This document shows positions 1 through 64,000 of a stretch of 64,000 nucleotides of DNA, one piece after another. A program made the translations under genes and the position numbers. Location: contig CAJFCJ010000006.1 in the NCBI GenBank assembly GCA_904063045.1, positions 2,222,946 to 2,286,945 of the forward strand, given 5' to 3'. Each line of letters begins with the position of its first letter. Within the stretch, counting starts at the first letter, position 1. The stretch is from Dimorphilus gyrociliatus (taxonomy: Eukaryota > Animalia > Annelida). The notes below the pieces were generated by a model that was not told the DNA's origin, made no database searches, and saw only the letters and a list, made by a program, of their open reading frames with translations.

Positions 1-434
1 GAATGTATCGAGAAGTAATAACATATTTTAAGCATATTTTGATTAATAGTAAGACCCTAAACAACATATTTGTTATATTAGTCAGACTAAAATACAAATG
101 GTTAAGGTATAAGTTCAATTTCGAAATTATTTGGAATGGTTTTTAAATTTCTTGCTGACGATAAGTACACGATAAAAAAACTGGTTGAAAGGATTTACAA
201 AAAACCGGTTAACGTAATTTTTCGTGATAAAAAAGTCCCTGGAAGGATATGTACAAATAATTCTGTATTATATTTTAATTGCAATCGTGTTTTTAAAAAG
301 TGAGAGATAAATGCTATTTATATTGAGAAAGTTTAAATGATATCACTTGTGTGCTATTTGTTATATGTTTGAGCAGTCAAGGCAATGGGATCTTGAGAAC
401 TATTCAATGTGCAATTATTACTCTTTTCCTCCAG

Positions 435-2141
435 GATATCAATTTGATTGATGATCTATGGCAACAAGAAGAAATTGATTCAGAAACAAATTCAGAAAAT
501 GCGGTCGCTTCACTCCATCAGAAGGGCGCTTATTCATTTCTAGACACGTTCACTCCTGTTTTGGACAAGTTTGAGACAAAGGAGCCATTTCTTGGCAAAC
601 CGGATGCTTTATTTCAATCCACAAGTGAATCTTCAAGATATCTGTCGGCGAAAACCAATGATTCATTCGACGAACTGGGAATTCAACCCACAAATGAGAA
701 CAAAGGAAATGAATTGCAAGATTTTTTGAATGCTAATTTCACAACCAACACAGATGCTTTTGGAAGTTCTATTCCAGAAGATGTGCTAATGAGCGACGCC
801 TTTATATCTGATGACCAAGAGACACCATTAGATAATCTATTGCGTGATTTAGACGGTAAGTTTTATTTATTCAGAAATTGAAAGTGAAATTAATGATTGT
901 TTTCCGTAACAGCCGCCGAATTGGAAGTTACTACTCCAGAAATAGAAAACATAGCCTCTAACTGGGGCTTGGATATGATTCCAAACTCGCCTGAAGCAAA
1001 TCAAGGTTTTTTAATAATAATATCATTTTGAAGAAGTTATTAACTTTTGATGTCTTTAACAGATGAATCCAACATAAAAGATGATAGTTCTGATAGTGGG
1101 GTATCAAGTAGAGGAAGCACAACCAGAGTAATTATATTTTTCTATCAGTTTAAATCTTGCAATGCATTTTTGTAATCGATTTCTACAAAAAAGGGCTTGG
1201 CCAGAAACACCACTCCCTATTATAAATGTTTAAAAAAATCCATAATTGAATATTTGTATTCTTTTCAGTTTTCCCCAACTGAAGAACACTTAGAGGACAG
1301 TCGCTTACCTCTTTATTCAATTTCCAACCCACCTTCAGATATTTTATCTCTTGCTTCCGATTACACTGACACCGAGCCGTTAGAAGCTAAAGTATCTCAT
1401 TATCAATATGAAAACTCTACCAAATCTGATGATGAATCTGAATTGGAGGAAATGGGGGCTTATGGCGGCGTTGATCCTTCTTGGATTCAACACGATCACC
1501 CATATTCTACAACCGAAAGTCAACATGTTCATCGACAAATGACTGCCCAGAGACATCACTCTATTGTCAATACCAGGAGGCCAAGGCAACGTTCTATGTC
1601 TGCTGCTCCAAGAAGAGCTCTTCCTGAGCCAGTTAATGTTCAAAAACACACAAGATCTCGAGATGAGAAGAAAGCTAAGGCTATGAAAATACCATTAACT
1701 ATTTCACAAATTGTTAATTCAGCAGTTGAAGATTTCAATGATTTGATCGCTGATCACCATCTCACTGAACCCCAATTGCAACTTATTCGAGATATCCGCC
1801 GAAGAGGAAAAAATAAAGTTGCTGCTCAAAATTGTAGGAAACGCAAAATTGAAGTAATTGATCATTTGGAAAAAGAGGTTAATACTTTAAGGCAAGAGAA
1901 AACAAGTCTAGAGAAAGAAGAGGACATGCTGAAAAGGCAGGTAGAAGAATCTAGGAGAAGAATTGAAGAATTGTCTGCTAGTCTATTTAACGAAATACCG
2001 AAACCTTATGAAGGGACTGATAGGCCAGGAGACTACACTCTTGAACAAACAGAAGATGGTAGACTCTTTATGATGCCAAAGGAGTCTACAGAAAAAACTA
2101 GACAATCTAAAAGTTCAAGGAAAAGGAAAGGAAAGAAGTAA
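435..2141 (+). CDS. NFE2L2-like: CNC-family bZIP transcription factor (Nrf2/Nrf1/CncC-like); exons 435-855, 913-1005, 1063-1127, 1269-2141; start exon uncertain (candidate ATG GTT AAG|GT at 98-106)
   Basis: Neh2-like DINLIDDLWQQE, DSGVS degron-like motif, HDHPY, CNC domain RDEKKAKAMKIP and basic region RDIRRRGKNKVAAQNCRKRK followed by a leucine zipper. Exon phases are consistent across GT-AG introns. Confidence 0.9.
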
Positions 2142-2417
2142 AGTGAAAATTATCTTTTCTGAAAAAAAAAACTGCTTTTTGTCCAAAATTGTGACAAATA
2201 TTCTTAAAAAAGACCGTTCCTTTTTCGTTTACTGTTTATCAGTGTTTGCGTGTATTTTTCAGCTTTATTTTTTCAAGTTATATATTGTGTTTGTTGATAT
2301 TTTAAAAATGTTATTAAGAGAATATTTTTATTTTGTTTTTAAATTCAAGCAAAAATAAATGATAACATGCTACATAATCTTAATGACAGAATTTAACACA
2401 TCATCAAAAATATAAAC

Positions 2418-4666
2418 TTAACGCAAGAGGGCATTGACAACAGCCGTAGCATTCAGATTCTTCAAATCTGAGTAAGTCTGCCCAGTACCAACAAAAATAA
2501 TTGGTTGCCCGGTCGTATAGGTCATAGAAATGCAAGCTCCAACCTTGTCATCTATAGTATCAAACTTTGTAAGAACGATACCATCTATCAAGCGAGGATT
2601 TTCCATGTTTGAAAAGTCAGCCAGAGACTGGTTGAATTTCATCAATTGGTCAACAGCATCATTACCAACGAGAGCTTCTCCAACAAATAAAACCAAGTCT
2701 GGTTGATTTACTTTGATCAATTTGGATAGAGCTCTCATTAGAGGTTCATTATCTTGCATGCGGCCGGCAGTATCAATTAGAACCACATCGTAATGAGTGT
2801 CTCTAGCTATAATAAGATAAAAATAATTAATACTTTCTATTGAGAATTGAAAACTCGTACAAACCATGCGCAATGGCCTCCATGGCAATAGCAGCTGGAT
2901 CTTTCCCGTACCCTCTTTCGAAGAGGTTTACAGTTTCGGGACCCTTATCGACAGGATGGAGAGCATTTAGCTTTCTAACATGAGTTCTTAATTGTTCAAC
3001 AGCACCAGCTCTGAACGTATCACAAGCAGCTATTGATACTTTTAAGCCATTTTCTATTAGCCAAAATGCTATTTTAGCCAAGTTGGTCGACTTTCCAACA
3101 CCATTCACTCCGCAAAATACAATCGCATAAGGTCTTTTATTGGCGCGGGCATCCAAAGCATCCCTGAGAATATCAACACGTCGTTTGGGTGACAAAATTT
3201 GAACACACCCTTCATAAAGTGCCTCCTTAACAGTAGATTGCACAGTTTTGAAAGTTCCAAGAACTTTACCGATAAGTTTCTTTGAAACTGATCCACAAAG
3301 TTGTTCTGCAGTTTCTGCAGCTACATTTTTACTAATCAAGTGCTCCTTCATCTTGCCAATAATTGGCGAGATGTCCTTCTCTTCCAAAGATTTCGAACCT
3401 ATCAGCGAAGTTAAACTCGAAAAGAAACCCCTCGTTGGTTTTTTGGTATTGGTTTCAGCGGTTCCATTAATTTCTTCGTCCGAAATATCAACATCATAAT
3501 CATCATCATCTTCACCAATATCGCGTATTTCTCCACCAGCAGTTCCAACGATTTCTCTCTGCAAACATTACGCTCTTGTATAACTCTATCAATATTTGTC
3601 AAAAATATTTTAATACCTCCGACTTGGTTAGAACAACTTGGGATGTATCTTCTTTTTCTCCCGAATAGTCTAATTTTAACCCAGCTTCAGCCGATTTTCC
3701 CTCATTGGGCCAAACAGTTCTTGATTTGTTTCTCGAAACCTTCTCTTGGACTTGAACCGGGCTTTGAGAAGGCTTAGGTTTTTCACCAGGTGGTTTTCCA
3801 CCTAAATAAATTTAACAGAATTAAATTTATAACTTAAACGATGATATTATAAATTTATTTACGGGCATTTCTGTGGGCTTTCTTCAACTTCATCTTTTCT
3901 ATATTTCTGTTCATTTCATCTTCTTGAAGTTTGTTAGGTCGTTGTTTTTCCACTGGTGCTACATTATTAACTTGTACTCCATTCTTCTTGATAATCATTG
4001 ATGATACCGTCTTTTGTGCTTTGTTAGATTGACTAAAAGCTTTCATTTTAGCTGGGGCTTTTTTTTTCTCATCCTGCTCGACTCTTTTTAGTAAATCCTT
4101 GAAATCGCTGTCAAAATTAAAGCTAAAAGAGTAATTCATGTTGGTAAGCTCATTCTTGTATTTATCTCTAAATTCGATTTGAATAACATCCAAAAATTTA
4201 TCAACATAGGATAACTGAAGGATCTTTTGATAACCAACAACGAACACCAGATCAAACTCATTATCTCTGGCATACTTTAGAGTTAAATCTTCGTGATTGA
4301 AGTGTGATCGGTCAGTTCTTTCCTAGAAATAAATTAAAATGTGTAATTGTTTAAATGAAATTAATAATTTTAACATAATTTATTGATTTTTAGTTTTTTA
4401 AAATACGTTTCTATTAGTGTCTATATTTTTATTCCATAACCAGGCATTATTCAACGTGGAACAGATTTTTTTCCTGGCTAAAGCTGTCTTGCCAGTACTC
4501 AATCAATACGATATGAAACATATGGAAATTAATAAAAGTTGAATTTTACCTGCAAAAAGACCGATTTTATAAGTGTATTGACAGCGGGAGTAAATAATTG
4601 AGTAGTTTCTTGAAAATACCAGAGAACAATCCCGCCTCGGGTAAATATAGCAAAAAAATCAAGCAT
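2418..4666 (-). CDS. SRPRA: Signal recognition particle receptor alpha subunit (multi-exon)
   Basis: N-terminus [19 protein letters not shown]; SRP GTPase motifs [45 protein letters not shown] and GTGQTYSDL. Confidence 0.97.
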
Positions 4667-5494
4667 TTCGCTTTTTCTTCAAAATTTGTCGTGTTGTGAA
4701 ACAACGTAGTTCCGGCTACGAAAATAACTATAGCTCTCTATGTATTACATAAATTCTAGGCGCCATCTAGACATAGCAGAATAATCAGAATATTCTAGTT
4801 AATCTAGAACTTTTCGAGCTAATTTTAGCAAATGTTTTGCAAGAGTTACCATAAAAGAATTTTTTTTAAAAATCATATTGAGAACTATTTAGAAATATTC
4901 TTAAAGAATGATGTATTATTTACGATTTAAACATTTGATAGATTCTTCTAAACTTATCAAAGTGTTTACAATAATTCTCATCAAAAAGATACAATAAGCC
5001 TAGGCGAAAAAAAATATTGTTTTTTATGTGCTATATACTTCTTTAAATAACAATCAAATAGGTTTTTATTCATTTTAATATAGGCCTACTTAATTTTTCG
5101 TAATATATTAAAAAAAGACTATAAACGATTAATCGTAATCTTGATTAATAGTTAAAAGACTTGCAAGAAAAAAATAGCTCTATTTACGCAGCTATAAATT
5201 CGTGAATATTTAATCATTTAATAAATCCTCTGATATTTAAAACTATATACAATGCTCTTTTTATTAGAAAGTTTTCTTTACAGTAGATGGAGCCAAAAGC
5301 ATATCATAACGGTATCTAAAGCAATCTATCTATAATCAATATAAGGCTCTGCCTGGGCGTGCTCTGGCGCCAGCTAAACCCCCGTCCCCATTATTCTCCT
5401 AAAGCCAAATTCGCAGTGGCAAGGAAAGTAGGGGAAAGAAAGGATCGTTTTTTGTTTATTCTAATTTATAGAGGACTATAGAAATTATAGGAAA

Positions 5495-8400
5495 ATGTAT
5501 CAACGAAATATAAAGATACATAACATGTCAACAGAGGATTTGGAGTTGGACGAACAGGGTATTTATAGAGAAAAGGACTTACCACCCGGGGATGGTGCAA
5601 TTTTAATTGATGACGATGGAATTTGGAGAGATGATGCCGATCGTTTATCGCATTATACGTTCAAAACAGACTCTGGACTAGGCGGAGACTATGGAGAAGG
5701 TAAGAGATCATTTGTTGAAGATCTTAATGATGAAGTTCAAGAGAGCAGCTGTTCAGTGCAGACAATTCAGGTAAACAGCTTTACAATGTTTGATAGGCTG
5801 TCTTAATATAGTCTTTCTCACCATTTGATTTATCTACATAGCCAAACGATGCTAAGGATATGAGTGTTTATTTACAAAAAACTGCTCCCCCCGATTCGAG
5901 CGGAACAGAAATAGCAACTCAAGAAGGAACCTTTAAGGCTGTAGAGCAACCAGGCCACAGTCTAATTGAATTTGAAGAATTAGAAAAGCATCTTATGAGC
6001 GACGTTGACGAGAGAGATTTAATTGGGCAATATTTACGAGATTTGGAAATTCGCCAAAAAGAAGAAGATATAGAACCTCTGGAACTTCCCAACGAGATAA
6101 CTTCTCAAGATATTAGAGATAATGCTAAAATGGTAGCTGCTATGTTAGATAGGCTAACGACGTCTGAAAGTGAAACAGAGAAAAGCATTAAAAGTCCTCG
6201 AAGACAGCTTCCACCCAAACCTAAAAGTAGGCCTTCAAGTGGATCAAGAATTCCTGTCAGGAGTAGAAGTCCGTCCGCTAAAAAGTTAACTCCTAGATCT
6301 TTGCCTATTACTCCTGGAAAAGGTAAAACGAACTTAACTAAAAGTAGTATTTGTCATTTTCTTTCTATTTTAGTCGATTCCACCCAATCTGATGATGAAA
6401 GGTCAAGGTTGAAAACTGCAACCAAAGTTACTAACCGTCCCCCATCCGTCCCGTCAACTCTAAGAGTTAAACCAAATATAGCCGCTTTTACGTCTCAACC
6501 GTCCAATATCAACAATAAAAATTTACTTTTGACCGGAGGATCGTCCATGGATGAAAGTGATGGTCCAGAACAATCTGCGAGATCGGATAAGAGCAAAAGA
6601 GAATTAACTAAGCGTCTCCAGAAAGAATTATTTGAGAAGGAGAAAAAAGACCTAACAATTAATCAACTACAACAAGAACTTCATTCTCTCTATAAGAAAC
6701 ACGCAGAAGCAGAAAACGTTATTGACGAATTAAAAATTGGTGCCAAAGTAACCCTGGATATTTCAGCGCCAACTGGGCAGCTCCCACAGTCCAATAGTGT
6801 ACCCAATGCACAGCATGCTCAATTTATAAGTATCAGTACTCCTGTAGCTGGCCAGCAGGCCGCTATTCAAAGGCCTGGTTCAGCAAGAAAATTGGGTAGT
6901 AGTCAAGCTTCGTTAGGTAATCAATATTTGATTTAAACTTTACAAAGGATTATGTTAATCCACTCAAATTATTATAGGTATACAGGCTTCAACTAATCCT
7001 GGCAGGCCGATTGAAGATAATTTCGTTCGACAAAGAGAAGATAGCGTTGTAAAAGACGATATTTTCAGAAGACGACGAAATTCTTCTATTCAATCTAATC
7101 CTGAAAATCTGCTAAGTGAATTGGCTTCCAAAGTTAGGAATATACAGGATCAAACGGAGTCTTTTAATATCCTTCTTGATCAAGATCAATTGAATATCGG
7201 TGAACAGCAGGATACTTTAACAAATATTAGAAAAAAACATGATGATTTACAAAATCAATATAGCAATCTTAAGTCAGAAACTCTTAGGCGAGATGAAGAG
7301 TTTGACCCCGATTCAGAAGTAGCAGGAGAACTTCATAAACTAAACTTGAAATTAGACGATCTTGAGGGTACTGTTAATAACAATGTACGATTAAAAGCTA
7401 ACGAACGGCAACCGTTTAAAAATAATGCCTTAAAAGCATCCCATAGCGTTGCTTCTGGGGAAGGCTCACTGGGTGGTCCTCATACTGGCTACCTAGCAAA
7501 CAGAAAACGAACAGATGTTCTACCAAGTGTTGGAAATATTCAAACAGATAGAAGGAAATCAAGTGTCGGATCGATCGCCTGCAGTAGACAGGGAGGAGAG
7601 ATGGACGATATGATTGAAAAAGTTAACGAAGATTATGCCCACCTCATGGATAGATATAAAAATCTAAAATCTATGTCTAAATCACCTACCAGAGATGCCG
7701 AAGTTGATAGGCTAATGCAGCAACTTAGGAATATTTACGACGAAGCGCCAGAGAAGATGAATTTAATACCTCCCGAAGCAATTCAAGAGAAATCTTCAAA
7801 CAGAGGAGCATCGTCGGTGTCTAGTAGCAACCCACCTGGACTAACTCAGAGTGATTTGGATTTTAGACACAGGGAAACTTCATCTCTGGCTAGCATTTCT
7901 ACGATTGGCAGGCGAAGATTCACTCCAGATTATAGCGGAGAAAAAATCCCGTCTGTACCTGCTGATAGTGGGATAGGAACAACAACAGCTAGTTCTCTCA
8001 CCGGTCAAAAACGATTAGGAGTCAGCTTGAATCATCAATCGCATTCGCAAGGTCGAAAATCAACAAACTCAAAAAGAGGAGATAGACCACCATCCAGAAG
8101 ATCTTTGCAGATAGAACAATCAAGCTCAGATTCCGACGATATGAGAAGGCCTCCTAGACGCTCGCCAGGAATACGACCACCATCAGAATCGCTACGGGGT
8201 AGTCAACGAAGTCAGCGAATCAAAAATGGCCATACTCCAACAGATTCCGAAATTGCTCTTTATAATGACACCAATCGAAATGATACAGAACTTAAACAAC
8301 TGCAGAGGGAAGTTATCGATTTAAAAGAGCAACTAAATCAAAGGGGGTCATCAAAGAGTACTCCCATAGCTAGACAGCCTCAACCCGTACCACCGTTCGA

Positions 8401-9595
8401 TCTGCATAAAGTAGCTTCTTCTCAACAAGAACCAGTTAGACCGATTCAACCGCAACCTTATGCACCATACAGTCAATATTGGCAACCTGGACAAACTTGG
8501 AATGTTCAACCGATGTACGAATCGGTCGTTCCACAACCTGAAATTCAATCTGCCACAGTAGATACAAGAGCAGATATCCCATCGGAGGTTTATGACCCAA
8601 GATATCCTGATACGTTTGACTATAGACAGCGTCGTCAAAGACACTATGAAAGATCCAAACGTAACCGACGACATGTAGAACCAAATGAAGAAGTTTACTT
8701 CGAGAGAGGACAAGCTGCTGATCACAGAAATGACTATGACAATCCCGAAGATGATTATCCAGATAATCCTAGTTACTTTCAACAGACCGGTCAAAAACCA
8801 AAACACTATACTCAGCATATGCACGACGATAGCCAACGAACTGGACACCCTTATAGTTCATACGGAGAAAGCCCAAGATATGGTGGACCAATGAGTCAAC
8901 AATATTACACATACGGTCAAGGGCCCAACTATGGTCAGAATCCTAACTATGGTCAAAATTATGGCCAAGACCAAAATTATTCCAGGGCACCAAACAATGG
9001 CCTACCCCAGGATGGAAATCAATATTCAAATTTTAATCCAAATTATGATCAGAATCATTCTTCTAACTGGGATGCTACAGCTCCTCCTAACTGGATATTA
9101 CCAAATGGAAATAACTCTAATGGGAACAACTGTAATGGAAACAATCCACAGATATTTTTACAGAATTCTAAAAATTCGGCTCAAGTACAAAGAGGCAAAA
9201 GTAATGCATCCATATTCGTTCCTGCGAAAATAGAGGAAGCGCCAAAAAGAGTCGCTAGAAAATCAAAGATTAGATACTACATAAGAGAATACGACGATTC
9301 GGAAGACGAGAAGAAAAATCGCAAGCTTCATCATCGTCATCATCACCATCACCACCACCATCACAAGCATCGCCATCACGATAAGAACCGAAGTAGATCG
9401 TCATCCACCCACACCAAAGATGAACATGATAGAAGATGTAAATATTCAACATCAGAAGATGAAAAAGCAGATGATTTGAATAAAGTATTAGAAAAGGCAA
9501 AGGTATTAAGAAAATTATCTGGTAAAGTAAAAGATACACTTTCCGAGGATTTAGAAAGATCTTTTCACGAATCTTTCCTGCACGACTATCTTTAA
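5495..9595 (+). CDS. AKNA-like: AKNA-domain protein (AKNA/AKNAD1-like centrosomal protein); exons about 5495-5770, 5842-6322, 6374-6916, 6978-9595; start uncertain
   Basis: LYKKHAEAENVIDELKIGAKV matches the remembered AKNA-domain core (KYAEAENTIDQLRLGAKV). C-terminal helix LNKVLEKAKVLRKLSGKVKDTLSEDL; the rest is low-complexity or coiled-coil. Confidence 0.75.
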
Positions 9596-10033
9596 TAGAG
9601 TGATTTTTTTATATTCGTATCGATGTGATTAATTCAGCTGTGATAAATTTTTTTTCATATACGGAAATTTATGAAATAAACAGTTATCTTGTTGACTAGC
9701 TTAGTTTTGTTATATAAACATTATAAACTAATATTTAATACTCCTTTTATGAGATCATTAAAATAAAATGCATTTTAATGACGACTGAAATTTTCTTGTT
9801 GATAAAAGTGTTCATTATTCCAAAAATAAGCTGAAAGTTTATTAAGATAGCACGAATAGTTGTTCTCTTGTTCTTTTCACTTGTAATTTGTTCTAGAACG
9901 AAACAAGGCCCACATTTTAGAACAATAGTTTTTTTTTAAATGTAAAAATTGTATTTATGCATGAAATTTTAAGGATTTAAAAATTGTTCATTTAACCCAT
10001 TCTATAAAAAAAGTGTTCCTTTTTGAGTATCTT

Positions 10034-10630
10034 TTAAATGGCACTGTAATCGCTTCCTGGTCTATGATATCCTCTTTTACATTCTTTTCTATATTTTCTT
10101 GCATGATAGAACTTAGAAAATCCCCATTTCCAAGTTAAAAAACACCAAACAGCAGAAACATAATGGCTAGTTGGCGAAAGTTCTACAAAAAATCAGACTA
10201 CTTAAAAGCCAAAGATTGGAAGTATTTAAGAACTCACTGTGATGATGATTTATTGCTAAAGTCAAGTACGCTACCAAGCCACATATGCCAGCTAATTGTA
10301 CGATGCATCCACAAAGCATACACTTTCGTAATTTATGGTGATATTCATACTTTGGTTTGTGATAGAGAATGTGGACCAAGAATGTACAAAAGGCAACAAT
10401 ACCTTTAATTATTAGGAGGTATATTTAAAGATTCAATATATCTGGTGTATGCTTGACTAACCTGATATTAAACCCCAGACAGCCGCGTGCCAATTATGAA
10501 AATAAAGACCAAACGAGCAGAAGGCTGATATACCTATAATAGTTCCACATATGGCATAGCCAATATTGAAATAATGTACACATCTTTTAGGTTGATTAGG
10601 CTGAACCAGCCCATCTGTTTCGCCTGCCAT
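10034..10630 (-). CDS. SLC48A1: Heme transporter HRG1 (3 exons; not called intact by the ORF track)
   Basis: Spliced translation MAGETDG...GISAFCSFGLYFHNWHAAVWGLISGIVAFCTFLVHILYH...LAINHHHKLSPTSHYVSAVWCFLTWKWGFSKFYHARKYR...DYSAI*. It has four hydrophobic segments, a TM2 His, the HRG-type VWxFxxxKW, a FARKY-like HARKY and a terminal YxxPhi motif. Confidence 0.85.
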
Positions 10631-10759
10631 GTTATTTGAATATTCTCACTTCTAATGCTTATAACTAAATTATACCTCTGTGTGAACAACTAGGATTCGA
10701 AGGTATTGAATATCGGTCGGGTAATAGTCTTTCTTGATAATGATAACTGGTAACTGCTT

Positions 10760-10773
10760 GTTACCATAGTAAC
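10760..10773. promoter_or_regulatory. RFX X-box in the HRG1/CCDC103 shared promoter
   Basis: GTTACCATAGTAAC fits the GTTRCCATRGYAAC consensus and lies 180 bp upstream of the ciliary gene CCDC103. Confidence 0.7.
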
Positions 10774-10953
10774 AATACAAGAAAAAAACATATTCACTTT
10801 AGAGGATACAGATTTTTTTCTTTGATAATAATAATAAAACTACTAAAACTTAAAGATACATTTAGAGGACAATTTTTCCTTCAGATACTCTTTTTTGAAG
10901 TTTAATTGAAAACAAACATTGAGTTTTTTGAGCGATAATTTCGATATTTTATC

Positions 10954-11649
10954 ATGTCAAATAAAAAAAAGACGGAAATTAACTTCGATAGAATCGATAA
11001 ACAAGTTCATAAAGCTGTTTTGGCCGATGAAAAATACAGTCGGGAAAATGACGCAAAATTTCGAGCTCTTCATCAAAAAGTAGCGACATATGATGAATTT
11101 AAGTAAGTCTAAAGTGTATAGCTGCTTAAAGTTTATTCTTTTTTTTATTGTAGAGGCATAGTTGAAGCTTCTCACTTAAAACCATTGGACAAAACTGATA
11201 AAATTACTACAAGTGGTACATTTCAACAAGTATGGAACTCACAAGCATCATCCAAGGATGGTGACGACTTAGAGACAAATCCGTTGAACCTTAATCTAGT
11301 TAATATTCCAAAAAATAGTTCCGATTTTTGGAAAGAGTGGAGAAACATTAAAATATCTGAAGAGAAAACTAATTACCTTCTAAAATTTAAAGATAGTCAA
11401 ATAAGGCAATTTTTCAAAATGGAAATACCAAGCGATCAACTAGAAAGTTTGATAAAGAGTTTATCATCTGTTGGAGAATTAAATCGACTGTCTACCATAA
11501 TTGAATGTATTCAAAACTCAAAAAGATTCAATTTAGCAGTATCTTTTATGAGTTTAGAGCTAAAAAGAACTTTGCAAGAGTTAACAATGAAATTAGAATC
11601 AATTAATCCAGATTTAGTAACAAGTATGATGAAAATTTTATCGTTGTAG
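10954..11649 (+). CDS. CCDC103: Coiled-coil domain-containing protein 103 (dynein arm assembly factor); 2 exons
   Basis: INFDRIDKQVHKAVLADEKYSRENDAKFRALHQKVATYDEF, then spliced IVEASHLKPLD; C-terminal RPAP3_C-like segment (DFWKEWR, FFKMEIP, KRFNLAVSFMS). Confidence 0.92.
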
Positions 11650-11693
11650 ACTTTTATTATGTTTTACGTTAATGTATATTTTTTTACGATGAA

Positions 11694-12735
11694 CTATGCA
11701 TTTGGGTTGTTTTGAAAACCTGGTGTAGAAACAAGTCTTTTGACATCTTGCTTGTCGATATTGACATGTCTATAATAGAATATCAATTATTACTAAAGTA
11801 TCTCATTCTAAATAGAAAATACTTACGGTTTCAACTGATCAGCGTAAGCTTTAATTTCATCTTGTAAATGCTCAGTACCCGCTGGTGCTGTACAGCTAAA
11901 TTCTATCAGATTCGACTCTGTTAAGGGTTCGATCTTTTCAGTTTGACCTTTTACGAGTACCTATAAAAATTAAAGAAATATCTTTTAAGAAATATGATAG
12001 ACTGTATCGCTAAAGCAAACCCTATGAATTTTAGAAACGCTTATTTTTGTCCTTCCTCTCCTAAATACATATCCTTTGGAGACGAATTCATATTCAAAAC
12101 TGAAATGAAATTATTTTATTTAGACAAGTACAGAACATATACTGAAGATATCTTCATCTAACCTGAAACCCAATGATTTCAAGTATTGTAGTATTTGATC
12201 CTCATTTACGGCTATATCCAAGCAGGTTCTTACCATGGTTGGTTTACTTCTGTCGCTATCCGGATCATTTGTGTACCTCATTTGACTATAACAGTTTAAA
12301 TCATCGTGTTACAAGGGTTTAAGAAATTTTTTAACAAGAATTCTACCATGGATTACGAACAGCTCCAGAAGGAACCGGCAGAAGAGATTTACGGATAGAT
12401 ACATTAACGTCGGGTGCGTTCAATGCTTGTCCCTCTAAATAATAATCGAATATATTAATAATTCGCATGCTTTCATCTAATTTTTGTTGTATACTTAATA
12501 CAAAGACTTGTTCGTGGTCGAGAAATTTACTCTGATCTCCATCGCAAGATCCTTGAAGTCTATATAGCAGTGTTTCTCTATTGCTATCCAATATACTTCC
12601 CTATATGATTTGGAGAAATTTAATCAGGCACCCAAAAACGCTATCAATACTTACATGTAAATAGTATTCTTGAGTTGGAACAACTCCCTTTACCATGGCT
12701 TCTGCGTTGCTTTTATGACTTATGAATTGCTCCAT
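11694..12735 (-). CDS. MED18: Mediator complex subunit 18 (6 exons)
   Basis: Spliced translation QEYYLHGSILD...LYRLQGSCD...FLDHEQVF...MVRTCLDIA...LGFRFEYEFVSKGYVF...IEFSCTAPAG...YADQLKPHVNIDK is colinear with remembered MED18. Confidence 0.92.
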
Positions 12736-13490
12736 TTTAAAAGGTATTCTTATTATCGCTCAGAATATTAAATAATAGTCAATTGTCAGCTTTGCCTTCT
12801 GTAAAATTATCTTCACACTTCTTCAGACTTTTAATGAATATTTTTCACTTGACTTATTTTATATAGTTAAACTCTAATGGAGATAATATTATGAAAATAC
12901 GGTAAATTTGTATATTCCGGCGGTTTATTCTACAATACAATTAGGAAAATTCGAATAGTTCGAAATGTCAGAAAATTCTTTAACTCTTGACTATTAAACT
13001 GGAAAAAGCCGTCATTTAATTCTCACAAAGACAATAAATTAAACATTAAATTAACAATTAAATTTCCATTTAGTGAAAGCCAAAATTTGATTTCTGCAAA
13101 AAAATAAGAAACTTTCATACTTTAATAAAAAAATTGAAAAGTTAATTAAATTTAATTAGAATTTTAAGAATATTGAGTTTATAAAATAATATATATTTTA
13201 GTTGCTCTATAAAAGCAAATACTGATTACGATATAAGAACCTTTTTCAATCAGTTTAATGGTGTAAACATGTAAACGGTACTAAAGATTAAAAATATTTG
13301 AAACATACAAAAATCAATAAATAAATTAGATAAAAGTATAAAAGTATATTTTTTAAAATTATTATTCTTTTTTTAAAATGATATTTTAATAATGTAAAAA
13401 GTAGAGCAAAAGATATTTTATTATTTCAATAAATCTGCTCAGACGCGTCCTTGGATTCTTCCTTCATTATCACCCAGGGAACGCGCAAAT

Positions 13491-16400
13491 ATGTCATCTC
13501 GTCGGTCTAGACCGGCTCCAGCGCCAAGAAAACCATACTCTGATGATCAAAATCACATATATGAATGTAAAGCGGCTTACTTAGTGATTACTGATGACAT
13601 TGATGATAATTTACGTTCTAGAAAAGAGTTAATTCAAGGTAAGAGCAGGTTAATTGATTATTACAATGTTTTGAATTTTTGGTATGCTATCTGGCAGCTT
13701 TGCAACAGAGTGGCAGGAATTTAACTCGTAGAGCATTGGATAAATACTGGAAACATGATACAAGTATGTTGCCATGTTAACGTTATAACAATATCCATAA
13801 AAATAATTTTTAATAGTAGGTTTGATTTGTAAATAATGAGTATTTAAAAATGATATTTTTATCGTGTTATGTTGGGGAACAACTATCTGTAGATTATCAT
13901 TTTAATATTAAAAATCTTATGTTTTTGTATGGTTACTACTAATAATCTTTGTATTTCTTAATATATTACTATTAATAATCTGATGACGATATTTCATTGA
14001 TCGCAGGCTCAATTTCTTTTGAAGAGTTCTGTAAAATTTGTAAGAATGAAAAGCAAACTAAAGAAGATGATCTTATTAAAGCTTTTAAAAAGATTGATAT
14101 AAATGGCGATGGTTTTATTACAAATGATGAATTGTATCGTGTAATGACAACTGTTGGTATTATTTTTTATAGTTTAATAGTACTTTAATTGATTATTTAT
14201 GAATAGAGAGGAGAAAGAATGACTAGGGATGAAGTTCAAGAAATTATTGATGACGTTGACACTAATAGAGATGGAAAATTAAATTATGAAGAAGTTTGTA
14301 AAGTCTTTTTTATTTTCTAAAACACAAAAATTTAAGATGCAAACAAAAATTTCTTTATTATTCTTTTTTTTTAAAAAAACAAAAAAAGTATTATAAAACG
14401 TTTTCCCTTTATAGATAAAGAGAGTAAGTACAGTATTTACTTGCATGTATAGTTTATCTTTCTTAAAATGGGACAGTTATATTATTAATGGATGATGAGT
14501 CACTAGTCTTTATATTTAGTAGTTTTCTGAATTGTTTTCAGATGTTTCTTTAATATCAAATGTTATATTTTCGTTCTTTGTTTCTTTTTAAACAGTTTTC
14601 GCATATGATTTTGAAAACTCAACAAGAATCGATTGAATTTGCTAAAGCTCGATTAAACAAGAAGGAAAAACGATCAAAATCATCATTATCTTATTCTTCG
14701 AAAAGAGGTTTTTCTTTTTATTTCTTTTTTACTTACGGTTAATTAATTAATTAATTAATTTCTCAACTTTTTCAAATCTTTTTTTTTAAAAAAAAAGCGC
14801 TTGTATACCAAAATATTCTTGTTCATCTTCCTATTCTATAAATAGAACAGAATGCATTTTTTTCCCCATTTTTCAACGGATGATGTTTTTTATGCATGAA
14901 AAAAAAAACCACAAAAAAAAGCAACAAAATGCATGATATTTTGCATGAACAGACAAAGAAGATAATGACAAGGATTTATACTTATCAGCAGATGAGACAA
15001 AATCTGATGATTCTATGAGTATGTTAATTATAAACATGAATGTCGTTGCAGTGAGAAATCATAATGAATTTTTTTACTGTTTAAACGGTATAGAAAGTAA
15101 ATCTATTAATCTTTTACAGGATTAATAGATTTCTTTATTTTCTTTATGATTTTTATTTTCCCCTTTTTCAATGTAAAGTATTTATTATTTCTTGTATACT
15201 TATATAACTTTGGTATGCAGTAAAATTGCTCGTAACATTCATGATTTATCATTTAAAAGTATCAAAACAAACAATAAGAATCACAAAGTTTGCATTTTGA
15301 ACTAACATTTCCAAAGAGCAAAGATCGCTTTAATTAGCATGCTTAATCTTTTTAATACTGTTTTACACGCACACACACACAACTTTTCTTCTTCTTCTTC
15401 TTTTATTTAAACAAGAAATGAGCTTACCTATTATTATTATTACAGTTTTTCATTGCAGTTTTCTTTTAAAGCTATAGGCAATCAGTGAAAGCAAAAATTT
15501 TTGCTAGACACCATTGTTTTTTTTTTTTATAAAAGAAGAGCTAAATGAGGATATATTTTATATATAAGAAATTTTTACAGGAGTATCTAGTGACAATGAA
15601 AAGCGTCCAGCCAGAAAATTCCAGAGTAGAAACAGCGCAGCAGCCGCTAATGATAGTACGCTTAGTTTTTTTTTATCCTAATAATATATGATAAGAAAGG
15701 AGATTTGTAATTAGGTAGTGATCTTGATGTCGATGATGACGATGACGATGATGATGAAGACGATGATGGTGATGATATCGTTATCGCCGGTTCATCAAGT
15801 AAATCAACAAGACACCGATCAGACAGACGTGAAAGCTCAGGTATATTAAAGTCAATTAGCTTTAGATAATCCCTGTATAATAATGATACTAAAATCATCA
15901 ATCATTTAAAATCATACATATATCAACTCTTCAGAAAGTAGTATTTTTACTTTTATAATTGTCATCAAATTACTTTTTGTTTCAATTCTTTTTAAAAAAA
16001 CAATCAAAATTCTTTGTTTACTTCATTCAAATTTACCTTTTTCTGTTGCTGTTACTGTTTCTATGTATTTATTTAAAGAGTAAAGAAGTAAACTATCTTA
16101 AATAGTTCATATATACTAATATATAGTAAATACGTATTTTTTAATAATACCGAAACTAACTCTGCAGGTGATAGAAAGGATTATGGAGTGGTGAAATTTT
16201 CGTCGTCGTTGAAAACTCCAACTTTAAGCAAACCAAAAGGCTCTCAAGAATTGGAGAGAAGGGTACAATTCTTTTAAATATACTAATATATGTATTAGCT
16301 TCTATTTCTCTTTTTGTAGGGTTGGTACGGTTGTAATAGAAAAGGTCTTTTCTTTGCTGAAACTAATGATGTTACAACGAATCATACTTATACGTTTAAA

Positions 16401-17752
16401 ACAAGGGAAACAACAAAAGTGTTCATAGCTTTAAAGTCATCCCTTAATTGGAAAGATATTATTGATACCATGCTATTTATTTTTGACGATAGAAATCACA
16501 TAGTGGCCTGTTCTGACGAACATGACGAACTTGGCGTTAGTATTATTATAATTTATAGACAACAAAGAATATTATACATCCTACTTTTCTTAAATATAGA
16601 GAATTATTCTGTCAGCATCCCTAAAGCCAGGAGTGTATACAGTTGTTCCGCATACTTTTGGTTACAAATTTTCAAAAGCTGAGAGGAAACAAACAAGAAG
16701 ATCAAGTAGACAAGTTGATCTTGTTAAATTAGAACGAAATGCTTATAGAATTACTGATGAATTTAAGTAAGCTATCATCATTTACAGTAATTAAATTTAT
16801 TTATATAATAATTATCTTTACAATAATATTAGAACTGCGCTAAGCAAGATATTCGAAATGAATGATTTGGATAGCAATGGAAAAATGAGTAAAGATGAAT
16901 TTTTTGTGTATAATATACGCACTTCCGGTGATATATGTAGAGAGGAGGAATGGAAGGTTGTAGAGGGTAAGAATTATAGATGAAATTGAAATATTTCTTC
17001 TAAAAAGTATATTACTTTTATCAGATAATGTAACAATGGAAGAGAATGAAATAACAAGAAAAGGTTTCTTTGAATTAAATCAAATGGAAGCAGATGAATG
17101 TGAAGGAGATACCGATGATCTCTGGGTAACATTAAATTCTATGGGCTTTAATAAACAATTGGAATTAACTAAGGTAAATACTAAACAAGCATACATTCAT
17201 CCAAGAAAAAGAAAAATGACAATTTAAAAATTACCTAGGCTCATCCATTTGTTCTTCATGTGTATCAAGATAACAATAAACCAACTCTAACAATAAATCA
17301 TTTCGAAGATAAAAAGAGTGTAAATGTTGGAATGGACCCTGTGATTTTTGATAAGGCCCTGAGCAGCTACATTAGAAGCAAAGGTCAAAGGAAGTCTTTG
17401 GATGATATCACAATCTATGTCATGGAGAAGGAATTTAATGTTCTTGTTGTAGCAATTAATGAGGTGACTTACTTTACTTTTGATAAAAAAAGAGTTAACT
17501 CTAACTACGTGTTAATTAAATAGGGAAGAAAGAAAAAGTTAAACCTTGACTTTAACAAAAGTCTCAATTTGGCAGCAATAGAAGAAGACTTAAACTTTTC
17601 ATTAGAATTATCAAACGGAGAACAGAAGGTAAAGAAATATTTTAATTACTAATTATATTCATACAAACCATATTCTTAAAAAAAAACAGATTATCGACCT
17701 GTTTGTCGAAAATGAAAGGAGAAAATGGGAATTTCATCTATCGGCGGAATAG
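13491..17752 (+). CDS. EFCAB7: EF-hand calcium-binding domain protein 7 (many exons)
   Basis: YECKAAYL, LQQSGRN, EF-hands KAFKKIDINGDGFITNDEL, DVDTNRDGKLNYEE and FEMNDLDSNGKMSKDEF, and LWVTLNSMGFNKQLEL. The domain order matches EFCAB7. Confidence 0.88.
13768..13781. promoter_or_regulatory. RFX X-box-like site at the start of EFCAB7 intron 2
   Basis: GTTGCCATGTTAAC has one mismatch to GTTRCCATGGYAAC and lies about 280 bp downstream of the ATG of a ciliary gene. Confidence 0.5.
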
Positions 17753-18019
17753 AATTGCAGAGAATTTATAACTTCTTTCCTTCCAATATAATATTATTCA
17801 TTATTCTATATTAATTAATTTCATAATCAATAACTTAGATTTTTAAAATGAAGTCATAATTTAATTTAGCTTCGATTAGTCTTTTTATTTTTATGCAGTT
17901 AATTTCTGTGTCTTATATATGTATAAGTATTTGGTTGAATGAAGAATAATAAGTAAGTAATACAGATCAGTCACCGTATTCCTAAAACCTTATTTATTAA
18001 AAATCATATTTAAATCCAT

Positions 18020-20725
18020 TCATTTAGTAATCTTGCTTATCCTGGTCGATCTCCTAACCGATTTTTCACTGTTTGAAATACAAATGTCAACTAAAAGAAA
18101 AACTCTTCATTTTTTATTTATTATTTTACCTTGAAGGTGAAAATGACATTAAATCTCCTGCAATAGCAGATTTCGTTTTGTCATTCATCATTGGAGTAAA
18201 CATATAGGATTCCTGAAAGTACAAAATGCAATAAAAAAGAATGTCGCTTTTAAAATGGTATCTTACATTCGCGTCAGTTGTTTTGTTGGATATAGCAAGT
18301 TTAGAAAAATGCGTTGATGGAGAAGGCATAGAATCTAAATTTTTAAATGATATATATTAATATATAAAAATATACATATTTATTTAAATACCGAAATTTA
18401 TAAGTGCGTTGGATGATGGTCTAAGGAATTCCTCTCCAATTGCTATTTTCTGGTTTTCTTGCTTTTCCTTTAGTTTCTTTTTTTTAAATTCAGCGAATTT
18501 AGAAGTGATTTTGGTGATGTCGACGGTTTTCTTTGAAACTTTTTCATTTTCTGATGCTTTCTTTTGGACAATTTTACGTCTTCGTGTCTCTTTGCTCTTC
18601 CAACCGTTTTCTCTCTTCTCTTCTAAACTTTTGAATTTTTTATCAACATCTTCAACTTGAAAGTAAACCATTTCCCAGAATCCTTCTAAATCCTGACAAG
18701 TAGTTTCTTTTTCACCGGTTTTAAATTCGCATGCATCAATTAAACCATTAAATTGCTTGAATCGTTGATTCATCAACAATTCCGCTTGACCAACAGTTGT
18801 TCGTATATCACCGGCAACTTCTTCATTTACGGTATTCTCGTTCAAGTACTTTTTCCACATAGCGCAAAACTCTGTTAATCTTTCGGTTTCTTCGACTAAG
18901 GTTTTTCGGAAATATTTTACATCTTTCTCGTTTTTATTTTCTTTATCATCGGTAAAATCCTGTGATTTTTCATCTAAACTAAATCTAGGCGGGGATTCCT
19001 CTTCCTCTTCATCATCATCTTCTTCGTCTTTAGTATTGTTGGAAATCAAAATGGTTGGCAATGACTCTACAATTAGAATATGTCGAAATTTTTAACACTT
19101 TTTGAAAAGAATTTTAACTCACTATTGCAGGATTTAGCCGCTCCTCTTCTAACAATTTCAATCATTGGGCTTTCAGATAAGATTTTAACTCTATAATTTT
19201 ATCAACAATCAACATTTTGTAAACAGTTCAATCTGTTTTCAACTTACGCTTCTTCGGCATTTCTAATGTTTTTTAGTCTGCGACTATCCGTCAAACTATA
19301 GCTTCTCTTCTTCTTGGCTGGTTTTATTTTACTACCTGTTGACCTCGTCTTGCGTTCCATACGAATATTTGGAGTTTTAACTATAATTGAGATATTCTGT
19401 ATTTAATATATCATCAATATCCATATATGCACTCAACTGTTATCAAAATTCTCTTCATTCGATTGATTTTTAGGAGTCCCTTCAGATAATTTACTCTTTC
19501 TGCTAGATTTTGGTGTCTTAAGTTTTTTTTCTAAAATGATTATTAAATATTACCACTTACAAAATTTTCTATTTTGTATCATTTTAATACTGACCTTTTT
19601 CAATTTCTGAATTTTTTTTGTCGTTTTTAAAGGATGAAATTCGACTTCTATTGTTTACAGATCGTGGTGTTCTTGCTGTTTAATTTCGTTCATTATAATA
19701 ATTTAAAAATAAAGTATGACGAAGATAGAAGGATATTTAAAGATTAAATTAATCTATGGGCATTATTTGTTATTAAAAAATTCGATAACAATTTTAGATA
19801 ATAAAATGAAAATAGTTAATTACCGCTTTCTTTCTTTTTCTTTTTAGATAACGCTTTTGGTACTTGTACTTGATCGGTTTCCATTGATTCCATAGATATG
19901 TTGTTTTCATCTGTAAAACTTTTGCATTCAAAAGAATGCTGTCCGGAATGTTGTTCTCCCCTCTGAATAATAAACTTTCTAACCGGTGTTTTCTTTTTGG
20001 GTTCTACTATTTTCTTTGTCAACTTAGCAGTTTTAGAGGGGATTTCACTTATCATCAGTTCCCTTTGTCTAAGGCTATTAGCAGTTGATCTTGTAAGCCT
20101 CTTAACGGGTTCTTCTCTAGCCTTCACTGGTAGTCTTTGTGTTTTAGCAGTTCCTTGCACTTTCATCGAAGTAGACCTTGCAACTTTTTTATTGGGCTTT
20201 TGATTAACCGGAGCGGCAATTTTTGTTTGGCGTGTCACAGGTCCCGACGGTTCTTTGATTTTCTAAGAAGGTCAACACTTACACCTTGCATTAACCTTTC
20301 TATGTTATTTAATATACCTTGACTTTCAATTCTGGAAGCTGAGCCTTGGTAACTTTGAAGATACTTTTCTTTTCCTTTTGCTTTTTTTCCTCAGCCTTTG
20401 CTTTTTCTCTCTTTTCTCTCCATTCTTTTAACTTTTCCAATCTGGACTGCTGTCTTGTATTGGAAGCCGGTTTGGCTAAGGTTCAACATTAAAAAAGCAG
20501 ATTAACTATATATGATCGATAAATATCAAAATTTATTGTATACTTACCAACGGTTTTTTCATCTTCTTCGCATTCGTCCAACAAACCAGTAATGTTTCTA
20601 TACCGATTGAACTTTTCAGTCCGCTTTTCTTTTCGTCCCTCAGACTTTTGAGTCGTAGCGCGTGTTTCCAATTTTCTTTCGTTACGAGATTTGTACATGC
20701 GTAATCTATATGATCCGTTCTCCAT
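18020..20725 (-). CDS. DLGAP5: Disks large-associated protein 5 / HURP / Mars-like (GKAP domain, multi-exon)
   Basis: C-terminal GKAP domain (DIRTTVGQAELLMNQRFKQFNGLI...TTCQDLEGFWEMVYFQVEDVDKKF); basic N-terminus; S/T-P-rich linker; KEN box (DKENK). Confidence 0.85.
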
Positions 20726-21058
20726 TTTGAAATTAAAATAATTATAAAAGATTCACCAACTATATTAAATCTCAAAAAGAAACGTAAAAACTAAAATTCA
20801 AACGGCAACTTCCGGCCGTTTCTTACTGCGCATGCATGACTGCGTCCATAAAAAGGTAAAACAGGAAACAACATTTTTGATACAGCGCCACATAACGGAT
20901 AGCAGTAAATTTCTTGCGAACTTTGTTGAAATCCGCTAGGAACGCCACAGTATTGTAGATTATATTCATAAGCCAAAGAATGATAAGTCTTTTTAGCAAA
21001 CAGTCTTAATTTGTTAACCCGTAATTTTTAGAATATTTTTCCATACACCACGTAAATA

Positions 21059-21748
21059 ATGCTAACCCGTTCAAAATTAGAAATAAATTTCCTTCGCTTA
21101 TTAAAAAAATGTGAAGAATTAGCTGAAGGAGATGATAAAGATTGGAGGTTTGAAAGCTATGTTACATCATTGCAAGACATGTTGTCAGAAATTAAAAAAT
21201 CTCCAAATAAGCCAATGGGTGATAAAATAAGGGAATATGGAAAATCGGTCGAATTCCTGCAGAATTTATTAGCAAGTCAACAATTAAGTACAGAAGAAAA
21301 ATGTGTTGCAGCAGAATTATTTGCTCCGGAATCGAAAAGCGCGTCTACTCTACGTCTTACCAAGAAAAGTCAATTTGAAAAGGATGCTCGAAAAGAGTTG
21401 ATGGGAGAAAGCCGAATTAGAAAACGCAATGTTGACGCAAAAATGCTTTTAAAAGAGCAAGAAGCCGAACAAGATAGTATTGTTGAAAAGATGAAAGGCC
21501 TAACTAGCGCTATGAAGCATCAAGCTAAAGCTGCTGGGGATATTATAGTAGCTGATAGAAAAAAAGTTGAAGACAGTTTAAATGTTGCTGATACCAATTA
21601 TGATAATTTAAAAGTTGAAAGTGACAGATTAGAAGAATACGTTGTTAGATCAGGTTGCAGTTGTGCTATGTGGTTAATGCTTATTTTTGTTGTGGCAACA
21701 TTTATAGGAACTGTCTTATTTATGAGATTATTTCCTAAGAAGAGGTAA
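21059..21748 (+). CDS. USE1: Vesicle transport SNARE USE1 (single exon)
   Basis: SKLEINFLRLLKKCE...WRFESYV N-terminus, SNARE coiled coil and C-terminal TM helix WLMLIFVVATFIGTVLFMRLFPK. Confidence 0.93.
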   Translation: MLTRSKLEINFLRLLKKCEELAEGDDKDWRFESYVTSLQDMLSEIKKSPNKPMGDKIREYGKSVEFLQNLLASQQLSTEEKCVAAELFAPESKSASTLRLTKKSQFEKDARKELMGESRIRKRNVDAKMLLKEQEAEQDSIVEKMKGLTSAMKHQAKAAGDIIVADRKKVEDSLNVADTNYDNLKVESDRLEEYVVRSGCSCAMWLMLIFVVATFIGTVLFMRLFPKKR

Positions 21749-22303
21749 CACAAGATATGATAAATATACTTTGAAAATATTATTTATTTTAAAAGATTCT
21801 ACCAATGATAATTTGAAAAAGTAAAGAAAATAAAAAATCTCTTAACTTTATTAATTTCTTTTATCATTTGTCTTTTTTTCAACTTTTTCCTCTCCTAAAT
21901 AGGCAATTAATTCACTGAAGTAGAAGAGAGATGAAGGTAGAAGCTGAAAATAGAAAACTCATTAAAAGCAAGTGCTTCACATTATTTGAGAAGCTGCTAC
22001 TTTTAAAAAGTTCTATAACCTGCACTATAACTATTTTGTAGGAATTATGAATGAAAATAGTAAATAAGATAAGAAGTAGGGTTAAGTACTCTGTTTTCTA
22101 TTAAACAAGAGACTTAACTCACATTTATCGAACCGAGTACATTTGTAGACGGATCTTATAAAATTTAGATTGTAGATGTATATACTGTATATATGTACAT
22201 ATAAATTATACTTATTACGTATGTTATTATATATAGATTACAGCCTATAAAAACTACACGTTGATAATCTAGATGTGAGATCCATGCCTAGTGTTTATAA
22301 CTG

Positions 22304-22314
22304 TGGCGCGAAAA
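22304..22314. promoter_or_regulatory. E2F-like site upstream of IMPDH
   Basis: TGGCGCGAAAA (TTTTCGCGCCA on the minus strand), about 360 bp upstream of the ATG. Short-motif match only. Confidence 0.35.
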
Positions 22315-22672
22315 GAATATATATATATATAAAGGTAAATTTTAAAATAAAAATATTTAAAATAATAGTTTAAGTATGCATAGTAATTGTTGAACTAACG
22401 CCATTTTTCAATTATTTCTACAGTATAATTCAATGCCGTTTCAGAATGAATTTTAAATTGTTCTTAAAAAATTATTATGTCAGCTTTCTAAAATGGTTGA
22501 AAATATTCTTTATAAAGTGCCGCCATTTTGATAACCATGCTCATGTTAGTATTCACAAAGTGTGCACAGAATACAACTTTATACCGCACCGTGCTTTCCT
22601 ACAGGCATGTTCTACTATTTCTTTAAATGTCTTTTAACAAACTTTATTTAAAACAGAATTTATTGACAAATA

Positions 22673-25153
<2,481 letters not shown>

Positions 25154-25953
25154 GTTACTTTCTTATGATTTTCGCTTATGTTCTATATTTGAATAAAGAG
25201 ATTCGTTTGTCTTTTACAAATTCGTTCCTAATCTTTCTTGTTTGACTTATATGCCCTTATAAAAGTTTTTATCATGAAAATATTAAATTACTGTATCGAT
25301 TTAAATAAAGTGTCTGTTATATTGTAAAACGCACAATGATGTAATACAGGAATATGGCATTAACAGAAACAACATTGTTCAAATAAGGTTGAATTACCTT
25401 TCAGATTTTTTTAAAAAATAAGTTTACTTTTTTGCTCGTCTACCATTTTTTTTTCACAAGTTAAGAATAATAGGAAAAGAAAGCTATACTGTGTCAGAAA
25501 ATTTGTCGTTTATCAATCAAATTCTTCTCTATTTAAAAGATAGTTCGATTGTTTTATTAGAGATCTTTATAGTATCAGAAAAATATGTAGCACAATTTAT
25601 GTAAACTATTAAAAAAAACATGACACATTTGTAAACAAATAAACAAATATCTCTTTACTAACTTTAGATATAGTCTTTTCATTTGTATGCAAAAAAAGAA
25701 CAGATTTGCAGTTTTGTCTCTAAAACTAAAAACACTAGAAGAAAATTTCACTTTTCATCAAAAATATATATATGTATATATATTATTTCATTTGATTACA
25801 AACAAAGATTAATAACAATACACTTACAAACATTGATATAGGAGGGAAGAAAGAATATTATGAAACTAAAAAGAGCTATACTATCTGATAAGTTGAAGAA
25901 TTTAATTTAGTACAAATGCATAAAACTATTAATATATATATTAATTATTAGAA

Positions 25954-25955
<2 letters not shown>

Positions 25956-25990
<35 letters not shown>
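25956..25990. repeat. (TA)n microsatellite
   Basis: Uninterrupted TA run of about 35 bp; a second, interrupted TA-rich run lies at about 26290-26340. Confidence 0.95.
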
Positions 25991-25993
<3 letters not shown>

Positions 25994-26306
25994 CAGAAGG
26001 CGTAAACAAAAATTTACGTGTAAAAAGAAATTATGCGGAATGTTTAGTTTCCTTTTCGCTCTCTCCAACTAAATTTTGCTTATGTAGAATTCAATAAACT
26101 TTTGATTATCGAACAGCTAGAATATTTCAAGGAAAGGCGAAAGATTGATTAGCCAAACAAGCAGGTGAAGCATCAGTAAGAAGGAATTTATAGTCATTCA
26201 AGTCGCTAATAAAAGCGATCTATATCCATTGAAATATATTCATATATGTGTGACAAAGTATGGCAGTCATAATGATGACATATATACAGTATATATATAT
26301 ATATAG

Positions 26307-26338
<32 letters not shown>

Positions 26339-26552
26339 ATGAATATACTTATCTAATATTATTTACCTTATAGGTAATTGAAAAAGAAGAGACATTGAAA
26401 CTATCAGACCTACAGGAAAGAAATCCAAAAACCAATTTTCGAAGAAAAGAATTACTAACTAAATTTAAATTGAGATCCATTTTGAAGCACTTCCGGATTA
26501 TCCTTCCTAGTCCTTGAAGGAGAAATGGTAAAAATATTTAAAGAAATTTTAA

Positions 26553-28242
26553 TTAATTAACACTAGCCCTTGAAGACAAATCCAAAGGTACTATTTGGTC
26601 GGGTTGATGATCGCAGAAGGAAATTGGTCTATAAAAGACTTTCACGCAGAAGGATCCATCAACAATAAAGGGTGATTTCTCATCCTTCAGGCACTCAACG
26701 TCGATAACGTTATCAATATCTAGAGGCTCGAATTTTTGAAAGACATGATGATGGTTGACACCATGGCTAGCAAACAAAGAGCCATTTTGAGATGCATAAA
26801 ATAGGACAGTAACTTCAGCCTCCTCTGGGGCTACTCCACCCCTGTGAGCTATAATCATTTTAGTTCTGTCAGATGATTTGGCCAAATTAACTTGACCATT
26901 CCATAATGATGTCAAATAGTAGCCAAGTGGATAGAAGGTTACTTTAAGCTTACATTGACGTTCATGAGTTCCACCAACTGTTAATGGAACATTTAGAGCT
27001 CTTTCTACCTTAGAGCTTACTCTGGGGCAGCTTCTATAGCTCTTTCGAATAACATCAGTGGAAATTGAATATCTCTCATCAGTATAATTTCGGTAAAGCA
27101 CAGAACACTCTCGCTGTTGTTTACAACCTCTAGCAGACAAAGCGTGATATCTATACGCCTGTAATAAGTGTTCCGCAAAAATTGCATGATATTTCGTACA
27201 GAATTCGCTCATTTCAAAGCGTTCTAAATATTCGGGAAAAATCATACAGAATCGTATATGAGGTAGAACGAGTGACAAATTCTTTTCAAGTTCATTTACT
27301 CTATGTTCTGCCTGTTATCATAAGTAAATTTTAAGATAAGATTTCTGTCTCTCTCAATACATATATACAGTATATACATCTATTTACCTCTAGCCAACGT
27401 ACAACTCCACTTAAGAGTTTAAACTCGTTTGACACAACCAAATCTGACCTCACTAAAAAGGAAATCAAATGATCAATTTGTAACCAAATCCAATCTTCTG
27501 TTTCCAAAACTGAATCGATATTACACAACATGAAAGTGAAACATTTCTGTTGAAGTTGATCGCAACCACAAGCAACGGCGTATTGATACCAGGTAACTGC
27601 TCTATTACTGCTTGCTTGAGATACTAAGTGTCGGGCCATGTAGTCGGTACAGCAAGTTTTCAAATCTTGCAAGTTATACTTATCGGCCAAAACCAAAAGA
27701 CCAAGAACTGTGTGCACTTGCAGTTTTATTTGACCTGAGTAGATGTAACTGTAATAGTTATCTTTTATTAGTATAAAAGCATATCATCTACTAATTATCC
27801 TATTATTTAAACAATTTAATACCTAAGAAATTCGTTAAAAACTGATAAACATTCCTCAGGCTCCTGTAGCACAAGTTGATCTTGACTAGAATCGCTCCAA
27901 TTGGCACTTGTAAGCATTTGTCTAAAGTTCATATTTTTAAAGAGAATTCTATTGGAAACAAACAACGTTTACTTACTCAAAAACATCACTTGCGTTTGCC
28001 AACAACAATTTGTGAGCATAAAACTTTTGGCCATCGACAATTAATGTTATATCACTGAATTTAGGATTGTTGCAAAGTTGAGAGAGTCGTTTTGTACATC
28101 TTCCCCCATTATCAATTTCTTCGGATGTATCAGTTGAGGATTCTTCTATTTGTCTGTTTTTTTGTACAAAAAACGGTACTATATAACTATTCGGTGTGAT
28201 TGATGGTGTGAACGTCGATTGCACAGGTTCAACTTGAGACAT
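26553..28242 (-). CDS. BTBD17-like: BTB/POZ-BACK domain protein (BTBD17-like); start approximate
   Basis: BTB segment FSDITLIVDGQKFYAHKLLLANASDVF, VLGLLVLADKYNLQDLK, BACK-type WLQIDHLISFLVRSDLVVSNEFKL and AYRYHA...RNYT. No Kelch repeats seen. Confidence 0.75.
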
Positions 28243-28719
28243 TTTATCTGCTTCAACAGATCTGTAAGATCGCTCACAAAAATCCAAGAATTATTTTAGA
28301 ATTTATGCGCCTTTATACCAAATATATAAATATCTATTAGTAAATAACTCTTTAAAATAAACATCTTATTAAAAAATCAAGTAATGAGTTCATAAGTCTT
28401 ATCATTCCCCATTTATTCCACGCAAAACACAGCTGGATGGTCATGTGACCAAATAAACATCTAAACTGAAGTATGATCAATTCCATTGCATAGTCCACAA
28501 TAAATAAGTAAGAAAAACTTAAAGTATAATCTATAACTTTACTAAGATGTTTTAATTAATAATAAAACGCAGGCTAATTCCAAACAATTTAGACGTCATT
28601 TAGCTTAAAATAAAAAAATGATTTGAATGTTTTATGTATATATAGTTAAGTATATGGCATTTCCTCTCCACTCTTAGAAATATCGCTCAGTCCGGTCGAC
28701 AAAAAAAAATTATTGAATC

Positions 28720-30554
28720 ATGTCGAAAGCTACGTCTGAAAGTTCCCAAAGAAAACGAAAATTAGAGGAATCAGTATCAAGTCCTGCAACTCACGATGGC
28801 TACTACTCACTTTCAGATCTTAACTTTAATCCATTTCCTGATAAAGATAGGGTATTGAATTTTCTTGAAATTTTATAAATTTATTTGCATATAGTCTAAA
28901 AATATTGAATAACTTTGCAAACAGATAGGTCAATGTAGAAACGTTACAGATTTCCAGAAACTGAACACGATTGGAGAGGGAACCTATGGAGTAGTGTGTA
29001 AGCGATTTATTATATTTTATCGATGTAGCAACTCGACCAGCTAATGAAATATTAATAAAGACAGGGCAAAAGATTGTTCTACAAATGAAATTGTGGCTCT
29101 AAAAAGGATAAGAATGGAAAAGGAACGAGATGGTATTCCCATAAGTGGTCTTAGAGAAATTAACATTCTATTACATGTTCGACACGAAAATGTCGTTAGG
29201 TTGAAAGAAGTTGTCGTTGGACAGAATTTAGATAGGTCAATATTAAAAACCTTTTAAAGTCTTTATTATTATTTTTATTGATTTGTATTACAAAATAAAT
29301 TAATTTCGTTTAGTATCTTCTTGTGTATGGAATACTGCGAGCAGGATCTTGCTGGGTTGCTTGATTATATGCCTAAACCTTTCTCAGAAGCTGAAGTAAA
29401 ATGTATTATTTTGCAAGTTCTAAATGGGCTATCCTATCTACATCATCGATTCATCATTCATAGGTTTATTCTACAAGTTTATAAACAAATAAAATACTTT
29501 ACTAATAAGTTTCTCTTTTTCTAGGGATTTGAAGGTATCTAATTTATTAATGACTGACAAAGGACGCGTTAAGATTGGTGAGGAATAGACGCTAAAAAAA
29601 CATTTATGCATATGCCTAAAGTATTTAATTTCTGTCCCTATCCAGCTGATTTCGGGTTAGCTCGTAAATTTGGAATACCTAAGAAACCTTTAACTCCTAA
29701 TGTAGTTACTTTATGGTATCGGGCCCCGGAGTTGCTACTCCAAAGTGAAGATCAAACAACGGCAATAGACATGTGGGCTAGCGGTTGTATATTAGGAGAA
29801 TTGTTAGCCCATAAACCCTTACTTCCTGGTAGATCTGAGACAGAACAAATAGCGTTAATAATTGAAATGTTTGGAACACCTAATAATAATATTTGGCCGG
29901 TAAGCTTATAAGTAAATTTTGTTATTAAAAATTATACGGGTATTATTTCAAATTTTTCGCAGGGTTTTTCAGATCTTCCAGCTTTGAAGCACTTTAGTTT
30001 GAAGAGGCAACCGTATGTCTTTTTACCCCATAAGCTCTCGTTGAAATTTTATATTATACAGGTATAATAACCTGCGTCATCATTTCCCACTATTACAAGA
30101 TGCTGGCGTCCGCCTACTCAATTACATGTTTATGTATGATCCAAAAAAACGGTTATATTATTTAATGTACTTTGATATTCTGTATCTTTTTAACACGTTA
30201 GACCTATTCTTGGAACAGGGCAACCGCTAATGATTGCTTGGAGAGTTCTTACTTTAAAACAGCTCCTTTACGTAAGAAAATTTCTTATCCTTTTATGATA
30301 CTAATCACACATATTTGTCCTTTTTCTTTAATTAAATAGCCTGCAGTCCGGAAATGATGCCATCTTTTCCCCAGCATCGTAATGACAGGAGCACAGCAGT
30401 AGAAGAAAGTAGTAGTAAGCAGAAAAGTCAAGTTTATAAAAGTAACCAATCGAATATTTCCCTTTTGGTATGTTTTTTTTTCTTTAATTTATCTAATTGA
30501 CTAAAATTATTAAATTATCTTTTCCTTCAGCAAGCGAAAAATAGACGTTTTTAA
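28720..30554 (+). CDS. CDK10: Cyclin-dependent kinase 10 (many short exons)
   Basis: [21 protein letters not shown] helix, [33 protein letters not shown] and [23 protein letters not shown]. Confidence 0.93.
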
Positions 30555-31318
30555 ATTAAATTAAATGAAAGAAACATTTTAGTAATTAAACCAACTTATT
30601 TGTTATTTTTCTCGTTTTTTTTGCTCGTTTCTTGTTATATGTTTACGAAAATAGAAATTGCATATAATAAATTTCATTTTCATACAGAATGTTGTTTTCT
30701 TTTTTGTTTATGACCTTGAAAGTCTGAAAAATATTAAAATGTACGTTTTTTTATGTGGCTATATAGACATACTTCGGCTTTACAAATTTTTGTGAAGGTC
30801 ACTTTGAACTCAATGTTTCGAATGGTATAGTTAAACTAACAAACCTTTAGGATTCTTTTTTTTATAATTAAATACATCAGTCGAGAAAAACCCTTTTAAA
30901 AAATTTTGATTGAAATTTAGTTCTCTCATTTTATTCCATTACTATCAAATCCCTACTTTTTGATGATAAATGTAACTCTCACTGTCGCTATCGAGCTCAT
31001 TAGGCAACAACGATTTATCAACAACAACCTCTTTTATAACAATTTATGACTATAACAATATTTAATAAGTTACGTAATTCTAGAAAGGACTTTTTTTTAA
31101 GTTTCGGAAATAAGAAAACAAACAAACAAAAATAACAGCTAAATCTTCACTTAAATAGGCAAGTTGGACAGTTTTATTAGACATTAACCTCATAATCCTC
31201 CTTAATATTGTAATTTATATTAAAAATCAGTTTAATTATGATAACACAAACAGCAAAGAAAATTTCGACTAGCTTATTGGAAATTTGTTCAGGACTTAGA
31301 TATACCCATATAGTTAAA

Positions 31319-32758
31319 ATGGCGGCTATCGTTAGAGTTTGTAAAAATGGTGGGATTTTGTCTAAAAACATTAGACTTTTGAGTTTGTCATTGCATAGAC
31401 TAAATGAAAAAAATGAAGCCGAAGCTATCACACACACTGGGCAGGTAATTAAGAAAAAATAGGACTGATTTTTGACAATTTTATCCTTTTAACCTCGTCC
31501 TTAATCGACTTTCATATATTTTAGCAATATTCTGCTGATGATTATAGACGTGCCAGATTTGAAATCGGACAAAAAATTGTTGGTAGTTCTCTATTCTATC
31601 TAATCCATCAGTTAAATTACTTATTTTTAATTAAGGTTACCAAGAAATTCGCTATCGACATGATCAGAGAAGATCCAGTTGTTGTAAGTGAAAATCGCGT
31701 TGTTTGGAGTGATTCTGGCGGTGCCTTGGGTCATCCTAAAGTTTATATTAATTTAGTAAGTTAACAGTTATTTCTCATTAATTTCCATCTCGAATTACCC
31801 TTAAACTAAAACTTTCAAATATTAGTATTTTCCTTGTATATCTCCAAAGTTACACTGTCTGATCTTTTAAAGATTAGTGTATCGTATAAGTAGATTATTC
31901 AATGCAGTCGGGTGAAGAGAGTAATCGAACTAACTTACAAATATTTTTAAAAAAACAAACTGCAATAAGAGTGTAAACATTCTTCACATTTCATTATAGT
32001 TCGATCATCGACTACAAAAACAACTATTGAATAACCACCTAATTAGTTAATTTATGATAATTTTTTTCTATTGATGTAATCATTATTTTATATTTTAATT
32101 TTTGTTTTTTTTTTGCCCTTGTAGAAAATTGCTTAAATCACAAAGTTATAAATATTTTTAGCAGATGTTGTTTGTTGATAATGAAAATCAATCAGATGTC
32201 TCTACACTCGTCCAAAATCAGCCGAATCGTTTACACAATCAACTAATATATAATAAAATTAATAGTAATCCGTTTTAGTGGCGGCTTTCGTGACAAATCA
32301 AGACCCACTGTCGAAAAGAGAAGGCAGATGGGATTTCTTAAATCATTTACGTGATTTGGGATAAAAACACGTTTCTTGATATATGCCAAAATAGTATTGA
32401 AAAGATAAATACCGCGAAACAATATGCTATGCGTGGTATATAGTTAACATTTGCAGTATCCAATAAAGAGAACATCGTTGTTACGTAAATAACTTACTGT
32501 AAGATTTCATCCCAGATTATTAATAGGGTTTTTTTGTTGCCAAAAAAAAGACGAGAACTGGTTAGAGGAGCGAGTCTTTTATGCTTAATATTTAATAACA
32601 ATCAAGTGTATCTATTTCAGGATAAACCTGGTGTACACACTTGCGGGTACAGCGGAAGAAAATTTGTCAATAAGAAATACTACGATGAAAAGACAATGGG
32701 GCCGTCGATTTCATACGATGAATACTTATCTCAAGTCCGACCTAAGGCTGAAGATTAA
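31319..32758 (+). CDS. NDUFS6: NADH dehydrogenase Fe-S protein 6 (complex I 13 kDa-A); 4 exons
   Basis: Mitochondrial presequence, [28 protein letters not shown] and CGYSGRKF. Confidence 0.93.
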
Positions 32759-34892
32759 TAGGGAAAGTATCAGAGGTTTAAGAACTGACTGATCAACTAT
32801 TGTGCGAATGTTTAGTATGAAAGTATTGTTAAAAAGTACAAAATTCGACGAATAAACATTAAATACGATACTGTTTTTACTCCTTGATATATTTTCCTTC
32901 TGACGCTTTAATCCTATATAGAATCGATATCTCTTCTCTTATTTATTATTTATGTTAGTTTATTGAAAGAATCCAAGGTGAAAGCTTAAAGATTGTTTTT
33001 CATGAATTTTAAAGATCTCGAATCAGACTTCACAGGGCTACTCGTAATCATTACGATTTAATACAACAAACAAGATTTCAGTATATGTAAATACACTTAC
33101 ATTTGTTTATTTTTTTCCCAATATTCTATTATAGTAAAGATTTAACATGATTTATTGATTTCGGCCCTTTGATCCCTAATAATTTTAAAAACCACAAGAT
33201 ATTATCAAACAAGCCCCTGTAAAAAAAAAATTCCCCTAAAAAGATTTCAGATTATCTATAACAAAATCCCGTTTTCTCCCCAGATGGCGCTGTCAGTCTC
33301 TCGATAGCGAACAGAAGACTTTATGGCCGATTTTCCACTTTCGGAAACAATAATAATATTTTTATAAATATAAATAGAGCTTGTCGAAAAAAAATCTTAC
33401 CAGTTTACGGCCTAAAGCCAATCTCATGCAATGTTCTATTTTGATGATTTACATGTTAAATAGTATTTAGGTCATAACTATAGGTAATTGTACAATCGTT
33501 GGATTGTAATTACAGTGCTTTATACAATTTCTTCTCGCTCTCTCGTAAAAGCCTTAGTATTTTTTATTCTAGTATTTCAACAAGTATCGATAAGAAATGA
33601 TTATTTATTTAAATAAATCTTATAAAAAACTGTTTGAAATAAATTAATACTCGAAAAATAAATTATAACTTGTTGCGTAATCTGAGAAGTAAAGTTGATT
33701 AATCTATTTTGTAAAAAATAGCAGAATTCTTCGGAAGTAGAATAGGAACACCTGCCGTAAAGTGAGCGTGAATAACAAGGCATTGAAATTGCCCTAAGGA
33801 CAGTTGGTCACCTATTCACAACACTTTTCTGGAAAGAAGATTTTTGTGAACGTTTTTGAGCGTTTATCCATGCTTGCTTATTATTTTTAAGTGGCCAACA
33901 AAATGTAATAGGTTTATAACAGAGAGAAAACACATGCACTCGATTCGCAGTACTTCTTTTATTCCTAATTCTAGGAAAAGATAGAGTGCAAAACCAAAGT
34001 TGAGCGAGGAAATCGATCGAGCAAAAGAAAGAAATTCCTTGTTATAAAAATAAAGAAACGAAAAGGACGCCTTCTCTCTACCCCTCGCCAAATGCTGTAT
34101 ACTATTATTAGCAATCAGCGTGACGACTCTTGAAGAAAAGGAATAAAGAAGTAGGTGTCACCAGTGTTTATATAGTCTCAAAGCCATCTTATAAATGTAC
34201 TATACATAGTATACAATATTGTCCAGCTTTACTTTAGCATAAAGGAAGCCTAAGGCGCATGAAAGGGCTATAAACCGAAATTAATCATCTTCCAATACAA
34301 AAACTAAAAAGGTCGAGAACAGTTTAGGAGTTTTATCCAACAAAATGGTGCGGGTGTCATGAAACGCTGCTTGACCCCTTGAATTTTCACATCTGGTAAA
34401 AATGCTTTTGTGGAAAAATGCATTTTTTACAAAGCGTATATATACTTTATCATAAATATAAATATACCACGTTCCGCATGCTATAAAATCATATGATATT
34501 AATTAGATACCTCTACTAATCTTATATAATGCCATAAATATGCCTTTTAAACCTTCGGTTGAATATTTATACTTTAAAAGGACATGAGCTTCTAATGATC
34601 TGATACCATATAAAACAAATCGTTAAATCAAGCGTCTATATCTGGTAGACTGCTTGATTTAATGATTTTCCATCAAACGTTTTAGCCGTTGTACACTAAC
34701 GATCTTCTTCCTACAGACGTTATTTATTTGTAACTATTTTGTTTATTTGCTTATTATAAAGAGATTTTTTTTCTCTCATTCCTCCGGGAAAAATCAAAGC
34801 ATTTGTGAAAACTTGTATTTACATAATAAAAGAATCTTACAAAAAGGGAAAGGAGGCAAAAAAAGGGAAAATACTCACGTATATGCTGACAA

Positions 34893-35010
34893 ACACACAC
34901 ACACACACACACATATATATACATACATACATACATACGTACATACACACGCATATACACACTAAATGCTTTTATATATATATATACGCATACGTACAAA
35001 CGCACATCCA
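34893..35010. repeat. Compound (CA)n/(TA)n/(TACA)n microsatellite
   Basis: Direct inspection; it explains the THTHTH and VCVCV ORFs in the track. Confidence 0.95.
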
Positions 35011-36207
35011 TGCGTACGCTCTTGTAAATACGTTGACAGACAAACGCCCAAATAGAATATGCTCTTGTACAAAATAGCTAAAGAGGTAGAGGAATCGACT
35101 TTCAATCGTTTCAGATAACGGATAACCAGAGGTGATATAGGCCTATGGCATTCGACCGTATAATCCTCTTGGTAATGATAGAAGAAAACGGAGTCGGTCG
35201 TATCAGTATATAAACGGTAAACAAATCGACGAAACGCGACTAATAGACGCTTGATTTTCCTTCATTTGCATGACAATATTCCCTCTACAGAGAAGAAATG
35301 GGGTGGGAGTGAAAGAGAGCGAAAGAAATGTAAAAGGATTATCATTGTATTGATTAATTAGTTTAGATAATTTAAATTTATCCTAGTATTGCTTCTAGAG
35401 CAATTAAGTGAGGAAGATATGTTGCAGAAAACAATTAAAAAGCAAAGTAATTGCATACTCTTAAAGTAAAGCCGCGACAAACTAAGGATACAAAAAAAAC
35501 AAAAAAAAAGAGCAACTACTCCCGACGAGAATCGAGATGAATAATGATCTAATTCTTTCCTATCCGCCTCACGACCTACTTCGCGTTATATATGAAAGCG
35601 TTTATGTGTACCTGCTGGTAATTTATGCATGACCCTATTTTGACCTTCTATAAAAACGGTTTGTCACGTTCGCTACAAGAAAAACATAGACGCTCCTTTT
35701 CGTGTTTACCGTATTCTTTGATTAGAAACAGTTGTGTTTGTCCTAACTAGTCGACACATTCATTTTTTGCAATCGTTTTACATTGCATAGCGCAGGCGTA
35801 TTAAGAAAATTGTTTGTTCCTAAAACCAAGACACGTAAAAGTTAAAAAAAGAAGAAGAGATATTTACAATAATAACACGCTTAATGAATATTCATTGTGC
35901 AGCTTCCTTCTATTTAATACAATATGTAAATGTGAATGTAGAAATTTGTTTGTCTATAAAAAATAAAGTGTAAAATGCATTTACAAAATGTCACACTTAA
36001 TGAATATTAATGAGTAATGCGGGTATATCGAAAAAGACGCGACGAGCACATGTTTGTCAATCGATATCAATCGTGTTTTTTTATTCGGTAACCTTTTACC
36101 GTAATCGCATCCGCGCATTATATAGTCTTTTTATATATAGTTTTGTAGACCCAATAAGCTTTAATCAATGGTAAACCCTAAACTTCCGGAATTTTATTGT
36201 TATATAA

Positions 36208-36248
36208 AGAGAGAGAGAGAAAGAGGAGGAGAGAGATAGATAGAGAGA
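36208..36248. repeat. (GA)n-rich purine tract
   Basis: agagagagagagaaagaggaggagagagatagatagagaga. Confidence 0.85.
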
Positions 36249-37614
36249 AACGGAACAAAGGAACAGGTGTGTCGATTCTGATCATTAGTTTTTTGTTTGA
36301 GTGAGAGACGCTCAAAATTGGAATGATACGTTAGGGAAGTGTCGTTAGGGTATTATCTCACGATACTTTATTCGCACGCTTCCGAGTAGAAGGCGTCGAT
36401 GCGGGCAAACGTTAAAACAACGTCATCTCGCAACTGATAACTTAATTATATCGTTTAAAAAATCATTGTTAAATATTATAATTTTATTAAACTATTATCC
36501 TATTAAGCCGTAGTGAAACTAATATGGATAAAAAAATACGAAATAAATAAATAAATGAAACTATAAGCCTATGTATACTCAGTTAAAATTACCTTCAATC
36601 ATTTACATAACAAACAGCCCTACGCCCCTACACCGTCAGCAATATTTTACTTTCACCTCATTTCTATCCCACTCCCTCTAAATTCACTTTTCTTTGCTCA
36701 TATCTCACAAGTCACCGGTTACTAGGGAAATTGAAGTAGAAAAATTCTCAAGGTCACTCTATAACCTTTCGAAATGCAATCTTCCGACCTTTTTATCGCT
36801 TATTTGTAGCTGGGTAGACCGAAAAGTGTGATCAATTGGGCAAGTGAAAACGTAAATAAAGAATTACTAACTTGCTTCTCTTTCTATCTGTTTTTTTTTA
36901 TACGTGCAATTTATAAACAAAATGCAATGAGTAAACGTATTTTCCAAAATATAGCGCATTCTTTTCACTACGAGCGAACGGAAGAAGAATACATCGCCAT
37001 ATTGTGCCGAAAATCCTTTTCCTTTTATAATTTACGCGTAATTTAATGCGGCAAGTGACAATCAATAAATACCGTAGATGTCATATAGCCATTTTTACAA
37101 GGAGGTCGAGGACGGTAACTTTAGATGAATTTTTTAGCAGGTTATGTAACAATATATTTTTGCGTGATCATCTTTATCATCGGGATTCTATTGTGAAAAA
37201 ATATTTTCCATAGTAATCATTAATGTTTTATAAACAAAGAATAGACATTTCCTCTTTTTTTATTTATAAAAGCGGTGAGCCGTGAAGGAAAAAAAGGAGA
37301 AAAACCACTTCCGGTCTCGATTAAAGAGTGCAAATATGGAATAAGGAATAGCTACAGTCTTTATAAGTAAGGGAAGAAAAAAAAGTGACGCCATCGGGAA
37401 ATTAGAAAAAAAATCCGTTGTAAATAGTATTTATTAAATACTTAGATATAATAAACGTATTTAAATTAATTTCATTATCGTTACTAGCATTGGTTCTTAG
37501 TGATTAACTTACGATAACTTAGAGGCGTCAACTGTCAACTATTCACTTCCTTTTTTTCTCTCTTTCTCCCTGCCCTCTCGTTTACTCTTTCCCTGCCGCC
37601 CACCCACTCCCCCC

Positions 37615-37670
37615 CTCTCTCTCTCTCTCATACACACATACACACACACTCTCTCTCTCTCTCTCTCTCT
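37615..37670. repeat. Compound (CT)n-(CA)n-(CT)n microsatellite
   Basis: Direct inspection. Confidence 0.9.
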
Positions 37671-38733
37671 ATTATTCTAGGCCTGTTCTGTCAAGTAAAT
37701 AAAACTCGTATAGACGGATTAAGGTCTGCGTATTTCCGTCGCAATATCATTATTTTTCTTCTTGGAAAACAAAATAGACACATCATATAAACACATTTTA
37801 GAACCATAAGCTAAAAGTGTTTGTAGGAAAAATCAATTAATCTAATGTAAATAGACGCTCAATTTGATGATCCGGTTGCACTTTGTAAGATAAAAAGAAA
37901 TTCTTGTATACATGAGAATGAAAGTATTTCTGACCAGTTATCTCCTAAACTCAACTTTCACTGTTAAAGATGCTGATTTAATTAAAATACTAGAAAATTT
38001 AATTAATTTATCATCTTTCAATAATATAAAAAAGTACTTACGATTAGTTTTTTTTTATTTTATTTATTTATTGTTTCTTCTTACATAACTGTTCATTGAT
38101 TTTTTAATACGAGCTGTTTTTTATTACTATGTTTGACCTGTTATATCGTTCAATTTGGTTTTGTAATAAACAATTTTTATAGTATATTTTATAAATAAAA
38201 TGAGGGGGTGGGAGATAGGGAGAAAGGGAAAGAGAGAGAAGAAATGGAATTAATTATTGAATAGTTTTAAACGTTTATATTTAGACGATTTAACTTCGTT
38301 TAAATGTCTATTTAGAGGTGCGAAAAAACCTAGTGAACGGCAATAATGTCGTAAACTTCCTGAAACTTATTTTCTCGAATCACTCCCAATAGCCCTTAAC
38401 ACATACTATATATTTTCACAAGTTTATAATACAACTGCTTATCTCAAGATACTTCTTATCAGTGTAAAGCTTGCTCTATTTATCTACCTCATTTTCTGTG
38501 GACATACATAACAACAAAAATAATCATCACCCTCATCGTGCCAATTATCTAAATTACATAATAACTAAGAATCAATTATACCGCTTAGTAAAGAACAATC
38601 GCACTATTTTTAACATTGACGTCCAATATAGACGCCTACGAACCTAAAAATAGCATCAGTATAGCGCACAAGTCGTAAAACGCAGTTTTACATAGGAATA
38701 GGACTATGTAAATTCGGATACAATAGACGCCTA

Positions 38734-38741
38734 TGACGTCA
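38734..38741. promoter_or_regulatory. Full palindromic CRE (TGACGTCA)
   Basis: Exact consensus about 440 bp upstream of the first coding exon of the SERTA-domain gene. Function is not demonstrable from sequence. Confidence 0.4.
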
Positions 38742-39181
38742 GGAGTAGGCGATTTGAAGAAAGGCACGAGGCTCCACAATGTTTATTGGTTGGTTGTGGA
38801 AATCCTATAAACTGGCTCAAATTCCCTATCAATGTCACCAGCCCTTCGCGTGCATGCGATTGGGGTACCAGATTATCGCGTCGTTGACCGTGCCAGTCCA
38901 TCAACAGTATTCTTCCAGAAAGCTTGTAGAAATTTTTTTTGGTATAAAACTATTACGCTAACAGGTAAATAGAAAAAGTTTATTTCAAATTATACTAGTT
39001 TATGTAACTTGTACAAACTAAAGATGGATCGTAATATACTTCTCAGGCCTAATAGACATAGAGCTTTTTCTTTGTTTAGACTATTTTATATAGGTCATCG
39101 ATTAAACGGATATATTGTAAAAAAAATGCACCTGTTCAATGTTTGTTTACAACTAAAGAAACTGTCTATTTGTTTCTAGGC

Positions 39182-41739
39182 ATGACGCTAGTTTTACGGC
39201 CGAATGGAGCGTTCAAAGGCGTCACTTCTTTACAATCGTCTTACGTCAATCGAGAGACGCAAACTGGTAAGTAATATATAAATTTTCTACTTTATTTTTA
39301 GTTTCGTTTGTCGTGTTAAAGCTGATAGTTAGAAAAAAAAAAATCACTATTTTAAAATTTCAATGTCTATGCAGAATTACTAAGTTGTGGCGTAATACTC
39401 ATATTTGTAATGAAATATTCATTAGAAGGAAGTTTCATGTTAAATTCACGGATTTTTAAAATTGCGCCATCTATTGCTTTTAAAAAATCTATTTAAAAGA
39501 GTACAATCAGTCTTGATTCACGTAGTTCTTTATAAATGAAAAATACTTTAATAGTTTTACTGAGAATCAATAAGGAAATGGGAAATATCATTAACTCGAA
39601 GATTAACATGAAAACGAGTGTTAATTTTCATACGCTAAAAAAAAAATCACCGGACGCTTACAATATCACGTATACACCATTGTGCTACATTGTGTTTGGA
39701 TAGTTCACTTAGATTTTTAAAGATAACAATACAAAAATACTATCTAATCTCTTATTACCTTTGGATAATACCTTGTTACCTTTAATTTTTAAGAGATTTA
39801 CTTGAAAAAAAATTGTAATTAATATATAATGAGAAACATCAGATGCTATTACCGTTAACTTGGCTAACTTAGCATTATAGTTATTTTTACTGTATTTCTT
39901 TGAATTTTATAGACGACGTAAACTCGATGACGTATTTAGATCTTGATCTTTTATCATAAGAAGCTCTTTAAGCTTGTGACTCTATAATCGCCAGTGTTTT
40001 ACGTTTATTACAATCAATTCAATTTTAAATAAGATTTAAAACGGAAAAAAAGGTTATTCATAATCGATAAAAACCATAAAAAAAAAACAGCTGCTCTATA
40101 TTATAATACAGAAAAAAAACCGCGTTTTCACATTCTATTTATTAAGAACAACTGACCTCTTTAAAGTTCCTACACGGTATCCGATGGATTTAATAAGACT
40201 AATTAAAGAGCATCTGCAATTAATATTAGGTTTTTTATTTCTTTTTTTTTTCAGGACGTAGAAACGACTCGATTCTATATACATAATATACAAGTCTATC
40301 TTTCCCCCTCCCCCCCCCTTCTAACAATCCACCTCTCTTTATAGATGTATACAAAAAACGTTACAGTTTAGATTAAGGCCTAAACAAATTAATTAGCAAT
40401 AAATTTTATAAATGAGAAATAGACTTATCGTTGCTCTGGTAAACTTTTTAGCATTATTTTTTAAATAGTAAATGAAATAGTCTTGTTACTTGTAAACTGA
40501 GCATTTTTTTTTATTATCAAATAGCCAATTGTAAAGCTTTCAGATGTATATCGGAATAATGGAAAAATTCACTTTCTAATAACCGTTTGATGTTGAAAAT
40601 AAGAAAAGAAAGAAAATCTATACAATTTCTAAATTACTATTGTATTTTTCTTTCTTTCCTCCTTTTTTTTTCTTTTTTACTTATTTCCATCTTTTCTATT
40701 CGCCCCACAAACCTTCCCCCCCCCCATCTTTTCTCATCTATCTCTCTGTCTTCATTTACTGCCCTTTTCACCCCCTGCTAGGCTTCTTCTTTCACTCTTT
40801 TAAATTAACCATTAAATGCTTACAAATTTCTTGTGAAATTCTTTTCCCGATAAACTCACTATTATGTAATAATATATAAGCAACCTTCGTAGTTCGATTA
40901 CTGTCAAAGATGTAATCTAAGTTGACCGTAGCACGTTTACGTTACCAATAGATGGCGTATAGTTTAAGAATAACATATGCTTCTTACAGTTTGTTAGTAG
41001 TCAAATACGATCCGACGTTATCTCTAAACACTCTATAATTTTGTTATCCTACTAGATAAATTTTAAGGTGTGATAGATCGGAAGAATTGAAAAATAGCAG
41101 TTTTTTTTTTTAATTCTAATATAGTTGTTAATGGCATGTCTGTGTAATTGTTGTTTTTTAATTATTGTACTAAATTTTCATTTCACATTTACAGCAGATC
41201 AATCAAAACTCGGAAAAAGACAACGTGATTCAGATGATGAAACGGAAGAGATTGATGTTGAAACGTCTCCGCCCCCCAGAAAAAGGATTACACCGTTTAC
41301 AAATACGCCTATAGAGAAAAAAGAGGAACGACGACGACTTTTACGAACTTGTCAATCAAAAATCAAAAAGTTGAAAGGATACGATGAGACACTGCATAGA
41401 CGGTTATTGATAAATAGCGTTACTAAGAGGGTTATGGCAGAAATGAGACGTGATAAAATGATTAGAAAATGTATGTTTGAAGAAGACTATATAGCTCATT
41501 TTGACGAGCCTGTTGACAAAATACAAAATGACGATTATTCTGAAAAAATTTTCGGATCTGATACTCAAAATTCTCCTCCAGAGTGTTCGGATAAGGTTGT
41601 TCAAGAACTATATGAACGTATGCAGATATTTTTCCCAGAACTCGATTCCGATAACGATGTTAAAGTTGAAGACCAATTTTCAACCTTATCTGCTGATATG
41701 GACACTGTATTTTCGAATGCTCTACTCGATGTCTCTTAA
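39182..41739 (+). CDS. SERTA-domain-like protein (TRIP-Br/CDCA4/taranis family); exons 39182-39266 and 41195(or 41198)-41739
   Basis: EERRRLLRTCQSKIKKL...ETLHRRLLINSVTKRVMAE resembles the SERTA consensus (L.K...EP.L.RSVLI.N). Acidic C-terminus ending in hydrophobic residues. The upstream ATG exon ends in a phase-1 GTAAGT donor that is in frame with the acceptor. Confidence 0.6.
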
Positions 41740-42036
41740 TATCATGTTACAGAGAATTCAATTTTTTATCTATGTATTTAATCAGTTCAATTTATCGTTC
41801 AAATGTTCTCATAGTCTTGCTATAATTGTTGTAAATTTGAGAATATAAATATTTATAAATCTTTAAAAATATGTATTTCTTGGCGCGAAATATCACTAGA
41901 GCGGTTTCCTGGTCAAAGTAGTGGTTTTTCTCTGATCAGGTTCGTAAGCAGTTTCATGCAATAGAGAAACAAACCCCTACACATTAAATATAGCTAGTTT
42001 AATTCCATTGTTCAGCCACCAGTCGCTTGTAAGAAA

Positions 42037-43229
42037 ATGGTTCTTTACTTTGTCAGCAATGGTAAGGATATATTCAAATTTATTTCGTGACTACAAAAGT
42101 ACTCATCCCACGTTTCAATCGAGTCATGAATTTCGTAATTGTCTCTTTTCAGCTGTATCACCATCTTACACGATTTATATGGGAGAAGATAAATTTGAAA
42201 GTTTGTGTATATCAAATAATTTTGTCGCGGAATACATTTTTAACATTTTCCAGATGAACATCTTATAAAGTGGGGTTGGCCGGAAGATGTATGGTAAGTT
42301 ATTTTATGAGAAATAATGTTGTATAGTATTTTTACGAGATGAGACATTTAAAAAAGCACAAAGTAAAAACATTTTCTTCAATATAACTCATTAACGAAAT
42401 TTGTTTTATTTTGTATAATTAACTTCATTCTATTGTTATTTATGTGTCAACTCAAAAAAATTTGAATTGTATATAAGACATACTATGTTTTTTATGGTGA
42501 ATAACGAGCATATAGATGGCGTACCGAGTATATTGAAGTATCTCGATTAGCTCTACCGTATCGCTTGACTTTTGTTATAGATTTGTTTATATACATAGTA
42601 TATGTATACACTCTTATTACAATCAAGGTTTCACGTTGATAAATTATCATCGGCTCACGTCTACTTGAGGTTGAGAAAAAACGAGACACTGGACGATGTT
42701 CCTCAGGATGTTATCATCGACTGTGCCCAATTGGTCAAGGCGAATAGTATTCAAGGGAATAAAATGAATGATATCGATGTTGTTTATACAATGTGGGAAA
42801 ATTTAAAAAAAACTGGAGGAATGGAAGTTGGTCAGGTCGGCTTTCATCGTGAAAAAGAGGTAAATAGTCACAAGTATTGACCTTAAAACTATAATTTTTA
42901 AGGTTATAACGTAAAAGATGAAATATACCAATTTCTATTATTAGGTTAGAAAAATTCGCGTGGAAAAAAGAACTAACGAAATAGTAAATCGATTAAATAA
43001 GACTAAAGTAGATAAAAAAGATGTTGACTTGCAAGCCGAAAGAGAGGAAAGAGATAGGAAAGAAAGAGAAGTACAAAAAGCAAAACTAAGAGAACAGAAA
43101 AAGAGAGAAAAAGAAGAAGAAGAGAAAAGACAGAAGGAATTGGAAGTTCGTAGTTATAAATCATTAATGAAATCAGAAAATATGACATCTAATCAGGATG
43201 ATGGTAATGATAGCGATGATTTTATGTAA
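42037..43229 (+). CDS. CCDC25: Coiled-coil domain-containing protein 25 (NFACT-R domain; multi-exon)
   Basis: [48 protein letters not shown]...[14 protein letters not shown]...DDFM. Confidence 0.96.
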
Positions 43230-44305
43230 AATTATACTCAATTAATATAACTGTCAAAGAATTTCACTCTAAAATGACAATACAATTTTAATACACACTA
43301 AAAAAACTGAGAAGATCTTTAACAGATTACAATAGGAAACCGAATATTTACCGTCTAGAAGCTTACATGATATGATTTGCAACTATGGAGATATATTTCT
43401 GATAAGACTTTTCTGATATGATAATAAAACTCGGTTCCAGTTTCAGAACGATATTCCAGGTTATTGCACGCATATACTCATATACTAATTAAAAACACCC
43501 TGCTTGTTTATTATTAATACCCTGAATTGAGTTACGTTATACGCATTTTATATAAATATTATTCGACGTCTTTTTTATAAAAAAAAAAGCATGCAAAGTA
43601 TTTACACGGAAACAAATGGAACAATATCATTTCAGTTTTTCCAGCTGTATAGAATATGGCGGAGACTGATTTTCATAGGAGTTGTATAACGTCTATAATT
43701 AAATAGATTCATGTACAAAAAAACACCAATGTTAAACTGTATACATCTATTTACAATGAGTTATGTTTATTTTAACATTGTAAAGAAATAAACTTGATGT
43801 CTTTATGTTGATGATTAGTTTCTTTTTCAAGAGAAACACTTTATTCTTACCTCTAGTTATCTTTTTGTTCAGAGTATAAGGGTATTTATACATTATACGA
43901 TAGTTTCTATATTAGCTTTCCCTTACTTTTAGCCCACTTTTTTGTTTTATCATTTTTGGTATTATGTGCATGACGCTTCTTATCAATTTATGATTTTTAT
44001 CTATGAAACGGTTTAATTATTCATAAAAATTAAATTCTTCGTGACTTTCTTAAGTTGAAAAGGGATGGCAAAGTTTGATAAAGTTTTTTCTATATAAATC
44101 TGGTTACCTGTTCAAATCTATTATGTACTAATATTTTATCATTGTGGAAGGGATAACCATACCGTTTCTTGGACTGTTACTCTTTTAAATTAAGCCTTTT
44201 CGGTTTAGATTTGCTACCAGACGTTAGTCTTTAAAAAACAACTTATCTAATAACTCTGATATTTCACACTTTCTTTAAATTCTATTAAAGAACTTTTGGA
44301 GCAAA

Positions 44306-47300
44306 ATGCTTTGGAAGGCGTGTGCTCTGCTGTTTTTCGTTGCATCAATTGGCTCTTCTTTTGGTGATCGTAACAATATTACAGCAGCTAAAATATGGCT
44401 TGAAGAATATAATACAGAGGCTGAAAAAGTACGTCCCGAAGCTCAAGAAGCATCTTGGACATGGAATACTAATATAACAGACTATAACAATCGCCTAAAA
44501 GTAAGTTAATATTTTCATATAAATCATATTTCTTAAATTTTTTTCAATATTATTTCAATCTTTTCTCCCTTCACACAAAGTATGATGTTAACCATCAAAT
44601 ATCTTTGTTAATCTTTTAAAAACCTTAACGAAAGAGGAGATTATCGAGAGTTTATATAACTTTTGAGTGGATTAAAAGAAAAGTTAAGCACTTAATTCAT
44701 TTTCTCCTCAACTAAAAGAAGCTGTTTTATTGTGTAATGTACAAAATGGGCTGTAATCAATATACTAAGATTTTGATAAGATACTGCAAATTTCAAGTGT
44801 TTATGAGCAAATTGTTTGATGAGAAAATTTATTATTTCTAACAATGTTTCTATTGTTTTTCAAGAGGATGAAAGATGTTTACTCTCTCATCTTTTAATTT
44901 CTGATCTATTTAGAAACAAAACGTTAGTTTTCCACTAAAAAAACATTAAAAAGCTTTTTCTCGTATCAATTTGTTATAATGTTCGATATACAAAAAGTAT
45001 AAAATATATACAAAACACATATATGCTATTGTCCATGTGCCAAGAAACAGCAGATAGAAAGGTCGACTGATAACTATGTATAATATAGTCTTGAGATATA
45101 ATATTCTATTTAATTACCTTTTCCAGCTACCTGTTACTAATAAAATACATTCTGCTATCTTTTATTAGAGAGTTACGCCTATTGAGTATCTGTTTAGATA
45201 AGACAAAATGTCTGTAAAGTATAGATTATAACTTAAGAATGTAAATTAGAATAAAGTTTAACATTTTATTTTATCGCTAATTTTCATGTTTTAAGATTAA
45301 ACTCTATTATCTAGTGTACGTCTTGATAAATATGTATTTATAACGTATTTAGCATATAAAATAACCTTACTGCAAATGAATAAACAATGGATAAAATATC
45401 AAATTGAAGTTTTATTACTATTATTTTCTTTAATTTCAATAGTCAAATTAAATTATTTATACAATATTATAATTATTATTAAATGTCAAGTAATTTATTG
45501 TATTTATAACCCAATTAATTGTAACTTCAATATGTCGCTTTGCTTTTATTATATAAGTATATTTTAGCTATTAAGTTTATCTTTAAAAATGTTCATTAGT
45601 TGGAAGCTGAAAAGAAGAAATCTGAATTCGATAAACGCTCTTATAATCAAACTTTGAATTGGGATTGGAAAAATTTTACCGAGATCAATGCTAAAAGACA
45701 ATTCTATAAGATTGCCGATATTGGAGAATCGGTTCTACCGACAGATAAATTTCAACAGATCACTAAAGCAAAATCCAATATGCAAAGCGTATACTCAAAG
45801 GCTAGAGTTTGTAATAAACCTGGAGATCAGGATCCATCCAAATGTTACCCATTAAATCCAACTTTGGAGAATATTATGGCCAAGTCAACTGATTGGAAGG
45901 AGCTAGCTTGGGCTTGGGAGGGATGGAGAAATGAAACTGGAAGGAAAATGCCCGATGATTATGAAAAATTTGTTGAACTAGCAAACGAAGCTGCCGGTAT
46001 GAATGGCTACACAGATAATGGAGACTATTGGAGAAGTTGGTACGAAACCGAAAACTTTGAAAAACAAATGGAGGAGCTATTTATCGGTTTGAAAGACTTG
46101 TATAAACTACTACATGCTTATGCAAGAAAAAAGCTAAAGGAAAGATTTGTTGGTCATCCATTTCCCGATAGTGGTCAAATTCCAGCCCATCTCTTAGGAA
46201 ATATGTGGGCTCAGAGTTGGGGAAATTTGTTCACACTTTTAGCTCCCTATCCCGGAAAACCTTTAGATGTAACTGAAATGATGAGGGAACAGGTTCTTTT
46301 CAATTCTTTCTATCACCTATTCAATCTTTACATACTAAATTTTCTCTCTTAGAACTATACTACAAGAAAAATGTTCGATTTGTCTGAAAAATTCTTTACC
46401 GATCTCGGTTTGGACCCTATGCCACCCAAATTCTATAATGACTCTATGTTGGATAAGCCAGAAGACGGTAGAGACGTTGTATGCCACGCATCGGCATGGG
46501 ATTTTTACAACCGAAAAGACTTCCGGTATGAAATTTTTTAACTTGAATTTCTTGTTAAACATAACATCTTCAAGTATGGAATTTTTTATATGTTTTCTTT
46601 TTATTTCTAATTTTAAAAGTATTAAACAATGTACTCAAGTGACAATGGATTGGTTGATAACAACGCATCACGAAATGGGTCATGTTCAATACTTTTTGCA
46701 ATACAAAGATCAACCAGTGGTTTTTAGAAGGGGTGCCAATCCAGGTTCGTTTAATAGTAACAAACAAACAAAAAGCAAATAGAGTTTTTTATATATTAAT
46801 AGTATTTTTTTTATTTTGTTTATTTAATCTTCTTTAAACTTGAATTGGCGTCTCTAGTTGATAAATATTTTGTTTACGATTTTCTCACATTTACTCAGGA
46901 ATACTGAGTGACAACTTCATTTAAAATTATCATACAGAATCAAACAATGTACTCGAATAACTATGGATTGGTTGATTACAACACACCATGAAATGGGTCA
47001 TGTACAATACTACTTACAATACAAAGATCAACCAGTAGTATTTAGAAGGGGTGCCAATCCAGGTTAAAGAAGTTTAAATTCGCAATAACTTCATATCTGA
47101 ATTAATATTTCCCACAATTTGCTTATATTTTTATAATGTTTTAATATAGGTTTCCATGAAGCTATTGGAGATGTTCTTGCTCTGTCTGTATCTACACCTA
47201 AGCATTTAAAAAAAATTAATTTACTCAGGCCAAATCAAAATCCAGATGATGAAGGTTTAAAATATTTTATAATGATGATAATTTAATTAGTGAAATATTT

Positions 47301-48350
47301 TTTTTATGTATTTGTTTTTTATCTTAGAACTACAATTAAACTTCCTTATGAATCAAGCTTTGAAAAAAATTGCTTTTATTCCCTTTGGCTATCTTATTGA
47401 CCAATGGCGTTGGAAAGTATTTAAAGGAGAAACTAAGAAAGATGAATACAACGAAGACTGGTGGAATTTAAGATGCAAACATCAAGGTGTCTCCCCACCC
47501 GTCCAAAGATTTAACACAGATTTTGACGCTGGTTCTAAATTTCATGTTCCAAACAATACACCTTACATCAGGTAATAAATATATTTTCTACTATAAAAAA
47601 AAGACATGAAAGTACAGTTCCGATGATTGTTTTTTCCAGATATTTCGTAAGTTACGTCATCCAGTTCCAATTCCACAAAGCTCTTTGTAAGGAAGCAGGA
47701 CACAACGGCCCATTACACAAATGCGATATTGATCAATCCACAGAAGCCGGCAACAAGCTTGCGTAAATTTTAAATTACACTTAATTATGGTATGCATATT
47801 TCCTAACTCTAATAAATCCAATAGAGCTATGATGAAATTAGGATCATCCAAAGAATGGCCTGACGCAATGGAAGCAATAACAGGTATATAACACAAAGAT
47901 AATTAATCTTTTAATATCGTATATTCATTGAAAATTGAACAACAGGTCAAAGAAAGATGAATGTCAGCGATCTTATAGAATACTTTGCACCATTGGAAGA
48001 TTGGCTTAAGAAAGAAGTTAAAAATGAAACACTTGGCTGGGATGATCAGTGTGGAAGGGTTAGTATTATTACTTACTAATACATATAAATACAGATTTAC
48101 ATGCATATAAATATATAAATTGTTATAGAATTTTACCATCCCCACTCCCCCTCCAGTAAGATAAATTTAATACTTTAGCAATTTACCATTTCTTATATTC
48201 AACAAAAATTTTCAGACTTCACCTCCAACTACACCAACACCAACACCCCAATCGTCTACAGTTAAACCTACTAGTGGTTTTGATAGTATCCATAATAATA
48301 AAACTTTTATTGGTATCTTTATAGCAATTCTTGCTATTTTTGTGCGATAA
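44306..48350 (+). CDS. ACE: Angiotensin-converting enzyme (peptidase M2), single catalytic domain, with duplicated active-site exon and a GPI-signal-like C-terminus
   Basis: Signal peptide, [49 protein letters not shown] and YIRYFVS..QFQF. A Pro/Thr stalk precedes a short hydrophobic end. Confidence 0.97.
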
Positions 48351-48706
48351 ATACACACTTGCGTTTAAGCATAGTCACTATCTCTCTGTCTCTTGTAACT
48401 CAAAGCTGAGCATTTTTGCTACATAAATTCCTTTTATATATCTTATCTCTCTCTCTCTGTTTGCTTAATAATTGCAGATATTTTAATAGTTACAAAGTAC
48501 TCTAATGATACATATTGTTTGTCAACAATAACTACTTCTATGTTTATTTTAGTTTTCTGATTTCTGAATAAAAGATTTAGATGGATGTATTAACTTAAAC
48601 AGTAAATAAACTTTAAAAGATACTAATACATCATGTTTCATATGTTACTATTATTTTTATTTACAAATAAATAGAGAATTTCTAATTGAATATGTAATTT
48701 AATTGA

Positions 48707-49468
48707 TTATTTCACTTTAACTGGAATCTTTGAACGATTTAACCAATTTCTTTTCAGATTTGGGGTAATGGAATGCGGACAAAATCCATATTTATAGCTA
48801 TTTATATCATTTTTCATTGAATTAGATTTAATCGATTTTTCAATGACTTGACCATTATTTTCTGGATATTTCAATTCTTTTGTATCTGTGCTAAATGTAA
48901 AAGTTACATCAACACTTTCGTCATCTCCTTCTGTATGACTTCCTGAGACTTCTGATTTTGATTTCATTGTCGTTTTAAACAAGTTCACTTTATTTTTTCG
49001 ATTACCGGATATTGTCTTTGTTTTAGTGTTTGACCTTTTGACCGAGTTTATCGCTCCATCAACGTCAGTTACAGATTCTAAAATTGATATTGGGATGCCT
49101 TTTATTTTTGACGATAGGGTTCTAGCTGTATTCATTACAGTTGGACTACAACTTCTTCGTCTTGGGGGTGATACTAAAGATTTCTTAAGCCTATTAGAAG
49201 GAGCTTGAATTGAAAATGATGCAGCTTTTACAGATTTTGATCTTTTCATTGGAGTTCTTTTCAAACTTTTGACTGTTCTTAAATATTCGTTTGCCTCTAA
49301 TCTGACAGACTCCATCTCTTTCCAAATGTTTTTATTCTCTTCGTCTATTTGTTTATATTTGCCTTGGTAAACTAAAAATAACTTTTCGATTTCATTGAAT
49401 GAATTTTTTATATTCTCCAAATTTTTACTGACATCTTCTTCAATTAAATATTTTTGGAATTCCACCAT
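48707..49468 (-). CDS. Uncharacterised single-exon protein (N-terminal coiled coil, S/K/R-rich disordered region, C-terminal SxIP)
   Basis: 253-codon ATG-initiated ORF in AT-rich DNA, far longer than expected by chance; no family recognised. Confidence 0.7.
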   Translation of the reverse strand: MVEFQKYLIEEDVSKNLENIKNSFNEIEKLFLVYQGKYKQIDEENKNIWKEMESVRLEANEYLRTVKSLKRTPMKRSKSVKAASFSIQAPSNRLKKSLVSPPRRRSCSPTVMNTARTLSSKIKGIPISILESVTDVDGAINSVKRSNTKTKTISGNRKNKVNLFKTTMKSKSEVSGSHTEGDDESVDVTFTFSTDTKELKYPENNGQVIEKSIKSNSMKNDINSYKYGFCPHSITPNLKRNWLNRSKIPVKVK

Positions 49469-49976
49469 TTTTTTATGTTTTCCTTTCTTTCCTTTCAGAT
49501 TTTTTAAATTTTTAAATCACAATCAAATTAAACTATTTAATTTAAAGGTCATTTTTTCCATTCAGTGCTGAGATTATTCAATTTATTATTGTAATTTGAG
49601 AAGAATAGTCAAGTTATTTGTAGTAAATAATGATCTCTTTGATATTTATTATTCAAAATTCAATAGTTTTCTTTCTCTACAACAAACAAATATTTATATC
49701 ACTTATATTCTTGTAGGAGGACACTTATACACATTAGTTAAGAAAGTTTTAAACAATACAACCATGCTATTCCAACGCGGCTGAAGAAAATTTAACAAGT
49801 ACCCGGCTATTATATTACGAAAAAGACGTTTAATGGAAATTGGTGCGAAACTTATTTTGACAGTAAGTTTATTTTGAATCGTAAATACCGAAAATGTATA
49901 TATTCCTCGATGAATCTTTAATAAAGTTACGTTTAATTGTTTTTACTTTCAGACAGGGTACCATTTTAAGATAGAG

Positions 49977-50997
49977 ATGTCTCAGAATCAATCTTTATGC
50001 CATGATTATAACTGCGTTCATTATCATATAACTGATCCGATTCCATCAGCAATTTTGTCAAGAGAAGAACTAAACGTATTTTATATTTTATTCCATAAAA
50101 TACAAACAGCTCTGAGGCGAGAAAAAAAAGACACCTTCAAACAACCTTTTCCTCCTGACTTTCCTTCTTTAAGTGTCGGATCGAAGAGAAAAGTAAAGAG
50201 TCTCCAATCTTCAAAAGAAGAAAGTGTAAAAAGCATCAGAGAATTACCTCTGGATTCCGTCAGATCAAGAAAGAGAATATGCGAAGAGGCTGAAAGAGGT
50301 GTTTATTGACATTTTTGAAAGTTATTCAAATGTTTTAAGTCAAAGAAAATTTTCTTCTTTTTTATAACTCAGATCGAAGCTCAACGCCAATCACAATTTA
50401 CAATAAAGGAATGCTACTGGATAGACCGAAAGAGGAAAAGATTCAGAACGTATTAAAGAATGAGAGTGAGAATTCAGAAGAGGACATCGATGACATTATT
50501 GAAATGAATGACTGGTCATTAGTGGAAGTACCAGAAGAACAGTCGTTAGCGATCTGCGGTATTAGCAGGTTATTATTGCAGTAAGATCGCTTTTTTATAG
50601 CAAATAGTTTATTATTAATCTTTCTTAGGAATCGAAAAGGATATGAACAATCACGAACTGTTATAAGAAGACGATCCTCGAGAATTGTCCAATGTCTTGG
50701 AAACTCATCAATTTATCTAGTAGGGAGAATAAATGAGGAAGCAGTTTCGAAATACGGTTGGTTTATTTTTTAAAAAGAGGCTATAAATCAGTGTATTGAA
50801 GACCTTTCAATATTATAAACTTAGACTTCTCTCAAGAAATGATAGCAGCTTTTAAAAATGGATTTCCTCCTGACTGGAAACAATACGTTAAATATCACTA
50901 TAAGCAAAAGACTATAAGAGATCGAATAGAGCAGCCAATAAGCTACAATGTGAGAGACAATTTGAATGACAAGGTTCTTCGTAGACCATTGTACTAG
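49977..50997 (+). CDS. SANTA-domain protein, paralog 1; exons 49977-50298, 50373-50568, 50629-50756, 50825-50997 (in-frame upstream ATG at 49833 possible)
   Basis: Spliced C-terminus MNDWSLVE...AICG...IRRRSSRIVQCLGNSSIYLVGRIN...DFSQEMIAAFKNGFPPDWK fits the SANTA pattern (W..EG..S..ER..Y.L.G..GFP.NW) of KNL2/M18BP1. Confidence 0.75.
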
Positions 50998-51366
50998 TAG
51001 TAGATTGATTATTAGGAGAAGTTGGTGAATTTCGTCTAACTTTCACACTGCTTGGGCTATTTTTTGATTCCTTTTCTAATTAAAAGTATCTAATCGAATA
51101 CTTTCAATTAATTTTGTTTATAATTAACCAGGCTTATAAAACAACAGTATTAAATTTTTGTTTAATAACTATGTCATTGATTAACGTAGATATAACAATT
51201 GTTAAAAAATGTTAATAAAATATTTTGGTTTGTCTTTTCTAAAGTGAGAGTATTTCAAATTCAACGATAGTCTAAAAAAGATTATTTTAATTAGATAATT
51301 TATAATAACATTTATTGGTTCTTACCGTTATAATATGAAACGTTTTGATAAATATTTTAAGGCTGT

Positions 51367-52446
51367 ATGAAAACATTTCAGAGTTTTGAAAATGACTCGG
51401 CGACATTAGGTCTTGGTTGCAATTCGAAAAACTGCTTCCATATTCATATGAAGGACAATTACCTGATAGAAGTGTTATCGACAGAAGAAATAAAAATTTT
51501 CACAATGCTTGTTCAAAAGATTCAAACATTCAACGAAACAAGGTTTATAAAATTTGGCATTTGTAAAGATGAAGTTAGAAGCGTCCTCTCCAGAGACAGT
51601 TTCGATAGACAATCCTCAAGACAGAACATGAACTGTGCTAGAACAGTAAAAATTGAAGATAGCAAGTCAGAGACTGATTTCTCAGACTCAGAGGGAATAG
51701 GTAAAAAATATTTGGTGATTAATTGAGTAATTTGAAATAGTTATTTGTAAAATAGATGGGAGAAGAAAACCTGAAAAATTTGCTGTAAACAGTAAGATTA
51801 AATTGATTGTTTTGTCGGCCTCTAAAAAAATTCTATGTGTAATTACTAACATTTCTATCAATTTTGTAGATCAGAGAAGAAATCCTTCAAAATTTGTTGG
51901 AAATAATCCTCTCCTCGAAGACCTAGAAAGCAAAGAATTGAATGAATCAATAGAATATGAAATGGATGAAATTTGTGAACCAAAGTTAGGCGATTTTAAA
52001 CAATTATTCAACTGGTCACTTGTTGAAAATAAAACCGAAACTGGAATATTTTATATTGGAATAGAAGGGTTCATTAAGTATATTTTTTCTTGAATTAGTC
52101 TAGCTCTTATATTTAATAGCTGTTGTTTTTCAGCGACAGTAAAAATGATATATATAAGTCAGATGAAGTTGTAGAACGCTGTAAATCAAATTTAGTAGAA
52201 TGTCGTGACGGCTTGTTATTTTATCTTGTTGGACAATTAAATATTACTGTTACTCTCCAAAATGGTAACTTTCTTACATCTGTATTGACTTGATGTCTAA
52301 AAATATAAAAAAATTCCTTAATTTTAGGATTTTCAAAAAAAGTTATCGATCAGTTTAGAAATGGTTTCCCAGAAAACTGGAAAGATCTCCTTCAACAGCA
52401 TCTTAGAAGAAGGAAAATGAAAAGACCAAGTTTATTTACAAAATGA
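51367..52446 (+). CDS. SANTA-domain protein, paralog 2; exons 51367-51700, 51756-51791, 51870-52077, 52134-52264, 52328-52446
   Basis: LFNWSLVE...IGIEGFINDSKNDIYKSDEVVERCKSNLVECRDGLLFYLVGQLN...GFSKKVIDQFRNGFPENWKDLL closely follows the remembered human M18BP1 SANTA domain (FGFPENWK). Confidence 0.8.
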
Positions 52447-52763
52447 AAGTTTATTCAAAAAATTCTTGAAACGTTGTCCGAATTTTCATTCTCTATTAAT
52501 AATTGTATACTTTTCTGTTTTATTTAAGTTACTTTTATAAAAAAAATACTACATATAGTTTTTTAAATACAGTCTTTTAGAATTATTCTAATTCGAACAT
52601 ACTCACCTTGTAAACCGGAAGTCACTACTAAAATGATTTAGGCATACCCTTTATTTTGAAAAGCAGGCGCCATTTATCTGGTCCACTCTAAAAAATAAGA
52701 ATTATTTTTCCTCCTCAGAGGAATTCTTAATATTTTACCGAAAATAATATAAAGGATATTAGA

Positions 52764-53888
52764 ATGCCAATCCATCGAAGATTGTGTGAGCCTATGAATT
52801 GTGTTCATTTTCATATATCGGATCCGGTTCCTTCTGAGCTCTTGACCAAAGAAGAACTAAATGTTTTTATGACTCTATTTCATAAAATCCAGTACGCTCT
52901 TGAGAAAGAAGAAAGAGAGGAAGGTGGTGAAGTTTTTAAGAAGCCAGTGAACCAAGCTAGTACCAAGCCAGTGAAGAGAAAGTACAGAAGCTCTACTCAT
53001 GATGATAGCAGCTGCGAAGACGATATTAACTATGTAAAGCCAAAGAAAAAACTCTATGAACGAGATTTTAGACCTCGAAAGAATTCAGGTAAGGTTCTCT
53101 TATACTTTTGTTGATGAGACGAAAATGAAATGCCAACAGATGACAGGAGTTCATCGGTTACGGCCAATTTTTTTGAAAGTGGAATGATTTTGGATAATTA
53201 TTCAAGAGAGGATAATTGTAAAGACGGTATATAACCCGTTGAAGTTAATTTTACAATCTTATATTAATTATCAACTCTTACTTTTTCAGAAGAGTCATCT
53301 TCAACCGCCACCTTTTTTGAAAATGGAATGCTTTTAGATGAAAACCAAAGGAAATCTGTTGAAAAAGCTGACAGTAAAGATTCATCAGATTTATTTTATT
53401 TCATTGAGTTTTCGAATTGGTCTTTGATGGAACTTCCCGGTTCACCTGCGATATTAGTTGACGGCTATATAAAGTAAATCTATCGTTTGTGTAAATAAAT
53501 AATATTAATGAATTATCATTTTAGCGGAAATAAAGGAATGTTGGAAAAATCGTATCCTGTTGTAAAAAGGCATTCTAACAACTTTATAGAATGTTCAGAT
53601 GGATCCTTCTTTCGGCTAAACGGTGAAATGAACGCCGAAGAAGCAATAAAATCTGGTTTGTTATCAAATAATATCTTTAGGAGGAATATACATTTCGAAC
53701 TGGTTTTAGGTTTCTCGAAAGACTTAGTGGATGCATTCCTACATGGCTTTCCACCAAATTGGAAAAAGTTTATTAAGGATCATTTTAGAAGGAAAAAGGC
53801 AAAGCATAAGGAATACCAACAATCTTTGCCATATGAAGTAAAAAGGAGCCAGCGAAGACCATCCTACTGTAGAAACGATCTAACTTAA
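52764..53888 (+). CDS. SANTA-domain protein, paralog 3; exons 52764-53088, 53140-53226, 53290-53473, 53525-53655, 53710-53888
   Basis: FSNWSLME...ILVDGYING...EKSYPVVKRHSNNFIECSDGSFFRLNGEMN...GFSKDLVDAFLHGFPPNWKKFI; intron positions and phases match paralogs 1 and 2. Confidence 0.8.
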
Positions 53889-55063
53889 CTATTCTGAAAC
53901 ATATTATCATTCAACTTCATACTACTTTTGTCTTTTTATAATCTGTACTATCTTGTGTTTAAATCTTCGTTCAACACATGGAAAAGTGACGTGCAGATAT
54001 TATAACAGAAAAGTTATTGAAAAAATTGGCTTTATGAAATATTAATGTTCATTCCGGCCTGATGACTTGTTTTCACTAAATGATTTCAGACGTAGCTGAG
54101 TAATTGACAATGTTAATTAATAGTTAAATTTAAACAAAGTATCTAAAAAAATTTTGTACATTATCCTTAATTGATTAATATGCATGAGGCTAGCAATCAG
54201 ATATACGTAAGCCAAAAGACTCATTTTCAAAGAGAAGAACGGATTTGTGACTAGATCGAATTATCAATAATTGAAAAGGATAAGAGGAGAGAAAAGAACC
54301 TTTTGTAATTGATATTTATTGATTTCTCTTACGAATAGCATAAACGTATTTTTGTTTTTTAGTTAAGTGAAATTGTAAAAATTTTGCATGAGGTTAGGTT
54401 TTGTTTTCAAAAATGACATAGATGTTTTAATGACTCTTCTGGAAAGCTGATATGTTCAAAAGAGAAATAAACAAGTGGCAAAGTTAAATATAGGGAATAT
54501 GAAAATATTTCCATTAAGTATCCGAAAATTGTGTTTTTCAATGTGGCAAATATGTAGGTCATGTTGTGAATGAAAATTCCATAAGCAGTATATATCTATT
54601 AAATTGAAAGGATATAAATAGAGAAACTTTCAAGTAGGTAGAGGCTTCGGTTAATGTTTATCTGATCGTTAACTTAAAGTATTATGGTTGGTTGTAGTCG
54701 AGCAATTCGAACAAAAAGAAAACAATTTAATTTATCAATCATTTCATAAAATAAATTAAAATTCTTGTATTTCATAACTCAATAAACTTTTCAACACAAG
54801 TGCAATTACAGGCATTGAAAGATTGTTTATAAATATATATTAGAAGTCTACCCAAAAAGTAGTATTATTACGCCTCCTATAAAAATCACTTGGGTTATCG
54901 CAAATTACAGTGAAACTCTTATCTTCGTAAGTTTTTCTCTTTGGTAATAAGTTCTTTTTTCTACGTCTTTTGTTTTGAGAGAACTTTGATTGGGTCTCAG
55001 TCTCCTTAAAGTAAAACTGAAGTCGTGAGAAACTAGTATCTATTGGGTGTGTTATTTATAGCT

Positions 55064-57757
55064 TTAAAATCGGAATGGTGGTAATTGTTTGGACTTCAGT
55101 TGTACTTTAAAGTCATTTTTTAGTCTTCGATTATTCATCAGCGATTTTGACACAATTTCAACACTTGTTTTATGCTTAGGAATCATAGAGGGTTCACTTC
55201 TAACATGCAAAAGTGTTCTTGGGGGAACTGGGGTTGTTTTGGTAGGAGCACTATGGGAATTAGAGGTATTTCTGTTAACAGTCCGAACTGGTCCCAAATT
55301 AATGCTGTTTCTTTTCAAGGGTCCTCCAAATTTTCTTGCCGGAAGAGGTAATCCTCTTGAAGCCCTAATCGATCTTCTAAGAATTTCTCGTAAAGCATGA
55401 ATATCAGCGTACCCAATCCTAGGCCATGGATTACTATTTTCAATGTCAAGCGCTGACACAGCAAGAGCTCGGCCAACTTCTTCATAGTGAGTTGGAGTAT
55501 ATTTCGGAGGAAAAGATGCTGGAGGAGGTGGAGTAGCACGGCCATCGTCACCCTTTGCAGGAGGAACAGCATTTAAACCTTTACCAGAATTGTAGTTGCA
55601 CTCTAGTGTATAGCTGTGAGTAATTCCGAAAGTCTTCCAGATAGAAACTCTACCTGAACCTTCTTTTGACAGCCCGTCTCTCTTATCTCTGGTATACATA
55701 TTTTTCTCAGTAAAGTTACAGGCACTAAAATCGAAGTGAGCACTGTTGACTGCCATTAGCTTGGCATAAAGAATGTTTTTTACCTGTGTATGAAAGAATA
55801 AAAATTAATGAAAAGGTAGATGAAACTTGGACAAAATTACTTGTTCTTCTTCATCCGGCAAGTTATTTCCATATAGAAAACACCCTCTTTTAGAAGCGTG
55901 TCCATGTAAGTCAATATAAAAGGCAATTCCTGAGATTTTCTTCTCCATATCGTTATTAATTTTTCCAGTATTAATGAATAATGACCCTCCTTGATTATTA
56001 TCTTTATTATGCGAATTAATATGTTCTAAAACTCCCGAAGTACTATGTTTGTCTATCGTTAAATTTGAATGAGTATCATTAAGAACAGGAAGAGTGGTTT
56101 GCCTCTCTATAGAAGCGATAGAATTAGTTTTGCTAAATAATAACTTAGATCGGTCTAATGCTACATTTTCTTGATCAGATTTTTGTGAGCCGGAAGAAGA
56201 GCTCAAATCCTGGAGAGCAGTAGAAAAATCTTTATTTTCACACGTGGAAAGCTGATTGTCGGGTGAATTGGCATCATGATGAAAACGGATAACGGCTTTA
56301 GCAGCATAAATAGTTGGTTGGAGACTAAAATCAGGTTGAAGGTAATATCTATTTAAATTTGCTCCCCTTGAATCCGTTCTATAATGCCCCATTTTGACTC
56401 CATCAGGATTAAGTATAGGTATTAACTTGAAAACGTATTTCCTGCGCAATTGTTTGGCTCTTTCGTCGTTTTGTCGAAGTATGAGATCTAAGAAGCCGTT
56501 GAACACAAAGCTGGATGGTGTTTCACCAGGATGAACTCTGGAGCTCACAAAAAACACCCTTTTCTTTTCAAATTTCCTCGGCCTCTTCTTCGCTCCATCA
56601 GGAAAAAGATGTTCGTCAAAGACTGGTTCTAACTCTGAATGTATGCCTTCATAATCAGATATAGTTAAGAGGTCAACTCGTAGACCATCAATTGATCTAC
56701 AAATATACATAAAAAAGATAATGTACTTTGAATGGAACTCTCAATAAATTTGTTGTAAATTACCTGCACAATAATTCACGGTGATAGTAAATTTCGTTAT
56801 CTTCACGAAAGCGATCGTCCAACGATTCCAGCATTTCTTGACACTCCAAATAAGAGAAAGGATAGCAAAAAGCAAAGTAAACTGTTGGTGCAGTATTAAG
56901 AAAGCGATGGGTAAAAGTTAATCTAAAGTCATTATCAACACTCTGCCAAGTTGGACGATCCCTGATTCTTTCCCATTTTTTACCAGATTTGACTAGAGGA
57001 GCATGTCCTTGAGCGAACAATTTCCCTTGTTTATTCAAATTCATTATAGTTATTTTAATAACTTTAAGCATAGTTCCTCCCCTAACTCCAAAATGAAACC
57101 AAGATCTATATAATAATGGGTAATTATGACAAAATAGCAATAAATCATAAAAAAGGATTTTTTAAATAAATTTATAACATTGATATAATTAAGAGAGTCT
57201 TATATATAGATATAAGCACTTAAGAGCATTTATTAAGTCTTTGAATTAGTTTTTGATAGGTTTGTTTACTTTAAGTTTTCTTTTGTGCTAGTTCGTATGC
57301 ATACAAAAGGGGCGAGAGGGAAAGAAATTATCAGTAGGCATACACGTGCTAAATGCCCTGTCACTAAAATAGATTAGCAAACCAATCAATCTTAATACAA
57401 ATCTATATTTAACAGAACCTAATGAAATGGACTGGATCTTAAGATTATATGCTAGGCCAACCTGTTTCCATTTTCATATTCTGTCCCCCCACAGTCAGGT
57501 TTTGTCCATACTTGATACTCATAGTCGGCTTTGACCTCTATACTATTCGTAGCTAAAAAATATATACAATTTGTATGAAGAGATTTGAGTAGAATCGCAA
57601 AATAGCATGATTTTAATGAATCTTTTTATGAAATGTATTCAATGATATAAAATTTACCTTCGCTTTCTTCATCGCGGAGCACTTTTTCAACTCTGGCTAG
57701 ATTAGCCGAATCAAAATTTGCCAAAAATGTCAATCCACCACAGCGAAATTCAGTCAT
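55064..57757 (-). CDS. AGBL5: Cytosolic carboxypeptidase 5 (tubulin deglutamylase; multi-exon)
   Basis: [74 protein letters not shown] and [11 protein letters not shown]. Confidence 0.95.
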
Positions 57758-59067
57758 AGCATTTTCTCTCTCAGATTCTGATCTTCACTGATAAGAGATG
57801 ATTGAACGATTTTTTAATAATTGTCAAATATCTGTTCGTTGCCAAGTGTCACTGGCCTTGGATATGACCGATTAAATTTTATGCATTATAGATCATATAT
57901 CTTTCATGATTCATTCGAGGGAAATTAGCAGTTTTCGAATAATAGCTTAAATCTTCCAGTAGTTATTTTGGTTGCCATCACGTGATTAGCAGTTACAAAC
58001 CAATCACGGAGATATGGACTATTTTTTTCCCCTAATTTTCGTTGAAATATTTCCAGCTTAATTTTAATTAAGGCTTTAAAGAAGAAATAATAAATTTGAT
58101 ACATTTCATAAAAAAATTATCCGCATGTAAAATACGTAGGTAAAAAGTAGATCGGCCGGATGTAAGTGTTATTCTTACGCTGAAGTATGAAGAACAACAA
58201 AATGATTTTATGAGCAGAACAATGGTTAGATCTAGTGCTATTTGTAAAAATTGTACCGTAAGATATTCTGTATAATCTCATATAGTATACGTAAGATTTT
58301 ATTTTTTTTAAATGATAAAATTAAACGTCTATGCCATTTTATGCTCCTGAGAACTTGACGAAAAGTCCTCGTTGTACCTCCGATGTAAAGTAAAATTAGT
58401 TTCATAAATTATTTATATTTATATATGTAACCTTTATATTACTTTGATTCTATAATATTATATTTTTGAATTTACCTATAATTCACTTAGTAATAATCCG
58501 TCAGTTTGACACCGAAAAATGAATAACTAGATATATAGTGTTTATATGTATCATACATATACGCAAAAAAATCGAGGGACTAATATAAGATTTAAATTTT
58601 ATCTTGTGTTACTTTGTGATTTTATTGTATTTTTATTTGAGAAATGGTTATTTAAAAATTTATTAAATGAGCCAAACAAAGTAATGTAAAAAGTATTGAA
58701 ACAAATTATAGCGATATAAATCATCTTGGAAACCAAATATATGAAGATCGAACAGGGTTGATAACTCTCTTTGTAAACGATGATTTGAATTATTAGTCAC
58801 GGGTGTGAATTTATTTCTCTTTCTATATCGCTTATTCAATCCCCTTAATTTAAATAGATTTAATGTAGGACTTGTAGATCCTGAAAAAATCAATAAGTTT
58901 AAGAATACTTTAGCTGTTTGAACTTCTCACCAGAAACTGAAGTCTTCGTACGTTTCCTATCAGGACACGCCTCTTATGATATAATTCTATGTTGTTGGCC
59001 TCTTCTTCAAATTTGCGCCGGACCCGTCATATTTGCATATATCAGTTTTTTAAGGTTAAAATGACGG

Positions 59068-59086
59068 TTCCCGCCAAATTTTGAAA
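59068..59086. promoter_or_regulatory. Composite E2F + CHR (DREAM-type) element upstream of TBPL1
   Basis: TTCCCGCCAAA followed by TTTTGAAA within a GC-richer island about 200 bp upstream of the TRF2 ATG. Confidence 0.5.
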
Positions 59087-59280
59087 CTGTAGGCGGCGCT
59101 TCTCAAGAATCAAATGTTATTAGAGGCTGTAGCGAAAAGTAGTCATTTAAGTTGATTGTTTTGTAAAATATCTGTCAAACCTTGCCAGCTCTCTTTGTAG
59201 AACTTTGCTTGGAATTAAAGTTTAATTATTATTCTCACTCTCTTCAGACTGACACTTTAATCAAAAAAGAAGCTTGCAAA

Positions 59281-60541
59281 ATGGAAGAAGCGGATTGTTC
59301 TATTACAGCACCCAATGGAACGAACGGTCTAGCAAATGTGAAACTTGAGGAGGTGCAAGAAAATGAAGTAATTATTAAGGAGGAGGAAGCGGAACCGGAA
59401 ATAGATATCAATGTCAATAACGTCGTTTGCAGTTTCAGTACAAGATGCCACTTGAATCTCAAGCAGATTGCGATGACTGGAAGGCACGTGATTTATAAAA
59501 GAGAAAATTCCGTATGTATTATTTAATAATAGAAATATTTTCTATTAGGAGTAGTTAAATATCCGTAATTAAAAGTTGTAAAAAGTTCAGACTCAGTCAA
59601 TTATTAAAATTTGTTTTTTATTTATTTGTCATTTCAAGTAACTAACTATAATATAACATTTAACATATGTTTCTCTCTGTTTGACTTTCTTCTATCGGTA
59701 AATATGGAGTAAACAGAATAGAGACGAGCGTAACAAAACTAATTATACTATTTAATTTGCGTCCTTTTTTCACCAAAGGTTAATTGCCCTTGGTTGTTAA
59801 AATACTCGAAAAAAAAATGAAATGCCATGCAAGTTGTGTCCAAATATGTATTTGGATGCAACTTTCTGGCTATCTTCAATATTTATTCAATTTTATGCAA
59901 TAGGGTTTCATAGCATTTAGTTTGCATATGTTAAATTGAGAGCGCTTGAATTTTTTAAATAAGCTTCTAAATGAAAAATTTTTTACTCTCTTCAGATGGT
60001 CAACATGAAAATCAGGCGTCCATATTCGACAGCCTCAATTTGGTCATCGGGAAAAATTACATGTACGGGAACAACAACAGAAGAAGAAGCCAAAACAGCG
60101 GCTCGAAGATTTGCCCGCACTTTACAAAAACTCGGTTTTAGAGCTAAATTCTCCAACTTTCGAATAGTTAACGTTCTTGCAACTGTGAACCTACCATTCG
60201 GTGTCCGCTTAACGCAGTTCTCCCGCCAACATCCTAAAGAAGCTAGCTATGAACCAGAATTGCACCCAGGTGTCACTTACCGAATTAAAAAGCCTAAAGC
60301 AACTCTGAAAATTTTCAGTACAGGCAGTATTACCGTCACTGCACCTTGTATTAGCAACGTGGATGCAGCTATACAGTTTATTTATCCCCTTGTGGATGAA
60401 AATAAAATGCCGATTGATTTAGAGAGTCGAAGAATGCGAAATCCAGCTTTGAGTAGGCAATTGAAAAACTTAGATGCTGAGTTTATCGTTGACGATGATG
60501 ATCATATGAGTGACCTCAACAATGATGACGATAGTGATTAG
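59281..60541 (+). CDS. TBPL1: TBP-like factor TRF2/TLF; exons 59281-59511 and 59996-60541
   Basis: DINVNNVVCSFSTRCHLNL, TASIWSSGKITCTG, SYEPELHPGVTYRI and ATLKIFSTGSITVTAP are TRF2-type repeats. Confidence 0.95.
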
Positions 60542-61496
60542 CTATTTTTGGAAATTTACTGTTGTTCAACTTTTTTAGTGCAAGAAGCATAAAAAAAGCG
60601 TTTCTTATAAACAAATTTCTGTGTAACTGGGACTTGCATAGTCTTAACATTTTTTCATTTATAAAATCGTACGTCTAAGCTCGTTAAGTGTTACACATTA
60701 CGTATTCGTCATTATTTTAATTTTCTTTGAAGCTTTGCTTCACTGATTAAGATAAAGCGTATCATTAATAAATTTTTCAAATTTATTTTAAGATGGCAGT
60801 TGTAAACTTGAAATCTATTTTACAATAATACAATTTAAAACGGTAGAATACCATTTAAAATAGAAGTTGAATAATGTCAATCAGGATGAAACAAGCTATT
60901 TTTAGTAGGTTAATAAAAATCCTTTTTGATATTATTGGCGAAGAGAAACTGCCCACGCGATTGGTTTGTGTAAACGCTATTTATGCAATAGACATTTATA
61001 TAATATTAGAGAATATAATCAGCCTAGTTTAATATGTTTTTGAAGCAACTGTTATTAAATACTGAGTTATTAATTAGAGAAATAATAATCCTTTACTAAT
61101 TACTCTTACACCTTTATATAATTAACTAATATAAATTAAGAATCACCTCAAATAATTACATAGGTAATAATACTACATTTCCAACGATTCAAATTAATTT
61201 TTGCCATCAAACAGCCGACTTTTTGAAGTTAAAAACAGCTTACACACCAGCTTAGTATATTTTATAATCTGCATACGTTTCTACAAGGGTATGACATTAT
61301 AAGCTATCTAATTTAGTCTCATTTATTTGTTTTTTTTTTATATAGTTTTTGTATTTAAAGTTGTTTTTAGACTATGATAACTAGGTAAAAGCAATAATGA
61401 ACTGAATATTGATATTTAAAACAGGAATATTAAATAAGCTTTCTCTTTATTATTTTTCTTTAAACAATCGTCAGAATAAAAGAGTTTTTAGAGAGT

Positions 61497-61754
61497 TCAT
61501 TCCTCAGGGCGTTCTGGTGGTGGTCCACATGGTTGAAGCATTTTTTCCATATAGTTAAACTTTATTCGGGCCTTTGATTCGTTTTCGATAACAGAAAAAT
61601 AGGAAAGCAAATCGTGATGTCCAACGTAAGATGCATAAGAGTCACGGTGGTGATTAGTGACCCATTCCCATTGAGTAGAATCGGCGTGACCTGTACCGAT
61701 ATATTTGGACTGCAAATGTTCAATCTGACTATGAATATTATATCTCTCTGCCAT
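61497..61754 (-). CDS. SF3B5: Splicing factor 3B subunit 5 (single exon, 85 aa)
   Basis: MAERYNIHSQIEHLQSKYIGTGHAD...NHHRDSYASYVGH...PCGPPPERPEE. The ATG at 61754 is the real start, not the ORF-track start. Confidence 0.97.
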   Translation of the reverse strand: MAERYNIHSQIEHLQSKYIGTGHADSTQWEWVTNHHRDSYASYVGHHDLLSYFSVIENESKARIKFNYMEKMLQPCGPPPERPEE

Positions 61755-62128
61755 ATTAAAAAAAAAATTCGCACACAAAACGCCGACAATAAAAATTGCT
61801 ATTGCCAAAATGTCTCCAAGGTACTCGAATATGATTCTAAAATTTAACGGTGTCCAATTTTAAACCGAGTCTTTGCTTATTATGAAGGGCAAGCATACTT
61901 CTGATAGTTTCTATTTAGTTCCATATTTTCTTACATAAATTGATTTATCTTTGGTAGAAAGCGATCAATTACTTAAATTATTTTTAATAAATTAATGCTT
62001 AGTTTTAAAAGAGAGAAGTTTTCCACCAGTTTTCTCTTCAACACACAACTTGTAAAATTCATTTTCCGGTCTTACTATTTACCGAACAATTAAATATCGC
62101 TCTGAAGTAAAATTTATATAAAAATATA

Positions 62129-64000
62129 ATGAATAACGAGCCTCGAATCAAACCTGAGGTCTATCAAGCTATTCAAAATGTTAATTGTGAAATAATAAAT
62201 AGGACAGATAGAAAGCATCTTCGGCAACTATTGCCATGTATAGTACGGATGACTGTATGCCATCCCTTAGATTCATCTCCCTCTTGGGCAGAAAAAATTC
62301 AAGATTTTTGGCAGATTATTTACCATGATGAAAACGTTGGTGGCATTATTAGCATACTGGATATCAATTATCTAAACCTAGAAAAGGATACTGAAGCAGA
62401 GAGAAACCTATTGTAAGTTTTAGGAAAAGTTTTCACAATGTTCAATTCAATAATAGGATCTTTTGTAGTAATCACTTTAACACCCGATCATCTATTAATT
62501 CTCAAATTAAATGATACTATGACCATAAAGGTTTAAGCAGTTTGTTTATCTTGTAGGACTGGCTTATTATATTTCATAACTTGTTAACCCATACATATAT
62601 TTTTTTCATCTTTTAGCAAAAAAAATCAAGCAATACCGGATGAAAGTATTCTTCTACCATCATCGGAAGATCCCTTAATCGACTTTGATAGTGCAGACCA
62701 CGATTCAAAGGCCAGACAAATTTTAAGAGAGCTATTGAAAATTGTCTTCATTGTACAAAATAAGGTAAATACAATTCAAGAAATCTTTTTAAATCATAAT
62801 AGTTAAATGATAATGTTACAAAAAAACTAAATATTCTACAGAGCAAATCGGCCTTAACCATGTGCAAGTCTGATTTACTTGATGAAGTCAATTTCTTGCC
62901 TGATATTTTTGATATAACCGCTTGCTTGGCAACAGAACTACGGACAATTATCTCAATTCAAGACTTATGCGATATATCTATACATACTAATTATGGACCA
63001 TCGCTACTATGTAATGTACTAGCTAATCAACCTATGGCTTTTTATGAAGGTTAATCTTTGTTTTTAAAAGTATTTATAAAATGAAAAGTTATTTTTATAG
63101 CTGTTGAATTATTGATTAAAACTTGCACTTATACGCAAGATGAAACGTCCGTATTGGCAAGGAGAAGATCTCAATTAATCTTTGAATTGTGTCAGATAAA
63201 TACAAGATTAATACCAAACGTTAAAGCTCTTTGTGTAAGTATTTAAACTTCGATTTTTCTTTCAGTAAAATGATTATTACATTCGATTTTTTCAGCTATC
63301 TTTAAATAAGCTACCTTCTTTAGCTGTTAGTTGCGTCATCCATTTAGATAGTGGCCTATTCCCTTTTCTATGTTCTGTTCTCCTGTCAGAACATATTCAA
63401 ACGAAACATCTATTCAAAGAGTTTATAAAACAAGGTCTAAAGGTAAGTTATACAGCATATGCTGTATTATACTACATACAGTATATAAAAAATAACTTGA
63501 ATCATCTTTCACAGCGTCGAATGGATAATGAAAGAACAAATATGACGGGTGTATTAAGTTGTTTAAAAAGCGAGTTAGATAATATTTTAGATCAGTGTAC
63601 ACCAACGGCTATCCCTGAAAATGTTGCAATGAATGCATGTAATTTTCTAAGAGTATTTTGTATTCTAAGGGGAATAGCATCGCTAAAGTAAGCTATTCTA
63701 ATAAATATTACATTCCCCCATAAGTTCTATTCTCACTTTACTTTAGGTTAAATGACGTTGATCAACAAGCAATACTTCAGCTAATTTGTAAAAGGCAACC
63801 ATATACATTTCAAGGAAATAGATTAGCATCTGTTGGGATTTGCACACTAATGGTTTGTCCAACATTAATCAAGTAAGTAATTGAATAATTTTGTTTAAAT
63901 GATCAATTTATTCATTAATATAATTTTAATGTTCTATTATAATCTTTACAGTCAAAAAGCTCAAGAAAAATTAGTTATAGATTGGATTAAATGGCTTACA
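62129..64000 (+). CDS. INTS2: Integrator complex subunit 2, 5' part (runs off the window)
   Basis: VYQAIQNV...LRQLLPCIVRM..CHPLDSSPSWA...IISILDINYLNLEKD resembles the remembered INTS2 N-terminus; a helical-repeat-like multi-exon frame continues to the window end. Confidence 0.8.

Follow-up and report, generated by a model that had tools for sequence, protein, structure and literature searches.

Mutually exclusive exons that arose by tandem duplication are a well-known class of alternative splicing unit. In Dscam, with its docking site and selector sequences, and in 14-3-3 xi, competing RNA structures steer the choice among mutually exclusive exons, and pairing of the Dscam type brings the chosen exon close and thereby activates it. 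Exons 2 and 3 of alpha-tropomyosin are kept apart by steric exclusion, the intron between them being too short. Exons 9 and 10 of PKM are duplicated exons of equal length that are used singly, altering an allosteric site. The locus described here belongs to the same class, and its interest lies in the part of the protein that is exchanged, the catalytic helix of ACE with its S2 pocket, and in a parallel with the vertebrate enzyme. The difference in specificity between the N and C domains of ACE has long been ascribed to the vertebrate domain duplication.

In the annelid Dimorphilus gyrociliatus, a single-domain ACE (peptidase M2) gene carries the exon that encodes the HEMGH zinc motif in two versions, designated A and B. 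As in PKM, the exchange of duplicated exons of equal length alters an enzyme's ligand pocket; unlike in PKM, the part that is altered comprises the catalytic zinc-ligand helix and a substrate subsite. At one position of the S2 pocket exon B encodes Tyr and exon A encodes Phe, the residues found at the same position of human somatic ACE in the N domain and the C domain, respectively. Vertebrate ACE holds both versions in one polypeptide through whole-domain duplication, whereas the worm has a single domain in which a 41-residue segment is exchanged by splicing. The likeness is limited to one position, since Dimorphilus toggles the Tyr/Phe site only, whereas the human N and C domains also differ at 381/403 (R vs E).

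Coordinates refer to the window, the whole 64,000-nucleotide stretch of D. gyrociliatus DNA that was analyzed, and are collected in Table 1. The ACE gene is compact and AT-rich. The product of the isoform-A model is a 663-residue protein with a signal peptide, a stalk rich in Ser, Thr and Pro, and a hydrophobic anchor at its C-terminus; the translation is identical at every residue to a public protein (P0367; CAD5115775.1, DgyrCDS4718). The second public isoform (P0335) differs from P0367 at the C-terminus only and also contains exon A, so that exon B is present in neither member of this two-protein cluster. Every exon tested matched Pfam PF01401 with a score above the 23-bit cut-off (E-values of 2e-72 for exon 2, 2e-18 for exon A, 5e-18 for exon B and 4e-38 for one later exon). 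Lingula ACE shares 53.5% identity with the Dimorphilus protein over the full length, and a search of 50% representatives returned no homologue above 53% identity. The zinc motif HEMGH (HEXXH) is present in both exon versions, and GFHEAIGD, whose Glu corresponds to the third zinc ligand of ACE, opens the next exon.

Table 1. Features of the Dimorphilus ACE locus, in window coordinates. Duplex energies are for pairing with the conserved intronic element.
Feature	Position	Strand	Basis or remarks
Single-domain ACE (peptidase M2) gene	44306..48400	+	11 coding exons, borders from RNA joints; 48400 is the last base used for the model, and the stop codon lies earlier
Constitutive exon 5' of the pair	46353..46525	+	Donor serves both A and B (joints 46524->46619 and 46524->46937)
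Exon A (HEMGH; Phe at the human F391/Y369 position; major form)	46620..46744	+	RNA joints, translation, both public proteins
Exon A 3' end and donor (alternative pairing partner)	46729..46747	+	Predicted duplex -22.0 kcal/mol; relative -21.1 kcal/mol
Conserved intronic element between A and B	46829..46859	+	Antisense to exon 3' end and donor
Exon B (HEMGH; Tyr at the human F391/Y369 position; minor form)	46938..47062	+	RNA joints, translation
Exon B 3' end and donor (preferred pairing partner)	47047..47072	+	Predicted duplex -29.3 kcal/mol; relative -27.2 kcal/mol
Next constitutive exon	47150..47254	+	Starts inside the conserved GFHEAIGD; joint 46742->47148, translation

Exons A and B are each 125 nt long, with AG immediately before and GT immediately after, and are 87% identical. 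In both, an Arg codon is split so that its third base opens the exon and a Gly codon so that its first base closes it (phase 2 to 1), and each encodes a 41-residue ACE segment carrying HEMGH. The two exons differ at 16 of 125 bases, yet the encoded residue changes at only three codons (Q/R, V/I and F/Y). Differences that are purely synonymous affect 10 in-exon codons and the split Arg codon, and two of the three residue-changing codons carry a synonymous change as well. The Nei-Gojobori estimates for the pair are dN 0.036 and dS 0.78 (dN/dS 0.05). Lengths, borders, phases and peptides are exactly those given by the initial annotation of this DNA, made from the sequence before the present analysis, and our recount agrees with its figure of 11 synonymous codons and 3 residue changes. 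The frame behaves as that annotation had claimed: because 125 is not a multiple of 3, a message that includes both exons, or neither, is frameshifted and runs into a stop within a few codons on translation.

The similarity between A and B ends at the exon borders (a repeat search aligned 46618-46747 with 46936-47065), and the surrounding introns are unrelated. A haplotype or assembly artefact, which the initial annotation had named as one way in which the duplication could prove spurious, is exceedingly improbable in view of these unrelated introns. Against it stand also the RNA data, in which both versions are joined to the same upstream exon, and contigs from other sequencing runs, belonging to another species, that hold the same exon pair (both described below). 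Nothing emerged in its favour.

Four public RNA runs (X1, X2, X3 and X8) were aligned to positions 44200-48300; the evidence consists of assembled contigs, from which rare forms are lost. A joint from the upstream exon to exon A occurs in all four runs, and one to exon B in two of them (X1 and X3). Run X3 has no listed differences from the window, and 12 of its 14 aligned pieces are at least 99% alike. In this run the joint to A has a depth of 1687 and the joint to B a depth of 528 (B being ~24% of the two arms). The corresponding depths in X1, a coral metatranscriptome, are 6.1 and 5.7 (B being ~48% of the arms). X2, a marine metatranscriptome that represents a ~4-5% diverged relative, contains A only, as does X8, at a depth of just 2.

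The joint from exon A to the next exon is listed directly, and the joint from exon B is indicated by the geometry of the X3 contigs. Arms A and B are both 163-nt contigs, each ending 3 nt past the exon with 5 letters unaligned, and these ends sit on a GTT that is common to the intron and the next exon. The downstream junction contig leading into the next exon has a depth of 2368, near the sum of both arms. Equal 163-nt arms and a summed depth describe a bubble, in which both arms rejoin the same next exon. Three of the four junctions that the initial annotation had put forward for counting (upstream exon to A, upstream exon to B, and A to the next exon) are thus listed, and the fourth follows from the contig arrangement. 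The upstream exon is joined separately to A and to B, and the joints listed from these assembled contigs, in which rare messages with both exons or with neither may have been lost, include none from A to B, in agreement with the mutually exclusive use that had been proposed. With both joints present in X3 and X1, splicing is not restricted to a single exon of the pair.

Searching the Logan assemblies with exon 2 yielded a 79%-identical fragment, and four genomic contigs of a dinophilid relative (L001-L004) are 76-84% identical in protein sequence to Dimorphilus ACE. Three of these (L001, L002 and L004) hold both HEMGH exons, here called A' and B', each of 125 nt and with intact AG/GT borders; L003 ends after exon A'. 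The first exon encodes Phe and the second Tyr, the same assignment as in Dimorphilus A and B. The Q/R and V/I differences are absent from the relative, in which A' and B' differ at other residues instead, and F/Y is the only protein difference between the exons that is common to both dinophilids. The initial annotation had suggested looking for the paired exons in related species, and here they are found with the F/Y difference kept. A transcript from a third source, 74% identical, uses the A type.

Exon A differs from A' at 10 of 125 bases and B from B' at 15, compared with 16 between A and B in the window, 20 between A' and B' in the relative, and 19 for each of the two cross pairs. Of the informative sites, six unite A with A' and B with B', versus one that supports the alternative grouping by species, which indicates that the duplication predates the species split. 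Orthologous exon copies are separated by dS values of 0.45-0.77, and dN/dS is 0.02-0.05 for all exon pairs, which bears out, as strong, the purifying selection on both exons that had been claimed from the Dimorphilus sequence. Low dN/dS and intact splice sites across this divergence show that both copies have been maintained. Each exon changed 2-3 residues between the two dinophilids, and in a comparison of only two dinophilid species shared ancestry might by itself account for the persistence of F/Y.

When aligned to solved chains of human ACE, the F/Y site, which lies four positions beyond the second His of HEMGH, corresponds to F391 of the C domain and Y369 of the N domain, the Q/R site to T372/R350 and the V/I site to V373/V351. 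The first two assignments are those of the initial annotation, and the role it gave to F391/Y369 as a determinant of the S2 pocket is documented: Y369 and R381 (F391 and E403 in the C domain) are unique S2-subsite residues, and the hydroxyl of Y369 makes contact with the P2 group of 33RE, an N-selective inhibitor (PMC7148434). Selectivity needs several residues together, with Y369 acting along with R381 and distal residues, and the eight residues given there as selectivity determinants do not include R350 (PMC7148434). Exons A and B are identical at the positions of D354, S357 and T358, and both isoforms have Arg at the R381 position, so that isoform B has an N-domain-like pocket (Y+R) and isoform A a hybrid one (F+R). 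We infer from these residues that isoforms A and B differ in their preference for the P2 residue of a substrate or inhibitor. A functional difference between them is plausible and perhaps modest, as a single hydroxyl may change little.

The alternative HEMGH exon is not peculiar to the Dimorphilus gene; it is widespread in invertebrates and is already contained in database gene models. Capitella teleta (L089) has two tandem 125-nt exons only 36 nt apart, the first encoding Y+R and the second F+D at the 369/381 positions; the Capitella model annotates the second HEMGH copy only, the first being missing. Against the two copies of Dimorphilus, Pecten maximus has four tandem copies with the same borders (Y+K, D+G, F+D and Y+R), and S. 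purpuratus has five, fused with the next exon (F+N, Y+D, Y+R, D+G and Y+R). RefSeq models, which are database annotations, include isoforms of equal length that differ only in or around the HEMGH exon in Pecten maximus (isoforms X1-X3), Ostrea edulis (X1/X2), Mizuhopecten (X1-X4), Littorina saxatilis (X1/X2), Biomphalaria, S. purpuratus (X1-X4) and Lytechinus variegatus (X1-X3). In the molluscs the difference is confined exactly to the HEMGH exon, with the same borders, phase and 125-nt length as in Dimorphilus; in the two sea urchins it takes in the longer, fused exon (S. purpuratus residues 362-429). The commonest contrast between isoforms is Y+R vs F+Asp or F+Gly. In Capitella, scallops and Lytechinus the alternative exons encode Y+R and F+Asp, a contrast that parallels, at each of the two positions, the one between the human N and C domains.

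Not every lineage has the cassette: Lingula, Lineus, Holothuria, L006 and the three-domain L088 have one HEMGH exon per domain. A metagenome scan with exon 2 gave mostly distant and, judging by source names and intron-less matches, apparently bacterial M2 peptidases, together with two intron-less eukaryote-like contigs that carry one Tyr version each. In a tree of the 41-residue versions the grouping is weak and mostly by lineage; owing to this weakness, the tree neither separates one old duplication with homogenization from repeated duplications nor dates them. A full-text literature search found no paper on alternative HEMGH exons in ACE or on the RefSeq isoform sets; the single-domain ACEs of lophotrochozoans have an existing literature (PMC3235092).

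These comparisons bear on whether the F/Y difference matters to the enzyme. The two isoforms might be functionally equivalent, with F/Y neutral and the pair kept for regulation (a tissue or stage programme) or undergoing slow decay, a reading that we regard as quite unlikely. It would accommodate the near-equal frequency of the two residues at the F391/Y369 position in a set of ACE homologues (27 Y vs 26 F), which shows that both are tolerated, and the small number of residue changes per exon between the dinophilids, with which ancestry alone could keep F/Y; nor does Y369 work by itself, but together with other residues (PMC7148434). Decay is at odds with the dN/dS of ~0.05 on both copies and with splice sites that have stayed intact, and neutrality with the fact that the one protein difference common to both dinophilids is F/Y. 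Moreover, it is at this very site that the alternative copies diverge in Capitella, scallops, oyster, periwinkle and sea urchins, usually in step with the R381/E403 position, and such recurrence would be difficult to account for if the pocket were not under selection. A difference in P2 preference between isoforms A and B is the reading we retain.

The choice between the exons probably involves an RNA element in the intron that separates them. This intron is 193 nt long, and it contains a block (window 46830-46859) with 27 of 30 bases identical in the relative, the introns otherwise failing to align; none of 500 shuffles reached such a match (maximum 23). In both species the block is antisense, over ~20-25 bp, to the 3' end and donor of the exons. 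A duplex scan of the pre-mRNA from the upstream exon to the next exon predicted the B and A donor regions as its partners (Table 1), the next-best partner being at about -16 kcal/mol in both species. In 100 shuffles of the element the B-donor energy was never reached (mean best about -18, SD 2.2), and the observed duplex energies lie ~4.5-5 SD beyond the shuffle mean. Minimum-energy folds in 400-nt and 680-nt contexts pair the element with the B donor in both species, and when the B site is blocked the predicted partner becomes the A donor, again in both. A G/A difference in the element keeps its pair with an exon U, as G-U in the window and A-U in the relative (two species only). A T/C difference in the element and an A/T difference at donor position +4 convert a bulged helix in the window into a continuous one in the relative and leave it unbroken.

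Several other candidates were considered. The initial annotation had proposed that a 6-bp hairpin at 46893-46909 takes part in exon choice; the hairpin is present in the sequence, but it is not conserved in the relative and for that reason has no place in our mechanism. A 14-nt copy of the element core in the upstream intron (46536-46549) was dropped on the same ground. Incompatibility between U2- and U12-type splice sites was rejected, as none of the donors (GTATGA, GTTCGT and GTTAAA) has the U12-type consensus, ATATCC/GTATCC. Steric exclusion by a short intron is ruled out in Dimorphilus by the 193 nt between A and B; the 36-nt spacer of Capitella, in contrast, fits exclusion of the alpha-tropomyosin type.

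With the energies predicted in two species, the conserved 30-nt element is probably a switch for exon choice, and we treat it as a candidate for this role. It would pair either with the B donor, the stronger interaction, or with the A donor, never with both at once, and pairing would cover one donor and silence that exon. Because the stronger pairing covers the B donor, the arrangement fits the status of A as the major form. The Dscam type is alike in having a conserved intronic element with alternative, exclusive pairings to the sites of each exon; unlike in Dscam, where pairing activates the chosen exon, the Dimorphilus element is predicted to mask a donor.

Exclusion might instead arise from competition between splice sites combined with decay of the frameshifted messages, the intronic block being a site for a splicing factor rather than a donor-masking helix. 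This is the main alternative, which we hold to be less likely than not. With an exon length that is not a multiple of 3, the early stop is enough to give mature messages an exclusive appearance; a conserved block suits a protein-binding site equally well, and covariation between two species is thin. Against this reading, the block is antisense to the exon end and donor in both species at energies far outside the shuffled range, it has the B donor as its minimum-energy partner in long contexts, and its sequence differences leave the helix unbroken.

We consider it likely that a single explanation covers the locus: mutually exclusive HEMGH cassette exons that arose by tandem duplication, that differ in P2 preference and that are probably chosen through an RNA element. 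Tandem duplication of the HEMGH-helix exon in a single-domain ACE would have produced the A/B pair. Each mRNA would then take A or B, inclusion of both or neither leading to the early stop, and nonsense-mediated decay would presumably clear the frameshifted messages. The resulting enzymes would carry Phe (from A) or Tyr (from B) at the S2-pocket position and would otherwise be identical but for Q/R and V/I. The central idea of the initial annotation, that splicing may give a single-domain ACE two specificities, fits all of the sequence evidence.

For ACE biology, the locus provides a single-domain invertebrate enzyme in which the pocket residue that distinguishes the vertebrate N and C domains is switched by splicing; elsewhere, in several further phyla, the two S2 residues switch together. 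The isoform pairs form a natural minimal set for probing a Y/R against an F/acidic pocket, and the predicted donor-masking element would be a compact design for exon choice. As public models lack exon B in Dimorphilus and the first copy in Capitella, proteomic or functional work based on them would miss one form of the enzyme. The distribution of the cassette raises the question of whether the N/C dichotomy is older than the vertebrate domain duplication. A speculative and, on present evidence, somewhat unlikely extension is that the alternative HEMGH exon is an old bilaterian device, with an N-like version (Y+R) and a C-like version (F+acidic), that the vertebrate enzyme came to fix, the choice in Dimorphilus being made by the donor-masking element. 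If this were true, the two-domain ACE of vertebrates would have fixed a dichotomy that was already present in spliced form.

The ACE exon carrying the HEMGH zinc-binding motif is present in more than one version in other invertebrates (see table), where versions are named by the residues at the positions of human N-domain 369 and 381. In Capitella teleta ACE, the unannotated Tyr+Arg exon is separated from the annotated Phe+Asp exon downstream by 36 nt, a spacer that looks too short for splicing out. The tandem copies of the mollusc Pecten maximus include a HEIGH version, and an Asp+Gly version is common to P. maximus and the sea urchin S. purpuratus.

Features of the window ACE locus and HEMGH exon versions in other invertebrates
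Feature	Position	Evidence or status
253-aa ORF adjoining the ACE gene, opposite strand	window 48707-49468 (- strand)	
27-nt microexon, juxtamembrane part of the ACE gene	window 48129-48155	RNA joints and public protein
Capitella teleta first HEMGH exon, Tyr+Arg	L089:3630-3754 (KB295454.1)	missing from annotation
Capitella teleta second HEMGH exon, Phe+Asp	L089:3791-3915 (KB295454.1)	annotated
Pecten maximus HEMGH exon, 4 tandem versions	L092:16302-19423	
S. purpuratus HEMGH exon, 5 tandem versions	L093:26141-31125	

A 14-nt direct repeat in the window ACE gene (46536-46549 and 46833-46846) has as its second copy the core of the conserved element in the intron between the two HEMGH exons. The first copy sits just past the donor of the upstream exon and showed no conservation in the dinophilid relative. 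Within intron 1 (44500-45600), low-depth contigs of the public RNA run X3 cover 44581-45208 at a depth of about 11, versus 1800 for exons, and a minor X3 joint connects 44500 to 44581; these could reflect a retained intron or an alternative exon used only rarely. At the 3' end of the gene (48058 onward), a second publicly annotated isoform (P0335, 630 aa) lacks the Ser/Thr/Pro stalk and anchor and ends instead in a short hydrophobic tail of 20 residues. A search of window 48000-48700 for the coding site of this tail did not find it.

The ORF adjoining the ACE gene has no Pfam match on record. Judged by position and strand, its counterpart in the relative appears to be a 265-aa gene (L001:3591-4388, opposite strand), and local gene order may therefore be conserved. 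The marine metatranscriptome X2 contains, over window 44291-48299, a version of the ACE gene that differs by ~4-5% in exons; field samples seem to contain a close relative or a divergent population of D. gyrociliatus.

The X1 and X2 forms of ACE in the nemertean Lineus longissimus (P0292 versus P0395) are equal in length and differ at residues 122-145, in a different, N-terminal exon. This comparison of protein sequences suggests that the ACE family may possess a second swappable exon.

Follow-up and report, generated by a model that had tools for sequence, protein, structure and literature searches.

A tandem pair of small SANTA-domain genes in Dimorphilus gyrociliatus, one of them encoding two SANTA domains

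Introduction

So far, reports of the SANTA domain are confined to M18BP1/KNL2 (PMC12953894, PMC9210943). The domain is essential for the recruitment of human M18BP1 to the centromere, being the one part whose removal costs the protein its centromere targeting in human cells, and the surface pair Trp413-His414 is essential for the human protein, whose artificial dimerization bypasses Mis18alpha/beta; this work from 2026 argues for the conversion of M18BP1 to a divalent state as the key step of centromere licensing (PMC12953894). The signature of the domain, given by Zhang et al. (2006) as far as quoted in PMC9210943, comprises VxLxDW at the N-terminal and GFx7FxxGFPxxW at the C-terminal end. 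In the literature consulted, a single metazoan with two SANTA genes is named, Xenopus laevis, which has M18BP1.S and M18BP1.L (PMC9210943). In plants, alphaKNL2 and betaKNL2 are SANTA-only paralogs, which interact with each other and are both active at centromeres (PMC13294675).

In Dimorphilus gyrociliatus, an annelid with a single cenH3 (PMC12153100), a stretch of 64,000 nucleotides (the window) was analyzed, in which the section 49977-53888 holds two expressed genes on the + strand according to RNA contigs and the annotation. Gene A (49833/49977 to 52446) encodes a product of 545/527 aa with two modules and gene B (52764 to 53888) a single-module product of 272 aa, which a cassette exon extends to 301 aa. 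The unlinked third gene of the family, DgyrCDS401 (269 aa), supplies a fourth module, which brings the family to three genes with four SANTA domains, two of them in the gene A protein. The public annotation already lists the genes as unnamed "DgyrCDS" products, and a literature search found no paper treating them.

Like metazoan M18BP1/KNL-2 (human chain 9R6H), the worm proteins contain a SANTA domain, for which both Pfam and the sequence comparison with 9R6H give significant matches. Disordered regions with basic stretches and short motifs ahead of SANTA, equivalents of Arg421 and Lys468, and the presence of cenH3 in the organism are also shared with human M18BP1. In contrast to metazoan M18BP1 of approximately 900-1100 aa, they are only 270-545 aa long and lack a SANT/Myb domain and a recognizable Mis18-binding N-terminus; compared to the human protein, three of the four modules have lost Trp413-His414, and an orphan N-terminal Cys/His-plus-helix module has been gained. 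Metazoan M18BP1 is one gene with one SANTA domain, whereas the worm has three genes and four such domains, two of them in one protein. The two Xenopus genes are near-identical, go back to allotetraploidy, and retain the full architecture, whereas the worm paralogs are old, minimal, and share 28-51 % identity. The worm family resembles plant alphaKNL2/betaKNL2 in being SANTA-only without SANT/Myb and in the recurrent duplication into paralogs; betaKNL2, which lacks CENPC-k, associates with itself and alphaKNL2 and is active at centromeres, which sets a precedent for cooperating SANTA paralogs. The plant proteins are longer, however, carry SANTA N-terminally, and have neither the Cys/His N-module nor a chain with tandem SANTA domains. 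The duplications in plants and worm, which belong to different kingdoms, are independent.

Results and discussion

The repeated C-terminal domain is a SANTA domain

Three units lie on the same strand (49977-50997, 51367/51382-52446, and 52764-53888), as predicted originally, and the open reading frames and exon structures show them to be repeats of one four-exon unit (Table 1). The shared phase-2 and phase-1 introns could also be confirmed: exon arithmetic gives the same positions for them in each of the three units, with GT..AG joints in the RNA. Two exons had been missed originally, namely the mini-exon 51756-51791 (36 nt) and the cassette exon 53140-53226 (87 nt). In the alignments, each unit terminates in W..G..R..C..G..L.G..(G/D)FS..F..GFP.(N/D)WK; the pairwise identity among the three units is 30-40 %, in agreement with the SANTA-like ending and the strong divergence noticed at the outset. 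All modules are built in the order C-x4-C-x-H-x-H stretch plus long helix, NLS-like basic patch, FFxxGMxLD, and SANTA.

The domain at the ends of all three units is SANTA, as had been proposed. The Pfam family PF09133 (gathering cut-off 21 bits) was accepted where a match above the cut-off covered most of the model, and this was the case for the full-length products: DgyrCDS4724 and DgyrCDS4723, the annotated gene B isoforms of D. gyrociliatus, both of which match the translation of the locus, scored 56.8 bits (E 3.1e-15, model 2-91 of 92), and P0007 scored 56.7 bits. The exon pieces of module 2 reached 19.8 and 22.9 bits at collinear model positions, and in module 1 the last exon alone was recognized (18.8 bits); the annotated 545-aa product of gene A carries PF09133 in the precomputed domain table. 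All eight modules compared contain (I/F)x(E/Q)(M/L/F)xxWSL and (G/D/Y)F(S/T)x6FxxGFPxxW and thus conform to the SANTA signature. PDB sequence searches matched the human M18BP1 SANTA chain 9R6H (E 3e-6 and 1.7e-5), while those with single SANTA exons or their three-row profile gave no match.

The fold of 9R6H, in which three helices, the third of them long, come after two small beta-sheets, served as the reference for structure prediction. The full-length AF2 model was calculated from a cleaned alignment only, as piece-wise MAFFT misplaced several exon pieces, and had a mean pLDDT of 57. It displays six strands (pLDDT <50 in this part), followed by helices at 207-212, 217-224, and 231-252; with this model, Foldseek returned 9R6H as a weak top match (E 4e-3, rmsd 10.9). 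Similarity searches with DgyrCDS4724 (among proteins of up to 476 aa) and with the SANTA part of DgyrCDS4723, within the limits of a length window and a word filter, retrieved the two gene B isoforms only.

Putative function and human M18BP1 surface residues

SANTA is not known from any protein family other than M18BP1/KNL2, and we infer that the worm genes derive from this family. They would be drastically shortened descendants of this CENP-A licensing factor, docking to centromeric chromatin via SANTA and the short linear motifs ahead of it. The Cys/His-plus-helix module would bind zinc and mediate self- or cross-association or the binding of partners, zinc binding and oligomerization being guesses. 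The gene A protein with its two modules would be a built-in dimer and divalent within a single chain, a state that human M18BP1 reaches only through dimerization on Mis18alpha/beta. We give about even chances to this reading as a whole, a family of minimal M18BP1/KNL2 derivatives in dinophilids with the proposed docking, N-module, and dimer roles.

The set of human SANTA surface residues compared here (Trp413, His414, Glu420, Arg421, Ser431, and Lys468), which the human protein requires to be recruited to the centromere, is not fully conserved. At the position of Trp413-His414, EQ was found in module 1, EK in module 3, IR/VQ in module 4, and YK/FK in module 2, the only module to keep an aromatic-basic pair (modules 1 and 2 were mapped via the paralog alignment only, because the short pieces gave no PDB match). 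Equivalents of Arg421 and Lys468 are present in all modules, Glu420 is kept in module 2 alone, and Ser431 in none. Exon 52134..52264 of SANTA 2 encodes Tyr-Lys and Glu-Arg at the positions of Trp413-His414 and Glu420-Arg421, and module 2 retains four of the six surface residues in kind (Y/F-K at Trp413-His414, Glu420, Arg421, Lys468).

The disappearance of the Trp-His pair, which serves centromere targeting in humans, from three of four modules would fit a non-centromeric job of these proteins: a normal long M18BP1/KNL2 would be encoded elsewhere, and the short lineage-specific paralogs would read another chromatin or peptide target. We regard this alternative as possible but rather unlikely, since Arg421 and Lys468 are represented throughout and module 2 keeps most of the surface set in kind. 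Plant KNL2 is active at centromeres with neither conservation of the Trp-His type nor a SANT domain. In addition, SANTA is reported from M18BP1/KNL2 only (PMC12953894, PMC9210943). A canonical long M18BP1 may be encoded elsewhere in the genome, in which case the genes described here would be extra paralogs.

N-terminal module and missing domains

In the N-terminal module, C8, C13, H15, H17, and seven residues of the helix are invariant in all eight modules. AF2 predicts the helix (29-58) with a pLDDT of 87-89, whereas the hairpin part is low (52-66). Pfam gave no match for the N-terminal exons, Foldseek none for the N-module model, and an Atlas feature search with residues 1-60 no usable one. 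A profile of the N-terminal exon, searched against 1.84 billion proteins, yielded five matches, namely gene B's own product and four fragments of Logan assemblies, three of which trace to assemblies of one diverged relative. The module is considered an orphan because nothing beyond the gene B product and the Logan fragments was matched. An added module without a relative in a set of this size would also be in line with a non-centromeric job.

The assumption that no SANT domain is present holds for the exon pieces as well as for the full products: Pfam searches extended to E values of 1-10 detected no SANT/Myb in the pieces, DgyrCDS4724, DgyrCDS4723, or P0007, and the RNA showed no further downstream exons. 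The atypical size was correctly recognized, too, the proteins being much shorter than usual M18BP1. With respect to a CENP-C-like motif, inspection by eye revealed, at the ends of the three units of the window, only a loose RRPSY/RRPLY/KRPSL tail, which is not retained in the relative or in DgyrCDS401. A Mis18-binding region is not recognizable; the N-terminus is formed by the unrelated Cys/His-plus-helix module. The lack of the Trp413-His414 pair in modules 1, 3, and 4, together with SANT/Myb, any recognizable CENP-C-like motif, and any recognizable Mis18-binding region not being found, would argue on the level of sequence against the reading as M18BP1/KNL2 derivatives.

Conservation

All four modules have intact ortholog pairs in the deeply diverged relative (62-86 % identity; paralogs 28-51 %), and silent sites between the two species compared are saturated (pS 0.6-1.0). 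The comparison indicates that all four modules are under purifying constraint across this divergence. The amino-acid sequence of gene A changes faster than those of the neighboring genes (dN approximately 0.28 versus 0.02-0.16), which would again be compatible with a non-centromeric job. The centromere-drive-type selection envisaged in the original prediction could not be demonstrated: dN/dS was attempted but is not meaningful because synonymous sites are saturated, so that no positive selection is claimed, and all four modules have been kept intact.

To return to the derivation from M18BP1/KNL2, this worm with cenH3 and a very small genome offers SANTA proteins of approximately 270 aa and a natural two-SANTA chain, and its paralogs diverge at precisely the surface positions important in humans, Trp413-His414. 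If centromeric, they would form a minimal natural system to find the binding target of SANTA and to examine whether valency is sufficient by itself; otherwise, they would be the first case of a different role for SANTA proteins. A more far-reaching version, which we regard as quite unlikely, is that dinophilids replaced the long M18BP1 and its Mis18-driven dimerization by a minimal SANTA set including a single-chain "dimer", with zinc-binding modules linking the paralogs into multivalent centromere readers and splicing of duplicated mini-exons tuning the number of FFxxGMxLD motifs.

Structure and transcription of gene A

Transcript evidence is based on the assembled contigs of one RNA run, plus a second run of low depth for gene B. 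The first two repeat units, which were expected to be separate genes, are joined from 50949 to 51382 in an RNA contig (depth 115); the joint is GT..AG, in frame, and bypasses the stop codon of unit 1. In accordance with this, the annotated SANTA product spanning 49833-52446 has 545 aa, which equals the exon sum of 527 plus 18. Units 1 and 2 thus are exons of one transcript, an outcome that had been named originally as a refutation, and instead of a triplicated gene there are one two-SANTA gene, one single-SANTA gene, and an unlinked gene with the fourth module. Gene A would go back to a tandem pair of copies, now joined by splicing in a single reading frame. A merge of the two units during assembly was rejected, as the join is a splice absent from the genome sequence; pseudogenes or unexpressed DNA were likewise rejected in view of the spliced RNA and of reading frames that are intact in both species.

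Units 1 and 2 might also be two genes whose ~270-aa proteins are the working forms, with a read-through conjoined RNA as a side product. An in-frame stop of unit 1 (50995) does follow 15 codons past the donor, D. gyrociliatus has an ATG at 51367, and assembled contigs lose rare variants, which would render rare single-unit isoforms invisible. However, the RNA depth is zero inside 50950-51381 in the assembled contigs, and the ATG at 51367, the start of unit 2 in the earlier reading, sits within the acceptor tract of this intron and is missing in the relative, where no ATG precedes module 2 and the module lacks any start codon. The donor AAT/GTGAGA and the acceptor TTTCAG are retained in frame in the relative. 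Unlike the regions upstream of genes A and B, the 432-nt interval contains no promoter-like island conserved with the relative, and the annotation matches the fused form, all of which makes two conjoined genes very unlikely. Three independent small SANTA genes in tandem, suggested by an almost identical exon layout of the three units and by their start-like and stop codons, are hardly credible, since every point against two conjoined genes applies here as well and the annotated 545 aa match the spliced form exactly.

In the island that holds the first exon of gene A, the block ...CTATTATA.TACGAAAAAGACGTTTA...TTGGTGCGAA...GTAAGTTTATTTTGAAT is common to D. gyrociliatus and the relative. The loose end of the RNA contig, TATTTTGACA, connects 49862 to 49953. 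The annotated 18-aa extension is doubtful because the ATG at 49833 is ATA in the relative. In module 1, the C-x4-C-x-H-x-H codons (49998-50027) are followed by the helix EELNVFYILFHKIQ and a basic linker; in module 2, they are located at 51418-51447, and the helix reads EEIKIFTMLVQKIQ. Exon 50825..50949 stops at the donor mentioned above, which is conserved in the relative, ahead of the stop codon 50995-50997; the unused stop and the spurious ATG both lie in the intron. The 36-nt mini-exon duplicates the beginning of the next exon (GRRKPEKFAVN versus QRRNPSKFVGNN), has an identical length in the relative, and is required to make the annotated 545 aa. The 3' UTR extends to approximately 52596, where the RNA contig ends.

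Table 1. Features of the SANTA gene region (positions in the window)
Feature	Position	Strand	Evidence
Conserved non-coding island and first, mostly untranslated gene A exon	49803..49880	+	Block common to relative
Gene A first exon	Annotated ATG 49833, exon end 49862, donor GT 49863	+	Annotation, RNA
Gene A exon, conserved ATG 49977, N-terminal module 1	49953..50298	+	ORF; RNA joint 50298/50373
Gene A exon, pre-SANTA IYNKGMLLD and SANTA 1 start (NDWSLVE...), phase-2 intron after	50373..50568	+	Alignment, RNA
Gene A exon, SANTA 1 middle, phase-1 intron after	50629..50756	+	Alignment, RNA
Gene A exon, SANTA 1 end (FSQEMIAAFKNGFPPDWK)	50825..50949	+	PF09133 18.8 bits, model 73-92
432-nt intron, unit 1 to unit 2	50950..51381	+	GT..AG joint 50949 to 51382 in RNA contig
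Gene A exon, N-terminal-type module 2	51382..51700	+	Alignment, RNA
Gene A 36-nt mini-exon	51756..51791	+	RNA joints 51700/51756, 51791/51870
Gene A exon, linker and SANTA 2 start (FNWSLVEN...), phase-2 intron after	51870..52077	+	Alignment, RNA
Gene A exon, SANTA 2 middle	52134..52264	+	PF09133 19.8 bits, model 33-71; alignments
Gene A last exon, SANTA 2 end (FSKKVIDQFRNGFPENWK), stop 52444-52446	52328..52596	+	PF09133 22.9 bits
Gene B conserved promoter island ACCGGAAGT ... TTTGAAAA(G)CAGGCGCCATTT	52613..52690	+	Comparison with relative
Gene B exon 1, N-terminal module 3, Cys/His codons 52785-52814, basic patch YVKPKKKL	52764..53088	+	Translation, RNA joints
Gene B 87-nt cassette exon, second FFExGMxLD copy (FFESGMILD)	53140..53226	+	RNA, annotation
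Gene B exon, FFENGMLLD and SANTA 3 start	53290..53473	+	Alignment, RNA, Pfam
Gene B exon, SANTA 3 middle	53525..53655	+	PF09133 19.1 bits as piece; 91 % identical to relative
Gene B last exon, SANTA 3 end and basic tail (...KRSQRRPSYCRNDLT), stop 53886-53888	53710..53888	+	Pfam, alignment, RNA

Promoter and cassette exon of gene B

The RNA of gene B starts at approximately 52654, after an RNA-free gap of 57 nt (52597-52653) downstream of gene A. The island 52613-52690 is the only conserved block between the stop of gene A and the start of gene B in a comparison of two species with saturated silent sites. Based on the gap and the conserved promoter island, gene B is regarded as separate from gene A. 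Cell-cycle promoter motifs (CHR TTTGAA, an E2F-like site, and an ETS site) were found upstream of gene B only; as they are absent from the other members, they were dropped as a family-wide feature and taken as evidence for a separate, conserved gene B promoter only.

The cassette exon was included at a depth of 155.6 and skipped at 60.7 in run X2, and it was included in run X1. Its inclusion and skipping match the annotated products of 301 and 272 aa, and it is conserved in the relative with 79 % amino-acid identity. Unlike the spliced join of units 1 and 2, the connection of the gene B 3' end with the convergent peptidase gene is an assembly merge.

SANTA domains in the tandem units

The window is AT-rich (approximately 31% G+C) and its introns are short (50–75 nt). 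A four-exon unit is present three times on the plus strand between 49977 and 53888 (see the table of features). The identity among the three units is 30–40%, and each has a phase-2 second intron and a phase-1 third intron at identical protein positions, as the original prediction had described. The SANTA-like pattern it had proposed was also found in all three units. An exon-by-exon Pfam search for SANTA (PF09133) gave 19.8 bits (model positions 33–71) and 22.9 bits (73–91) for exons 3 and 4 of unit 2 and 19.1 and 16.8 bits for those of unit 3; unit 1 matched with its last exon only (18.8 bits). The exon 3 and exon 4 matches fall at collinear model positions. A profile of the first exons, searched against 1.84 billion proteins, retrieved P0001, the full-length protein on record for unit 3. 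Searched as a whole, it scored 56.8 bits (E 3.1e-15, model positions 2–91 of 92) and matched PDB chain 9R6H, the crystal structure for the SANTA domain of human M18BP1, with an E value of 3e-6. P0001 is DgyrCDS4724, and P0006, another stored product of the same unit, is DgyrCDS4723, both of D. gyrociliatus. The signature motifs of SANTA, VxLxDW-like and GFx7FxxGFPxxW (quoted in PMC9210943), were seen in all modules. The Pfam scores, the 9R6H match and these motifs confirm the predicted identity of the domain.

Features of the SANTA genes and their surroundings (window coordinates unless a locus is named; the offset between D. gyrociliatus locus L008 and the window is 46763)
Feature	Coordinates	Strand
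Unit 1 exons	49977-50298, 50373-50568, 50629-50756, 50825-50997	+
Unit 2 exons	51367/51382-51700, 51870-52077, 52134-52264, 52328-52446	+
Unit 3 exons	52764-53088, 53290-53473, 53525-53655, 53710-53888	+
Gene A mini-exon, 36 nt	51756-51791	
Gene B cassette exon, 87 nt	53140-53226	
CATTGTACTA	50989-50998 (L005 ~1424-1433)	
Run X1 contig	51730-51985	
Skip in run X1 contig	51783-51850	
RNA contig of gene B 3' end	53709-54200 and beyond, to ~55000	
Peptidase_M14 gene	~54840-57757	-
Ser/Lys-rich ORF, 253 aa	48707-49468	-
Peptidase_M2 (ACE) gene	46764-48820	
Module 2 of the relative, exons 3 + 4	L005 2568-2810	
Fourth member in the relative	L001 6188-6709	
DgyrCDS401 gene	L007 6001-6934	

Units 1 and 2 form one gene

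Two public sequencing runs, X1 and X2, were compared with positions 49700–54200. The contigs of X2 are spliced, and this run is therefore RNA. A single X2 contig of 1768 nt covers every exon of unit 1 and continues into unit 2 as far as 52596. It leaves the last exon of unit 1 at 50949 (donor AAT|GTGAGA), 15 codons ahead of the stop, and resumes at 51382, behind a TTTCAG acceptor and 15 nt beyond the ATG with which unit 2 was supposed to start. The 432 nt left out in between have GT..AG ends, their RNA depth is zero, and exon arithmetic places the join in frame. The public annotation has one SANTA product of 545 aa here (49833 to 52446), which equals the 527 aa (257 + 270) from the exons together with 18 aa added by an in-frame ATG further upstream. 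At the syntenic locus of a diverged relative (L005, found in Logan assemblies of several SRR233722xx runs), the same donor and the acceptor are conserved in frame, and no ATG precedes the Cys/His motif of unit 2. No conserved promoter-like island was found in the 432-nt interval when the two species were compared. Because the RNA join, the annotation and the relative's locus agree, units 1 and 2 are one gene (gene A), and the original prediction of three separate genes failed for this pair, which shares one transcript. In the relative, ATA stands in place of the ATG at 49833; therefore, the conserved start of gene A is 49977. What is said here of the 527/545-aa product derives from its exons searched one by one, from the RNA joints and from the annotation table.

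Between units 2 and 3, the RNA ends at 52596 and resumes at 52654, inside ACCGGAAGT...TTTGAAAA.CAGGCGCCATTT, the one block of the spacer that is conserved. Unit 3 is a separate gene (gene B). The mini-exon of gene A duplicates the start of the next exon, and the cassette exon of gene B carries a second copy of the FFExGMxLD motif; both were seen in RNA, and their lengths are unchanged in the relative. In X2, the cassette was included at a depth of 156 and skipped at a depth of 61, corresponding to annotated products of 301 and 272 aa, respectively.

Within the 432-nt intron, CATTGTACTA is conserved between both species. In just one of the two it is coding, as the context of the unit 1 stop; it may act in splicing or regulation. 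A contig of X1 (depth 2.4) skips a stretch with CT..AC ends that lies between the mini-exon and the copy of it which opens the following exon. Possible explanations are an artefact of template switching between the repeats, an allele with a deletion of 68 nt or an antisense intron.

A fourth module and the divergence of the family

The relative has a fourth, unlinked family member (P0004, on L001), whose D. gyrociliatus ortholog is DgyrCDS401 (P0007; 269 aa, SANTA 56.7 bits), encoded by a gene of 934 nt on scaffold CAJFCJ010000001.1. Two expressed genes and one unlinked gene were established, with four conserved SANTA modules among them. Among the four modules of the two species, orthologs are 62–86% and paralogs 28–51% identical, and all duplications and the fusion are therefore older than the species split. 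This split is deep, with saturated silent sites (pS 0.6–1.0), so that dN/dS is not estimable. The dN of the two gene A halves (0.29 and 0.28), compared with 0.02–0.16 in four neighbouring genes, indicates fast evolution; that of gene B is 0.13. Gene A is thus fast-evolving, yet clearly maintained.

The family shows turnover of introns. Module 2 of the relative has lost the phase-1 SANTA intron, so that its exon 3 is fused with exon 4. The relative's fourth member is without the first (phase-1) intron, and the 934-nt length of the DgyrCDS401 gene implies that this intron is missing there, too.

Architecture of the modules

Each module has the same order of parts: an N-terminal module, a basic patch, a pre-SANTA motif and SANTA. 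The N-terminal module is a new, invariant Cys/His-plus-helix element of the pattern C-x4-C-x-H-x-H, usually followed by DP(I/V)PS and then by the helix EE(L/I)(N/K)(V/I)F..L(F/V).KI; C8, C13, H15, H17, L27, E30, E31, F35, L38, K41 and I42 are identical in 8/8 modules. It had no Pfam match and no match in the Atlas and Foldseek searches, and the 1.84-billion-protein library held only gene B's own product and four fragments, all from Logan assemblies. AF2 predicted a confident helix (29–58, pLDDT 87–89) and an uncertain N-terminal hairpin. The basic patch reads YVKPKKKL (gene B), IDYIKPKKKM (DgyrCDS401) or VRSRKRI (module 1), and the pre-SANTA motif is FFENGMLLD, IYNKGMLLD or FFEQGMVLE. No SANT/Myb domain was found by Pfam (exon pieces of units 1–3, P0001, P0006 and P0007), in agreement with the original prediction. 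Inspection of the family members revealed no convincing CENP-C-like motif.

Comparison with human M18BP1 and proposed role

SANTA is the sole indispensable centromere-targeting element of human M18BP1; Trp413-His414 is required and belongs to a conserved surface with Glu420, Arg421, Ser431 and Lys468, and the domain has no known ligand (PMC12953894). These residues were mapped via the P0001–9R6H alignment and a gap-free paralog alignment, for modules 1 and 2 via the latter only, because short pieces had no PDB match. Arg421 and Lys468 are retained in all worm modules, whereas Trp-His is replaced by EQ (module 1), YK/FK (module 2), EK (module 3) and IR/VQ (module 4). Glu420 is retained in module 2 only. 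Because of these surface residues (Glu420 and the YK/FK pair), the most canonical module is module 2, which forms gene A's second half.

The structural facts on genes A, B and DgyrCDS401 are solid. All three are present in the public annotation, unnamed, and no paper was found that deals with these genes, with M18BP1 of annelids or with SANTA proteins in tandem. M18BP1/KNL2 is the only family reported with SANTA (PMC12953894, PMC9210943), most metazoan genomes carry just one SANTA gene (PMC9210943), and D. gyrociliatus has a single cenH3 (PMC12153100). We infer from sequence that the three genes are minimal M18BP1/KNL2 descendants. The main alternative is that the proteins work away from the centromere and that a canonical M18BP1, so far undetected, exists as well. 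As M18BP1/KNL2 descendants, the proteins are proposed to dock on centromeric chromatin via SANTA and the preceding short motifs, while the N-terminal module would be a putative zinc-binding element mediating association. Artificial dimerisation of M18BP1 bypasses Mis18alpha/beta (PMC12953894). Human M18BP1 obtains its divalency from Mis18; the two-module product of gene A is proposed to provide it within one chain. The nearest precedent is the plant alpha/beta KNL2 paralogs, which have SANTA only, associate mutually and both act at the centromere (PMC13294675).

Neighbouring genes and run X1

The RNA contig of the gene B 3' end extends approximately 800 nt past 54200 and enters the Peptidase_M14 gene, which is convergent, at its 3' end; the 3' UTRs of both genes appear to abut or overlap. 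Directly upstream of gene A and head to head with it lies the Ser/Lys-rich ORF, an annotated gene without a Pfam family, and the Peptidase_M2 (ACE) gene is also located upstream. Run X1 is a 'coral metagenome' metatranscriptome, whose contigs are at least 99% identical to the D. gyrociliatus genes in 49700–54200 and show a splicing pattern like that of gene B. It seems that D. gyrociliatus, or a strain very close to it, was living in the coral/aquarium sample.
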